Below, in pieces: positions 1 to 64,000 of a DNA stretch of 64,000 nucleotides. The first letter of the stretch is position 1. The number at the start of each line of letters is the position of its first letter. The position numbers and the translations under genes are program-made. The notes under the pieces were generated by a model that worked only from the letters and a program-made list of their open reading frames with translations, did not search any database and was not told the origin of the DNA. The stretch covers positions 140,368,001 to 140,432,000 of the forward strand of contig OZ024742.1 in NCBI GenBank assembly GCA_964016885.1, read 5' to 3'. The stretch is from Eledone cirrhosa. Its lineage: Eukaryota.

Positions 1-374
1 CATATATGTACATATATGCGTGTGGCGGTATATATCTATACTTTATCGAAACTTACCCTTAATTTACACATTTTTCTAATTTAAACTTTTTCAATTTATA
101 CTTTTTTCTTAAGGTACTTAGTACATAATCTATTTTTCATGATTCAGATTTCTGTTGTGGTAACAGAAGTCTGATGAACTTTTGATTCCAGAGTCAGGCC
201 CAATCGATACAGATCGAATCTTGAGCTGATTAATCGTGAAACGCCCGTCACACCTGAATATACATAAATGAAAATTTGACACCTCGTTCATACTTATTAT
301 TATTATTACACTCTCCTTAAAACAACCCCAAAGTGCATACTGGAGAGTACGCATCATTACAATTCCATAAACTA

Positions 375-494
375 TATATATATATGTGTGTGTGTATATA
401 TGCATAATTATATATGTATATTTATATATATATATGTATATTTATATATATATATGTATATTTATATATATATATGTCTATATATATATATATA

Positions 495-568
<74 letters not shown>
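375..568. repeat. (TA)n microsatellite
   Basis: Direct reading; similar runs at 1157-1313, 5986-6058, 18845-18903. Confidence 0.95.
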
Positions 569-572
<4 letters not shown>

Positions 573-582
573 CATGGCTTAA

Positions 583-928
583 TACATGGCTTAGTGGTTA
601 GAGCATTGACTTTGCAATCGAAAGATTGTGAGTTCAATTCTCGGACCGGGTGATGTGTTGTTTCCTTGAGCAAGACACTTTGCTCCAGTTTACTCAGCTG
701 TAGAAATGAGATGATAGGACTGGGGTCCCTATCATTCCACTGCAAAGTGGACGTGGAGGTGCCATGGCAAAAAAGCACCCATCCCACACTGTAAAGTGGA
801 CGTGTAGGCGCTACGGAAAAAAGCTGAGGTTGGTGTTAGGAAGGGCATCCAGCTGTAGAAATCAAGCCAGAATCAGTTCCCGTCCCACCCTTGCAAGCAG
901 GGAAAAGCGGACGTAAAATGATGATGAT
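583..928 (+). mobile_element. tRNA-CORE SINE with RTE-derived 3' end
   Basis: A box TGGCTTAGTGG and B box GAGTTCAATTC; CORE-like TCCTTGAGCAAGACACTT..CTCAGCTGTAGAAATGAG; 3' CCCGTCCCACCCTTGCAAGCAGGGAAAAGCGGACGTAAAATG(ATG)n matches the RTE ends at 39739-39790 and 63330-63380; sits in (TA)n. Confidence 0.9.
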
Positions 929-1145
929 ATATATATATACTTTCAGACATATATATATAAAGACACAGATGTGGGTACAATCAAAAGAAAATGGGAACCA
1001 ACACAATGTAAAAGGTTGGAATACTTATATTAACAGTTTGGCTTATTTATGCATTACCAGTAATTTTATATATGTAAACACATCCCAATCCTTAAGTTGC
1101 TTGTAAAAAGAACCCATTCCTAATCCATACCTAGGTCAGACTGTA

Positions 1146-1653
<508 letters not shown>

Positions 1654-2522
1654 ATATATTAGTAAAAAAAAAAGAAAATGCTGACAAATTTTTCCCAGTG
1701 AAAAATAGTTTAATTAGGAATAAGTATAAATTAGTAATAAGTATTAGTTAGTATTCAGTTTTAGTTTTAAGTTTTTACCGGTTACGCATTTCTTATGCTT
1801 TTCAAAAATAATTTTGAGATAGAGTGCTCGTGAATTTTGCTCTAATCTGTATGTATATATATACATGTATATATTTATTGATATGAAGTTATACTAGTGA
1901 CTTGAGTCACTGTTATAGCTTAGCTGCTATAATCAAATATATATTTGGCATCCCTTTCATAATTTGAGTTTTGTTTCTCGCGTTTATATGATCAGTTGGA
2001 AAGCGAATTCCTTAAACAAGCAGACATACCTGTGCATATTTACTACAATAAAAACTGAAAAACCCTTATTTTATTGGTTGTTTTTGTTATTATTGCTGTC
2101 TCTTGATTGCACATACAAAAACAGATATATTTAATCAATGAAAATAAAGTAAATTTGGTATTTTATCTTGAATTAACATTTCACTATGATTTGATTTGAT
2201 TTTCAAAATTCTTTTAATTTTCTCTCTCTCTCTTTCTCTCATGTTTCATAACATCTGTTGTCGCACTGTGATATAAATGGATTTCATTTAGATTCTATTA
2301 TTAATGTTCTTTGCAATTTGAAGTAAAATAATTTAACATAATTGTATTTGTTTAAGAAACAAATATAATTATATATGCCATGTGTATCTCAGTTTTTAGA
2401 ATAGGTACACTGTATCCCAGTGTATTGTAAAAGGTGACTGAAAGAGTAGGCATTAGGAAGGGTATCCTACTATGAAGCACTGCCTCAAACCCATGTCAGG
2501 TTAGAGGAGTAAATGTGTAATG

Positions 2523-2665
2523 ATAATTGTTTCTACTTTTAGCATAAGGCCAGCAATTATCTCAGTGTATTACTGGTATTTTATTTTATCGACCCCGTAA
2601 GGATGAAAGGCAAAGTTAATCTCGGTGGAATTTGAACTCAGACCGTAAAGGGCCGTAACTCTACA
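2523..2665 (-). mobile_element. SINE family 2, 5'-truncated
   Basis: Reverse complement of the 3203-3398 body and tail. Confidence 0.8.
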
Positions 2666-3202
2666 TTGCATCAATCCAATGAAGGAAACTCTCAGTGATT
2701 GGTTGACTTGCTGAAAATATTAAAACTGCTCTCAAAACACATCTAAAAAAAAAAAAAAAAAAAAAGAAATAACACAGCATATAATTTAATCTAGAATACA
2801 TTGTCTGAAAATAAAATGTGTTGGTCATGACTGAAAACCATTGATCATATGCCTGACATGGAGCTAAACAACAATAACATTATGAACAATTCCAAATTCA
2901 AAGGATCTCCTTTATTAACCATTTCTTTACTATCATAATATAATAAAGGGAGGAGTGCAGGACTGTCTCCTGAATATTTTTTTTTTATCCTGTTAGTAAA
3001 ATAAGTTGGATTACTTTGAATAAATAATGAATTAATATTACGTAGCTGTTGATTAAACATAAATATTCTTATATATAATGATTGCTTATTTTAAGATTCA
3101 CTTCTTTTAAAATTTTCAAATGTCAATACTTCCGGTTATGATATAATGGACGCTATATCATATCGCTTATATAAACGTTCATATATTAGCATCATTATAT
3201 TA

Positions 3203-3398
3203 AGGCAGCGAATTGACAGTATCGGTAGAGGGTCTGATGCCATGCTTTGCAGCAAAGAGTTACGGCCCTTTATGGTCTGAGTTCAAATCCCGCTAAGGTT
3301 AACTTTGCCTTTCATCCTGATGGGGTCGATAAAATAAAGTACCAGTAATGTACTGGTGAAATTGCTGGCCTTATGCCAAAAGTAGAAACAATTATATT
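3203..3398 (+). mobile_element. tRNA-headed SINE family 2 (Meta/MESC-like central domain, ATT tail)
   Basis: A box-like TTGACAGTATCGG, B box GAGTTCAAATCC, body GCCTTTCATCC..GGGGTCGATAAAATAAAGTACCAG, end AGTAGAAACAATTAT. Domain name is recalled from memory and unverified. About 30 copies in the window. Confidence 0.85.
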
Positions 3399-3643
3399 AT
3401 AACGTTTATATTTCTGTTGCTAATTTTCTCCCTTTTCGTTTTCATTACATTTCACTGTAAGGCAGTTTCTATATAATATTGTCTTTTTTAAATGTATCAT
3501 GAATTATTTTACTGATTACAGAAGAGAGTGTAACACAGTCTCGCTTCAATTTCTGTGCATATTGTCAATTACAATTTTATTTGACGTGTGATATCTACAT
3601 GCATATATATTTGCATATAATATCAATATGCACACTACACAAG

Positions 3644-3681
3644 CTAGCAGAAAACCACCCGAAGGGTGGTTTTTCTGCTAG
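3644..3681. repeat. Short hairpin ending in CTAG, Helitron-end-like
   Basis: CTAGCAGAAAACCACCC-GAA-GGGTGGTTTTTCTGCTAG followed by T. Confidence 0.5.
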
Positions 3682-4195
3682 TATTTCTAATGAAAGACAC
3701 TGCTTATGATTTCTAATTAATTTTGAAAATAATCAAGAATTTGAAGAAACTTGGTAATATAACTTTCTTATTAGTAAGCTGGAACATAACCTAGCAAAGC
3801 CTCTTACATAACCTTATAATGGTTTCTAATTTAAGGACAAAGCTAGTAATTCTGGAGGAGAGAAAAGTTTATTATATTGATCCCAGTACATGACTGGTAC
3901 TTTATTTTATCAGCCCTAGAAGTATGAAAAGCAAAGTTGATCTTGGTTGGATTTGATCTCAAAACATAAAGAACTGGAACAAATATTGCAATGGATTTGT
4001 TTGATGCCTTAACAACTGTCAATCCCAATTTTATAATGAAAAGTTTCATATAAACACATTAAAACAAAGTTTTATATTGTAAAACCAGGAGCAGTTTCAA
4101 GCAGTTTGGTATCAAAAGAGTTAAGTTTGTCTTCCTGAAATTACATAAAGCCATCAAAACCATTTGATAAAGTATAATCTAAAAAAAGATTTCAT

Positions 4196-4251
<56 letters not shown>

Positions 4252-4269
4252 CTAACTGTGCAATTTCGA

Positions 4270-4550
4270 TCAAAAATCTTGAACTCACTGTGAATTGTAA
4301 GATGTGGATGAAAGTTGTCTAAGATGGTGTGCAACAGTTTGAAGCTGACAACTAGATGATTGCATGGCAGTCTGTTACCATTGCTAAATTGTATCACCTA
4401 AGAGTAACAATGTGTTTCTTCATCCATATTCAGCTTGTACCTCCCTCCCAGGATCTGTGTATCACATATTGAACTTATATTGTATCTGCATGTTCATCAC
4501 AATCATGGTCAAGATATCTATTGGAAAAGGGTAATATCACCAACGAATCG
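4270..4550 (-). pseudogene. Possible decayed Penelope-like RT fragment
   Basis: Minus strand gives RFVGDITLF (RYVDD-like) and ILDNFHPHL/QFTV (cf. LNxFHPxLKFTxE) with frameshifts. Confidence 0.3.
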
Positions 4551-5069
4551 ATGAACAGCCAGTCAGTGTGTGTGTTTGTAGTTGATCAATACTTATGTCT
4601 TTCAAGTCTGGTTTATGTTCAATAATATATGTTTATTATCCATAAACATATTGTGTATGCTTTCTGTTATGAAACATACTGTTAGTGCCACTGCTAATTA
4701 ATCTTAGGTTGTCAAGTTCGCACTATATGCAAATGAGTATCTCCAGTTGGTTTCATGAGCAAAAAAACATATAAGCTTTAGTTTATTCCTGTCTCAGTAG
4801 CAAGTGAGTAAATGTCGTTGATGACAAATAAAATCCAGAAACACAGGTCTAACATTCTTACACGGTTACAGAGATAGCTGTGACGTGATCATAGCTTAAA
4901 ACATTCAAACCAGGACTCTTGTATATTTATTATATATATATATTGTGTATGTCATCATACATACTTCTATTATATATATACTTATATATATGTCATCATC
5001 ATCATCACCATCATCGTTTAACGTCCATTTTCCACGCTAGCATGAGTGTGTATTTATGTATACATGCAA

Positions 5070-5225
5070 TGGTCTTCTGCAGTCTCCATCTACCAAATTT
5101 CACTCATATGGTTTTGATCAACATAAGGCTATAGTAGAAGACATGTGCCCAAGATGCCATGCAGTGAGTGTGAACACAATACCATGTGGTTGTGAGGCCA
5201 ACTCCTTAACCACACAGTCATCTCT
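5070..5225 (-). mobile_element. Older tRNA-CORE-type SINE family 3
   Basis: Related copies at 7808-7975(+), 18905-19060(-), 46860-46995(+); shared AAATTTGGTAGAYRGA and CTTGRGCAAGTGTC motifs. Confidence 0.65.
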
Positions 5226-5568
5226 GTACCTATTTGTTTTATATATTTACTGTTTCTTTGCACACATTCTCTCTTGGTTGTGCCTACAGCAGTCAGCATT
5301 TATATATTTTATATATTTCAATATATTAGTTGATGGAACTCTTTTCCAAATACCAAACTTGCAAATGTCATTATTCAAGTATCAGCTTTTACACAACCTC
5401 TGTTTTTGCTCTTTGTTTAGAGAACTACTCCCCCTCCCATCATCCTCTTCCCCACGTCTGCTCCTCCTCGTCTCCCTTCCCCATTACAAATTGATACATC
5501 ATCATCATCATCCTTTGCTTATGACTCCACATTCAATCTTACTTCATTTAAAGAGAATTTAATCTCAT

Positions 5569-5821
5569 TTAACCCTTTTGATACCAAACCATGTATGCAA
5601 TGATCAGATATTAGCTCAAGATATGACTTGATTTTATAATTCAAAACTATTTATTTTTAAGTGCATAATGTCCCATCACAACTTTGTAAGAACCTTTGTT
5701 AAGTCATGTTCAAACACCAACTTAATAATGAGAAGGTTAAATATATTACTAAATCTCTTAAAATTATTTGAAAATACATAGGCAGTATTTTTCACTAGAA
5801 ATTTAGTTATGAAAGGGTTAA
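5569..5821. mobile_element. piggyBac-type MITE (TTAA TSD, CCCTTT termini)
   Basis: TTAA-CCCTTT...AAAGGG-TTAA; related copies at 56071-56329, 29115-29355, 30407-30635, 32130-32380, 32960-33600, 56739-56926. Confidence 0.75.
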
Positions 5822-5981
5822 TGATTCTTTAAAATAAGCCAAATTTTCTTTGGAAGGATAATTCTATGTTTTAGACAATTTTTCTGTGGCCAGATATGTT
5901 TCCTGATGTCAACCCATACCTTATTTCACATTTTAGATATGAAGATGCCTGTGATAAATTCACATACATGTGTATGTGTGA

Positions 5982-6064
<83 letters not shown>

Positions 6065-6277
6065 TAAAAAAATAATGAATAAAACAATGAAACAGTTCCT
6101 TATATTAAACAAAAAAAGTTCATTATTTAACGATCGTTTCTAAACTCTTGGTAGTTTTATCTACATATATATATATATATATATATATATGATTATGGGT
6201 AAATTCTTGATGGGTATCGAGAGGTGATCACTGTTAAAAAAGGAAACCAATATGTTAATAGAGTGTAAGCATTTTAA

Positions 6278-6410
6278 TTTTATATAAAAATGACTTCTAC
6301 AGGATAGAACAGTTTCATTCATATGAAATCATCAGGAAAGTCCATGACTTTCTTAATGATTTCATACGAATGAAACAATTTTAGTGCTGTAGAAGTAATT
6401 CTATATAAAA
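6278..6410. repeat. Imperfect fold-back inverted repeat with decayed hammerhead core
   Basis: Arms symmetric about ~6344; minus strand reads CTGATGA-TTTCATATGAAT-GAAAC. Confidence 0.8.
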
Positions 6411-6419
6411 AAAAAAAGA

Positions 6420-6477
<58 letters not shown>

Positions 6478-6480
<3 letters not shown>

Positions 6481-6745
6481 TCATCAGCGTTTTATGTCCG
6501 TTCTTCCACGCTAGCATGGGTTAGACGGATTGTCCTGTTGTGGACAGTTCCAGTTGGCTTACCTTGTCTTGCTCATACAGGAACTGATTCTGGCTTGATT
6601 TCTACAGCTGGATGCCCTTCCTAACACCAACCTCATTTACAGTGAGTGCTGGGTACTTTTTTTCTGTGGCACCTACACATCCACTTTACAGTGTGGGCTG
6701 GGTGCTTTTTTGCCGTGGCACCTCTACGACCACTTTGCAGTGGGA
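6478..6745 (-). mobile_element. 5'-truncated CORE/RTE-tail SINE variant
   Basis: Shares GATTTCTACAGCTGGATGCCCTTCCTAACACCAACC and the ~44-bp internal units with 47221-47596. Confidence 0.75.
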
Positions 6746-6764
6746 GGGGCGGGGGGAATATTGT

Positions 6765-7022
6765 GTATATGCTTCAGCTTGTTCCCGTGGGAAGTCGGGT
6801 CTTCTGTATTACTGCATGACGCCAGAGGTCACGGTCGTGTATCATCGCCCTTGAGAAGTGCAATTGGGTATGGTCAACTTTTATCACCTCATCCCAGGTC
6901 TTCTTGGGTCCCCCCACTCCGCGGCTTCCATCGACTTCTAGTGCTCTGCACCTTTTTATGCAGCTGTCATCCTTCATACGCATCACATGTCCATACCAAA
7001 GCAACCTCCTCTCCTGCACACA
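6765..7022 (-). mobile_element. RTE-clade LINE 3' fragment
   Basis: QERRLLWYGHVMRM..GGPKKTW: the RTE C-terminal RLRWxGHVxRM / GRPxKTW motif. Confidence 0.85.
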
Positions 7023-7027
7023 GTATT

Positions 7028-7070
<43 letters not shown>

Positions 7071-8679
7071 GATGTTTTGTATCCTACTTTTTAGATCCCT
7101 GGATGTTGTAAAAGATGACTGAATGGGTTGGTGCCATGAAGGGTATTCAGCCATAAAACACTGCCTCAAAAAGTGTTATATATACTATACTAGCATAAAA
7201 AAAAATCAACGTTGTTGTTGTTATGAAGAAGATGGCAATGGTGGTGGTGGATGGCGTATGATGGAAGAGGAGGCTGTGTTGTAGGCTTCAAATCAGATTT
7301 TATTTCCTTGAAATGTCTTTAACAAATTGTATCAAAAGAATAGACTTTCAACAGCAGAACACTAATCTATTTTTACCTGTTTTACTTTTAATTAGAATCT
7401 ATTGCTCCACAACATTCACAAATCAATAATGTACATATACTTTTCAAACTGCCCCATCCCTGTCGCTTAGTTTTACAGTTTCTTTGTTGCTCAATACATT
7501 TGATCATAAGAATATGAACAACAATAATAGCAACAGAGCCTATTAGTTAAATAACAATAGCAGATACCTAGACATGATTAGCATATCTATCCAGATGCAT
7601 TTGTATGTTATGTCTATATGCAGAAATTGCATGAATATTTCTGTAGTTAAATGTATTTATTACAAGTACAAACTTACACACATACACACGCATGCTGTAC
7701 ATTCTCTTAGACTCTCTCTTTGCTTTTTTCTCCTGCTCTTTTTTATACATACGACTATGCATATTTGTGTATATAATATAGTATATACACAAATATATAT
7801 AATATAGCCATGGATGCATCATGACCAAATGATTAAAAGGTTTGCTTCCCAATCACTAGGTCCTAGGTTCGCTCCCATTCATGTCATCTTGAGCAAGTGT
7901 CATTCACTGTAGTTTCAGGTCAGCCCAAAAGTTGAGAGTAAAATTGGGTAGACAGAAACTGTTCAGAAGCCTGTCAAGATGACAGTAGATGTAATTCAAA
8001 GGGCTAGCCTTAACACACACTGTATAAACTGTGTCAGGCTGAATCTCCCAAAGAATTATGTTAAGGGTATATATATCTGTAGAATGCTTAGCCACTCGCA
8101 TATTAATTTCATGATCAGGCCGTTACATTGATAGAACTAGAACACACATTGAAGAAACTGACGGTAATCCATCATTGTCATCATCATAATATAGTAATAG
8201 TTGGAAAGCAAATAGTTATGAATTTGATTCTCAACATTGTGTTGTGTCCTTCAGCAAGACACTTTATTTTACATTGCTCTAGTCCATTTAACTGACAAAA
8301 ATGAGCTGTACCTATAATTCAAAGTGCCAGCCTTGTCATACACTGCCATATTAATCTCTGCAAACTATGTTTAGGATGCATTTGTCTATGGAATCCTCAG
8401 GCACTTGCATGTTAATTTCACAAACAGGCTGTCCTATTGTTTAAACAACTGGAACACTCATCATCAGAACCAACAGAAGTCCAACAATAGTAGTAGTTGT
8501 AGCAAAATACTCTTGGAAGAGCTAGACAGCGAGTGTTTGGCCTTTAATTTCTTATACTCTAAGGGGCCACATCCAGGTCATGACTTATGGGTACTCTTTT
8601 GCTGACATCTTCTAGCTATTTAGCATATGGAGTTTTGTTGTATGTAGGGCAATTAATCTTTATGAAGGTCACTGCTGTT

Positions 8680-8902
8680 CCTCATTGATCTACTATTGCC
8701 TTTAGAGCTTTAGTCCTCTTGTACCCTGAAATTTCATGAGATTATAGGCAGAGGCAACTACAAACCTTCTTGTTGCAACCTCTATGATAAGAACTTCATC
8801 TTGGAAGTTGGCTTCCCCCAGGTTTCTAGCTAGACTGGTATATTTTTCAGTCTTATAAGCATGGGTTTCTTCCATTCTACTTTCAAATGTCATAGTATAC
8901 AA
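8680..8902 (-). mobile_element. REL-endonuclease LINE fragment (Hero/NeSL-like)
   Basis: FESRMEETHAYKTEKYTSL..IIEVATRRFV resembles the PWExxMEEAHxRKxxKY..IEVGxRGF REL C-terminus. Confidence 0.55.
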
Positions 8903-9264
8903 TGGTACACGTGTCTGAGGAACACTTATTCACTTACACATTAATTCACAAGTCAAATGCTCAGTTGATCAAACAACAATGCTTTAATTTTACAAATCCA
9001 CTGGACTGGTATTTTATTTTGTTGACCTTAAAAAGATGAAAAGCAAAGTTGATTTTGATAGAATTTGAATTCAGAGCATAGGGAACCAGAACAAATACTG
9101 TTAAGTTATTTTAGCTTATGCTCTAATGACTGTCAATTCTCCACATTGTAATACAGTGATTAGTTGTTCAATACCCTATTCACTAAGCCATTCTACGAGT
9201 ATTCATAATTATAATTCCCCAATATTCATAATTGTAACCAAGAACAAATCAAAATTTAACTCAT

Positions 9265-9450
9265 TACTTCAGCCACAAACCTAGAGGAGTGGAAGATATC
9301 CAAATACCAAGACTTGACTAATTGCTTCCACAAAATTGGGAGGAATATATCCCACCCAAGGAAGGAACCATGTGAGGCAGAATGAACAATGCAACAGCAG
9401 TTGCTAGCTGTGTTACATAGCAGTGCTTTCTCTATCGTGTTCATGGGGTA
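9265..9450 (+). mobile_element. CRE-like LINE 3' fragment with internal deletion
   Basis: NLEEWKISKYQDLTNCF/HKIGRNISHPRKEPCEAE aligns with NAEERKTNKYRGLSDCF..HKIRMSAAHLRKEPCKVE at 31260-31430. Confidence 0.6.
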
Positions 9451-10214
9451 CAACTGAAATATACTGCCTAGCCAGGGGTGTAGAATTTGCCCCACCCTTT
9501 CCATTCCCCATTTTTCATTATTTATTTTTTTCATTCTTCCTGTTTATTGTTTTATACTTATTTAAAAAAATATTTATACATTTTACTTTATATTTTATAG
9601 TTTTAAGAATTTGATTGAATTTTATTTATTTTTTTCATTTTACGTAATTTCACTTTTCAGCTGGCACAATGTTCATTTTAAAATTAATTTTCCATTTTTC
9701 TAAGCTGTTTTGTCACATTCTTTTTCATTTTTATTTAAATTCACTTTTCAGCTAGTACAATGTAGAACTGAAAATTAGTTTTCTATTTTTCAACTATATT
9801 AATATTTACTAATTTAATTTTATTTCCTTTCTGAGATGTGTTTGTTTCTGAAACAAATATAATTATATATGATGTATGTATCTCAGGTTTTAGAATAGGT
9901 ACACAAAATCCTAGTTGTAAAACCTGACTGAAAGAGTAGACCTTACGAAGGGCATCCTGCTATAAAATACTGTCTCAAAAATTACATCTCAGGATGGAAG
10001 AACACAAAATTTATTCCAATTTGAAATATTAACGATTTACTTTCTCAAATAATTTAACTCTAAAAATATCTAAAAACTGTTTTGCTAATTCAAATGTTTA
10101 TAGTATCTTTAGTTTGAGACAGATTTTTGTGAAAATTTGTAGTAAATTAATAACTTCAGATTTTAATGCAATGCAATCAGTGTTGTTTTATATGGTTCAA
10201 GAATGTCTTGTTAA

Positions 10215-10404
10215 TAATTGTTTCTACTTTTGGCACAAGGCCAGCAATTATCCCAGTGTATTACTAGTACTTTATTTTATCGACCCCGTAAGGATGAAAG
10301 GCAAAGTTAACCTCAGTGGGATTTGAACTCATACCATAAAGGGCTATAACTCTTTGCTGCAAAGCATGGCGTCCGACTCTCTACCGATACTGCCAATCCA
10401 CCGA
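10215..10404 (-). mobile_element. SINE family 2, full length with TSD
   Basis: Flanked by direct repeat CTTGTTAATAAT. Confidence 0.85.
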
Positions 10405-11812
10405 CCTTGTTAATAATGTAGTTTCATGTGGTACATGGCATTAAAAGTTAAGAAACAAATAAACCTTCTATATGACATGCGTATCCTAGTTTTTACAATA
10501 AGTGTACTGTATACCCTAATTCTGTTCAAATTTTGCTGAGGTCAACTTTGCCTTTCATCTTTTCAGGGTTGCTATCATCATCATATCATTGTTTAACGTC
10601 CATTTTTCGACGCTTGCATGGGTTAGACTGGTTGTCACATTAAGAGACAAGTCAGGTCTGGAGACCAACATGCTCTTATAGATCTGTATTTTGGCTTATT
10701 TTCTTTGGCTAGATATCCTCCCTAACACTAACTGTATTACAGTGTGATCTGGATGGGTTTTTTTATCATGGCACTGAAAAAACCACCTCTCAGGGTGGAC
10801 TGGGTGCTTATTTTTTTGTAACCAGCACAACCACTTTACAGTGTGGACTGTGCTTTTTCTTGTAACACCAACATTACCACTTTACAGAAAGTACCAATTC
10901 AGGGCAGTGGAGTGATGGAATTTTAATGTGTTGGAAGAGATACTTTATAATATACCTGTTTCACCTCTGTGCATTCTGCATTCAAATCCTACCTCCAATC
11001 ACTGTAAAAATTCTGGTCCTTTGAGACTTGAAAGCACAGTGATAGGTTTGGGAATTACTTAAACCTTTCGTTACCATATTTCTAATGAAAGTTGCTGCCT
11101 CTGATTTTCAATTAATTTTCATCCTTTCAAGGTCGATAAGGAGTGTACCACTCAATACTAGTGGTGAATTCTCTGTGTCTTTCTCTCAAATTGGTTGTGT
11201 TTAGATCTGGAGAAGGATGGGTTATTTATGTGCCATTAGGAGTTCGGGGTCCATGAATGAATAAATCTTGATACTCTTGGTAGCTCAAGCAAACAAAAGA
11301 ACTCCTAAAAATGATATTGAAGCCAGTCAATAAAATCTTTTAATAGAAATAGTTTATATACTATAACTGTATAGAATTTTTCATACACAAGAAACTGAAA
11401 AAACTTTTCGAAAATTTATGTTTAGAATTCATGAAATACAATTAGACAAAAAAGATGTAGTGGTGAGAGGGTGAGAGCAATGCTATTTGCCAATGATCTC
11501 TTTCTCTTTCTTTGTGTGTGTGTGTGTGTGTTTGTGTATACACACACACACACACGCATATATATATAAAGATTTGGAGGGTGAGAAATATTGTTTAATA
11601 ATCACTTTCTAAATTCATATAGAACTTATTGGAAACAATTTCTTTTATCAATTTTAAAACAGTTTCCTTTTCTCATGTAAAAATGTAATTTTCACTTTCA
11701 AAATAATCCAGTTGATAATTAAATAAGATTTCTTTTCTAAATATTGTTTTCTTGTTGTCTAAACAGTGGTATGAACTAGCTGGTAGCGATGTAGTCAGCG
11801 CTGGTGCTATCA

Positions 11813-11995
11813 ATAATTGTTTCTACTTTTGGAACAAGGCCAGCAATTTTCCCAGTGCATTACTGGCGCTTTATTTTATCGACCCCATAAGGATGAAAGG
11901 CAAAATTAACCTCAGTAGGATTTGAACACAGAACGCAACGGGCTATAACTCTATGCTGCAAAGAATGGTGTCTGACGCTCTACTGATACTGCCAA
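11813..11995 (-). mobile_element. SINE family 2
   Basis: Near-complete reverse copy. Confidence 0.8.
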
Positions 11996-12557
11996 TAATG
12001 CCAACAAGGCATCTGCTTAGGGAGCAGGCCTCAGATAGACACATTACTGAACCTTAAAGGATCACAGTTTTATACAAATGTATATAATTAAATTAAATAT
12101 ATAATAATTTCCTGTGATCAATAAATATATGGCTAAACATGTTTGCCATATAGCATCATGGTGGAGAGGGTCATATCGTGTTATGGCCTGTCACATGATT
12201 TGACAGAGGTGACTGTGAACTGTTTTGGAAAGTGCAGATTTAGTAATTCTCTTAGTGTGGTCAGAGCAAAATGTGTCCAAAACTCGGTCCATCAGCTTAC
12301 CAAATTGTAAGTTGAAATTATTTTATTTGTGAGAAGGGAGTGCACATAAATAACCAAGCACCAACTCTGGACATAGCTACTAATCCTTAGCTGTACTACT
12401 GCAGTATACATACCACACACGAATGCACACACACACACACATACCGATTGTACACACTGCCATGTGTTATCCAAATAGTGGTATGGAGGTGGTCGCATAG
12501 CTACAAATCTTTAGCTGGTCTACTGCAGCATAGCAGAATATGTGTGTATGTATGTAT

Positions 12558-12625
<68 letters not shown>

Positions 12626-13184
12626 ATACACTCTGCTATGCAACAACACACTGCTGGAAATATATTATTGATTGACTCTGCAGTGTCTATTTTTGGTTAT
12701 GTGCCAGAGACTCATTCATTAAGTATGTTTTTCCTGGTTGCATAGATGACTTAACAACAAGAGGAGCGGGATGAGTAAGGAGAATAGAGGAGTATGAGGA
12801 ATGGGCGAATAACAAAAAAGAGATGTTACTGTGTGTGTGTGTGTGTTGATGTGGTGATTATTTTTAGTTGTTAATTCACTATTACAATCCAGCAGTAACC
12901 TGTTTTTAGAGCAAAACAATTGTAATTTTGATACAATTGTAGTAAATTTATTTTATTATTATTTCTCTTCATTTATTTATTTATTTAATTTTCAATTACT
13001 ACACAAAAGGGGTTTGAATATTATTGAAGACATGTATTGGCACAGTAATTGCTTTTGATTAAGAAGCAGCAATCCTGTACATGATGATAATTTAAAAAGC
13101 CTAGATAGGTTGTTTGTTTGTTTTTGCATCATTGCAACAGAAGCATCCACCATCTGTATCATCATCATTAGCATTATCAAACAA

Positions 13185-13625
13185 AATAATAATAATGATT
13201 TCTTTGTTAGCCACACATTAGACTCACATCAAGAAAACATTAAGAACAACACTGGATGATACAGTGAGGGGTTTTGTATGTAAAAAAAAATTTAAACAAT
13301 GAAACATGTAAAAAAACAAATTCCCCAATAAGGGAGGAAACTTCCAAGAGTCACTCTGCTAGGGCAACTGCTCCCTCCCAGTTGTCCTCCTCCAATCTAC
13401 AGGTGCATACTCAGAGCAGGCCCATTGACTCAGGGTATGCTTGTCACTCTCACCTACTTTTCAACAAACTGATTGGCAGGTACCCCTTCCCTTTCCACCC
13501 TGATTTTCCTTTTTAAGTGAAACCTGAAAAAAATTAATCGAGGCTTCATTGAAAAGGAAAGTGCTTGTCTACAACCTTTCAAACTTGTTCACTGTACGAC
13601 CTCTTTCGCCATGGCCACCAGGTAG
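13185..13625 (-). mobile_element. L1/Tx1-clade LINE 3' fragment
   Basis: LVAMAKEVV..INFFRFHLKRKIRVERE homologous to 14860-15000; ends AAAGAAATC(ATT)n. Confidence 0.7.
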
Positions 13626-14079
13626 ATAATAATTGATTCTACATTTGGCACAATGCCAGCAATTAGAAGGAAAGGGGAAAGTCGATTAAATTGACTCCAG
13701 TACGTCACTGGTACTTTATTTTATTGACGCTGTAAGGATGAAAGGCAAAGCCAATCTCTGGGGATTTGAATTCAGAACGTAAAGGGCCATAGCTATATAC
13801 CTCAAAGTTTGTTTTCCAACGCCCTACCTATACTGCTAATCCAATGATAATAATAATGATAGTTTCTTTTATTGTCTACAAGAGCTTAAGATATTTGAGA
13901 AGGTTTAATGGTGATTATATCAAGCAAAAACGTTGGAAAGCAACAAAAACAATAAATGTAACAAATTTCATTTATTGTTTTTTTGTTGATTTTCAACCAA
14001 TTTACTCAGTGTAAACTCCGCTCTGTGTTGTAATTTGTCTTTGTACCATACCCAATGTCTTGGGCACTTATGACCTTAC

Positions 14080-15378
14080 ACTACCGCCTGACCGTCGTGC
14101 CTTGTCCTAAGCCTCACTTGACTGCGCTGGAGCATTTGCTCTTTCGCTTTTTGTGGAAGGGACGCGCTCCGATGGTGAGGCGGTCCATCTGCTGTCAACA
14201 CCCACTACATGGAGATCTGGGCATGCCATGGCTAACAATGTGCAGACACGCGCTCAGGCTACGACATCTCCACCTCTTCCTCGACAGTGATCAGGTGTGG
14301 TCGCCGTTTGCTAGACGCGTCTTTCCCCAGCTCATCTCCTTGGCGGAGCTGCAGTCCTGGGTCAAACGAAGACCGAGAGGGAGCGCTTGGAGACTGGAAT
14401 GTCTTTAGGCGCTCACAACCCTCGACCAATCGGGCAATGTGATCGGTGGAAACTCCACCTTGGCGTTCTATAGAGGATTAGTGGAGGGGAAGAGCGACGA
14501 CGTACTTGAGGAAACTCTAGGCGTCGACGAAAATCAACTAGCCAATCTCTTTGGAAGAACTTTTGGGCCGGGGCCTATGGACAACTTCCAGAAATCCCTG
14601 GACTGGCAGTGCTACCGAGGAGCTTTGCCAGTTCGGGATAAACTCTACAGGCATGGAGGAGCCGTCAGCCGGGCATGCCCGAGATGCGCGCAGGGCGACG
14701 AAACCGTCCTGCATGCACTCGTCCAGTGTCTGAGCATTGCTGACTTGTGGGTTTATGTCAAACACCTGCTGTCGCGTGTAGAACGGATCCGACTATCAGC
14801 TGAGTCCATCGTAAGGATTGCTCCGCCCTCTTCCTTTAGGCAGACAGTTTTTATCTGTCTGGTGGCTATGGCGAAAGAGATAGTATGGTGGACGCGTCTG
14901 AAAGGGCTGAAGACGAGCACTTACCTCTTCGGTGATGCCCTGATTAACTTTTTTCCAATTTCATTTGAAAAGGAAAATCAGGGTAGAAAGGGAGGTGCTC
15001 TCTTCTCAGCTTTTTGTTGAAAGATGGGTGAGAGAGGCAAGAATGGCCCGAGTGAATGGACCTACTCTGAGTATATGGCTGTAAATTGAAGGTGGAAAAC
15101 TGGGAGAGGACAATTGCCCTCGGTGGTCAGGGTCACCGTGGCTTTTTTTAATGGGCTTTCTCCACGATGGCCCTCGGAAGTCTCCTCCCTATTGGGGAAT
15201 TTTTCATTGTTCTTTTATTACATCCTCTGTTTTTTTTTGTTTTTTTACATGCAGAAATGCCCATTTGTAGCGTCCTGTATTGTCCTGTACTGTCCTTAAT
15301 GTCTACTTTGTGTAAACCCTTGTGGTTAATAAAGAAAGCATTATTATTATTATCATTATTATTATTATTGTTATTATT
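14080..15378 (+). mobile_element. L1/Tx1-clade LINE, 3' part of ORF2 (zf-RVT) plus 3'UTR
   Basis: FRFLWKG..GLGMP, ALPVRDKL..CPRC..ETVLHALVQC (CCHC); highly similar to 45875-46395; terminus AATAAAGAAAGC(ATT)n; contains stops and a frameshift. Confidence 0.9.
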
Positions 15379-15488
15379 TATGGAAAAATCAGTCTTCTTG
15401 GTTCAAACTCATGATTGAATCTCTTTATTCTTATTCCCAATGTTATTAACCCAATGTACTATCATTATCATTAACCCAATGTGGATTG

Positions 15489-15678
15489 GGCGGTGGATTG
15501 GCAGTATCAGTAGAGAGTCGGACACTATGCTTTGACGCATAGAGTTACGCCCCTTGTCATTCTGAGTTCAAATCGCGCCAAGGTTAACTTTGCCTTTCAT
15601 CCTTATGGGGTCGATAAAATAGAGTACCAGTAATGTACTGGGTAATTGCTGGCCTTGTGCTAAAAGTAGAAACAATTA
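15489..15678 (+). mobile_element. SINE family 2 inserted in a minisatellite, 19-bp TSD
   Basis: ATTATCATTAACCCAATGT at 15464-15482 and 15675-15693. Confidence 0.85.
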
Positions 15679-15965
15679 TCATTAACCCAATGTACTATCA
15701 TTATCATTAAACCAGTGTATTGTCAATGTTATTAACCCAATATACTGACAGTCTTATCCCTCTCCCCCAAATTGCTGGCCTTGTACCTAAATTAGAAGCC
15801 GTTATTAAGCTGGTGTTTTTAACATATTTTAAGAAAAAGATCTTCATATGAGATAATGATGAAAAATTTAAATTTAACACTTTAAAATGGACAGTTTTGT
15901 ATCATGGAAGTGGACATGGTTTCAGAAATGTTGGTATTGAAAAGGTTAAACAGAAAAACAAGAAC

Positions 15966-16037
15966 ATGACACCATTTACACATTTTAATCAGTTATAAGG
16001 ATATGACACCATTTACACATTTTAATCAGTTATAAGG
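15966..16037. repeat. 37-bp-period tandem duplication
   Basis: ATGACACCATTTACACATTTTAATCAGTTATAAGG x2. Confidence 0.9.
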
Positions 16038-17749
16038 GTTTCTAATTTAAAAGAGAGGAAAGTTAATCAAATTGACTCCAATATTTGACTGCTACTTTAT
16101 TTTATCAACTCTGGTATGATGAGAGCCACAATTAACATAGCAAAGAGGAGGGTGGGTGGAAGGTGGTGAGCTCAGAACAGGGAGAACTGGAACAGAAGCA
16201 GCAAAGTATTTTTTCCAATGCTCTAGTACTTCTGAAAACCCACCGTCTTTCTATCAACTGTAATATCTTGAATTATTGAAGCATGTTTTCATAGTTGGCT
16301 GATCATCACTTGACATTAGTCTCTCAGCCATAAAGTAACAATAGTAATGGTATTACTTAGTTCCAGCTAAGTTATCTGAGGTAAAGAAGGAAGTAGCTCT
16401 ATGCAATACTAGTGAGGATAGTTTGGTGGATAAGTAGAGTTTGGCTGAGAGAGAGGGAAGTGAAGCAATGAATTATAGAACATGAAATAGAGTCAGAGAT
16501 GAAGGTTGTGAAGAGAAATGGAATGAGATAGTGGGGCCATCTTTTGAGATAGGATGATAGGAATAGAGCCAGTGATGGTGGTTATGAAGAGAAATGGGAT
16601 GGGATAGGTGGGTCATGGGTTAGTGAAAGATGATAGTGACTGGATGAGACGAATAGAGCCAGTGATGGAGGTTGTGAAGAGAAATGGAATGAGATATTTG
16701 GGTCATGTTTTTGAGGAAGAACTGAGTGAAAGGATTTGTGGAAATGAATGTGGAAAGAAATAGAGAAAGATGATAGAGAATATGGTGAAGAGGGATGCAG
16801 AGTATAGAGCAAATGAAGAATATTGTCATGGAGCCCATATGGCTAACCCTTTTTTTAGCAAGGTGAATGGCATTAATACACTTGTAATATCAGTGAAAAT
16901 ATTAGAACTCAAGAACTATACCTTTGTGTCTGTTTTTCTGTTCATCCCACTCCTTCACTTTATCATTCTCTTTTTGAATCTTTAAAAAGAAAAAAAACAA
17001 CAACTGTGAGACAACAATTTGTTATATTTACATATCATCACCACCACCATCATGTTATGTTCACTTTTCCATGCTGGATTGGATGGTTCATTTCAGACCA
17101 AGTCCATACTTAATCAGAGCTACTTTCTTCCTAGAAGAGCCAGTTTTGGCATGGTTTCTACTGTTCAATGTTCTTCCTAATATTAACCACTTCAGAGTAT
17201 ATTGTGTGAATTTTATTGTGGCACTAGCACAAGGGGTGTCATATCCTTGATGCAACTGTCGTCCTGTCAACCCTTTGTTTGCCATGGTTTAGACAGCTGG
17301 GTGCCTTTTTTAATGCCAAACACTTTACAGAGTGTACTGGGTACTTTTTATCATGGCACAGGTCAGGCACTAAGGAGGATGTCATGCTCTTCATGTGGCT
17401 AAAGAGTCCTCTCAAACTTTTGTTTATCCCTCTTTAATACAGGGTGTATTTTATTGTGGCATGAATGCAAGGGAGGATACCATGCCCTTGATGTGACTAT
17501 AGAGTCTTCTCTACCCTTTTTGCCATAATTTCTACAGCTATATGCCCTTCCTAATGCTGACTTCTTTACAGAAGGTACTGGATGCATTTTATTGTAACAC
17601 CAGCTCTAAGGAGGTTGCCATGCCTTTTTTCCAGACTATATATCATTTCAGCTTTTCCTTCATATGTGTACCTATGGAATACTCTACCATATTCATTCTC
17701 TCACTTTCTTACATACATTCTTTTACTCCCCTCTTACATATACATTTTT

Positions 17750-18065
17750 CACTCTCTCTCTCACACACATACACTCTTCTCCCTCTCTACCTTTCTCTTC
17801 TCCTTCTCTCCCTCACACACATTCTCTTCTCCCTCTCTCTCACATACATTCTCTTCTCCCTCTCTCCCTCACACATTCTCTTCTCCCTCTCTCCCTCACA
17901 CACATTCTCTTCTCCTTCTCTCCCTCACACACATTCTCTTCTCCCTCTCTTCCCCTCACACACATTCTCTTCTCCCTCTCTCCCTCACACACATTCTCTT
18001 CTCCCTCTCTTCCCCTCACATACACACTCTCTTCTCTCTACCTCTACCCTCTCTCTCTCTCACCT
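17750..18065. repeat. CT/CA-rich ~28-bp minisatellite
   Basis: Unit CTCACACACATTCTCTTCTCCCTCTCTCC, about 8-9 copies. Confidence 0.9.
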
Positions 18066-18848
18066 CTACTTTAAATTGTTTATTTGAGTTTCCATATTCC
18101 ATCTCAAAATTAATGAGTATCTCAAAATAATTGTTTCTACTTTAGGCACAAGGCCAGCAATAACCCAGTGCATTACTGGTACTTTATTTTATTGACCCCG
18201 TAAGGATGAAAGGCAAAGTCAACCTCGGCGGGATTTGAACTCAAAATATCTCAAGATAATATTCCCTCAATGTAATTATTGTACTAATATGAACAACAAC
18301 CAACCATAGTTTGTTCATTAATCGTTAATTAATATATAATATAAAAGTGACTTACCTAGAACTAATTGAGATATTTAAACATTTTGTATCAAATTAATTC
18401 CCCTCCCCCTACTAATCTTCAATAATCTGCTGTTACACAGATGGAAATGTTGAGGAAAATAAGAGATTATCAAACTAAATGAAATTAAATTTGCTTGGGG
18501 AAGAGACTGTTATTGCCAAGCATTTTTAAGGCCCATTGAAATGCCATAATCGACACAGTCAAATGTCTAGAATGGCAGTAAATCCCAGCTGTATCCTGTA
18601 GACAACATGGAGAAAGCAAAGCTGCAGAGAAGAGTTTTAAAAAATGATTATAATACATTCAAGTAGTACTCTTTTTCTTGTTTCAGTCAAACTGTGGTCA
18701 TGCTGGAACACTGCCTTAATTCACTTATTTAAAGTGACACCAGTACTTATTTTTTTATGTTTGGTATTTATTCTATCGATCTCTTTTTGTCAAACTGTTA
18801 TGGGATACAGACATAGATGTAAACAATGACAGGGGCACACACATTATA

Positions 18849-18905
<57 letters not shown>

Positions 18906-19912
18906 CAGGCTTCTGCAGCTTCTGGTTACCAAATTTCATTCAGAAAGCATTGGTCAACTTGATGTTATAGTAGAGGACACTTGCCTAAGTTGCCATGCAG
19001 TGGGAATGAATTCAAAACCAAATATTTGCAAAGTGAACTATTTAACTAAGCCATGCCTGAACCTATCTATTGATCTTACAATTAAGGTAGCATTGTAATG
19101 TTCTTCAGTCTATGGCATTCAAGACTTTCAGTGGGTGATTTGAGTTTACTGAGTTGCTAATAACAAGGTTTTTATCATCATCATTAGCATACCTTTGTTG
19201 ATGGCAGTGCTTGGCTACTCCAGTGCCTTAACCTTGCCATTACCTGCTATAATGTTGTGGTTGTTTTAACTTGCCTCAAAATATTTTGAGGGGAAACACC
19301 AATGCTCCCTGTTGTAGCATGTAATTGAGTATGTACGCCTTCTCTCTTTCTTTCTCTGATTCATTTTTATGGATTTGTTTCCTTTGTAAATCATATTTAT
19401 TTTATAATTAGTGTTTATACTAGAAAATGTAAAGAATGATGCAGTGCTTGACTATTCCAGCGCTGTAGCCCTGCTATCACCTGTGGTAATGATGTGAATG
19501 TCTTGACACAGCTTAAAATATTTCAGAAAGAAAAACAAGTAATTTTTATTGATTTCTTTCATTTGTAAATAACAATTATTATATAAATTGTGTTTATACC
19601 AGGAAATTTAAAGAATAATATAAAATAATATAACATTTTATATTCCTGTTAGTATCTTCTTCAAATGGTTTGGTAGTATTTGTTTGTTTAGCCAGTTAGT
19701 AACAATTAGCAAACCAAACCCAGTTCTGGGATCTTATATCTGTAGCAAAATAATTGTTTCTACTTTTGGCACAAGGCCAGCAATTACCCAGTACATTACT
19801 GGTACTATATTTTATCGACCCCGTAAGGATGAAAGGCAAAGTTAACCTTGACGGGATTTAATAATGAAAAATCGATATAATCCGCAAAAAGCCTGTTTAT
19901 AACGGGTTCGAA

Positions 19913-19983
19913 ATTCTAGAGGTCTTTACTGGTCATCAGTTAGTTCATTCCTAATGTTTCTCTATATATTATATTTCACATCC

Positions 19984-20030
<47 letters not shown>

Positions 20031-20106
20031 AAATAGGATGTGAAATATAATATCTAGAGAAACATTAGGAATGAACTAACTGATGACCAGTAAAGACCTC
20101 TAGAAT
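19913..20106. repeat. Near-perfect fold-back palindrome with (TA)n centre
   Basis: ATTCTAGAGGTCTTTACTGG..CCTATTTT (TA)n AAAATAGG..CCAGTAAAGACCTCTAGAAT; 1 mismatch in ~76-bp arms. Confidence 0.95.
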
Positions 20107-20659
20107 ACCTGTCTCCACCCTCCCCTCTCTCTTTGCCAATCTGTCTGTGTGTGTGTGTGTACAGACTCTTATCTCGCTTGTCATATTGCTAGCAACATAC
20201 ATAAACATTTTTCCATATATTACTGCCCTTCTTTATAGCGTAGTTCACGAAGCTCACACACACACTACTGTTACCACCAACAACACCACCACCACCACCC
20301 TCCGTTTACAGTTATCAATAGCATACTCCTACATTCACATTACACACAGTCAACTCTTATTTTAATCATATTTCCATGTCAGCCGTGGATGTTGTATACT
20401 CCCACATTCAAAATTGATGTTTATTCCTCAGACTTAATGTTTGTGTGTGTATTTCTATCTCTCTCTCTTTCTCTATATATATATATATATATTATCTGAG
20501 TTCAAACCCCGCCGAGGTTAACTTTGCCTTTCATCCTTACGGGGTCGATAAAATAAAGTACCAGTATTACACTGGGTAATTGCTGGCCTTGTGCCAATAG
20601 TATTATTATATAATGTGTGTGTGTGTATTATATATAATTACACACATTTGTTGTTGTTT

Positions 20660-21160
20660 GAGGTTCACATGTTGTCCCTGCCTTCTATTCACAGCGCCTT
20701 TCAAAATTGAACAATTAATTAATTACCTCTTCTCTGAAACAGTGATTGACCATGGTTCTCCCCTCCCCTAGTCTACTAATTCCTGTGTGTCTGGAATCCT
20801 CCTGGAATGTTCGGTGCCAGTTGTTGCACCAGCCCTTCCACCACTTTCCCTTCTCCAGTATCCCTGACATTGCAGTCATTACATGACAAATGTAACCCAT
20901 AAAGCAAAACCAACACATCGTTATAGTGTTTTGCAGTGGGATTTGTTTCACAAATGAATTTCTCCATTTTTGACATTGTCTTTCCAAGTGACCTTGAGAA
21001 TCTTCCACAGGCAACTTTGGTTGAAAGTGTTTAACTTCTTAACCATTTTGACTGTCATACAGAATTGTTGGTAAAAATGATTGCACTATAGAGTTTGACT
21101 TTTGTTTTAGTTATAATACTTGATGTTGTTAAGATTTGGCACATGCTCTTGTGTATGGTT
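20660..21160 (-). mobile_element. Decayed RTE-clade LINE 3' fragment
   Basis: TKTKVKLYSAII and KLNTFNQSCLWKIL motifs typical of the RTE ORF C-terminal region. Confidence 0.6.
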
Positions 21161-21959
21161 CTTACCTTACCAGTTATACTGTTCACACCATTTACAACAC
21201 CTCCATCACTACCAATCACTGTTGTGTGTGTGTGAAAAACTAACCACACAATGGGTTGAGAGACATGACAACCTCCCTAGTGCTGATGCCGCTGTAAAAT
21301 GCACCCATCCCATCTTTGCTATCAGAGGAAAACGTCCTTAAGTGATGGTGATCACACACACTCACTCACACATTGATCATTTTATAGTCCGTCAATATCA
21401 ATATTTTTATCCCAACTGTTATGTGTTAACATTGCATTAAAAATGACTGTTATTGCAATACACCACCTGTTGATATTATTAACATGTTAATTACCAGAGT
21501 TGAAAAAGATTGCTTAAATGAAGGATTTTTATTCCAGATCATGATACATTTTTATGATTTTTATATCTTACCATTTAAAAGTAGGGTCTATTTGTAATGG
21601 AGAGTAGGTAATCATTTCATTTGAGTTAGTATATTGCAGATAAATACTTTTTATCACTTACACCTACACCAATGCAACTGGAAATGCTGGTATTTCCCTC
21701 TAAAAGCTTTTGAGACAAACAAAAGTACTGTTAGCTATGCCACTGGTGATAGCGAGGCTAAAGCACTGGAATAGCCAAGCATCCTCACCAGGAGCATGGT
21801 CTGATACTTTAGTAAAGTGAGTTGCCAATAATGACATAAACCTCATTGTGACCTAGCTTCTCTGAACATCTCAAATATCACTGACTGAAAAGTGAATTTT
21901 ACCGATAATCATGGTATTGTAATAGATTATTCCATTCAGCTATACTTTGAGGATGGTGA

Positions 21960-22250
21960 AAGCACATGGTTTAGTGGCTAGAGTGTTCAGCTCACAATCG
22001 TGAGGTTGTGAGTTTGATTCTTAGTGATGTGCTGTGTCCTTGAGCAAGACTCTTTATTTCACATTATTCCAGTTCACTCAGCTGGCAAAAATGTGTTTTA
22101 CCTGCATTTCAAAGGCCAACTCTCTATCACACTGAATCTCCTTGGGAAACATGTCTGCTGAATGTTCAAGCACTTGCACATTAATTTCATAGGCAGGTTA
22201 TACCATTAATCAAACTACTGGAATACTCTTCGCTAGAAGTGACGGAGATA
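21960..22250 (+). mobile_element. tRNA-CORE SINE with a different 3' tail
   Basis: Same head and CORE as 1315-1460 but a different tail; relatives at 8200-8480 and 40670-40950. Confidence 0.7.
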
Positions 22251-23980
22251 CAACACACACATTCACCTTAACGATGAAATGCCAAGAAGACTGGAAGCTA
22301 TTCTTCAATTCAGAAACATAGAAGCACCCTATTGTACATAGCTACTAGCAACACAAAACAACTTCCAAAATATGGATTTTTTTTATATTGTCAGAGGCTC
22401 CCAGATTTATATAATGGAGGTAAAAGTGATTGTGACAATTTTTCCTTCCCCAAGCCACATCACTTAAAATATTTGCTAGTTTATGTGTAATAGTTTACAA
22501 AAGATTGTTGAAAACATTTTTATCACTGCCTTAATTTTAGTTTAAAAGCAATGTCTAAAATTATTTTAGACTTGACTATTCTAGCACCTTAGCCTCACTA
22601 TCAACCGGCCTTACTGAAATATTAAGTGATGCTTCTGGTGAGAGTGCTTACCTATTCCAGTGCCTCAGCCTCATTATCATCTGCAACATTGCCTTGTGTG
22701 TTTTAGGTTGCCTCCAAATATTTTAAAGGACAACACTTGCATTTCTTGTTGCCGTGTGCAATTGAATATATATATTTTCTCCTTTTTTTTTTTCTTTCAT
22801 GGTATTTTTGATATCATAAACATTATATAAATGTTAAACTTTCTCAGGAAATCTTGTTGTTTAACCCTAGACCAACCCTGATATACCCAGCATACGATCA
22901 AGGGCATTCCAGCCTTGACAATTCCATTTGTTTTTTTGTTTTTTTTTTGTTTTAGATACAGTTCATTACGTTCAACATTATACAATGGTGTAGTTTAAAC
23001 GAGATGTGTTTGCTGTTTCTAGCAGATCAAATGACAGAGTAAATAAACCATATGGTTAGTTTTGATTGTTTAAATTCAATGAAGTCATTGACAGTAAAAA
23101 ATGACAAAACGAACATAGTTTCGTTTTTTAATAAAACCAAATAATTATTTTCCTTATAAAGAATTCTAATTCTAGAAAATATAATACTTCATAAGATTTA
23201 TATTTCAATTAATGCATCAGATGTTCCTGTCTTTACTTGGATGATACCGAAGACAAATTTAGTTGAAATAATTGTTTCTACTTTTGGCACAAGGCCAGCA
23301 ATTACTCAATGCATTACTGGTACGTTATTCTATCGACCCCGGAAGGGTGAAAGGCAAAGTTAGTTGAAATAATATAATAGTATTTCTTTCTTCATCTTGA
23401 TCATGTGCTATTCAGGGGAGCGAACTCTTGCAGTTTTATATTTCGCATTAATATCTTTGTCTTTGATTCCCCCCCCCCCCCCCACACACACACACACACA
23501 CAAACGATTCGAACATATATGAAGGAAGGAGAAGTGGTATGTTGTGAAGTTGAAGTGACATAAATAAATGCAGGGATCTTGTTGATATTAAAAATTGGGC
23601 CACTGACAGCGAAGTTCTTGTAATTGTTAGCCGCTCGCCTTACTGAAGTGTCAGGTGATGCCCGTGAGGGTGCCTGGTTGTTTCAGCGCCTTAGCCACGC
23701 AATCACCCGTGGTAATGTTGAGAGCGTGTTGGCTTGCCTCAAAGTGTTCCGTTGACCCATGTGATGTGCGGACGATTGTCGTACTTCGTGAATTGAAGGT
23801 TGTTTTTGCTTCCCCCACTGTTTTTCCATTTTTCTTTCTCTCGCTCTGGTTATGTGTTTTGGTGCATTCTTTTTGTAAGGTTCATGATGATGGCTGGTTG
23901 TATTTGTTGTATGGCTTTATATTTGTGTTTATCAACGACATGTTTGTAATGTTATTCTGAAAGAATTGTGAACAGTTTGT

Positions 23981-24134
23981 AACTGATATATATATATATA
24001 TATAAACAATCGTTCTCGGTATGGTGAACTAACTGATGTGTTACGACTTATATATATATAAGTAGTAACACAATAGTTAGTTCACCATACCGAGAACGAT
24101 TGTTTATATATATATATATATATATATATCAGTT
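23981..24134. repeat. Fold-back palindrome with (TA)n at centre and in both arms
   Basis: AAACAATCGTTCTCGGTATGGTGAACTAACT..AGTTAGTTCACCATACCGAGAACGATTGTTT. Confidence 0.95.
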
Positions 24135-24437
24135 TTATTATTCACAGTTGTATAAATATCATTTCAAATCCCTACAGAATGAAAATATAAACACATAAAA
24201 AATACAATTAATTATTGCTGGTAACCTCACATTATTTTTGGGTAATTGCTGGCCTTGTGCCTAAAGTAGAAACAATTATTTTTGGCAAAATTGGTAGAGA
24301 GTTGGATATGCTTTCCAGCATAGTTACGTCCCTTTACGATCTGAGTTCAAATCCCGCCAAGGTTAACTTTGTCTTTCATCCTTACGAGGTCGATAATTTA
24401 AAAATAAGAATTTCATACTTAGGTAAGGGTGTAAATG

Positions 24438-24501
<64 letters not shown>

Positions 24502-24759
24502 GACCTGAAAAGAGAAGGGCTCTGCCAGTTTAAAACTGCCCAAGACATAACTTACAGCCCCATTAGGAGTTAAGAGCCGGTGGATTTGTATTTCATTTAT
24601 GATTTTCTGCTACTGATTTGGCACATGGAGTTTATTACAGTAACTACTAGTATCAGTAAAACTCTTGTAATTATTGAATATTTGAGAAATTAAAACATAA
24701 TGGCGGAATATTCTTGTTAGATATATGGTCACAAACGTTTATTGTGGAAAAGAGTAGCC

Positions 24760-25250
24760 ATCATCATCAGCGTTTTACATCAGTTTTTCTATAGTTGCAT
24801 GGGTTGGACAAGTCTTTTGCTGCACAGTTTCCCTCCACTCATCGAGGTCTTTTGTCATCTTGGTTGCTTCAACGATTTGAGATCAGCTGTCACCACTTCT
24901 GCCCAGGTCCTTCTTGGCCTCCCTCTGCTTACTTCTACTGAGATTTCTTGGCATTTCTTCACCCAACAATCATCATCCATGCACATTACATATCCACACC
25001 AGTGTAGTCTTCTTTCCTGTACATTACATCTGACTACCCAGTTTTTCTCTCAGCACATCTATGCTTTGACTTTCATGCATATTAACATTGCACAACCATG
25101 GAAGTGTGCTTGCTTTATTTCTCTCCAGCCTTTGCATATCTTCTGCATTTACTGCCCATGTCTCACTATCATACAAGATCACACATCACACACAGGCATC
25201 ATACAGCTGGCATTTTGTTTGTAGAGGAAAACCTTTTGTTGTCAACAGAG
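24760..25250 (-). mobile_element. RTE-clade LINE 3' fragment (older, with deletions)
   Basis: Homologous to 63340-63830. Confidence 0.8.
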
Positions 25251-25859
25251 GTAAATGATAAAATAGTATATATCTCCAAATTTCCTGCACATATATATGC
25301 AGTTATAACCACAAGCCTTCTAGATATTACTGAAGTAAATAAACTACATTGTTTGGTATATAGTAGAATATGAGGCAAGAGAAGGGCTGAAGGAAGTTGG
25401 TACTTGGAGGATCTCAGAGAGAGAAAGAAAAAGAGAAAGATGAAAATAAGAAATAACTAGGCTGTTATAGTTTAAATCATATGAATAATTAAATAATGAG
25501 TGGGAGATTTACATTAAGTATTGAGTATTTTCTTGTTATCTAATATGGATATTGCTATTAAATATGTATAGCTTATAAACATTAGTAATTTTATTGATTT
25601 TTTTTTATACTTACAATCACTGATAGGTTTCATTCATAAGTTCCATCAATTTAGTTTCTTTTTTGTTTTGCACATGTACACATACACACACAAATATAGT
25701 GTCCAAAACGTAGTCTCTTTTCTTACTATATCAAGCATTAAACTAATATATTTCTTTATTATCCTGTGTCATTGTCTTGTTCTTTCTGTTGACTTTTTGC
25801 ATATATATATTTCCTGGCTTTGAGTAAAAGAAAATACAGAGGATCAGTTAATTATGATT

Positions 25860-25969
25860 TTATTCAACATATTCCCCTCTCAAGATTCATACACTTATTA
25901 CAGCAGCCCTTCAGTTTTTTAAAGTCCTGTAAAAAGAACTCGGAAGGTTGGGCCTCCAACCAGGCTTTC
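25860..25969 (-). mobile_element. mariner transposase C-terminal relic
   Basis: KAWLEAQPSEFFLQDFKKLKGCCNKCMNL/RGEYVE* matches the mariner C-terminal WxxxQPxEFFxxGxxKL..KCxxxxGxYVE pattern. Confidence 0.7.
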
Positions 25970-25982
25970 TCAAAAGTGCTTC

Positions 25983-26940
25983 TCACTGGGTCATTTGCAG
26001 TTTGGACATATCTACTTGTTTTGTCACTTGTACTTCTGATGCCCTTACTTTTCCTTTGATCTTCACTTTCATTTTCCCACGCACAAGTTTGTGGTCAGTA
26101 CCACATTCTGCACTATGTATTACTCTTACAGAACAGATATCCTGGAGGTCTCTCTTCCTGGTGATGATATAATCCAAGATGTGTCTATGTTTCGATCTCG
26201 GGTGTATCCATGTTGCCTTGTGGATTTCCTTTTGCTGAAAAAAAGTGTTGCACATGACCAACTCAAACTCGGTGCATAATTGCATCCTAAAACACTTCAG
26301 ATATGGTTGTCTTTTCCCACATGTGCATTAAAATCTCCAGGAAGAAAAATCTTTTCTGAGTGTTATACATGATTGATTCCTGGCTACTGTCCATGTTAGG
26401 GGCATACACTTAAATGACAGTCATGAAACATCCCCTTGAAAGAGGAACTCTCAGATGCATAATTTGATCACCAATGCCTTATGGTTATTCCAGCTGCCTT
26501 GTGCCCTCTGTATGGACAGCAAAACCTACTCCTCTATTCTTTTTTTCTCCATTAAGTTTCCCTTTCAAGAAGAACATGTAGCCAGAATTCTCCTCTGATA
26601 GATGACCTTCACCACTAAAACTGGTTTCAGTGCATATATCAATAATATACCTGCTCAATTTTCTATCAACGATAGCAGTTCTGTATTCTGGATTTGTGGA
26701 TGATTCCCTGTCAAGAAGTGTTCTAGCATTCCATGTAGCAACATTCAATGTAATTCTATTCTTTTGAAAATTCTTCTGAAAATTACTATTCTTCTTGTTT
26801 TTCCTGCGGGTATGAACATCTGTCAGCCACAAGTAGCTGACCAGCTTGTGGTGGAACAGACAATGTTTGGGCCACCTTTTCTAGACCTCTCCAAAAATTT
26901 GTGTGAGCAGTGTTCTCCCTTGAAAGGGCTGCTCAATCAC
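25983..26940 (-). mobile_element. RTE (BovB-like lineage) 5' region: AP-endonuclease, decayed
   Basis: LNVATWNARTLLD, GVGFAV, NTFFQQKEIHKATWIHPRSKH..LDYII..CGTDHKLV. Confidence 0.85.
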
Positions 26941-27593
26941 AAAAGACTCCACTTTGCATTACAAAGAAAAATAAACTTGACAAAAATTCTTAGATAAATA
27001 TAGACTCTTCAAAACAAATAATAATGTGTCATAGAACCAGAGGTTGTTTTAGATGGTTCAGTATCAAAAGAGTTAAAAAATTAAAATGTGAACTAATGAT
27101 TGTTAAGCTAATTGTTTGATTAATATATCTGTGCTTGCCAATGTTTGTCCCTTAATAGAGCTTTTAATTCCATGGTGTTTAACTATAGTTTATTTCATTA
27201 TGATGTTGAAACTGGGAATTCTAAACTGAGAGGCTAGGGATGGAAGAATCTGTTGAAACAAGTTAACATTAAACATTTATAGAGACCTGATATTTAGTTT
27301 CAACTTGCAGCATTTGAGACATGTTTGGAGGCACTGAACCACTTATAATGAAGTTTTTGTCATTATTAGTGACTTTCCTGACTGAAGTATCAAATGTTTC
27401 ACCTGTGGCAATGCTATTAGTGTTTTAGCTTGCCTCAGTTTTTTTTTTAGAAGGCAACATCAGCATTCCCTGATGTAGCATATAATGTTGTATGCATGTT
27501 TTTTTCTTCTTCGTTCTGACTTTTTATTGATTGGTTTCCTTTGTAAAAAATCATAAACATTATATAAATTATTCATAGAACAGTTGTTTTTGT

Positions 27594-27624
<31 letters not shown>

Positions 27625-28436
27625 GGGGTAACTGGTAGTTTCTGGTATGAGATATTTTCTCATTAGTCCAATTATAAATATTCAAAGCTACTCTACAATT
27701 AACATTCAAAAGCTAATTTCATTCTCTGTATGGTTTCTTTTACAATGCACCTACTTTCTTCTTTCTTTCCCTTATCTCTCATGTATTTTTTGTTGTGGTT
27801 TGATGTTGATGTTTTTACCTTGCTCTAGTGATTTCATTTTCAATATCTCAAGGTGTCTTAATTCTTTATTCATATTCATGCATTACTTTATCTCTATCTC
27901 TTTCATTTTGCTTTGTCTTGTTCTTTTCCTCTGCCTCTCATATACAGTCCAGTGATTGCTATGATATTTTTATAAACACTATTTAACATGAATCGTTAAT
28001 ATGTAAATTTGTCTTTTATTTTTTTTTTCATCCTTATCCAAGCCTAGCTACTCCTGAACAACAGGTGGTTTGACTAACATTATTTCCTGATTTTATACCT
28101 CATTAGGCTAATAACAATAATTTATAATATAGCAGCAAACAGCAACAAACGTTTTAGGGCAATTTTCTTTGCTATACTCATCATGGCTTTTTTTTTTATG
28201 GCAATGTTTGACAGCCGTATGTCCTTCCTGGTGCCTAGCCATTTAGTTGCCTCTGATAACACACAGGATATGATGTTCCTGTTCTAAACTGGATACACAC
28301 AGAATAATAATTGTTTCTACTTTTGGCACAATGCCAGCAATTACTGGTGCTTTATTTTATCGACCCCCGTTAGGATGAAAGGCAAAGTTAACCTTGAATA
28401 GTAATAATTAAATTTTGATAATTAATAATAATAATT

Positions 28437-28590
28437 GGATCAGCATGAAATATTCGGAAAGTCCTTGACACAAAATAAGGACAGATATGTACATTGTGGA
28501 AGGACCTTAGGAGAAGGGACAAGAATGTTTCGCATCCTAGACTTTGGGTTGTGGTCTGATAGAAAACATAATTATACCAGTCACAACATC
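28437..28590 (+). mobile_element. R4/Dong-like extreme 3' end
   Basis: GSA..IRKVLDT resembles the ends of the 35-39 kb elements; preceded by (AAT)n; related reverse copy at 48230-48352. Confidence 0.45.
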
Positions 28591-28808
28591 AACATATTAT
28601 AAATATTTTTTTTTCATTCAGCATTTCATAGTTGTTCGGCTGGTGTGGGGATTTCTAGATAATTAGATGCACCTCACAGTCTCAGTTATCTTGAACCTTT
28701 ATTTTGGTTCTTGCTGTGCCAAGCAAAAAGCTTTGTATAGAATCAGGAAACTCAACTCCATAGCCAACCATTTCAACCATCCAAAACTAATTAATAGTTA
28801 ATATTATA

Positions 28809-29003
28809 AGGCGGTGGAATGGCAGTATCGGTAGAGGATCGGACGCCATGCTTTGAAGCATAGAGTTACCTCCCTTTATGATCTGAGTTCAAATCCCGCC
28901 GAGGTTAACTTTGCCTTTCATCCTTACGGGGTCGATAAAATAAAGTACCAGTAATGCACTGGATGATTGCTGGCCTTGTGCCAAAAAAGTAGAAACAAAT
29001 ATT
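28809..29003 (+). mobile_element. SINE family 2, full length
   Basis: GGCGGTGGAATGGCAGTATCGG..GAGTTCAAATCCCGCC..GTAGAAACAAATATT. Confidence 0.85.
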
Positions 29004-29442
29004 ATCAGAACGGGTGTCCTTTTCCCAGATAATCTGGTAGAAGATCAATAATGAAAATGATGATGATGATGATGAATCAAGCATGGATAACATTTTAAAA
29101 TGTTCTTTTGTTTGTTACCTTTTTGACACCAGTCCACCTGAAACTAACTCTGGTTCTATTGTTTTAAAATGTTAATGTTTAAATTTAAACCTTCCTTTAT
29201 AATTTTTTTGTAAGAACCTTTATGCTCTGTTCTGAACACCAGCTTGATAATGAGAAAGTTAAGTATGTTAGTAAGTCCCTCCCAAAGTTTTCATTGATTA
29301 AGAATTAATTGAAAATCATGAGCATGAATTTCACTTGAAATATAACAAAAGGGTTTATCAATAAGGGAAACATTCACGTTCTTTTTGACTCAACCAAATA
29401 ATGGGTTTTTTTCCTGCCAAATAATTTCCCTTAAGGATATAA

Positions 29443-29660
29443 TATAATTGTTTCTACTTTTGGCACAAGGCCAGCAATTACCCAGTACATTACTGGTACT
29501 TTATTTTATCGACCCCGTAAGGATGAAAGGCAAAGTTAACCTCGATGGGATTTGAACTCAGACCGTAATAGGACGTAACTATGCTAGAAAGCATGACGTA
29601 GGATATAATATAATTGTTTCTACTTTTGGCACAAGGCCAGCAATTATCCCAGTGTAATAT
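29443..29660 (-). mobile_element. Two SINE family 2 copies, one inserted at the tail of the other
   Basis: Direct repeat AGGATATAATATAAT before each AATTGTTTCTAC terminus. Confidence 0.8.
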
Positions 29661-30729
29661 TGGCAAGATAGATATTTTTTTTTAATTTCAAGCTGAAGAA
29701 AAAATTTTCTCATTGGTTTTTTACAAAGTAAGTAAATGATGAATATAGCAATTACTGCTTGATACTGTAATTATTGTACTTATCTGTTATTGGTGGTGGT
29801 GGCAGTACTGGTGGCAGCATTGATGATCATGGTGGCAGCAGTGGTGGTAGTTGTCATGGTGGTGGTCATGGTGGTAGGTATGATGGTGTGGCTGTGGTGG
29901 TGGTGATAAACTGTTGATTTATATATTTTATTATCCTCATTGCACACATTAATTGTTAGTTATTTTCTTCACAAATGACATAAAAGTTTAGTAAGTAATT
30001 GTTAGTAATGTTGATAGTAAAATGAAATCAAAGACATTTTAAATGTGATAATTATTTTGAAAATGTCAACACATTAAATAGTATCTAATTGCTGATTTAT
30101 ATATTAAATGTGCACCCTTTGGCTTCTGCCATGCCACATCTCCAGTATCATTATAGCAAAATTGTCCCTCAACTATATTTAAACATCTGTACAATATCAA
30201 TTAAATTTATGACAATATTATTAATTCCTACTTACATTTTTTTATCTATTTAGTATTACCATTTAGTCATGGAGGGGGTGGCAGTGCCCATGTGCCTTAT
30301 CAGGGCCTTGAAGACTGATGGGAGGGAGGGAGGTATCCTCAAATCAGATTCCTGACCAGAACACTTGCAACAGATTGAACTCTGTTAAAGGCAACCAAGA
30401 GTTATATTAACCCTTTCATTGTCATATTTCTAACAAAAAATACAGCCTATGATTTTGAAAATAATCAAGAATTTGGAGGGGTTTCTTATTATTAAGTTGG
30501 TATTAAGAACTTAACAAAGGGTTTTACATGAAATTGTGATGGAAGGTTTTTTAGATGAATATAAACACTTTAAAATTAAGTATTATATTGTAGCACCAGC
30601 AGCAGTTTCAGGCAGTTTAGCTTCAAAACAATTAAACCAGGCTATATTTTTACAAAGCTTCATTTATACAAATTAAAATATAACAAAATAATTGACAGCT
30701 AACAAAATGCAACTTCAGCTTCAATCTTC

Positions 30730-31490
30730 TTGTTAACTCTCATCAGTGAGGTTCTCAACAAGCTGGCCAAACCTGACGTGGCCCCAGAGCTTGAGCAGGC
30801 TCTGGCCGACTTGACAGGCAAAGGCCTCTCTATCCCCACAGCCAAACAGTGGTGCATGGCTCAATTCGATGCCCTCCTCATTAACCGGTACTGTTCTTGA
30901 TGATGAATACATTCACATTGGAATGGCCCAATGCCTCAGCCTCCGCATGTGTGAGCCACATAAATGATGTTGTGTGGCGGTCGTTGACAAGTTTGTCCGG
31001 AACCCACTGTCTTGCTGCTAGAGCGCAGGCCAGTTCCCCCAACATGCCACTCTAAATAATATATTGAGAAGGAGCCTGGATGCAGCTGGCTTCCCATCAC
31101 AACTGGAGCCAGCAGGCCTAGACTACAGACACAGCTCTGACAGAATTACCCACTTTGCCCTCGAAGGAGGTAGATTCCTCATCTGGGATGTCACATGTTC
31201 AGACACATTCTCTGCCTCCAACTTTGTCGCTTCAACCACAAACCCGGTACTGTGGCCTGCAATGCAGAGGAAAGGAAGACAAACAAATACCGGGGATTGT
31301 CTGACTGCTTCCTCTTTGCACCGGTTGCCATCAAGACCACAGGCATACTCAGACCCCATAATGCCGAACTCCTCCACAAGATCAGAATGTCAGCAGCCCA
31401 TCTGAGGAAGGAGCCCTGCAAGGTGGAGTGGCTGTTTCAATGGGTGTTGTAGGCCATTGTCTGCGAAAATGTTTTTACGGTCTTGTCCCT
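30730..31490 (+). mobile_element. CRE-clade-like REL LINE 3' fragment, decayed
   Basis: Knuckle remnant PLSC..SAGQFPQHATLNNILRRSL, then LEPAGLD..LIWDVTCSDTF..AEERKTNKY..FAPVAIKTTG. Confidence 0.75.
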
Positions 31491-32959
31491 GGGACGCAAC
31501 CCCAACACCACCACGCCCTTGGCCCAAAGCCCATCATAACAACAACCAGCCTGCACCAATTACTGGTATGAGGCAAGGAACATCATCCGACTGCAGCCAT
31601 CATATTACATGTTTTCTATATCTCTCTATATGTGTATATGTATGTGTTTGTTGTTGTATGTTTTTGTCTCTACATACTACAAGCAAGACGCGGTCACCCC
31701 AACTTGCCACAAATGGGACAAACCCGTCTAACCCATGCTAGCATGGAAGATAGACGTTAAATGATGATGATAATGATGATATGTCTTCACATTAACACTG
31801 TTTGCACATTTGGTGACATTTGTTTATGTCCTTTATTAACAATATGTCCTGTATGTAGCTCAGCAGTTTGATATTTCAAAACCAAGTACCTCACTAATAG
31901 AAAAAAAAATAAATAAAAAGAAGTATGGTTCAGCATCAGGCAGAGCATCTGGTCATAAAACACTGCATCAAAATGTCTTGCTCCACCCATGCCAGCATGG
32001 AAAAGTAGAAATAATAACAATGGTGATGGTGATGACAAATATAAAAGTACTTAAGTGTAATATTTACTGTGCTAAAACTGTTATAGCTCATATTTTATAA
32101 ATAATATCAACTATGTTAATGGTAAATCTATTTCATACCAAACTGCCTAAAACCACACATGGTTTTTGGATACGAAAGTGTGTGTACTTTAAAGTGTTTT
32201 TATTTATCTAAAATCTTTCCATCATAATTTTATCTAAGAACTTTGGATATATTTCAAATATCAGATATATAATGAGAAAGTTAGTTACATTAGTAAATCC
32301 TTCTAGATTCTTGACGATTTTCAAAGGGATTTTAAAATCATATGGCAATGTCTTTCACTAGAAATATGGAAACAAAGGGTGAATCAATGCTGTCAGCCAT
32401 GGTTTCCTCAAAGGGAAAGACCTCTAAAGAGATAATTTATTTTCGTTTGATTGGTGGAAAAGACATTTTTTTTAATAATAATTTTAATTTACATGCGTAA
32501 TAACAATGGCTCTTTCTGAGGCTATATATCATAAAAAAATAAAAGTGAATGAAATAAAATGCTTTTATAAAGAAAGTAGACTCAATGTCTTATTCTTTAG
32601 TATGTTTATATATACTATTGATTTCAGTATTGGCAAACAATGAAATTTCTCACAGGTTAAAACGTGGGAGTGTAGTCAGTATATGAACTAGAGGAAAGTT
32701 AGTCATACATTATAATCTATCTTGTCTTGTCTTGATGGTAGCAGTATTCAATCAGGCAAGTATATTTTACTTTTTTTTATAGATACAAGAAGCATTTTAA
32801 GGTCATAAGCTTCTCCATTTCACCCTATTGTCTATATCCTCTTAATCAAACTCAGGTTTTCATTTCCTCCTCCATTATCTTTAACCACAGTGTTATTTTT
32901 AAAATGTTTGACGAATAAATTTTTGTGTTTATTTTTATGATAGGACAACAGTTCCTATC

Positions 32960-33600
32960 ATTAACTTTATTGGTGCTTACCAACCCACCTAAAACAGCCT
33001 ATAGTTTTATAACACAGCTTCAAATTGTAGTGTTCATATTTAAATTAAAACTTTCTATCATAATTTTATGTAAGAATCTTTTGTTAAGATATATTCTTAA
33101 CACTACTTTAACGCTTCTGATACCAACCCAAATAAAACACCCTATATTTTTATAATAGAAAACCTCAAATTATAAAGTGTTTATATTTAAATCAAAATTT
33201 GCCATCATGATTTTAATTAAGAACCTTTTGTTAAGCTATATTCTTAGCACCTTTTGATACCAACCTGTCTGAGATTGTCTTTCATTGTCTAATACAAAAC
33301 TGGCCATTTCAAAGATTTTATAAAATAACTTTTTGTTACATTCTAAACACTGGCTTAATAATGGAGAAGTTAGTTATTTTACTAAACTCCTCAATATTTT
33401 CGATTACTTTTAAAATTAATTGAAACACCTAGATTGTGTATTTCATTAGAAATATGGTAAAAAAAGGGTTAATAATGAAAAGGTCAGTTACTTTACTAAA
33501 TCCTTCCAAATTCTTGCTTGCTTTCAAAATTCATTGTAACACTGTATTTCATTTGAGCTATGCTTACAAAAGAAATAAAAACCTAAGAAACCTCATTTTA
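32960..33600. mobile_element. Nested piggyBac-type MITEs
   Basis: Host copy split at its internal TTAA; insert spans TTAA 33108-33111 to TTAA 33469-33472. Confidence 0.6.
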
Positions 33601-34789
33601 AACCAGCTAAACCTATGTAGGCGGCGAATTGGTAGAGTCATTAGAACATCGGATATAATGCTTTATGGTATTCGTTCTGGCTCTCTGCTCTCTGAGTTCA
33701 AAACCTGCCATATGATTCTATTAGGAGTTATGGGTGCTCTGAATTTAAATTCCCACCGAGGTCAACTTTGCCTTTCATCTTTTCAAGGATGATAAAAGAA
33801 AGTACCAATCCAGTGTAGTGGATTAGTGGAATTGATAGTGTACCAGACAAAATGCCTTGTGTTCTGAGTTCAAATCTTGCTGTGACTTACTTAGGTGGTA
33901 GACTTAAACCATCACTCGGTTTAACACCACAACCTGACCCTTGGGGGCCTTTGGCAGAGTCTACTCTGTTGCAAGCGTGCAGATATGATCTTCAATATGA
34001 AGTACCTTCCTCTTTCCTTCTCACCAGTTCCAGAATCCTTAAATAGGGTCATGGACACTGCCCTTCCCCACTGATTAAACAGTAAAAAAAAAATTGATTT
34101 GTAAAATGATGTCTGAAAACTGAAATGTTCAAGTCTTGATTATTGAAAAGAAACTGGTTAGCTATGTAGTCTATACCAGCTGGCACACTTTTAGCCATTT
34201 CTGTTATTGTAAATCATCATCATCATCATTCAACTACTGTAACAGATGGCCACAATCATCCATCACCCATTGTGGCTTTTATAATCAATTGTGGTCTTGG
34301 TATCAGGTGATTAGTCCTGACCATTGTTGGGATTAGAATCCCTAGATGGAATTTGGACTCATAAGTGCATGAACTGGTACCATAAAACATTTCACCGGAT
34401 GCTCTAATAATTCTGCCAATCAACCATCACGCTTGATATTTTATTTTCTCAACCCTGAAAGGATATAAAACAAAGTTGACCTTGGTGGGATTTGAACCCA
34501 AAATGTAATTACACAATAACTTAATACTAAAAAACATTTTGACTGACACTGTGACTATTCTGCCAATCCACTGCACCCAATAATGATTTCTAATTAAGGC
34601 CCAAGGCCAGCAATTTTGGGGGAAGGAAAAGTTGATTATATCAACCCCAGTGCTTGACCGGTACTTTATTTTATTGACTTCAGAAGGATGAAAGGCCAAG
34701 TTGACCTCAGTGGGATTTGAACTCAGAACATAGTCAGAACAAATACTGCTAAGCATTTGTCTGACACTAACACATCTGCCATTCTCCCT

Positions 34790-35243
34790 CCTGCTACGCC
34801 TATAAGGACCCAGAACACTGGGGACAATGCAAAGACAAAACACAGAGTAGGGTTTACATTGACTAAAGGAAAAGGGACATCACTGAAGTGAAAACAGTAG
34901 GTCTAACAATAATAGAAATCTTAAAATATTAATGACAACAATTGAACTCTATAATGACTGTCAACCAGAACCAGTTCCCCAATAGGGTGAGGGACTGAAC
35001 TTTAGGGTAATTCCAGGGAGAACCCCATACAAAACTCAGGCTTACTCTGGCATGTCACAGACATCAAAAATGCCCTCTCCCAGTTTCCTTTCACCTGCTT
35101 AGAAAAGCATAGACAGAGAAGGCCAATTCAGCCTCATCAACCTTGCCATTCCCACCCATCTTTCATAAAACACATCAGACGGTAATGCCTCCCTCTCAAC
35201 ACTCACCCTTCTCTTCAAGTGAAACTTGAATAAGTTGACAATA
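34790..35243 (-). mobile_element. L1/Tx1-clade LINE 3' fragment
   Basis: VNLFKFHLKRRVSVEREAL..RWVGMARL homologous to 14940-15080. Confidence 0.75.
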
Positions 35244-35264
35244 TCAATAATAATAATAATAATA

Positions 35265-37467
35265 ACAATGTATAAAATTTTAACATCAGTCCTAACTGAA
35301 TATACATATGACCACCTGATAACAAATGATCTATTTCCCAATGAGCAGAAAGGGTGTAAACGAGGCTCATATGGCTGTAAGGATCAGCTTTTGGTTAACA
35401 AAATGATACTGGAACATTGTCATAATAGACACAAAAATCTATCAATTGCTTGGATAGATTATAAAAAAGCATTCGATAGTTTGCCACACAGTTGGATTGA
35501 AAAATGTTTAGAGATTTTCAAAATATCTCCCGTTGTCAGGAGGTTCCTGTCATTCAGTATGAAGACATGGAAAACGACACTCCTTTTGAATAATGAAAAA
35601 AAATCACTAGAAGCTGGAGAAGTTAATATTAATTGTAGAATTTTTCAGGGTGACTCTTTATCACCGCTTTTATTCTGCATCGCACTTATACCATTAAGTA
35701 AAATGCTCAATGAAACAAAACATGGATATAAAGTCTATGACAAAACCATTAATCACTTGTTCTACATGGATGACCTGAAACTATTTGCAAAAAATGATGA
35801 ACAATTGCAAGGGCTATTATCCACTGTGGAGCAGTTCAGTGATGACATTAAAATGGAGTTTGGACTAGATAAATGCGCCAAAGCAACGTTCACCAGAGGA
35901 AAGCTGCTGAAAAGTTCAGACATTAATCTTGATCGGGGGAATGTGATAAAAGAACTTGATCAAGAGGAAACTTACAAATATCTAGGTGTTTGTGAAGGAG
36001 ACGGAATCAAGCACTCGACAATGAGGTAAAGGATAAGGAAGGAATGTTACTGCAGAGTAAGAACAATCTTAAGAACGGAATTGAATGCAAGGAATAGGAT
36101 CGATGCCATAAACACGCTTGCCATACCAGTAGTAACCTACAGTTACAATGTCATCAACTGGTCAAGCACAGAGATCCGTAGGCTCGATACAAAAATTCGA
36201 AAATTCTTAACCATGCACAGAATGCATCACCCTAAGGCAGATACAGATAGAATATATCTCCCTAGGAAAGGAGGAGGACATGGGTTAATCCAGTTAGATA
36301 TTGCGTTGAAAAATGCAACAATTGGATTATCTACATATCTAAGGGAATCACATGATTGGATGATCAAACTCGTTTTGAAACACAAAAGCATCAAAAGATC
36401 ATACTCCATTACAAAAGATGCACAAAGATACAGTAATGGACTACAAATTTCAGAAGTCCCATTTACTGCTGAAATGGAAAACACAGAAAAAGCAAAGCAG
36501 GTAAAAGTAACTGCAAAGAAAGAACTGCTACAGAAACTGGCTAAGAAATGGCAAGAAAAGCCTCTGTATGGAAAATACCCAGAAAGAGCTAACAATCCTG
36601 ATATTGACAAAACTTTAACCCATCAGTGGTTGGCATCCTCTGGACTGAAATCGGAGACTGAAGGACTGATTATATCAGCACAAGATCAGTGTCTGCCAAC
36701 AAAAAATTACCAAGCCAACATAATAAAAAAATGGATGCAACCCATTATGCCGTGTATGTAAAAAACAATCAGAGACCATTGATCATATAATTTCAATGTG
36801 CAGTCCTATAGTTCCAACCGAATACCTAAACAGGCATGACAGAGCTGCATAATACATACATTGGATAATGTGTAAGCATTTTGACCTGCCCCATCAAAAG
36901 AATTGGTGGGAGCATCAACCACCTCCCATACTTGAAAAAGATCACATCTCAATCTTGTGGAACTTTAGATGCAAATAGACCTGATATAATACTGAAGGAC
37001 TTTAAAAAGAGGGTATGCCTGCTAATTGATATGTCCGTTCCAATAGACAAGAATGTATCTATAAAAACATTTGAAAAATTGAGCAAGTTTAAGGACCTGG
37101 AGATAGAAATTGGAAAAATGTGGAAATTGAGAACTAAAACAATACCAGTGGTTGTAGGCACTCTAGGAATGATACCTAAGGGGTCTAATGATTACTTATC
37201 GCAAATCCCAGGAAACCCGCGTATAGGAGAAATACAAAAGATAGTACTAATGGGAACTACCCATATACTAAGGAAGATTCTGTCAATATAAGTACATCAC
37301 AAGTCTAAATACCTAAAGATACATGTGTGTGTGTGTGTGTGTGTATGTTCTTTCTTGAACATGGCGAACCTTGTTGTCTCTTGAGGCCACTGGTTGTGAC
37401 TTCGTGATAACTCGTATGAACATAAAGCAAGATAAATGCAACTATAATAATAATAATAATAATAATA
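35265..37467 (+). mobile_element. R4/Dong-clade LINE #1, 5'-truncated (RT + CCHC + REL)
   Basis: EQKGC, WIDYKKAFDS, IFQGDSLSPLLF, HLFYMDDLKL, YKYLG, AQDQ, CRVC..ETIDHIISMC, RPDI..LIDM..K; a few stops/frameshifts; (TAA)n on both sides. Confidence 0.92.
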
Positions 37468-38140
37468 ACTGTGCAGGATCTGTGGAGAGAGAGAGGAGAC
37501 TGTGGCTCACATTGTATCCGAGTGTAAAGACCTAGCCCAGACTCACTATAAGGGCTGGAGACATGATGTGATGGGCAGGGTGATCCACTAGCACCTATGC
37601 AAAGTAAACAATTCACCACATTCTGAGAAGTGGTATGAGCATAAGCCAGAGTCGGTGATAGAAAACGATCAGGTGAAGGTGCTGTGGGATTTTAGGATAC
37701 AGACGGACAAAAAACTGGAACACAATAGACCTGACCTGGTGGTTTTGGACAAGAAAAAAAGATCGTGCCTGATTGTGGATGTGGCTTGCCCATTCGACAC
37801 GATAGTGCAAGAGAAGGAGAGGGAGAAATTTAACCGATACCAGGACTTAAAGTGGGAGTTAAAAAGGATTTGGAACTGCCATGAAGTCAAAGTGGTCCCG
37901 ATTGTCATAGGCGCACTAGGTACTATCTCAAGGAGTTTCCAGGGATGGTTAAAGAAAATTGGCCCCGCCACGCTTTTTGGAACGCTTCAAAAGGCATGCT
38001 TGCTGGGAACAGCAAGAACCCTCCGATACGTCCTGAATATCTGAGGTTGCAGGTAGTGGCTTGATATTCATTTCAACAAACTTTCCAGTTAACTAACATC
38101 AGTGACTGAGACTCAAAGAACAATAATAATAATAATAATA
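37468..38140 (+). mobile_element. R4/Dong-clade LINE #2, 3' end (CCHC + REL)
   Basis: LCRICG..ETVAHIVSEC..RHD; WDFRIQTD..NRPDLVV..IVDVACP..YQDL..VPIVIGALG; (TAA)n flanks. Confidence 0.9.
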
Positions 38141-38371
38141 TTGATGATAATGATTTCTAGTATAAGCACAAGGCCAGTAATTTGGGGAGAGGGGAAGTCG
38201 ATTAGATCGACCCCAGTGCATTACTGGTACTTTATTTTATTGACCCCACAAGGATGAAAGGCAAAGCTAACCTCGGCAGGATTTGAACATAGAAAGTAAA
38301 GAGCCATAAACCTTATGCTGCAAAACATATTGTCTGATGCTCTACTGATACTACCAATCCACTCCCCTTAT

Positions 38372-38562
38372 AATAATTGTTTCTACTTTAGGCACAAGGC
38401 CAGCAATTACCCAGTGCATTACTGGTACTTTATTTTATCAACCCCATAAGGATGAAAGGCAAAGTCAACCTCGGCGGGATTTGAACTCAGATCGTAAAGG
38501 GACGTAACTATGCTGGAAAGCATGGCGTCCGACCCTCCACCGATACTGCCAATCCACCGCCC
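38372..38562 (-). mobile_element. Young SINE family 2 copy with 14-bp TSD, in tandem with an older copy at 38148-38368
   Basis: CCCTTATAATAATT on both sides. Confidence 0.9.
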
Positions 38563-38586
38563 TTATAATAATTATAATAATAATAT

Positions 38587-39440
38587 ACAAAAGGAAGTAA
38601 AATAAATGACAAAGAAAAAAGGACATGAAGAATTAGCATCGAGGTGGAAACAGAAACTTCTGTATGGCAAATATGTGGTCTGTAGCAAACAAGCTGTTGT
38701 TGACCAAAAACACATCCACCAGTAGCTACATAGCTCAGGTGCTCAAGATCAAAGCTTATTAACACAGGACTATCAAGCCAATGTGATGAAAAATGGAGTG
38801 GATCCAACGTGCCAATTCTGTAATGATGAGATTGAAACAGTGGGCAACTTAATCTCAGGATGTAAAATTTTAGCAACAGCAGAGTATAAATCAAGGCATG
38901 ACAGAGTTAGCCAATATCAACACTGATTAATATGTCAGCAAACTGCTGACAAGTGGTATAAGCATCACCCTGAGGCTGTAACTGAGGGATAGAATGTAAC
39001 AATTCTTTAGGACTTTCCTGTACATACAGACAGAATCATCAATGCTAATAGACCAGATATTGTAAAAGACCAAAACAACAAAGTATGTTTATTGATTGAT
39101 ATGAGCATCCTATGTGTTCACAATACTGCAGCAAAAGAATTTGATAAGTTCAGAAAATATAAAGATTTGCTCATTGAAATTGAAAAAAAAAGAGGCATCT
39201 CATGATGGTTACAATACCAGTGATTGTAGGAGCATTAGGAATGATCAAAAAAGGAACAGAAAATTATTTGAGAATTATCCTTGTTTAACCATCACTACAA
39301 GAAGTGTAAAATGTTGTTTTAACTGGTACATATATTGAGAAGAGCACTATCTCTGTGAGAATGATAATCTTCTATGTAATTTTTTCACATAACTTTATCT
39401 GATTATATTCCATAATTATGTGAGTTGTAAATAAACATCC
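38587..39440 (+). mobile_element. R4/Dong-clade LINE #3, decayed 3' part (missed by ORF track)
   Basis: Manual translation: WKQKLLYGKY..AQDQSL..CQFC..ETVGNLISGC..RHDRV..NRPDIV..LIDMS..KYKDL..IPVIVGALG, with many stops. Confidence 0.85.
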
Positions 39441-39445
39441 TCATA

Positions 39446-39794
39446 TGTCAATGTGCGTGAACGACCAAGCATAGACAAGTTGAGAAAGAAACTGGGTATA
39501 AGAGGGATAAGTTGTGGTGTGCAGGAGAGAAGGCTGAGATGGTATGGACATGTGATGTGCATGGAGGATGACTACTGGGTGAAGAAGTGCCAGGAAGTCT
39601 CAGTGGAGGGAAGACACAATAGAGGTAGACCACGAAAAACATGGGCGGAGGTGGTGAGAACAGACCTCGGGTCACTGAAATTCACCGAGGAGATGACGAA
39701 GGACCGTGACAAGTGGAGACATGCTGTGCTGAATAGGACCCGTCTAACCCTTGCAAGCAGGGAAAAGCGGACGTAAAATGATGATGATGATGAT
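39446..39794 (+). mobile_element. RTE-clade LINE 3' end
   Basis: ERRLRWYGHV..RGRPRKTW..LASREKRT* followed by (GAT)n tail. Confidence 0.9.
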
Positions 39795-40628
39795 TGAATA
39801 TCATTCTGTTGTAAATATGATTTTAAACAAATGATGTGCACTTGTATAAAGCAAATGATATAATTTCAACTGTGTAAAGTGCATGATGTGATCAATCTGG
39901 TGTGTTTATTTTCGTGGTTTATCAATGTATGCAGTGTCAGGAAGACAACAATTTGGGGGAGGGGAAAGTCGACTAAATATACTCCAGTGAGTTACTGGTA
40001 CTTTATCTGACTGGGGTCGATAAAAATAATGATAATTTGAATTCAATGCAGAGATCTGGAATAAATACATCAAGATATTCTATTTTATTCAATGCCTTAA
40101 CGACTCTGCCAATCTGTCTCTATTGTAAATATGCAATTCTTATCTTTTCCCTATTCCTTCCTAAACTGTTTGAATCATACACAAAGTGTGTGGTTTTATA
40201 TGAAGTAGTGAGATATCTGGATATTGTAAAGATAATATACTTCAATATAGTTGTAGTTTACAATGAAGAATCCTTGTATTATAGATATATTTTCATTTCT
40301 CTATCCACTGAGCCTTTGATCTAGGGGGAAAACAAAGAATTGTAATATAAAGAAATTTCTCAATTGAGCTGCCATGAATGTAGACTGCCGCAAGGTATGT
40401 CTAGAATAGTTGCAGTACATGGAAACTGACAGACATTCTATCAATTTAGCAATATTTCTTTAGGTATATTTTGGTATTGAACTTAGATCTGATGAATAAC
40501 ATCAATAACATAGACTGTTATTGCTGCTACCATAAGTGATTAGTGCTGCAGTAATCGTATGTTCAATATTAGGATCTATTAAGTATGTAGACCCTAGGTG
40601 TGTGTGTATGTATATAGATATAAGTATT

Positions 40629-40666
<38 letters not shown>

Positions 40667-42044
40667 AAGGTACATGGCTTAATGGTGAAAGTGTTGGGCT
40701 TACAATTGTGAGGTGGCGAGTTTGACTCTCGAGCTGGGTGATGCATTGTGTCCTTGAAAAAACATTTAATTTCATGTTGCTCCAGTTCACTCAGCTGTAG
40801 AAATGAGTTGCAACATCACTGGTACCAAGCTGGACAACATCGATGGTGTGGAGAGGGGAGATTAGTATGCACAAATGAAACTTGCCTGGACTTGTGCCTT
40901 GGAAGAGGTGCAAATCCCATGATCATTCGTGACCAAAGAGGGTCTTTACCCCTTTTATGTGTGTGTATGTGTGTAGTAGTAGACATGTGCAGTGTGGTAT
41001 AGTTATAATAGCCAAACAGCTTCTTTTAATTCATGTCTGTTAATAGTACCTCTTTGATTCCTAAGTTCCTAATGCTTTGTTCAGTGACTTTGATAAGTTG
41101 AGTGTGGCATTTCTGTAGGTGTTTCTTATTACTTTACAGAAGTAAGTTCAAAAGAATTACGAAAGACATTAAAGACAAATGTATGGCATAATACATTTGA
41201 TTAGCAAAATTGTTTAGTATAATTGCATTGTAAAAACTACTATTATCATGCTTTTACTAAGGGTTTTATGTGCCCATGTAGTTGCATGAAGACAGAGACA
41301 CCTTCTCGAACCCCTTCTCTTAATCCAGAGGAACATCCAGAATGTGATAGCTGGAAGAAGAGATGACTGCACTAACATTGGGCTGGCTCTTACTTTATCA
41401 AGCCCAAAGGATAGGCAAAGTGGAACAGATATCTAACACGCTAAAAATTTTATTAAATCAATAACCTAGATTAATTGTATTTATTGAAAATACACATGTA
41501 GTCATTTTATTATCACTAGTGCATAAACTATTGTTTTAGAGACATAATAAGTAATAAGACAATCAGAAACAGTTAATTAGCAATTATTTACACAAGGCAT
41601 AATACATATGGCACTTGCATATCATCAGGAAATACAAAAAGGAATAAAGTTTAACCAAATTCAAATAATAAGAGTAGCTACTATATCAAATGTTGGACTT
41701 ATGGCAAGTATTTAACAAAGACCGTACATAAAAATGGTTTTAATGTGCAAAATTATAAGAGATTGTGTTTATAGGTTGAGTTATTATCATTATTAATAAT
41801 ACTTCATCATTATTAATAATACTATTATAATAGTTAGAAGAATATTTGTTGGCAGTTAAATAATATATATAGACAGGATTGTGAAATGCAGGAAGCAAAG
41901 TGAAATTAGTTTAGAGGCTGCAGTAAATTTTTTGCATAAATAGATATATAAAATGGAGGAAACATACAAAAATTATTATTATTATTATACACATATACAG
42001 GTGTGTATATATGTGTATGTATATGTATGTGTGTCTGTATATAT

Positions 42045-42250
42045 ATACAGAGGGAGATAACAGAGAAAGTGAGAGAGGGTAAGACAAAACAGAAAATGCA
42101 TTGTAGAACATTTATCCCTCCCTCTTTTTTTTTTTGTTTCTTTTTGTTTTACATTAGTGTTCCATGAATTCTGAGTGTGAATTTGAGAACGTTTTTGTGA
42201 GATCATAGTATTTGTGTGATAGACGGATAAAAAATTCAGTACAGTCATTA
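42045..42250 (+). repeat. Old dispersed repeat, possibly Helentron/DINE-like
   Basis: Similar to 57208-57400 (TTACATT.GTGTTCCATGAATT..GACAGAC..ATATAGAT) and to the reverse of 11340-11450. Confidence 0.4.
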
Positions 42251-42699
42251 TCATAAAGATTTTGTAACAATAAGAGACATTATTAAGTGTTAAAGTCTTC
42301 TGTCTTACATTAACGACCTATTCACTGCCATTACTACTAACCACTTCACTGTTTCTCTTCTATTGCTTCGGAGAAGAGGCCATTTTCATTTCAGTCTCTC
42401 TCTCTCAGCTCTTGGAATTAAATGTAAATTTGCAGTTTCTGGCTATTACTACTGTCTTATATCTTATAATATTTAATGTCTTATTTCTCTGTGAAATTCA
42501 ATGAAATTTACAATAAAATGGGCAAAATGAAATTGATTTTCAAAATTGAAAAAAAAAAAAAAACTTGTTAAAATAAGGATGATGATGTCATTGATTTGCC
42601 ACAGGGGCTTTGAATGAAGAGGACATTACAAAGATAGGTTACAACATGAAAGTAGGGGTTTACATAAAAGTCGGATGGAAAAAAATGATGATGATGATG

Positions 42700-42890
42700 A
42701 TAATTGTTTCTACTTTTGGCACAAGGCCAGCAATTACCCAGTGCATTACTGGTACTTTATTTTATCGATCCTGTAAGGATGAAAGGCAAAGTTAACCTCG
42801 GCAGGATTTGAACACAGAATGGCAAGGGCCGTAACTCAATGCGTCAAAGCATGGTGTCCGACCCTCTACCGATACTGCCAATCCACCGCC
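42700..42890 (-). mobile_element. SINE family 2, full length
   Basis: Reverse copy; older copy adjacent at 42905-43130. Confidence 0.85.
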
Positions 42891-43225
42891 CTTGATGATG
42901 ATAATAATAATTGTTTCTAATTTTGGCACAAGTCTAGCAATTTGGGAGAAGGATAAAGTTGCTTTTATTGACCCCATATAATCAGATTATATTGACCCCA
43001 TAACTGTTACTTTATTTTATTTACCCCCATAAAGATGAAAGGCAAAATTAACCTCAGGATGTAAATGCCACATGACATTTTGTCCACCACTTTACTGATA
43101 CTACCAATCTAATGTCCTCGTACCAATCCACTACTCTAATGTTAATAATAATGATGATGATAGTAGAAATAACTATGTAACTTTTCACAATATTGGAACA
43201 GAATTTTATTCTATTTATTTATCCA

Positions 43226-43257
<32 letters not shown>

Positions 43258-43354
43258 GCTTTCTCAGAAGTAATAAAATGTAATAGAAAACGTATTGATT
43301 TAGAGTGTGTCTCTGTCCACTTCTAATAACTAGCATTAACATAAACCTACATTA

Positions 43355-43535
43355 TTGGCAGTATTGGTAGAGGGTCGGACGCCATGCTCTCCAGCATAGT
43401 TACATCCCTTTACGATCTGAGTTCAAATCCCGCCGAGGTTGACTTTGCCTTTCATCCTTACGGGGTCGATAAAATAAAGTACCAGTAATGCACTCGGTAA
43501 TGGCTGGCCTTGTGCCTAAAGTAGAAACAATTATT
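43355..43535 (+). mobile_element. SINE family 2
   Basis: Near-identical to 57925-58120. Confidence 0.85.
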
Positions 43536-43599
43536 TAGCTTATTATTTCAGAATTCAAGAGCTGTTTTCAGTTATTCTATGCATACATTCTTGTAAATG

Positions 43600-46395
43600 T
43601 CTACTCATTAATATAGATGTGGTGGCCATCAGCGAGACCAGAATCTCTGATACACGGGCATTCGCACCCATTTTGGGCAGCTACGAGGTGTACACTACTT
43701 CAAGCCGTCTCGGATAGGGGGGGAGGGGCGTGTTGTTCCGTAGAAGTCTGGATCTCGAGATACGGGCCGTCTTCTTGGACCCAGAGCGTAAGTTGGTGGT
43801 ACTGGGCGTGACAAGCGAAGAAGGACAAGCTTTCAGGCTAGTAGCCGCCTATGCCCCAACAGGAGCAGGACGACCTAAATTCTTCCGGCGTCTGGAGACC
43901 TTTCTTGGAACGTCCCGCTCTCTAGTGTTAGTGGCCGACTGGAACGGGATCTTAGATGCACGCTGGGATTGTGTGGGATTAGCAGATAGGGGAGGAGGGT
44001 ATAAAAGCCTCACAAACCTACTCAGCCGTTTTCAACTGTCGGACACGTACTGATTGGATTTCCCGAATGTGCCAATGTGAATGTGGACTTGACAAACTGC
44101 ATCGGGTCATCCAGATCATATCTAGATAGAGTAGGGAAATAGATAGGTATAGCATAGGCTGCCCACAATTGAAGATAGTCAGCTACACGGACCACAAATT
44201 CGTGATCTGTGTGGTTGACTTAGATAAGCTTCATAGACAGAGACCCGGCTACTGGAAACTAAACGCGTCGTTAACAGCGCACAAAGCTTACAGAGACCGG
44301 ATTAGCGAATTAGTTAAGCGGGCGTTGACAACAACAAATGGTGGTTTGCCCTGAAAAGAGCGATTAGAATAGAATCCATTAGGTTTAGTAAAGCGCTAGT
44401 AACAGAGAAAAATAGAGCAGAAGGAAATCTAGTTAAGAAATTAGATGAGGTGCTTAGTAAAGGCATCGCGACCGACGTGCTTGCGGCGAAATTGGCTCTC
44501 GACCAATTTTTCAACGCTTAGCACGTAGGCTGCATTGTCAGAGCTAGGGTGCGTGCTCTCAGACACGAGGGGACAAAAGCCGTTCAATGGGCCCGGGTGG
44601 CGGAGGCGCGTCGTGGAAACAAAGCCACGATCCGATCTTTGGCAAACCACGACGGGCACATGATACTCGATCCTGGCCAGATGTGTGCGGCTTTTCAGCA
44701 GCACTTTGCTCAGCTGTTCGGGGGCAATGGCGAGCTGCATCGCGAATGGACTTCAGTGCCTACCTCTTGGTAGTGTTGCGAAAAGCCGATAACAGCTGCT
44801 TAAGTATGGGAGGCAATGATTAACTGCACAATGGGTAAATCGCCTGGTTTGGATGGTCTGCCCTAAGAATTTTACATACATATGCCAGACTTGTTCGAAG
44901 ACCTCTTGGCAGACATCTACTGCAACTGGCAGCAGAACGGGAGAATTCCCAGCTCTGTGAGCCGAGGAGCAGTGGTGTTACTGAGAAAGGATCCGAACAA
45001 GGGGGATAACAGAAAATTTCAGGCCCATAACTCTGCTAAACACTGACTTCAAGATTTTGGCTAAGGTGCTAGCAAAGAGGTTGGTGCTTGTCGTTGGTGG
45101 TCTGTGGGAGAGGCGCAAACATGCGCCATTCCAGACAGATCCATCCACGACAACCTCCACCTCATGCGATACATCGTAAAGAGGGTAGCTAGGGAACCTG
45201 GCATGGGTGGGTCTTTGATCAATTTAGATCAGTCAAAAGCTTTCGATAGGGTCGACCATCGTTATCTGGCTGCAGTCCTGAGAGCAGCTGGTTTTGGGCC
45301 TGTCTTCCGAGGCTGGATTGCTGCCATGCACAGCGACATCTGCTCTGCGGTGAGAGTGAACGGTCACCTTTGGAAACCGTTCAACATCATGTGCTCGATC
45401 CGCCAGGGATGTCCTCTCTCATCCTTGTTGTACGTATTGACTCTTGAGCCATTACTGCACAAACGGGAGACATTGAGGGGGATCCCTCATGAACTAGGAT
45501 GTGGAAGAACAGTGTCAGCTTATGCAGACGACATCACCGTAGTGGTGTCGAACATCAAACACATCGAGGCAATCGGCACCACACTAAGAGAATACGAGGT
45601 AGTGACAGGAGCAATGATCAACCAGGAAAAATCAGTAGGCCTGCAACTCAGCACCTGGAGAGGCAGGTCCATGCCGCCCAACAGCGTCGTCGGGCACTAG
45701 ACGGACGGACCGGTTAAATTACTAGGGGTCTGGTTTGGTCCGGACCTCCAGACGGACAAAAACTGGGAGGAGCTCACGAGCAAGGTGTTTTCTCTCACCC
45801 AGAAATGGGCCGAGAGGAAGCTATCCCTGAAAGGTCGAGTGGAGGTGGCGAATGCGTACATCACGTCCGTCATCTACTACTGCCTGACCGTCGTGCCTTG
45901 CCCTAAGCCTCGCCTGACTGCACAGGAGCGTTTGCTCTTTCGCTTTTTGTGGAAGGGTCGTGCTCCTATGGTCAGGCGGTCGATCTGCTGTCAACACCCA
46001 CTACACGGAGGGCTGGGCATGCCGTGGCTGATGATGCGCAGACATGCACTCAGGCTACGGCATCTCCACCTCTTCCTCGTCGGTGATCAGGTGTGGTCAC
46101 CCTTTGCTAGACACATGTTTCCCCGCTTATCTCCTTGGCGGAGCTGCAGTCCTGGGTCAAGCGTAGACTGAGAGGAAGCGCTTGGAGACTAGAATGTCTT
46201 CAGGCACTTACAGCCCTCGACCTGTCGAGCAATACAATCGCTGGAATCTCCACCTTGGCTTTCTACAGAGGATTAGTGGAAGGAAAGAGCGACGACATCC
46301 TTGGGGAGACTCTAGGCGTCGACGAAAACCAACTAGTCAATCTCTTCGGGAGAACTTTCGGGTCGGGGCCCATGGACAACTTCCAGAAATGCCTG
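43600..46395 (+). mobile_element. L1/Tx1-clade LINE ORF2 (APE + RT), truncated at both ends
   Basis: AAYAP, ADWN, TDH, GYWKLN, KSPGLDG, FRPITLLNTDFKILAKVLAKRL, LDQSKAFDRV, IRQGCPLS, AYADD, LLGV, GGLGMP; multiple stops and frameshifts. Confidence 0.92.
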
Positions 46396-47156
46396 GCCTT
46401 TGCTATATATTATTTGTAATGTATTCATCCCCTTTTCTTCTCACATATTTAAGTGCCCTGCTGTTATTAATTTGTCCTTCAAGGATGGTGAATTGGCAGT
46501 CATTTGAGCATTGGACAAATGCTTAGTAGTAGTTTTTCCAGTTCTTTCCATTCTGAGTTCAAATACCATTGAGGTCAATTTTGTGTTTTATCCTTCAAAG
46601 GTCAATATAATTGATTTTTCCATCCCCACAAAATTGATGGTCTTGAGCCTAAATTAGATTTTTATCGCTTAAATCATACATAACTACATTGACCTACTAC
46701 TCAAACTATAAACATCTTGCATGCAATACACCAACGCATTATACCAAATCCATTTAATATATTGATAAATCAGTAAATGGATTTTGTGGTAGTTTACAGC
46801 TTGAAGCACTCACATTACATTTTACATGAGTAGGAATCTTATATCGACTTACAATAGGCTCAGGCATAGCTGGGTGATGAATGAATTCACTTTGCAATCA
46901 TCTGTTTTTTAATTCAATCCGACTGCATAGCCCTTATAGCTTTAGGTTGACCAATGCCTTGCGAGTAAAATTTGGTAGATGGAAAATGTAGAAGCATGAA
47001 CCTAATACCTAACACCTTTCGTAACTGTACTCCTTGTTGTTATTTACTTTTCCACTATATATATATATATATATAAATTTATATAAATTTATATATATAT
47101 AAATTTTTTGGCTCTGTTTAACTGCATTGAGCTATACCTTTTACTGTCATTTCTAT

Positions 47157-47196
47157 AATACGAAGAGGGTGTTTGACTCAAACACGCTCCAGTATT
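47157..47196 (+). ncRNA. Decayed minimal hammerhead-like motif
   Basis: AATA-C(-)GAAGA-GGGT gtttg ACTC-(-)AAAC-ACGC-TC-CAGTATT; core U4 and G12 appear lost; lies between (TA)n runs. Confidence 0.4.
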
Positions 47197-47220
47197 CTAA
47201 TCCTTATATATATATATATA

Positions 47221-47595
47221 CATTCATTTCATTTCATTTTACGTCTGCTTTTTCCCTGCTTGCAAGGGTGTGACAGGAACTGATTCTGGCTTGATTTCTA
47301 CAGCTGGATGCCCTTCCTTACACCAACCTCATTTACAGTGAGTGCTGGGTGCTTTTTTTCCGTGGCACCTACACGTCCACTTTACAGTGTGGGCTGGGTG
47401 CTTTTTTGCCGTGACACCCCCACAACCACTTTGCAGTGGAATGATATGGACCCCAGTTCCTATCATCTCATTTCTACAGCTGAGTAAACTGGAGCAATGT
47501 GAAATAAAGTATCTTGCTCAAGGAAACAACACATCACCCGGTCTGAGAATCGAACTCACAACCTTTCGATTGCAAGACCAATGCTCTAACAACTA

Positions 47596-47596
<1 letters not shown>
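47221..47596 (-). mobile_element. tRNA-CORE SINE with RTE tail
   Basis: Reverse complement of the 583-928 type with two internal ~44-bp units. Confidence 0.9.
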
Positions 47597-47629
<33 letters not shown>

Positions 47630-47639
47630 TTTGCCTTTA

Positions 47640-48200
47640 CTGATTGAAAAAAATATCCAGTAATACCTGAAACAATTTTTCAAAATCCTTTTTCTCACTG
47701 TTTTCTTGGGATAACAGAATCATTGAAGTTGAAGGCGGTCTAAACTTTGAATAGGCAATTCCTTCATCAACTTCTTCAAGTTTCACTTGAAGAGGAAATT
47801 CAGGATGGAGAGGGAGCCTTCCAACCATTTTGCTGAAAGATAGATGAGTGGCAAGTATGGCCTGCAAATTGGAGCTGAAGAACTGAGCAAGGGCACTTGC
47901 TTTTGTGGTTTGACCAACCATGGTTTTATGGGTTTTTTCCATGAGTACACCTCGGACGTCTCTTCCCTATTGAGGAATACTTTTTGTTAAAATTTTATTC
48001 TTACCCCACCCCCTCTCTGATGTCGCCTCTCCATTGAAGAATACTCAGTTAAAATTTTATTGTTCCCTCCCTTTTATTATATTAAACCTATTTACATGCA
48101 AAACCCCCACACACACACTCAATGTTATATCCTGTGCCATCTTCAATGTTTTTTCTTAATGTAAAACCGTTTGGGGTTAATAAAGAAATGATTATTATTG
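47640..48200 (+). mobile_element. Older L1/Tx1-clade 3' fragment
   Basis: FINFFKFHLKRKFRMERE; ends AATAAAGAAATGATTATTATT. Confidence 0.65.
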
Positions 48201-48354
48201 TTGTTGTTATATAGTGTAGATGTTTTGGTCACTATAAGTACACTTCCTGTCAGACCACAACCCATGATCTAGGATGAGAAGCATCCTTGTCGTTTCTATT
48301 TCATATGTACCCTCACTGTGTCAAAGTCTTTCCGGATGAATTTTGCTGATTCAT

Positions 48355-48585
48355 TTAACCCTTTAGCATTTAAACTGGCCGATCTGGCCAGAATTCTCTC
48401 ACCTCTTTCTGTTCAAACTGGCCTTAATCAGTTACTCATACTGATGTTAAGTTATTGTTCTTAAAATAAATAATATCAATAGCGCATAGATTCAATATTA
48501 TGTGTGATAATTATGTAAAATGAAGCCTTTACCATGAAAATATAATGGTTTCTTATATAGAGTAATGTAAATGCTAAAGGCTTAA
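48355..48585. mobile_element. piggyBac-type MITE family 2
   Basis: TTAA-CCCTTTAGCATTTA ... TAAATGCTAAAGGC-TTAA (13/14 TIR match). Confidence 0.8.
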
Positions 48586-48759
48586 ACAACTTCTTTTGCA
48601 CCACAGCCACTCACAGATTAAGATCTGGCTTTCCAAAATTTATTTTCAAATTCTTTGTCACAATTCCCAAGACTCCATTGACAATTGGCAAAACCATGAC
48701 CTTGTTAACTTCTTTTTTTCCAGCACTTGAAAGTTACATATTTCAAATGAGTTCTACTT

Positions 48760-48885
48760 TTTTTTCTTTTTTTACACACAGAAATGTCCATTTGTACCGT
48801 CCTGTATTGTCCTGTACTGTCCTTAATGTCTACTTTGTGTAAACCCTTGTGGTTAATAAAGAAAGCATTATTATTATTATTATTA
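48760..48885 (+). mobile_element. Tx1 3'UTR end
   Basis: Nearly identical to 15250-15350. Confidence 0.85.
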
Positions 48886-49579
48886 TCATCATCATATTCA
48901 GGGTAACAAGTTGCCAGAATCATTAAAGCATCAGACAAAATGACACATTGTATTTCTTCCAGCACTTTACATTCTGAGTTCAGATCCTGCTGAGGTTAAC
49001 TTTGCCTTTCATCCTTCCAAAGTTGATATAATTCACTTCTCCTCTCCCCAAATTTCTGGCTTTGTGCTAATGTTAGAAAGAATTCTGGACAGTGGATTGG
49101 AAGACTCCTTAAAACATTGGATAGAATGCTTTGCAGCATTTGTTCCTGCTCAATACATTCTGAGCCGATATCCCGCCAAGGTCAATTTTTTCTTTTATCT
49201 TTTCGAGGTCAATAAAATAAAGTACCAGTGAAATACTGGAATCAATGTAACCCACACACCCCTTCCCACAAATTGCAGGCCTTGTACCAAAGTTAGAAAT
49301 GATTATTTGTTGCACTGAAACTCACACACCCTGTCAGCAATGGTTGTGTACTACCTTGATTTGGGTCATAAAATTATTTAATGGCAAATATTGATTCCAT
49401 ATCAAAGTTTATACTAATCAATATGTATTTCTGTTCGATATATATATGTGTGTGTGTGTAGTGTATCATATATGTTGTATGTATAATGGTAAAATAGAGT
49501 GGGTGTATCTTTACTGACTGCTAAGCAAGACGACACTAGCTTCTATCAAGCTTATTATTAGATTTCAACACTTTTATTC

Positions 49580-50515
49580 CTTGCTTCTCTCTCATCATCT
49601 CTCTTTCTTTAATCTTTTGTCTCTCTATCTGTATCTCTTTCATCATCTCTCTCTTTCTTTAATCCTTTGTTTCTCTGTTTGTCTCACCTCTCTTTCTCTC
49701 GTCTATTGCTCTCTAAACCCTTAGCCCATCTCTCCTGTCTCATTTTCCTTCCATCTTTATCCATCTCTAAATTCTCTAATCTTTTATCTCTCTATCTGTC
49801 TTTCTCTCTCACCATCTCTCTTTCTCTCTCACCATCTCTCATTCCCTAATCCTTTGTCTCTCTATCTGTCTTTCTCTCTCACCATCTCTCTTTCTCTCTC
49901 ACCATCTCTCATTCCCTAATCCTTTGTCTCTCTATCTGTCTTTCTCTCTCACCATCTCTCATTCCCTGTTTGTCTCACCTCTCTCTCTCTCTCTCTCCCC
50001 CCTTAACCCACCTCTCCTGTCTCATTTTCCTTCCATCTTCATCCATCTCTATCTCTTTTGCATATCTTACTGTCATTTATCTGTTGTATTGTCACTTCAA
50101 ATGTTCATCTTTTTCTCTCTCATTCATTCATTCTCTATATCCATTCACATTCCACCCACTCACATTCTCTCTCTCACTCTCTACTTACTCACTTTCTCTT
50201 TATCTCTCATTCTCCATCTACTCTCTCTCTCTCTCTCTCTCTCTCTTTAAAATTACTCTCTCCAACTCTGCCATCTTTTTCCACCCTCTCCCTTCTTTAA
50301 ATTCACTCTTTCTATCCCCTCACTCTATACCATTCTCAATTTCCCTTTTTCTCTTCTCTATTTTCACTTTCTCTTTCTTCCATTCAATCTCTTACTCTTT
50401 TCTTTTTCTGTTCTCTCTTTCCTCTTTCTCTCACTAGCTCATACTTCTCTCTCTCTCCTCACTCTCTCTCCTCCTCTCTCTGTCACCTTACTTTCCCTCC
50501 TTACTCTCTCTTCTA
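49580..50515. repeat. CT-rich low-complexity tract with 70-bp internal duplication
   Basis: Unit TCTCTCTATCTGTCTTTCTCTCTCACCATC.. recurs at ~49787, 49857, 49927. Confidence 0.85.
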
Positions 50516-50577
50516 AAAAATGAGTTTATGATATTAGCACAGCTGTTAGTACTACTCATTATCCCATAATCCAAGCG

Positions 50578-50585
50578 ATTGCTGT

Positions 50586-50616
<31 letters not shown>

Positions 50617-50790
50617 ACATCAACTACAACAGCAACAATAGCTCCAGCAGCAACAGTAATAGTAAAAGCAACAGTAGTAGTTCCAACTACAACAATAGTA
50701 GCAGATAACTTAAGATGCACTAGCATTGATAGCAACAGCAGTAGCGGTAGCAGTATTGACAGTCGTGGTGGTGGTAGTAGTAGTCATTGA
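50578..50790. repeat. (CAG)/(CAA)/(GTA) trinucleotide repeat
   Basis: Direct reading. Confidence 0.85.
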
Positions 50791-50888
50791 CAGCAAGCTA
50801 TGTGCCACCTCACTCACTCTAACATATTCTGCACTGCTGCTATATGTGGGATTTAAATGTTTAGCTGCTAACACATATAGCCACACAT

Positions 50889-50951
<63 letters not shown>

Positions 50952-51354
50952 TTTTACATTGCTATATAAAAAATATATTAACATACACATACATACAAAG
51001 ACATATAGAGACACACATATACACATGCCACATATACATAAATTTTTACATTGCTGTATACATAATATATATTAGCATACAATCACACACACACACACAC
51101 ACACACACACGCAACCTACCTTTTCTCTTTTCCCCACGTTTTCTTCTCTACCAACCCACCCACTCACCCACCATCTCTGTTTTTTCTCTCTCTCCCCTCT
51201 GTCCCCCTCTCTTTATCATTTGATAATTTTGTTGTTGTCATTGTGGTGGTTGTAGTTGTTTGTGATTATATTAGCCAACGTCGAAACTGAAGGATTTTCA
51301 TTCCCTCCTACGGTAAGAGCAGGATATCTTTTTCTCTCCCAATTAATGCAATAA

Positions 51355-52085
51355 TATTATAATAGTTAGAAACCAGTATTATTAATATTATTACTGTTAT
51401 AATAATTAGAAACCAGTATTATTAATGTCATTACTGTTATAATAGTTAGAAACCAATATTATTACTATTATAATAGATTAGAAACCAGTATTATTACTCT
51501 TACCACTATTATAATAGTTAGAAACCAGTATTATTAATATTATTACTGTTATAATAGTTAGAAACCAGTATTATTACTCTTACCACTATTATAATAGTTA
51601 GAAACCAGTATTATTATTCTTACCACAGTTAGAAACCAGTATTATTAATATTATTACTGCTATAATAGTTAGAAACCAGTATTATAACTCTTATCGCTAT
51701 TATAATAGTTAGAAACCAGTATTATTAATATGATTACTGTTATAATAGTTAGAAACCAGTATTATTATTCTTACCACTATTATAATAGTTAGAAAGCAGT
51801 ATTATTATTCTTACCACTATTATAATAGTTAGAAAGCAGTATTATTAATATTATTACTGTTATAATAGTTAGAAACCAGTATTATTATTCTTACCACTAT
51901 TATAATAGTTAGAAAGCAGTATTATTAATATTATTACTGTTATAATAGTTAGAAACCAGTATTATTATTCTTACCACTATTATAATAGTTAGAAACCAGT
52001 ATTATTATTCTTACCACTATTATAATAGTTAGAAACCAGTATTATTAATATTATTACTGTTATACTAGTTAGAAACTATTCATTA
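51355..52085. repeat. 40-bp minisatellite, ~19 copies, two unit variants
   Basis: TATAATAGTTAGAAACCAGTATTATT followed by either AATATTATTACTGT or ATTCTTACCACTAT. Confidence 0.95.
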
Positions 52086-52399
52086 TTCTTATTACTATTA
52101 TTATTATCATCATTATTATTACTATTAAATAGAAAGCATTATTAATTATTATAGTAAGTCAATTCTGGAATTAGTATTTGTGGCTGGAATAGAAATGATG
52201 ATAAAACAGATGAGGATGAAGGGAATAATGTGTCTGTCTGTATGTATGTCTATATGTATATATATATAATATATATGTATGTATGTATATATATGTATAT
52301 ATATAAATGTGTGTGTATATATATATATATGTATATATATATGCATGTATATATATATATGTATATATATATGTATATATATATATATGTATATATATG

Positions 52400-52430
<31 letters not shown>

Positions 52431-52597
52431 ATGTACATATATGTATGTATATGTGTTTATATATATATAAATTATGTATATATATATAAATAAATTATGT
52501 ATATATATGTATATATATATATATAAATGTATGTATATATATGTATATATATATATATAAATGTATGTATATATATATACATATATATATATAAATT

Positions 52598-52640
<43 letters not shown>

Positions 52641-52796
52641 GTATGTATATATATATATAAATGTATATATATATATATATAAATGTATGTATATATATAT
52701 ATAAATGTATATATATATATATATAAATGTATGTATATATATATATAAATGTATATATATATATATATATATATAAATGTATATATATATATATAT

Positions 52797-52938
52797 GGTC
52801 ACAAGTGTAGTCTTTGTACCAGAGTTTTCAAGTCGCTGGCTGGACTAAAAAGTCACATTCGTTCAGCGCATCGGTAGGGGTTCTCCTACATGGATATAAA
52901 GTAGTGGCCGTACTCGAAAACGAGTTGGCAGCCACCAT
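52797..52938 (+). mobile_element. 3' end of an RTE (BovB-like) LINE with terminal C2H2 finger
   Basis: 52797-52877 encodes [26 protein letters not shown] (C-x2-C-x12-H-x4-H); short 3'UTR hairpin GTGGC..CTCG AAAA CGAG..GCCAC. Confidence 0.7.
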
Positions 52939-53392
52939 GTATATATATATATATAAATGTATATATATAAATATGTATGTATGTATGTATATATATATAT
53001 AAATGTATGTGTATATCTATATGTATGTTAATATATATATGTATGTATGTATATATATATGTATGTATATATGTATATATATATGTATGTATATATATAT
53101 ATATATATAAATGTATATATATGTATATATATATATATATATATAAATGTATATATATGTATATATATATATATATAAATGTATATATATGTATATATAT
53201 ATATATATAAATGTATATATACATGTATATATATATAAATGTATATATATGTATATATATATATATATATAAATGTATATATATATATATATATATATAT
53301 AAATGTATATATATGTATATATATATTAGAAAGTGAGGTTTTTTTTACAAAATGAAAAATAACCGAGGTGTCCTACACGAGTGAAAGTATAA

Positions 53393-53678
53393 AGAAAAAA
53401 AGATGAAATCGAAAATGCAACTGGAGTCTTATTTTTTTTTAAATATATATATTTATTTGGTTCCTTTACCGGTTTCGCAGTTCTTCTGCTTTTCAAAAGT
53501 AGAGTTGAGATGGAGGGTCTGTGGTTTTTCTCAGATGTGAGAAAAACCACAGACCCTCCATCTCAACTCTACTTTTGAAAGCAGAAGAACTGTGAAACCG
53601 GTAAAGGAACGAAATAAATATATATATTTTTTTAAAAAATAAGACTCCAGTTGCATTTTCGATTTCATCTTTTTTTCT
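53393..53678. repeat. ~286-bp near-perfect palindrome (Penelope inverted pLTR-like)
   Basis: Arms of ~141 bp around a GATG centre at 53534-53537; a handful of mismatches. Confidence 0.95.
53464..53499 (-). ncRNA. Minimal type I hammerhead ribozyme, U3-A8 variant
   Basis: CUU-UUGAAAA-GCAG aagaa CUGC-GAAA-C cg G-UA^-AAG: 3-bp stem I, 4-bp stem II, palindromic ACCGGU stem III, GUA triplet. Confidence 0.65.
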
Positions 53679-53701
53679 GTATATATATCATCATCATCAT
53701 C

Positions 53702-53806
<105 letters not shown>

Positions 53807-53863
53807 AATGTATGTATATATATATATATATATATATATAAATGTATGTATATTAAATGTATA

Positions 53864-53900
<37 letters not shown>

Positions 53901-53937
53901 GTATATATATGTATGTATATATATATATAAATGTATA

Positions 53938-53986
<49 letters not shown>

Positions 53987-54144
53987 GTATGTATATATAT
54001 ACTTTTATACTCTGCTATGTATTGAGTACCTTACTTACTGTGGTTACCTCCGATTCAACCCGGAATAACGTATATATATAGATATATATAAATGTATGTA
54101 TATATATATGTTTCTATATATATATATAAATGTATGTATATATG

Positions 54145-54179
<35 letters not shown>

Positions 54180-54182
54180 GTA

Positions 54183-54277
<95 letters not shown>

Positions 54278-54306
54278 GTATATATATGTATATATATATA
54301 TATGTG

Positions 54307-54369
<63 letters not shown>

Positions 54370-54378
54370 GTATATATG

Positions 54379-54428
<50 letters not shown>

Positions 54429-54450
54429 TGTATGTATATATATATATATG

Positions 54451-54552
<102 letters not shown>

Positions 54553-54558
54553 TGTATG

Positions 54559-54612
<54 letters not shown>

Positions 54613-54616
54613 TATG

Positions 54617-54879
<263 letters not shown>

Positions 54880-54898
54880 ATATATATATATATATATG

Positions 54899-55123
<225 letters not shown>

Positions 55124-56070
55124 ATATATGTATATATATATATATAAATGTATGTATGTATATATATATATACTGTTTCTGGCTTGATATTATTTACACT
55201 TACACCAAGATATATGTGCATTGATTATCTCCATTCTAATGTATTAGTATAATAATAATTATTACTATTATCGTTATTGTACCTATTTGTATACTATGTA
55301 TACTTTTTGTTATAACCCTCATCTTCGTGTAGTAAACTGTTTTTGTAGTGTCTCCTTCATCCAATGCCCCACTAACAAATAAAAGAAATCATTATTATTA
55401 TCATTATTACTACTATTAGGCCCTTGTGACCAATGAAATCATTTTTTTTTTTTTTGGTAGCCCTTGAAATCAGTAACCCTTAGTTTTGTTTTATCTTATT
55501 TTGATATTCATTATTGACAGTAGATAATAGGAGTGCCTCAGCATGAGCTCAGCTCATTGACTAGAACAAGTAAAGGAATATGTACATACACACACTCGCA
55601 CACACACACACACACATATATATATACACACACGTGTGTATATATATACACATGTACACACACACACACACACACATATAACTGTTACAGAATCTAGTTG
55701 AGGAGATTTTTGATGGAAATCATAATCTCATTTCATTTGTTACACATGCTCACACACATATACACTTACCCACACTATTATTTCTGTAGGAATTGTTAGC
55801 TGTGATGTAAATGGGAGGGAGCACTTGTAAAAATACAACACAGCTCATGAATATCAGTTTCCCACAGAATTACATATATATTTTGTTATCTTACTCAAAT
55901 ATAATATTATCTAAATTTTCTTCTAAATTTTCCCCTCTCCTACTTTGATAAACTGTCAAAAAATATATATTTCAATTCATTCATCCTGTTTCATCTCATA
56001 AAATTTCCTAACTGGCATTTCAACATGTTATCCTCCCTGCTCCTTTTCAAAACAATAAACACTCTTTATT

Positions 56071-56329
56071 TTAACCCTTTTCATACCAAGCCACATGAAA
56101 TTGCCCTTGGTCTGTCATACATGACTGTATCTTTTATATTGTTTATATTTATCTAAAAACTTTCCATTATAATTTTATGTAAGAACCGTTGTTAAATTAC
56201 ATTCCAAATACCAGCTTAATAACAAGAAAATTATATTACTAAATCCCTCCAAATTTTTCATTATTTTCAAAATCATTTGAAAATGATTGGCAGTGTCTTT
56301 CATTAGAAATATGACAATTTAAGGGTTAA
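56071..56329. mobile_element. piggyBac-type MITE (same family as 5569-5821)
   Basis: TTAA-CCCTT..AAGGG-TTAA with homologous interior. Confidence 0.75.
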
Positions 56330-57687
56330 ATAGCTGTTCTGATAGTGTTCCAGTTATATATCCTTCATGTTTCAATTCTTATATATTCATTCTGATCTTT
56401 TTCTTTCTTATTTTGTGGAATATTACTTAATTAAAGGTTTCAATTCCATACCCCTTCACACCCACTTATATTCTTGATATATATGTGTGTGTAACTGTGT
56501 GCTTGCACGCGCTTGGATTTCCTTATTGATTTTAACACTCAGAAATACCACTGCACCTATTTCATTTGTCTGACAGAAAAGAGATAAGAATATTAGTTAA
56601 GTCAATAAATATGTTGTCAATGAAAGTACGTTCAGACCTACTTTTTCATTTAAGGTTTCAGAATTTAGTTCATCCATATAAAAAAATTTGTTAGTGAGAG
56701 GTGTTGAAGTGTCAAATTGACTACTTGCATACTACAGTTAGCCCTTTTTATACCAATCAGCCTGAAACCGCTCCCCTAGTTTTATGATGCCGACTCCCAT
56801 CATAATTTAATGAAAAAAGGTTTATTACATTCCAAACACCAATAATGACAAAGAAAGCTATATTATTAAATCCCTTGAAATTCTTAATTATTTGAAAACC
56901 ATAGGCAGTGGTAAAGAGAGGGTTAAATTTATGATTATTTTAAAAAGGTTATGGTTTCTTATGAAAGGAATATAAAATATTGGTTGTGGTTTTATGTTAT
57001 TTTATTTGCCCTTCAGAATCAGGAATCCAACAGACCATTTCATTATTCCATCCTTTGCTGTTGTATTTTGATACTTTTCTAGTATAAATTGTTTGTGTAA
57101 TTTAATATTATTTATACTAGTACACAATTCATTATTTTATGGGTGGAACATAAGCAATATTAACTATCTCCACCAAATTGTAACAAAGCTATGTTTGTGA
57201 TTTTAAATATATACAGAGATAGAGGGAGACAAATAGGCAACAGTATTGGCACAGAACATTTTAGAACAGTTGCCCCTCCCCTTCATTTGTCTTACATTTG
57301 TGTTCCATGAATTTTAAATAAAGAATTTTAGAATGTTTTTGACAAATCATAACATTCAAGTGTGACAGACTGACAAAAAAACTCTAGTTATTATATAGAT
57401 TACAATGTCAGAAAATATTAGATGAGAAGCGAAGATGTTAAAATTGGAAAACATTTAAGAAAAGGTTTCGACATTTTGGAATTGTTTTCTTAAATTTGCA
57501 AGAAAATATACAATTAATTTGTATGTGCGCCATCATCATCATTTTACATCCGCTTTTCCATGTTGGCATGGGTTGGATTGGTCTCTCCAGCACAGCAAGC
57601 CTCCACTCATTGCATTATATATATATATATCATCATCATCATTTGATTTCCACTTTCCCTGCTAGCATTGTTATTATTATACTAAGA

Positions 57688-58125
57688 GCAGTGGATTGGC
57701 AGTATCAGTAGAGTGTTGGACAACATAATTTGCAGCATAGTTACCTCCCTTTAGGTTCTGTGTTCAAATCCCACCGGGGTTAGCTTTGGCTTTCAACCTT
57801 ATGGGAATTGATAAAATAAAGTACCAGTAATTCACTGTGCTCGATTTAATCGACTTACCCCCCAAAAAAAACATTGTTGGCCTTGTGCCTAAATCAGAAA
57901 TCATTATTATTATTATTATTACAGCGGCCATTGGATTGGCAGTATCAGTAGAGGGTCGGACGCCATGCTTTCCAGCATAGTTACGTCCCTTTACGATCTG
58001 AGTTCAAATCACGCCGAGGTTGACTTTGCCTTTCATCCTTACGGGGTCGATAAAATAAAGTACCAGTAATGCAGTGGGTATTTGCTGGCCTTGTGCCTAA
58101 AGTAGAAACAATTATTATTATTATT
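57688..58125 (+). mobile_element. Two tandem SINE family 2 copies joined by (ATT)n
   Basis: Older copy 57688-57910 and younger copy 57925-58120. Confidence 0.85.
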
Positions 58126-58801
58126 ACTCTCAGAACTTCAGTTAATGCTACCAAGCTGCCTGAAACTGTTCCTCATTCCAAGGAGTTAAAGACAGGTGGT
58201 TTCAGGCAGAGAATTGTAGTAAACACAAGCAAATCTGCATTATACGCAGAAATTATTCAAATGAGAAGCAGTGTTGATTTCTAATTTTTCTTTTTATTGC
58301 TACAAAAATATACCTTTAGAATAAACAGAGTATCTTAGATATATTATTTTGAAACGCTATTAATGAAAAAATATATTTCTTTTATATAATGAAACTAAAT
58401 TAATATCCAAGACTAGAATAGACATAATTTCACCTCTCTTACTGTTTATGTATGTGTTTATGTGTATATGTGGGTGCATGAATGTGTATGTATATATATA
58501 TATATATATGTGTGTATGTGTATATGTGTTTGTTTGTGTATGTATATGTGTTTCTGTGTGTATGTATGTATCTATGCAATGAATTATATATGAGGTTCCC
58601 ACATATTTAATTTATGTTTGTGTAAACAAATAATTTTTACATTGGAAGAATATAAATTAATTTTTTTTGCTCTGTGATCATCACGTTTTCATTTGTAGAC
58701 CAGGTTACACAAAAATAACGACTTACTGTACATTTGATAAACTCCCACTCTAAAATACTCTCTCTCTCTCTCACTCTCTCTCTCTCTCACTCTCTCTGTC
58801 T

Positions 58802-58844
<43 letters not shown>

Positions 58845-59044
58845 NNNNNNNNNNNNNNNNNNNNNNNNNNNNNNNNNNNNNNNNNNNNNNNNNNNNNNNN
58901 NNNNNNNNNNNNNNNNNNNNNNNNNNNNNNNNNNNNNNNNNNNNNNNNNNNNNNNNNNNNNNNNNNNNNNNNNNNNNNNNNNNNNNNNNNNNNNNNNNNN
59001 NNNNNNNNNNNNNNNNNNNNNNNNNNNNNNNNNNNNNNNNNNNN
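58845..59044. other. Assembly gap (200 N)
   Basis: Run of N between (CT)n and (TA)n. Confidence 1.
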
Positions 59045-59218
59045 TATATATAATATATTATATATATAATATATTATATATAATATATATATATATATTA
59101 TATATATATTATATATATATATAATATATTATATATATAATATATTATAATATATAATATATATATATATATAATTATATATATAATATATTATATATAT
59201 ATATAATATTATATATAT

Positions 59219-59255
<37 letters not shown>

Positions 59256-59454
59256 TATATATATAATATATTATATATATATATATAAATATATTTATAT
59301 ATATAATATATTATATATATATATAATATATTATATATATAATATATTTATATATATATATATATATTATATATAAATATATTATATATTAATATATATA
59401 TATATATATAATATATTTATATATATAATATATATTATATATATATAATATATT

Positions 59455-59524
<70 letters not shown>

Positions 59525-59631
59525 ATATATATATTATATAATATATTTATATATATAATATATATATATATATAATATATTTATATATATAATATATATA
59601 TATATATATAATATATATATATATATAATAT

Positions 59632-59663
<32 letters not shown>

Positions 59664-59703
59664 ATATATATATATATATATAATATATATATATATAATA
59701 TAT

Positions 59704-59750
<47 letters not shown>

Positions 59751-59808
59751 ATATTATATATATATATAATATATATATATATAATATATATATATATATA
59801 TAATATAT

Positions 59809-59859
<51 letters not shown>

Positions 59860-59871
59860 TATATATAATAT

Positions 59872-59903
<32 letters not shown>

Positions 59904-59917
59904 TATATATAGAATAT

Positions 59918-59993
<76 letters not shown>

Positions 59994-60541
59994 TATATAT
60001 AATATATATATATATAATATATATATAATATATATATATATATAATATATATATATATAATATATATATATATATAATATATATATAATATATATATAAT
60101 ATATTATATATATATATATTATATATATATATATTATATATATATATATATTATATATATATTATATATATATATATTATATATATATATATTATATATA
60201 TATATATTATATATATATATATATTATATATATATTATATATATATATATTATATATATATATATTATATATATATATATATTATATATATAATATATAT
60301 ATATATATAATATATATATATATAATATATATATATATAATATATATATATATAATATATATATAAATATATATATATATATAATATATATATATATAAT
60401 ATATATATATATAATATATATATTATATATATATATTTATATATATATATATAATATATATATAATATATATATATATAATATATATATATAATATATAT
60501 ATATATATAATATATATATAATATATATATATATAATATAT

Positions 60542-60584
<43 letters not shown>

Positions 60585-60609
60585 TATAATATATATATAT
60601 ATAATATAT

Positions 60610-60652
<43 letters not shown>

Positions 60653-60824
60653 GATATATATAATATATATATATATAATATATATATTATATATATATAA
60701 TATATATATATAATATATATATAAAATATATATATATAATATATATATATATAATATATATATATATAATATATAATATATATATATATATAATATATAT
60801 ATATATATAATATATATATATATA

Positions 60825-60902
<78 letters not shown>

Positions 60903-60988
60903 ATATATATATATTTTATATATATAATATATATATAGTATATATATATATATAATATATATATATATATATAATATATATATATAAT

Positions 60989-61061
<73 letters not shown>

Positions 61062-61062
61062 T

Positions 61063-61104
<42 letters not shown>

Positions 61105-61144
61105 TATAATATATATATATATAATATATATATATATAATATAT

Positions 61145-61178
<34 letters not shown>

Positions 61179-61354
61179 ATATATAGATATATATAATATA
61201 TATATATATAATATATATATTATATATATATAATATATATAATATATATATAAAATATATATATATAATATATATATATATAATATATATATATATAATA
61301 TATAATATATATATATATATAATATATAATATATATATAATATATATATATATA

Positions 61355-61388
<34 letters not shown>

Positions 61389-61396
61389 ATATATAT

Positions 61397-61430
<34 letters not shown>

Positions 61431-61515
61431 ATATATATATATTTTATATATATAATATATATATAGTATATATATATATATAATATATATATATATATAT
61501 AATATATATATATAT

Positions 61516-61584
<69 letters not shown>

Positions 61585-61608
61585 TTATATATATAATATA
61601 TATATAAT

Positions 61609-61689
<81 letters not shown>

Positions 61690-61692
61690 ATA
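59045..61692. repeat. ~2.6-kb almost pure A/T interrupted (TA)n array
   Basis: Only ~5 G and no C. Confidence 0.95.
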
Positions 61693-61766
61693 TACTCTTT
61701 TACCTGTTTCAGCCATCCGGCTGAGGCCATGCTGGGGCACCGCCCTTATATATATATATATTATAT

Positions 61767-61823
<57 letters not shown>

Positions 61824-61941
61824 TATATATATATATATTATATATATATATATATATATATTATATATTATATATATATATATATATTATATATATATAT
61901 TATATATATATATATATATTATATATATATATATTATATAT

Positions 61942-61974
<33 letters not shown>

Positions 61975-62021
61975 ATATTATATATATATATATATATTAT
62001 ATATATATATATATTATATAT

Positions 62022-62052
<31 letters not shown>

Positions 62053-62063
62053 ATATTATATAT

Positions 62064-62094
<31 letters not shown>

Positions 62095-62317
62095 ATATTA
62101 TATATATATATATATATATTATATATTATATATATATATTATATATTATATATATATATTATATATTATATATATTATATATATATATTATATATATTAT
62201 ATATATATATATATATACCTCAAGTGGGAAAACTCCCGTCCAAACCCATGCAAGCGTGGAACATGGATGTTAAACGATGATGATGATGATGATATATATT
62301 ATATATATATATATAAT

Positions 62318-62659
62318 GGAGGCACATGGCTTAGTGGTTAGAGCATTGGCCTTGCAATCGAAAGGTTGTGAGTTCAATTCTCAGACCGGGTGATGTGTTG
62401 TTTCCTTGAGCAAGACACTTTATTTCACATTGCTCCAGTTTACTCAGCTGTAGAAATGAGATGATAGGGACTCCAGTCCCTATCATTCCACTGCAAAGTG
62501 GTCGTGGAGGTGCCACATCAAAAAAGCACCCAGCACTCACTGTAAATGAGGTTGGTGTTAGGAAGGGTATCCAGCTGTAGAAATCAAGCCAGAATCAGTT
62601 CCCGTCCCACCCTTGCAAGCAGGGAAAAAGTGGACGTAAAATGAAATGATGATGATGAT
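62318..62659 (+). mobile_element. tRNA-CORE SINE (full length), RTE tail
   Basis: Near-identical to 1315-1653. Confidence 0.9.
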
Positions 62660-62754
62660 TATATATATATATATAATATATATTATATAATATATATATA
62701 TATATATTATATATATATATATAATATATATTATATAATATATATATAATATAT

Positions 62755-62791
<37 letters not shown>

Positions 62792-63062
62792 CATCATCAT
62801 CATCATCATCATCATCGTTTAACGTCCATATTCCATGCTTGCATGGGTTTGGATGGGGGCTTTCCCACTTGAGGCAAGAGTGGTTGTCTTGCTCGCATAG
62901 GACTGTCTGGCAGGTTTTCTACAGCTGGATGCCCTTCCTAACACCAACCACATTTACATATTATATATATAATATATATATAACATATATATATATAATA
63001 TATATATAATATATATATATAATATATATATATAATATATATATAATATATATATATATAAT

Positions 63063-63100
<38 letters not shown>

Positions 63101-63248
63101 ATTGTTTCTACTTTAGGCACAAGGCCAGCAATTACTCAGTACATTACTGGTACTTTATTTTATCGACCCCATAAGGATGAAAGGCTAAGTTAAACTCTAT
63201 ATATATATAATATATATATATAATATATATATATATATAATATATATA

Positions 63249-63287
<39 letters not shown>

Positions 63288-63310
63288 ATATAATATATAT
63301 ATATATATAT

Positions 63311-64000
63311 ATCATCATCATCATCATCTATCATCATCATTTTACGTCCGCTTTTCTCTGCTTGCAAGGGTGGGACGGGTCTTATTCAGCACAGCATCTC
63401 TCCACTCGTCACGGTCCCTCGTCATCTCCACCGTGAGCTTCAATGATCTGAGGTCTGTTCTCACCACCTCCGACAATGTTTTTCGTGGTCTACCTCTACC
63501 ACGTCTTCCTTCAACTGGCAATTCCTGGCACTTCTTCACCCATCGGTCATCCTCCATGCGCATCACATGTCCATACCACCTCAGTCTCCTCTCCCGTACA
63601 CTACATTCTATCCCTCTCAGACACAGTTTCTCTCTCAACACATTTATGCTGGGTCGTTCACGCACATTTACACTGCACATCCAATGGAGCATGCTTGCCT
63701 CATTTCTCTCCAGCCGTCGCATATTCTCTGCAGTTGCTGCCCATGTCTCACTACCGTGCAGCATCGCGCTCCTCACACAGGCATCATACAACCGGCCTTT
63801 CGTATGCAGGGAGAAACCCTTCTTCGTCAACAGAGGAAGCAGCTCCCTAAACTTCTTCCAACCCGTCCTTATTCTAGATACTATGGCCTCGGAACACCCT
63901 CCTCCCATGCTAATCTGATCTCCTAGGTACCGGAAGCTATCCACCACTTCTATAGCACCCTCTTGCATTTGAAAAATGTGTCTATCAATGCGACTTCTAC
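63311..64000 (-). mobile_element. RTE-clade LINE 3' part (runs off window), young
   Basis: Open 208-aa frame FRYLG..RIRTGWKKF..LHGSETW..RLRWYGHVMRM..GRPRKT..LASREKRT*, then (GAT)n tail. Confidence 0.92.

What the first reader, a model, noticed from the sequence alone, without database searches (positions are those of the whole stretch)
53393..53678. Long palindrome in (TA)n carrying a complete variant hammerhead ribozyme
Seen: a ~286-bp fold-back. The minus strand of the left arm (53499->53464) reads CUU UUGAAAA GCAG-aagaa-CUGC GAAA C-cg-G UA AAG. The right-arm copy has lost one core A and has a G.U pair in stem II. Established: the hammerhead core is CUGANGA..GAAA..UH with a C3-G8 tertiary pair, and U3-A8 is a compensatory variant. 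Penelope-like elements (PLEs) carry minimal hammerheads with a palindromic stem III thought to act as dimers, and often leave inverted pseudo-LTRs. Inference: this is a non-coding PLE/retrozyme-like unit, so a transcript from either strand contains a ribozyme motif plus its own antisense, which could switch cleavage off or make long dsRNA.
Basis: partly seen in the sequence, partly recalled or inferred. Interest (0 to 1): 0.72.

Follow-up and report, generated by a model that had tools for sequence, protein, structure and literature searches.

The report
Head-to-head Penelope retrotransposon ends with hammerhead
This palindrome is two short, back-to-back end pieces of a very abundant protein-coding Penelope-type jumping gene, each carrying a known variant of a predicted self-cutting RNA; the structure is known, but the copies' ends suggest that both arms were likely copied from one RNA into the two sides of a DNA break.

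Summary
The fold-back (140/147 identical) and the U3-A8 minimal hammerhead are real. It is not a stand-alone non-coding unit. It is a head-to-head pair of 5'-truncated ends of an autonomous Neptune/Nematis-type Penelope-like element (4.7 kb; RT, Zn-linker, GIY-YIG; 10,767 exact hammerhead copies; 183 with this junction), inserted in (TA)n. The right-arm defects are private decay. Inverted pLTRs, a one-sided tail and the U3-A8 core are published. Copy statistics constrain the mechanism. 62 of 64 readable junction copies pair one long and one short end. The arms share subfamily alleles in 55 of 60. The loop occurs in both orientations (38:24), unrelated to age. 56 of 94 arms start just below a TATA/Inr. 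This favours twin priming on one RNA with run-off at its 5' end over the published self-priming model. Junctions starting at the predicted cut site outnumber matched control positions (52 vs 17 vs 9), suggesting occasional cleavage in vivo. Against: a sister family mostly has A13C, no cleavage was tested, and no evidence supports an antisense switch. The scan already noted the long/short end pairing in other families of this genome.

The parts
52937..53326 (.). (TA)n-rich microsatellite, left target flank
   Evidence: sequence; both element ends merge into TA by TATA microhomology in nearly all copies
53320..53387 (-). Tail (+153..+220; +1 = C of CAGATG): present at one end only; in tandems it is the start of the next unit, ending ~20 nt before the ORF1 ATG
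53388..53533 (-). Left arm: pLTR +7..+152 of the Penelope-like element (long end, G-loop side), older 'TA' subfamily
53464..53499 (-). Minimal type I hammerhead, U3-A8 core, 4-bp stem II, 3-bp stem I; predicted cut between 53467 and 53466 (+73/+74)
   Evidence: 10,767 exact 35-nt copies; activity not tested
53468..53473 (-). Self-complementary hexamer of stem III, predicted to pair between two RNA copies
   Evidence: two-strand fold pairs the two hexamers; kept in sister family
53532..53539 (+). Junction octamer, 6 of 8 self-complementary, at the inferred RNA 5' end; occurs in both orientations relative to the tail
53532..53683 (+). Right arm: pLTR +1..+152 (short end, no tail)
53572..53606 (+). 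Decayed hammerhead copy (one core A lost, C>T in stem II)
   Evidence: fails descriptor
53680..53997 (.). (TA)n-rich microsatellite, right target flank
   Evidence: sequence

Best explanation
The palindrome is a dead insertion of two head-to-head end pieces of an autonomous, hammerhead-bearing Penelope-like retrotransposon, likely made when its enzyme cut a (TA)n tract and copied one RNA twice, from two fixed start sites into the two DNA ends. Shown: the parent element, copy numbers, fixed ends at +152 and +220, one-long-one-short pairing, shared alleles, both loop orientations, and the pile-up of 5' ends at +1..+17. Inferred: transcription starts at +2 (TATAAAA at -29, CCAGAT initiator); a dimeric RT-endonuclease starts cDNA at +152 on one target end and at +220 on the other; both run off the RNA 5' end near +1, like strong-stop DNA; the two cDNA 3' ends anneal through the 6-of-8 octamer and repair keeps either strand. 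Longer insertions would come from the downstream pLTR copy of a read-through RNA. The hammerhead is predicted to cut only a minority of RNAs, as a dimer or with protein help; this copy has no function of its own.
For: Parent: same sequence continues into an RT + CX4CxxC linker + GIY-YIG frame (Pfam GIY-YIG above cut-off, RVT_1 E 4.9e-6 below cut-off). Direct tandems ~4.68 kb apart in L096, L097, L105 (about 4.98 kb in L100). Ends: of 70 junction copies, SL 38, LS 24, LL 1, SS 1, 6 with a broken arm; mixed 62/64, p 1e-16. In 62 loci chosen only for an intact hammerhead, 28 of 32 inverted pairs are long+short, none LL or SS, 4 unreadable (read by eye). One source: subfamily alleles agree between arms in 55 of 60 typed copies, 34% expected; both arms start near +1 or downstream in 24 pairs, both upstream in 7, mixed in 1. 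Two independent cDNAs: LS vs SL does not differ from 1:1 (p 0.098) and LS copies are not older (1.75 vs 1.90 differences; 5/20 vs 9/31 with none). In 17 longer inverted insertions the tailed arm reaches further upstream in 7, the other arm in 9, tie 1. Run-off: 56 of 94 arms start at -5..+17; a sister family (48-59% protein identity) has CATAAAA at the same distance, the same 5' boundary and the same fold-backs. Cut footprint: junctions starting at +74 number 52, against 17 at +78 and 9 at +47 with matched patterns (p 1.5e-5 and 9e-9); +74 is the top position in 11 of 48 (TA)n-joined 5' ends. Literature: an Anolis PLE protein cuts and extends both strands from two adjacent RT start sites and is predicted to be a dimer (PMC11167929).
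Against: All mechanism steps are inferred from DNA footprints. The start site, cleavage and dimer are untested. Loop flipping could also come from resolution of a hairpin or cruciform during insertion, which these counts cannot separate from two cDNAs. 5 of 60 copies have discordant arms (two, L183/L184, are duplicates). Allele sharing could partly be gene conversion. The cut-site peak has a confounder: a TA-microhomology site at +109..+111 also collects about 21 of 47 junction-like hits (read by eye, includes internal deletions), and +78/+79 hold 19 of 64 loci. The sister family, sampled by its flank, has A13C in 18 of 20 parsed motifs (10 of 30 not parsed), so a strict catalytic core is not conserved across families. 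Loop-closing-pair variants include many mismatches. In Anolis, hammerhead mutants did not affect insertion and no RNA reads ended at the cut site (PMC11167929). Here both RT start sites coincide with TA microhomology, unlike the Anolis case.
Confidence: 0.65

Rival explanations
1. Self-priming fold-back: one cDNA is made from the tail end, its 3' end snaps back at the quasi-palindrome and copies itself; the short end and the loop flip arise when the endonuclease or host repair resolves the hairpin (the kind of model proposed in PMC3846280 and, for the tail, PMC8557442).
For: Explains identical alleles in both arms (55/60), the lack of LL/SS, and the mild excess of SL (38:24). Junctions often sit at short palindromes or microhomologies.
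Against: Simple fold-back gives only SL and always makes the tailed arm the longer one. LS is 24 of 62 and is found in undiverged copies. The tailless arm is the longer in 9 of 17 long insertions, by up to ~3.5 kb (L099). The 5 discordant copies need a second template or conversion.
Confidence: 0.22
2. The short palindrome is itself a non-autonomous replicating unit: a palindromic master RNA is copied whole, and its antisense arm controls the ribozyme.
For: 183 copies share the exact junction; 13 of 22 inverted pairs among the first 100 hammerhead hits are under 160 bp apart.
Against: The junction occurs in three subfamilies in both orientations, so it arose at least six times. Only 2 arm variants are shared by 3 or more of 70 loci. 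Unselected palindromes have many different junctions. The unit lacks the TATA box, is not in tandem arrays, and shows no A>G editing footprint in 140 arms.
Confidence: 0.08
3. The hammerhead-shaped motif no longer cuts; it serves as an RNA dimerisation or protein-binding signal through its palindromic hexamer, and the +74 excess reflects RT pausing or microhomology.
For: A sister family with at least 5,569 copies keeps U3/A8, compensated stems and the hexamer but has A13C in 18 of 20. Stem I is only 3-4 bp and the monomer does not fold into the active form by minimum free energy.
Against: The main family has a complete core, and the junction excess falls on the exact predicted cut. Strict long/short pairing is easier to explain with one RNA than with two equivalent ones.
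Confidence: 0.2
4. Assembly or sequencing fold-back chimera.
For: Palindromes next to long (TA)n are a known trouble spot (general knowledge).
Against: Unequal arms with private mutations, 183 copies of the junction, fixed ends, and a contig in a public run spanning the junction.
Confidence: 0.01

Closest known systems
Neptune/Nematis clades of endonuclease-bearing Penelope-like elements (Craig et al. 2021, PMC8557442; Introduction and passages read)
   Same: RT with DKG motif, CX2-5CxxC linker, C-terminal GIY-YIG, partial tandems, inverted 5'-truncated copy, tail at one end only, (TA)n targets, hammerhead in the pLTR.
   Different: Tail about 68 nt rather than 30-40; a 400-codon ORF1 overlaps the RT frame in -1 at a U UUU UUA heptamer; clade not placed on a tree with named references.
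U3-A8 minimal hammerheads of Schistosoma mansoni Cercyon PLEs (Cervera and de la Pena 2014, PMC4209133; parts 1-2 of 4 read)
   Same: U3-A8 core, minimal type I form, predicted dimer; that paper also reports opposite-strand pairs 100-700 bp apart.
   Different: Stem II is 4 bp without the extra base before it (theirs 7-8 bp); stem III keeps a palindromic hexamer, as in their Drosophila, rotifer and shrimp variants.
Poseidon PAc of Anolis (Frangieh et al. 2024, PMC11167929; parts 1-2 of 4 read)
   Same: Two adjacent RT start sites defining the tail, AT-rich targets, both strands extended, hammerhead upstream of the start sites.
   Different: Different clade; here the start sites lie in the 5' UTR and share TA microhomology with the target; strict one-each pairing of the two sites and a cut-site footprint were not reported in the parts read.
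Adineta vaga Penelope elements (Arkhipova et al. 2013, PMC3846280; passages read)
   Same: Head-to-head inverted pLTRs, palindromes at the junction, optional tail on one arm, TATA plus Inr in the pLTR.
   Different: They read the junctions as self-priming on an antisense template; the counts here favour two cDNAs from a sense RNA.
Metazoan non-LTR retrozymes (PMC7229834, passages read; bioRxiv 10.64898/2026.07.22.740005, part 1 of 5 read)
   Same: Type I hammerhead in a dispersed repeat related to PLE pLTRs.
   Different: Retrozymes are non-coding head-to-tail tandems; this is an inverted pair cut from a coding element.

Membership tests
EN+ Penelope-like element | RT followed by C-terminal GIY-YIG endonuclease | tested here: met
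   775-aa frame contiguous with the pLTR in L096; Pfam GIY-YIG 27.6 bits (cut-off 22.6), RVT_1 26.8 bits (cut-off 29.6); 714 relatives at E<=1e-30
EN+ Penelope-like element | pLTRs from partial tandems, inverted 5'-truncated copy, one-sided tail | tested here: met
EN+ Penelope-like element | Hammerhead motif in the pLTR | tested here: met
Neptune/Nematis | CX2-5CxxC linker upstream of GIY-YIG; CCHH in the endonuclease | tested here: met
Neptune versus Nematis | RT phylogeny with named references | not tested
   no reference sequences held; Neptune is the likelier label from the full-length linker and (TA)n targeting described in PMC8557442
Naiad/Chlamys | N-terminal endonuclease | tested here: not met
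   GIY-YIG at residues 682-772 of 775
Minimal type I hammerhead | Core, stem II, palindromic stem III, short stem I | tested here: met
   left arm passes the descriptor, right arm fails
Minimal type I hammerhead | Covariation across families | tested here: inconclusive
   sister family has compensated stem II (G-C to U-A) and stem I (C-G to U-A) but A13C in 18 of 20; no C3-G8 relative with this stem found
Minimal type I hammerhead | Self-cleavage | not testable with these tools
   only an indirect genomic footprint at +74
Non-LTR retrozyme | Non-coding unit in head-to-tail tandem arrays | tested here: not met
   among the first 100 hammerhead hits, 22 neighbouring pairs are head-to-head and only 2 are direct (3.1 and 4.9 kb apart); unit codes for protein
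Non-LTR retrozyme | Circular RNA | not testable with these tools
   no RNA run held

The most novel reading that the evidence does not exclude
This family's 10,000+ copies record the Penelope insertion cycle in vivo: a dimeric enzyme primes one RNA at two fixed sites, one per DNA end; both cDNAs run off the capped 5' end and anneal through a quasi-palindrome resolved either way; about one template in a hundred was first cut by the U3-A8 hammerhead; and the RT is made by a -1 ribosomal frameshift. That would replace the self-priming account of head-to-head PLE insertions and give genomic evidence that a minimal PLE hammerhead cuts in the germline.
Probability: 0.4. Interest if true: 0.62.

Novelty: new member of a known kind. 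Interest (0 to 1): 0.36.

Why it matters
The locus itself is an ordinary dead insertion, and every structural feature (inverted pLTR, one-sided tail, U3-A8 hammerhead, (TA)n target) is in print. Its value is as an entry to a young, very large family whose ends bear on two open questions named in the papers read: how tandem/inverted PLE structures and the tail form, and whether PLE hammerheads cut in vivo. The counts give sharp predictions (one long and one short end from one RNA; a 5' end at +2; a minor product at +74) for the in vitro system that now exists.

Tried and rejected
Rfam at E<=10 found no hammerhead model match. No RNA holder listed for the element: no evidence either way on expression. 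Contig depth was not used as copy number. A search for relatives with a C3-G8 core and the same stem found none. Double changes in the stem III hexamer gave 23 hits against 11 control hits; 6 keep a palindrome, about what independent transitions would give, so not used as covariation. The alignment was built mostly from loci selected by a core pattern, so its invariant core is circular and was not used; the flank-selected sample replaced it and showed A13C. First controls for the cut site (185, 123, 130 hits) mixed junctions with small indels and were superseded. A DNA search with the sister-family flank found nothing (AT-rich words skipped). A MITE or fold-back DNA transposon reading was rejected: the ends are unequal and the sequence belongs to an RT element. 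RNA editing footprint: none in 140 arms. A pseudoknot after the slippery site was not established; only a weak hairpin folds. Rows left out of the 94-arm count: L233, L249 and the second hit in L238 (lost to the identity filter; all three continue upstream of +1) and two tail-only fragments (L225, L246). Literature searches with no hit for a cut-site footprint or a slippery frameshift in PLEs; some searches returned only the papers cited. The library lacks most subscription papers, and no supplements were read; they may hold such observations.

Full report
Observation. The fold-back is there: 140 of 147 aligned positions match, the centre is GATG at 53534-53537, and both ends run into (TA)n. 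The left arm has about 65 extra bases with no partner, reaching to about 53320. The minus-strand motif at 53499-53464 is the only hit in the window for a minimal-hammerhead descriptor, and 60 random 64-kb sequences gave none. Rfam does not detect it.

What it belongs to. The genome is 3.0 Gb and microsatellite-rich; earlier AI notes call it octopus-type, which I did not test. The 35-nt hammerhead occurs 10,767 times exactly, control 0, and the window's junction 183 times. Copies that do not fold back continue upstream through a 3' UTR into an RT and GIY-YIG frame. Sixteen 9.9-kb loci show a unit of about 4.68 kb, direct partial tandems and inverted copies. [quoted passage not shown] Copies of the window's own subfamily reach the RT frame (L033, L041, L051, L058). 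Numbering from the C of CAGATG as +1, the hammerhead spans +41..+76, the predicted cut is +73/+74, the short end is +152, the long end +220 and the ATG +242. The window holds a long arm (+7..+220) and a short arm (+1..+152), head to head. Its subfamily is the oldest of three (1.8% versus 0.9% and 0.4% divergence). The right-arm changes are private, and copies mutate in the hammerhead as fast as in the flanks.

How the two ends pair. I examined 70 of the 183 junction copies (the first 30 returned and 40 more from the listing). There are 38 with the tail on the C-loop side, 24 with it on the G-loop side (the window's form), 1 long-long, 1 short-short and 6 with a broken arm. In 62 loci picked only for an intact hammerhead, 28 of 32 inverted pairs are long plus short and 4 are unreadable (by eye). 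The arms share subfamily alleles in 55 of 60 typed copies against 34% by chance. The two loop orientations do not differ from 1:1 (p 0.098) or in age. In 17 longer inverted insertions the tailed arm reaches further in 7 and the other in 9. A single cDNA folding back on itself predicts one orientation and a longer tailed arm; two cDNAs from one RNA predict what is seen. The octamer at +1 is 6-of-8 self-complementary, so two cDNA ends could anneal there and be repaired to either strand. This step is inference.

Why the arms are so short. Of 94 arms, 56 start at -5..+17, 26 run further upstream, 5 start at 18-66, 6 at 67-88 and 1 beyond (dropped rows are listed under Tried and rejected). TATAAAA lies at -29 and the boundary reads CCAGAT. 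A sister family, 48-59% identical in protein, has CATAAAA at the same distance, the same boundary and the same fold-backs. I infer a transcription start at +2 and run-off cDNAs. PMC3846280 (passages) notes TATA and Inr in rotifer pLTRs, whereas PMC2377424 (passages) found a TATA-less internal promoter in Drosophila Penelope.

Does the hammerhead cut? With matched patterns (two non-native bases, then a start at AA), junctions number 52 at +74, 17 at +78 and 9 at +47. Among 48 (TA)n-joined 5' ends from the first 100 rows, +74 is the top position with 11. Against this, a TA-microhomology site near +110 collects a peak of similar size, +78/+79 are also raised, and the sister family has compensated stems I and II and the hexamer but A13C in 18 of 20 parsed motifs. 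Of 68 motifs changed at both sides of the loop-closing pair, many are mismatched. I rate occasional in vivo cleavage as likely but not shown. PMC11167929 found the Anolis ribozyme protein-assisted, dispensable for insertion in vitro, and without RNA reads ending at the cut. A report that such minimal variants cleave as dimers (Lunse et al. 2017) is recalled only, not read.

The PLE link and the ribozyme parse stand. A separate non-coding unit with an antisense switch is not supported: the junction arose in three subfamilies in both orientations, unselected palindromes have varied junctions, the copy lacks the TATA box, and 140 arms show no editing footprint. A read-through transcript would form a long hairpin, but nothing shows that one is made.

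Comparison with what is known. PMC4209133 (parts 1-2 of 4) reports the U3-A8 core in PLEs and opposite-strand pairs 100-700 bp apart. PMC8557442 describes the inverted truncated copy and the one-sided tail. PMC3846280 describes head-to-head pLTRs and proposes self-priming. PMC11167929 (parts 1-2 of 4) shows two start sites and extension of both strands. The locus is therefore a new member of a known kind. I found no paper giving the strict pairing, the flip of the loop, a cut-site footprint or a slippery frameshift, but the library is partial and no supplements were read. Earlier notes of this scan report the long/short pairing for non-coding families in this genome; my twin-priming reading was recorded before seeing them, and they are not independent evidence.

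Verdict. A real, dead, head-to-head end pair of an autonomous Neptune/Nematis-type element. Identity about 0.97; twin priming on one RNA with run-off about 0.65; interest 0.36.

Noticed in passing
L096:2759-3958 and 3871-6195; L066-L095: The element has a 400-codon ORF1 (no Pfam match) overlapping the RT frame in -1 at a U UUU UUA heptamer; 18 of 19 copies that matched the site pattern have the six-T form. All 120 listed homologues are at most 803 aa and those inspected start at the same place, so the split may be clade-wide. A programmed -1 frameshift is likely; PMC8557442's Fig. 1 legend mentions a frameshifted ORF1 in some PLEs without naming the clade in the text I read.
   Followed up: partly
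window 1661-1849 (-), hammerhead 1773-1808: Solo copy of a sister PLE family (at least 5,569 copies) with compensated stems I and II; the family mostly has A13C, and this copy has U at that position.
   Followed up: partly
L105, 420 bases upstream of +1: Putative promoter region holds CCAAT (-375, -78), an E2F-like site (-107), CHR-like hexamers (-190, -134) and an E-box (-267), resembling cell-cycle promoters (motifs recalled; no chance control).
   Followed up: no
window 52797-52940: A different ~140-bp repeat end between (TA)n tracts; the same sequence lies next to this family in L037 and L057, likely another (TA)n-targeting element.
   Followed up: no
L023, L025: Tandem 54-bp repeats of the 5' part of the pLTR (about +7..+60, cutting through the hammerhead) at the junction.
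   Followed up: no
window 35223-38044 (+) and 45065-46171 (+), 14409-15020 (+), 63289-63926, 26485-26880 (-): Broken non-LTR retrotransposon pieces; two frames match RVT_1.
   Followed up: partly
window 51349-52063: 40-bp AT-rich minisatellite of about 17-19 copies.
   Followed up: no
L231: Junction region shows several apparent A>G changes on one strand; possibly an edited copy, not tested.
   Followed up: no
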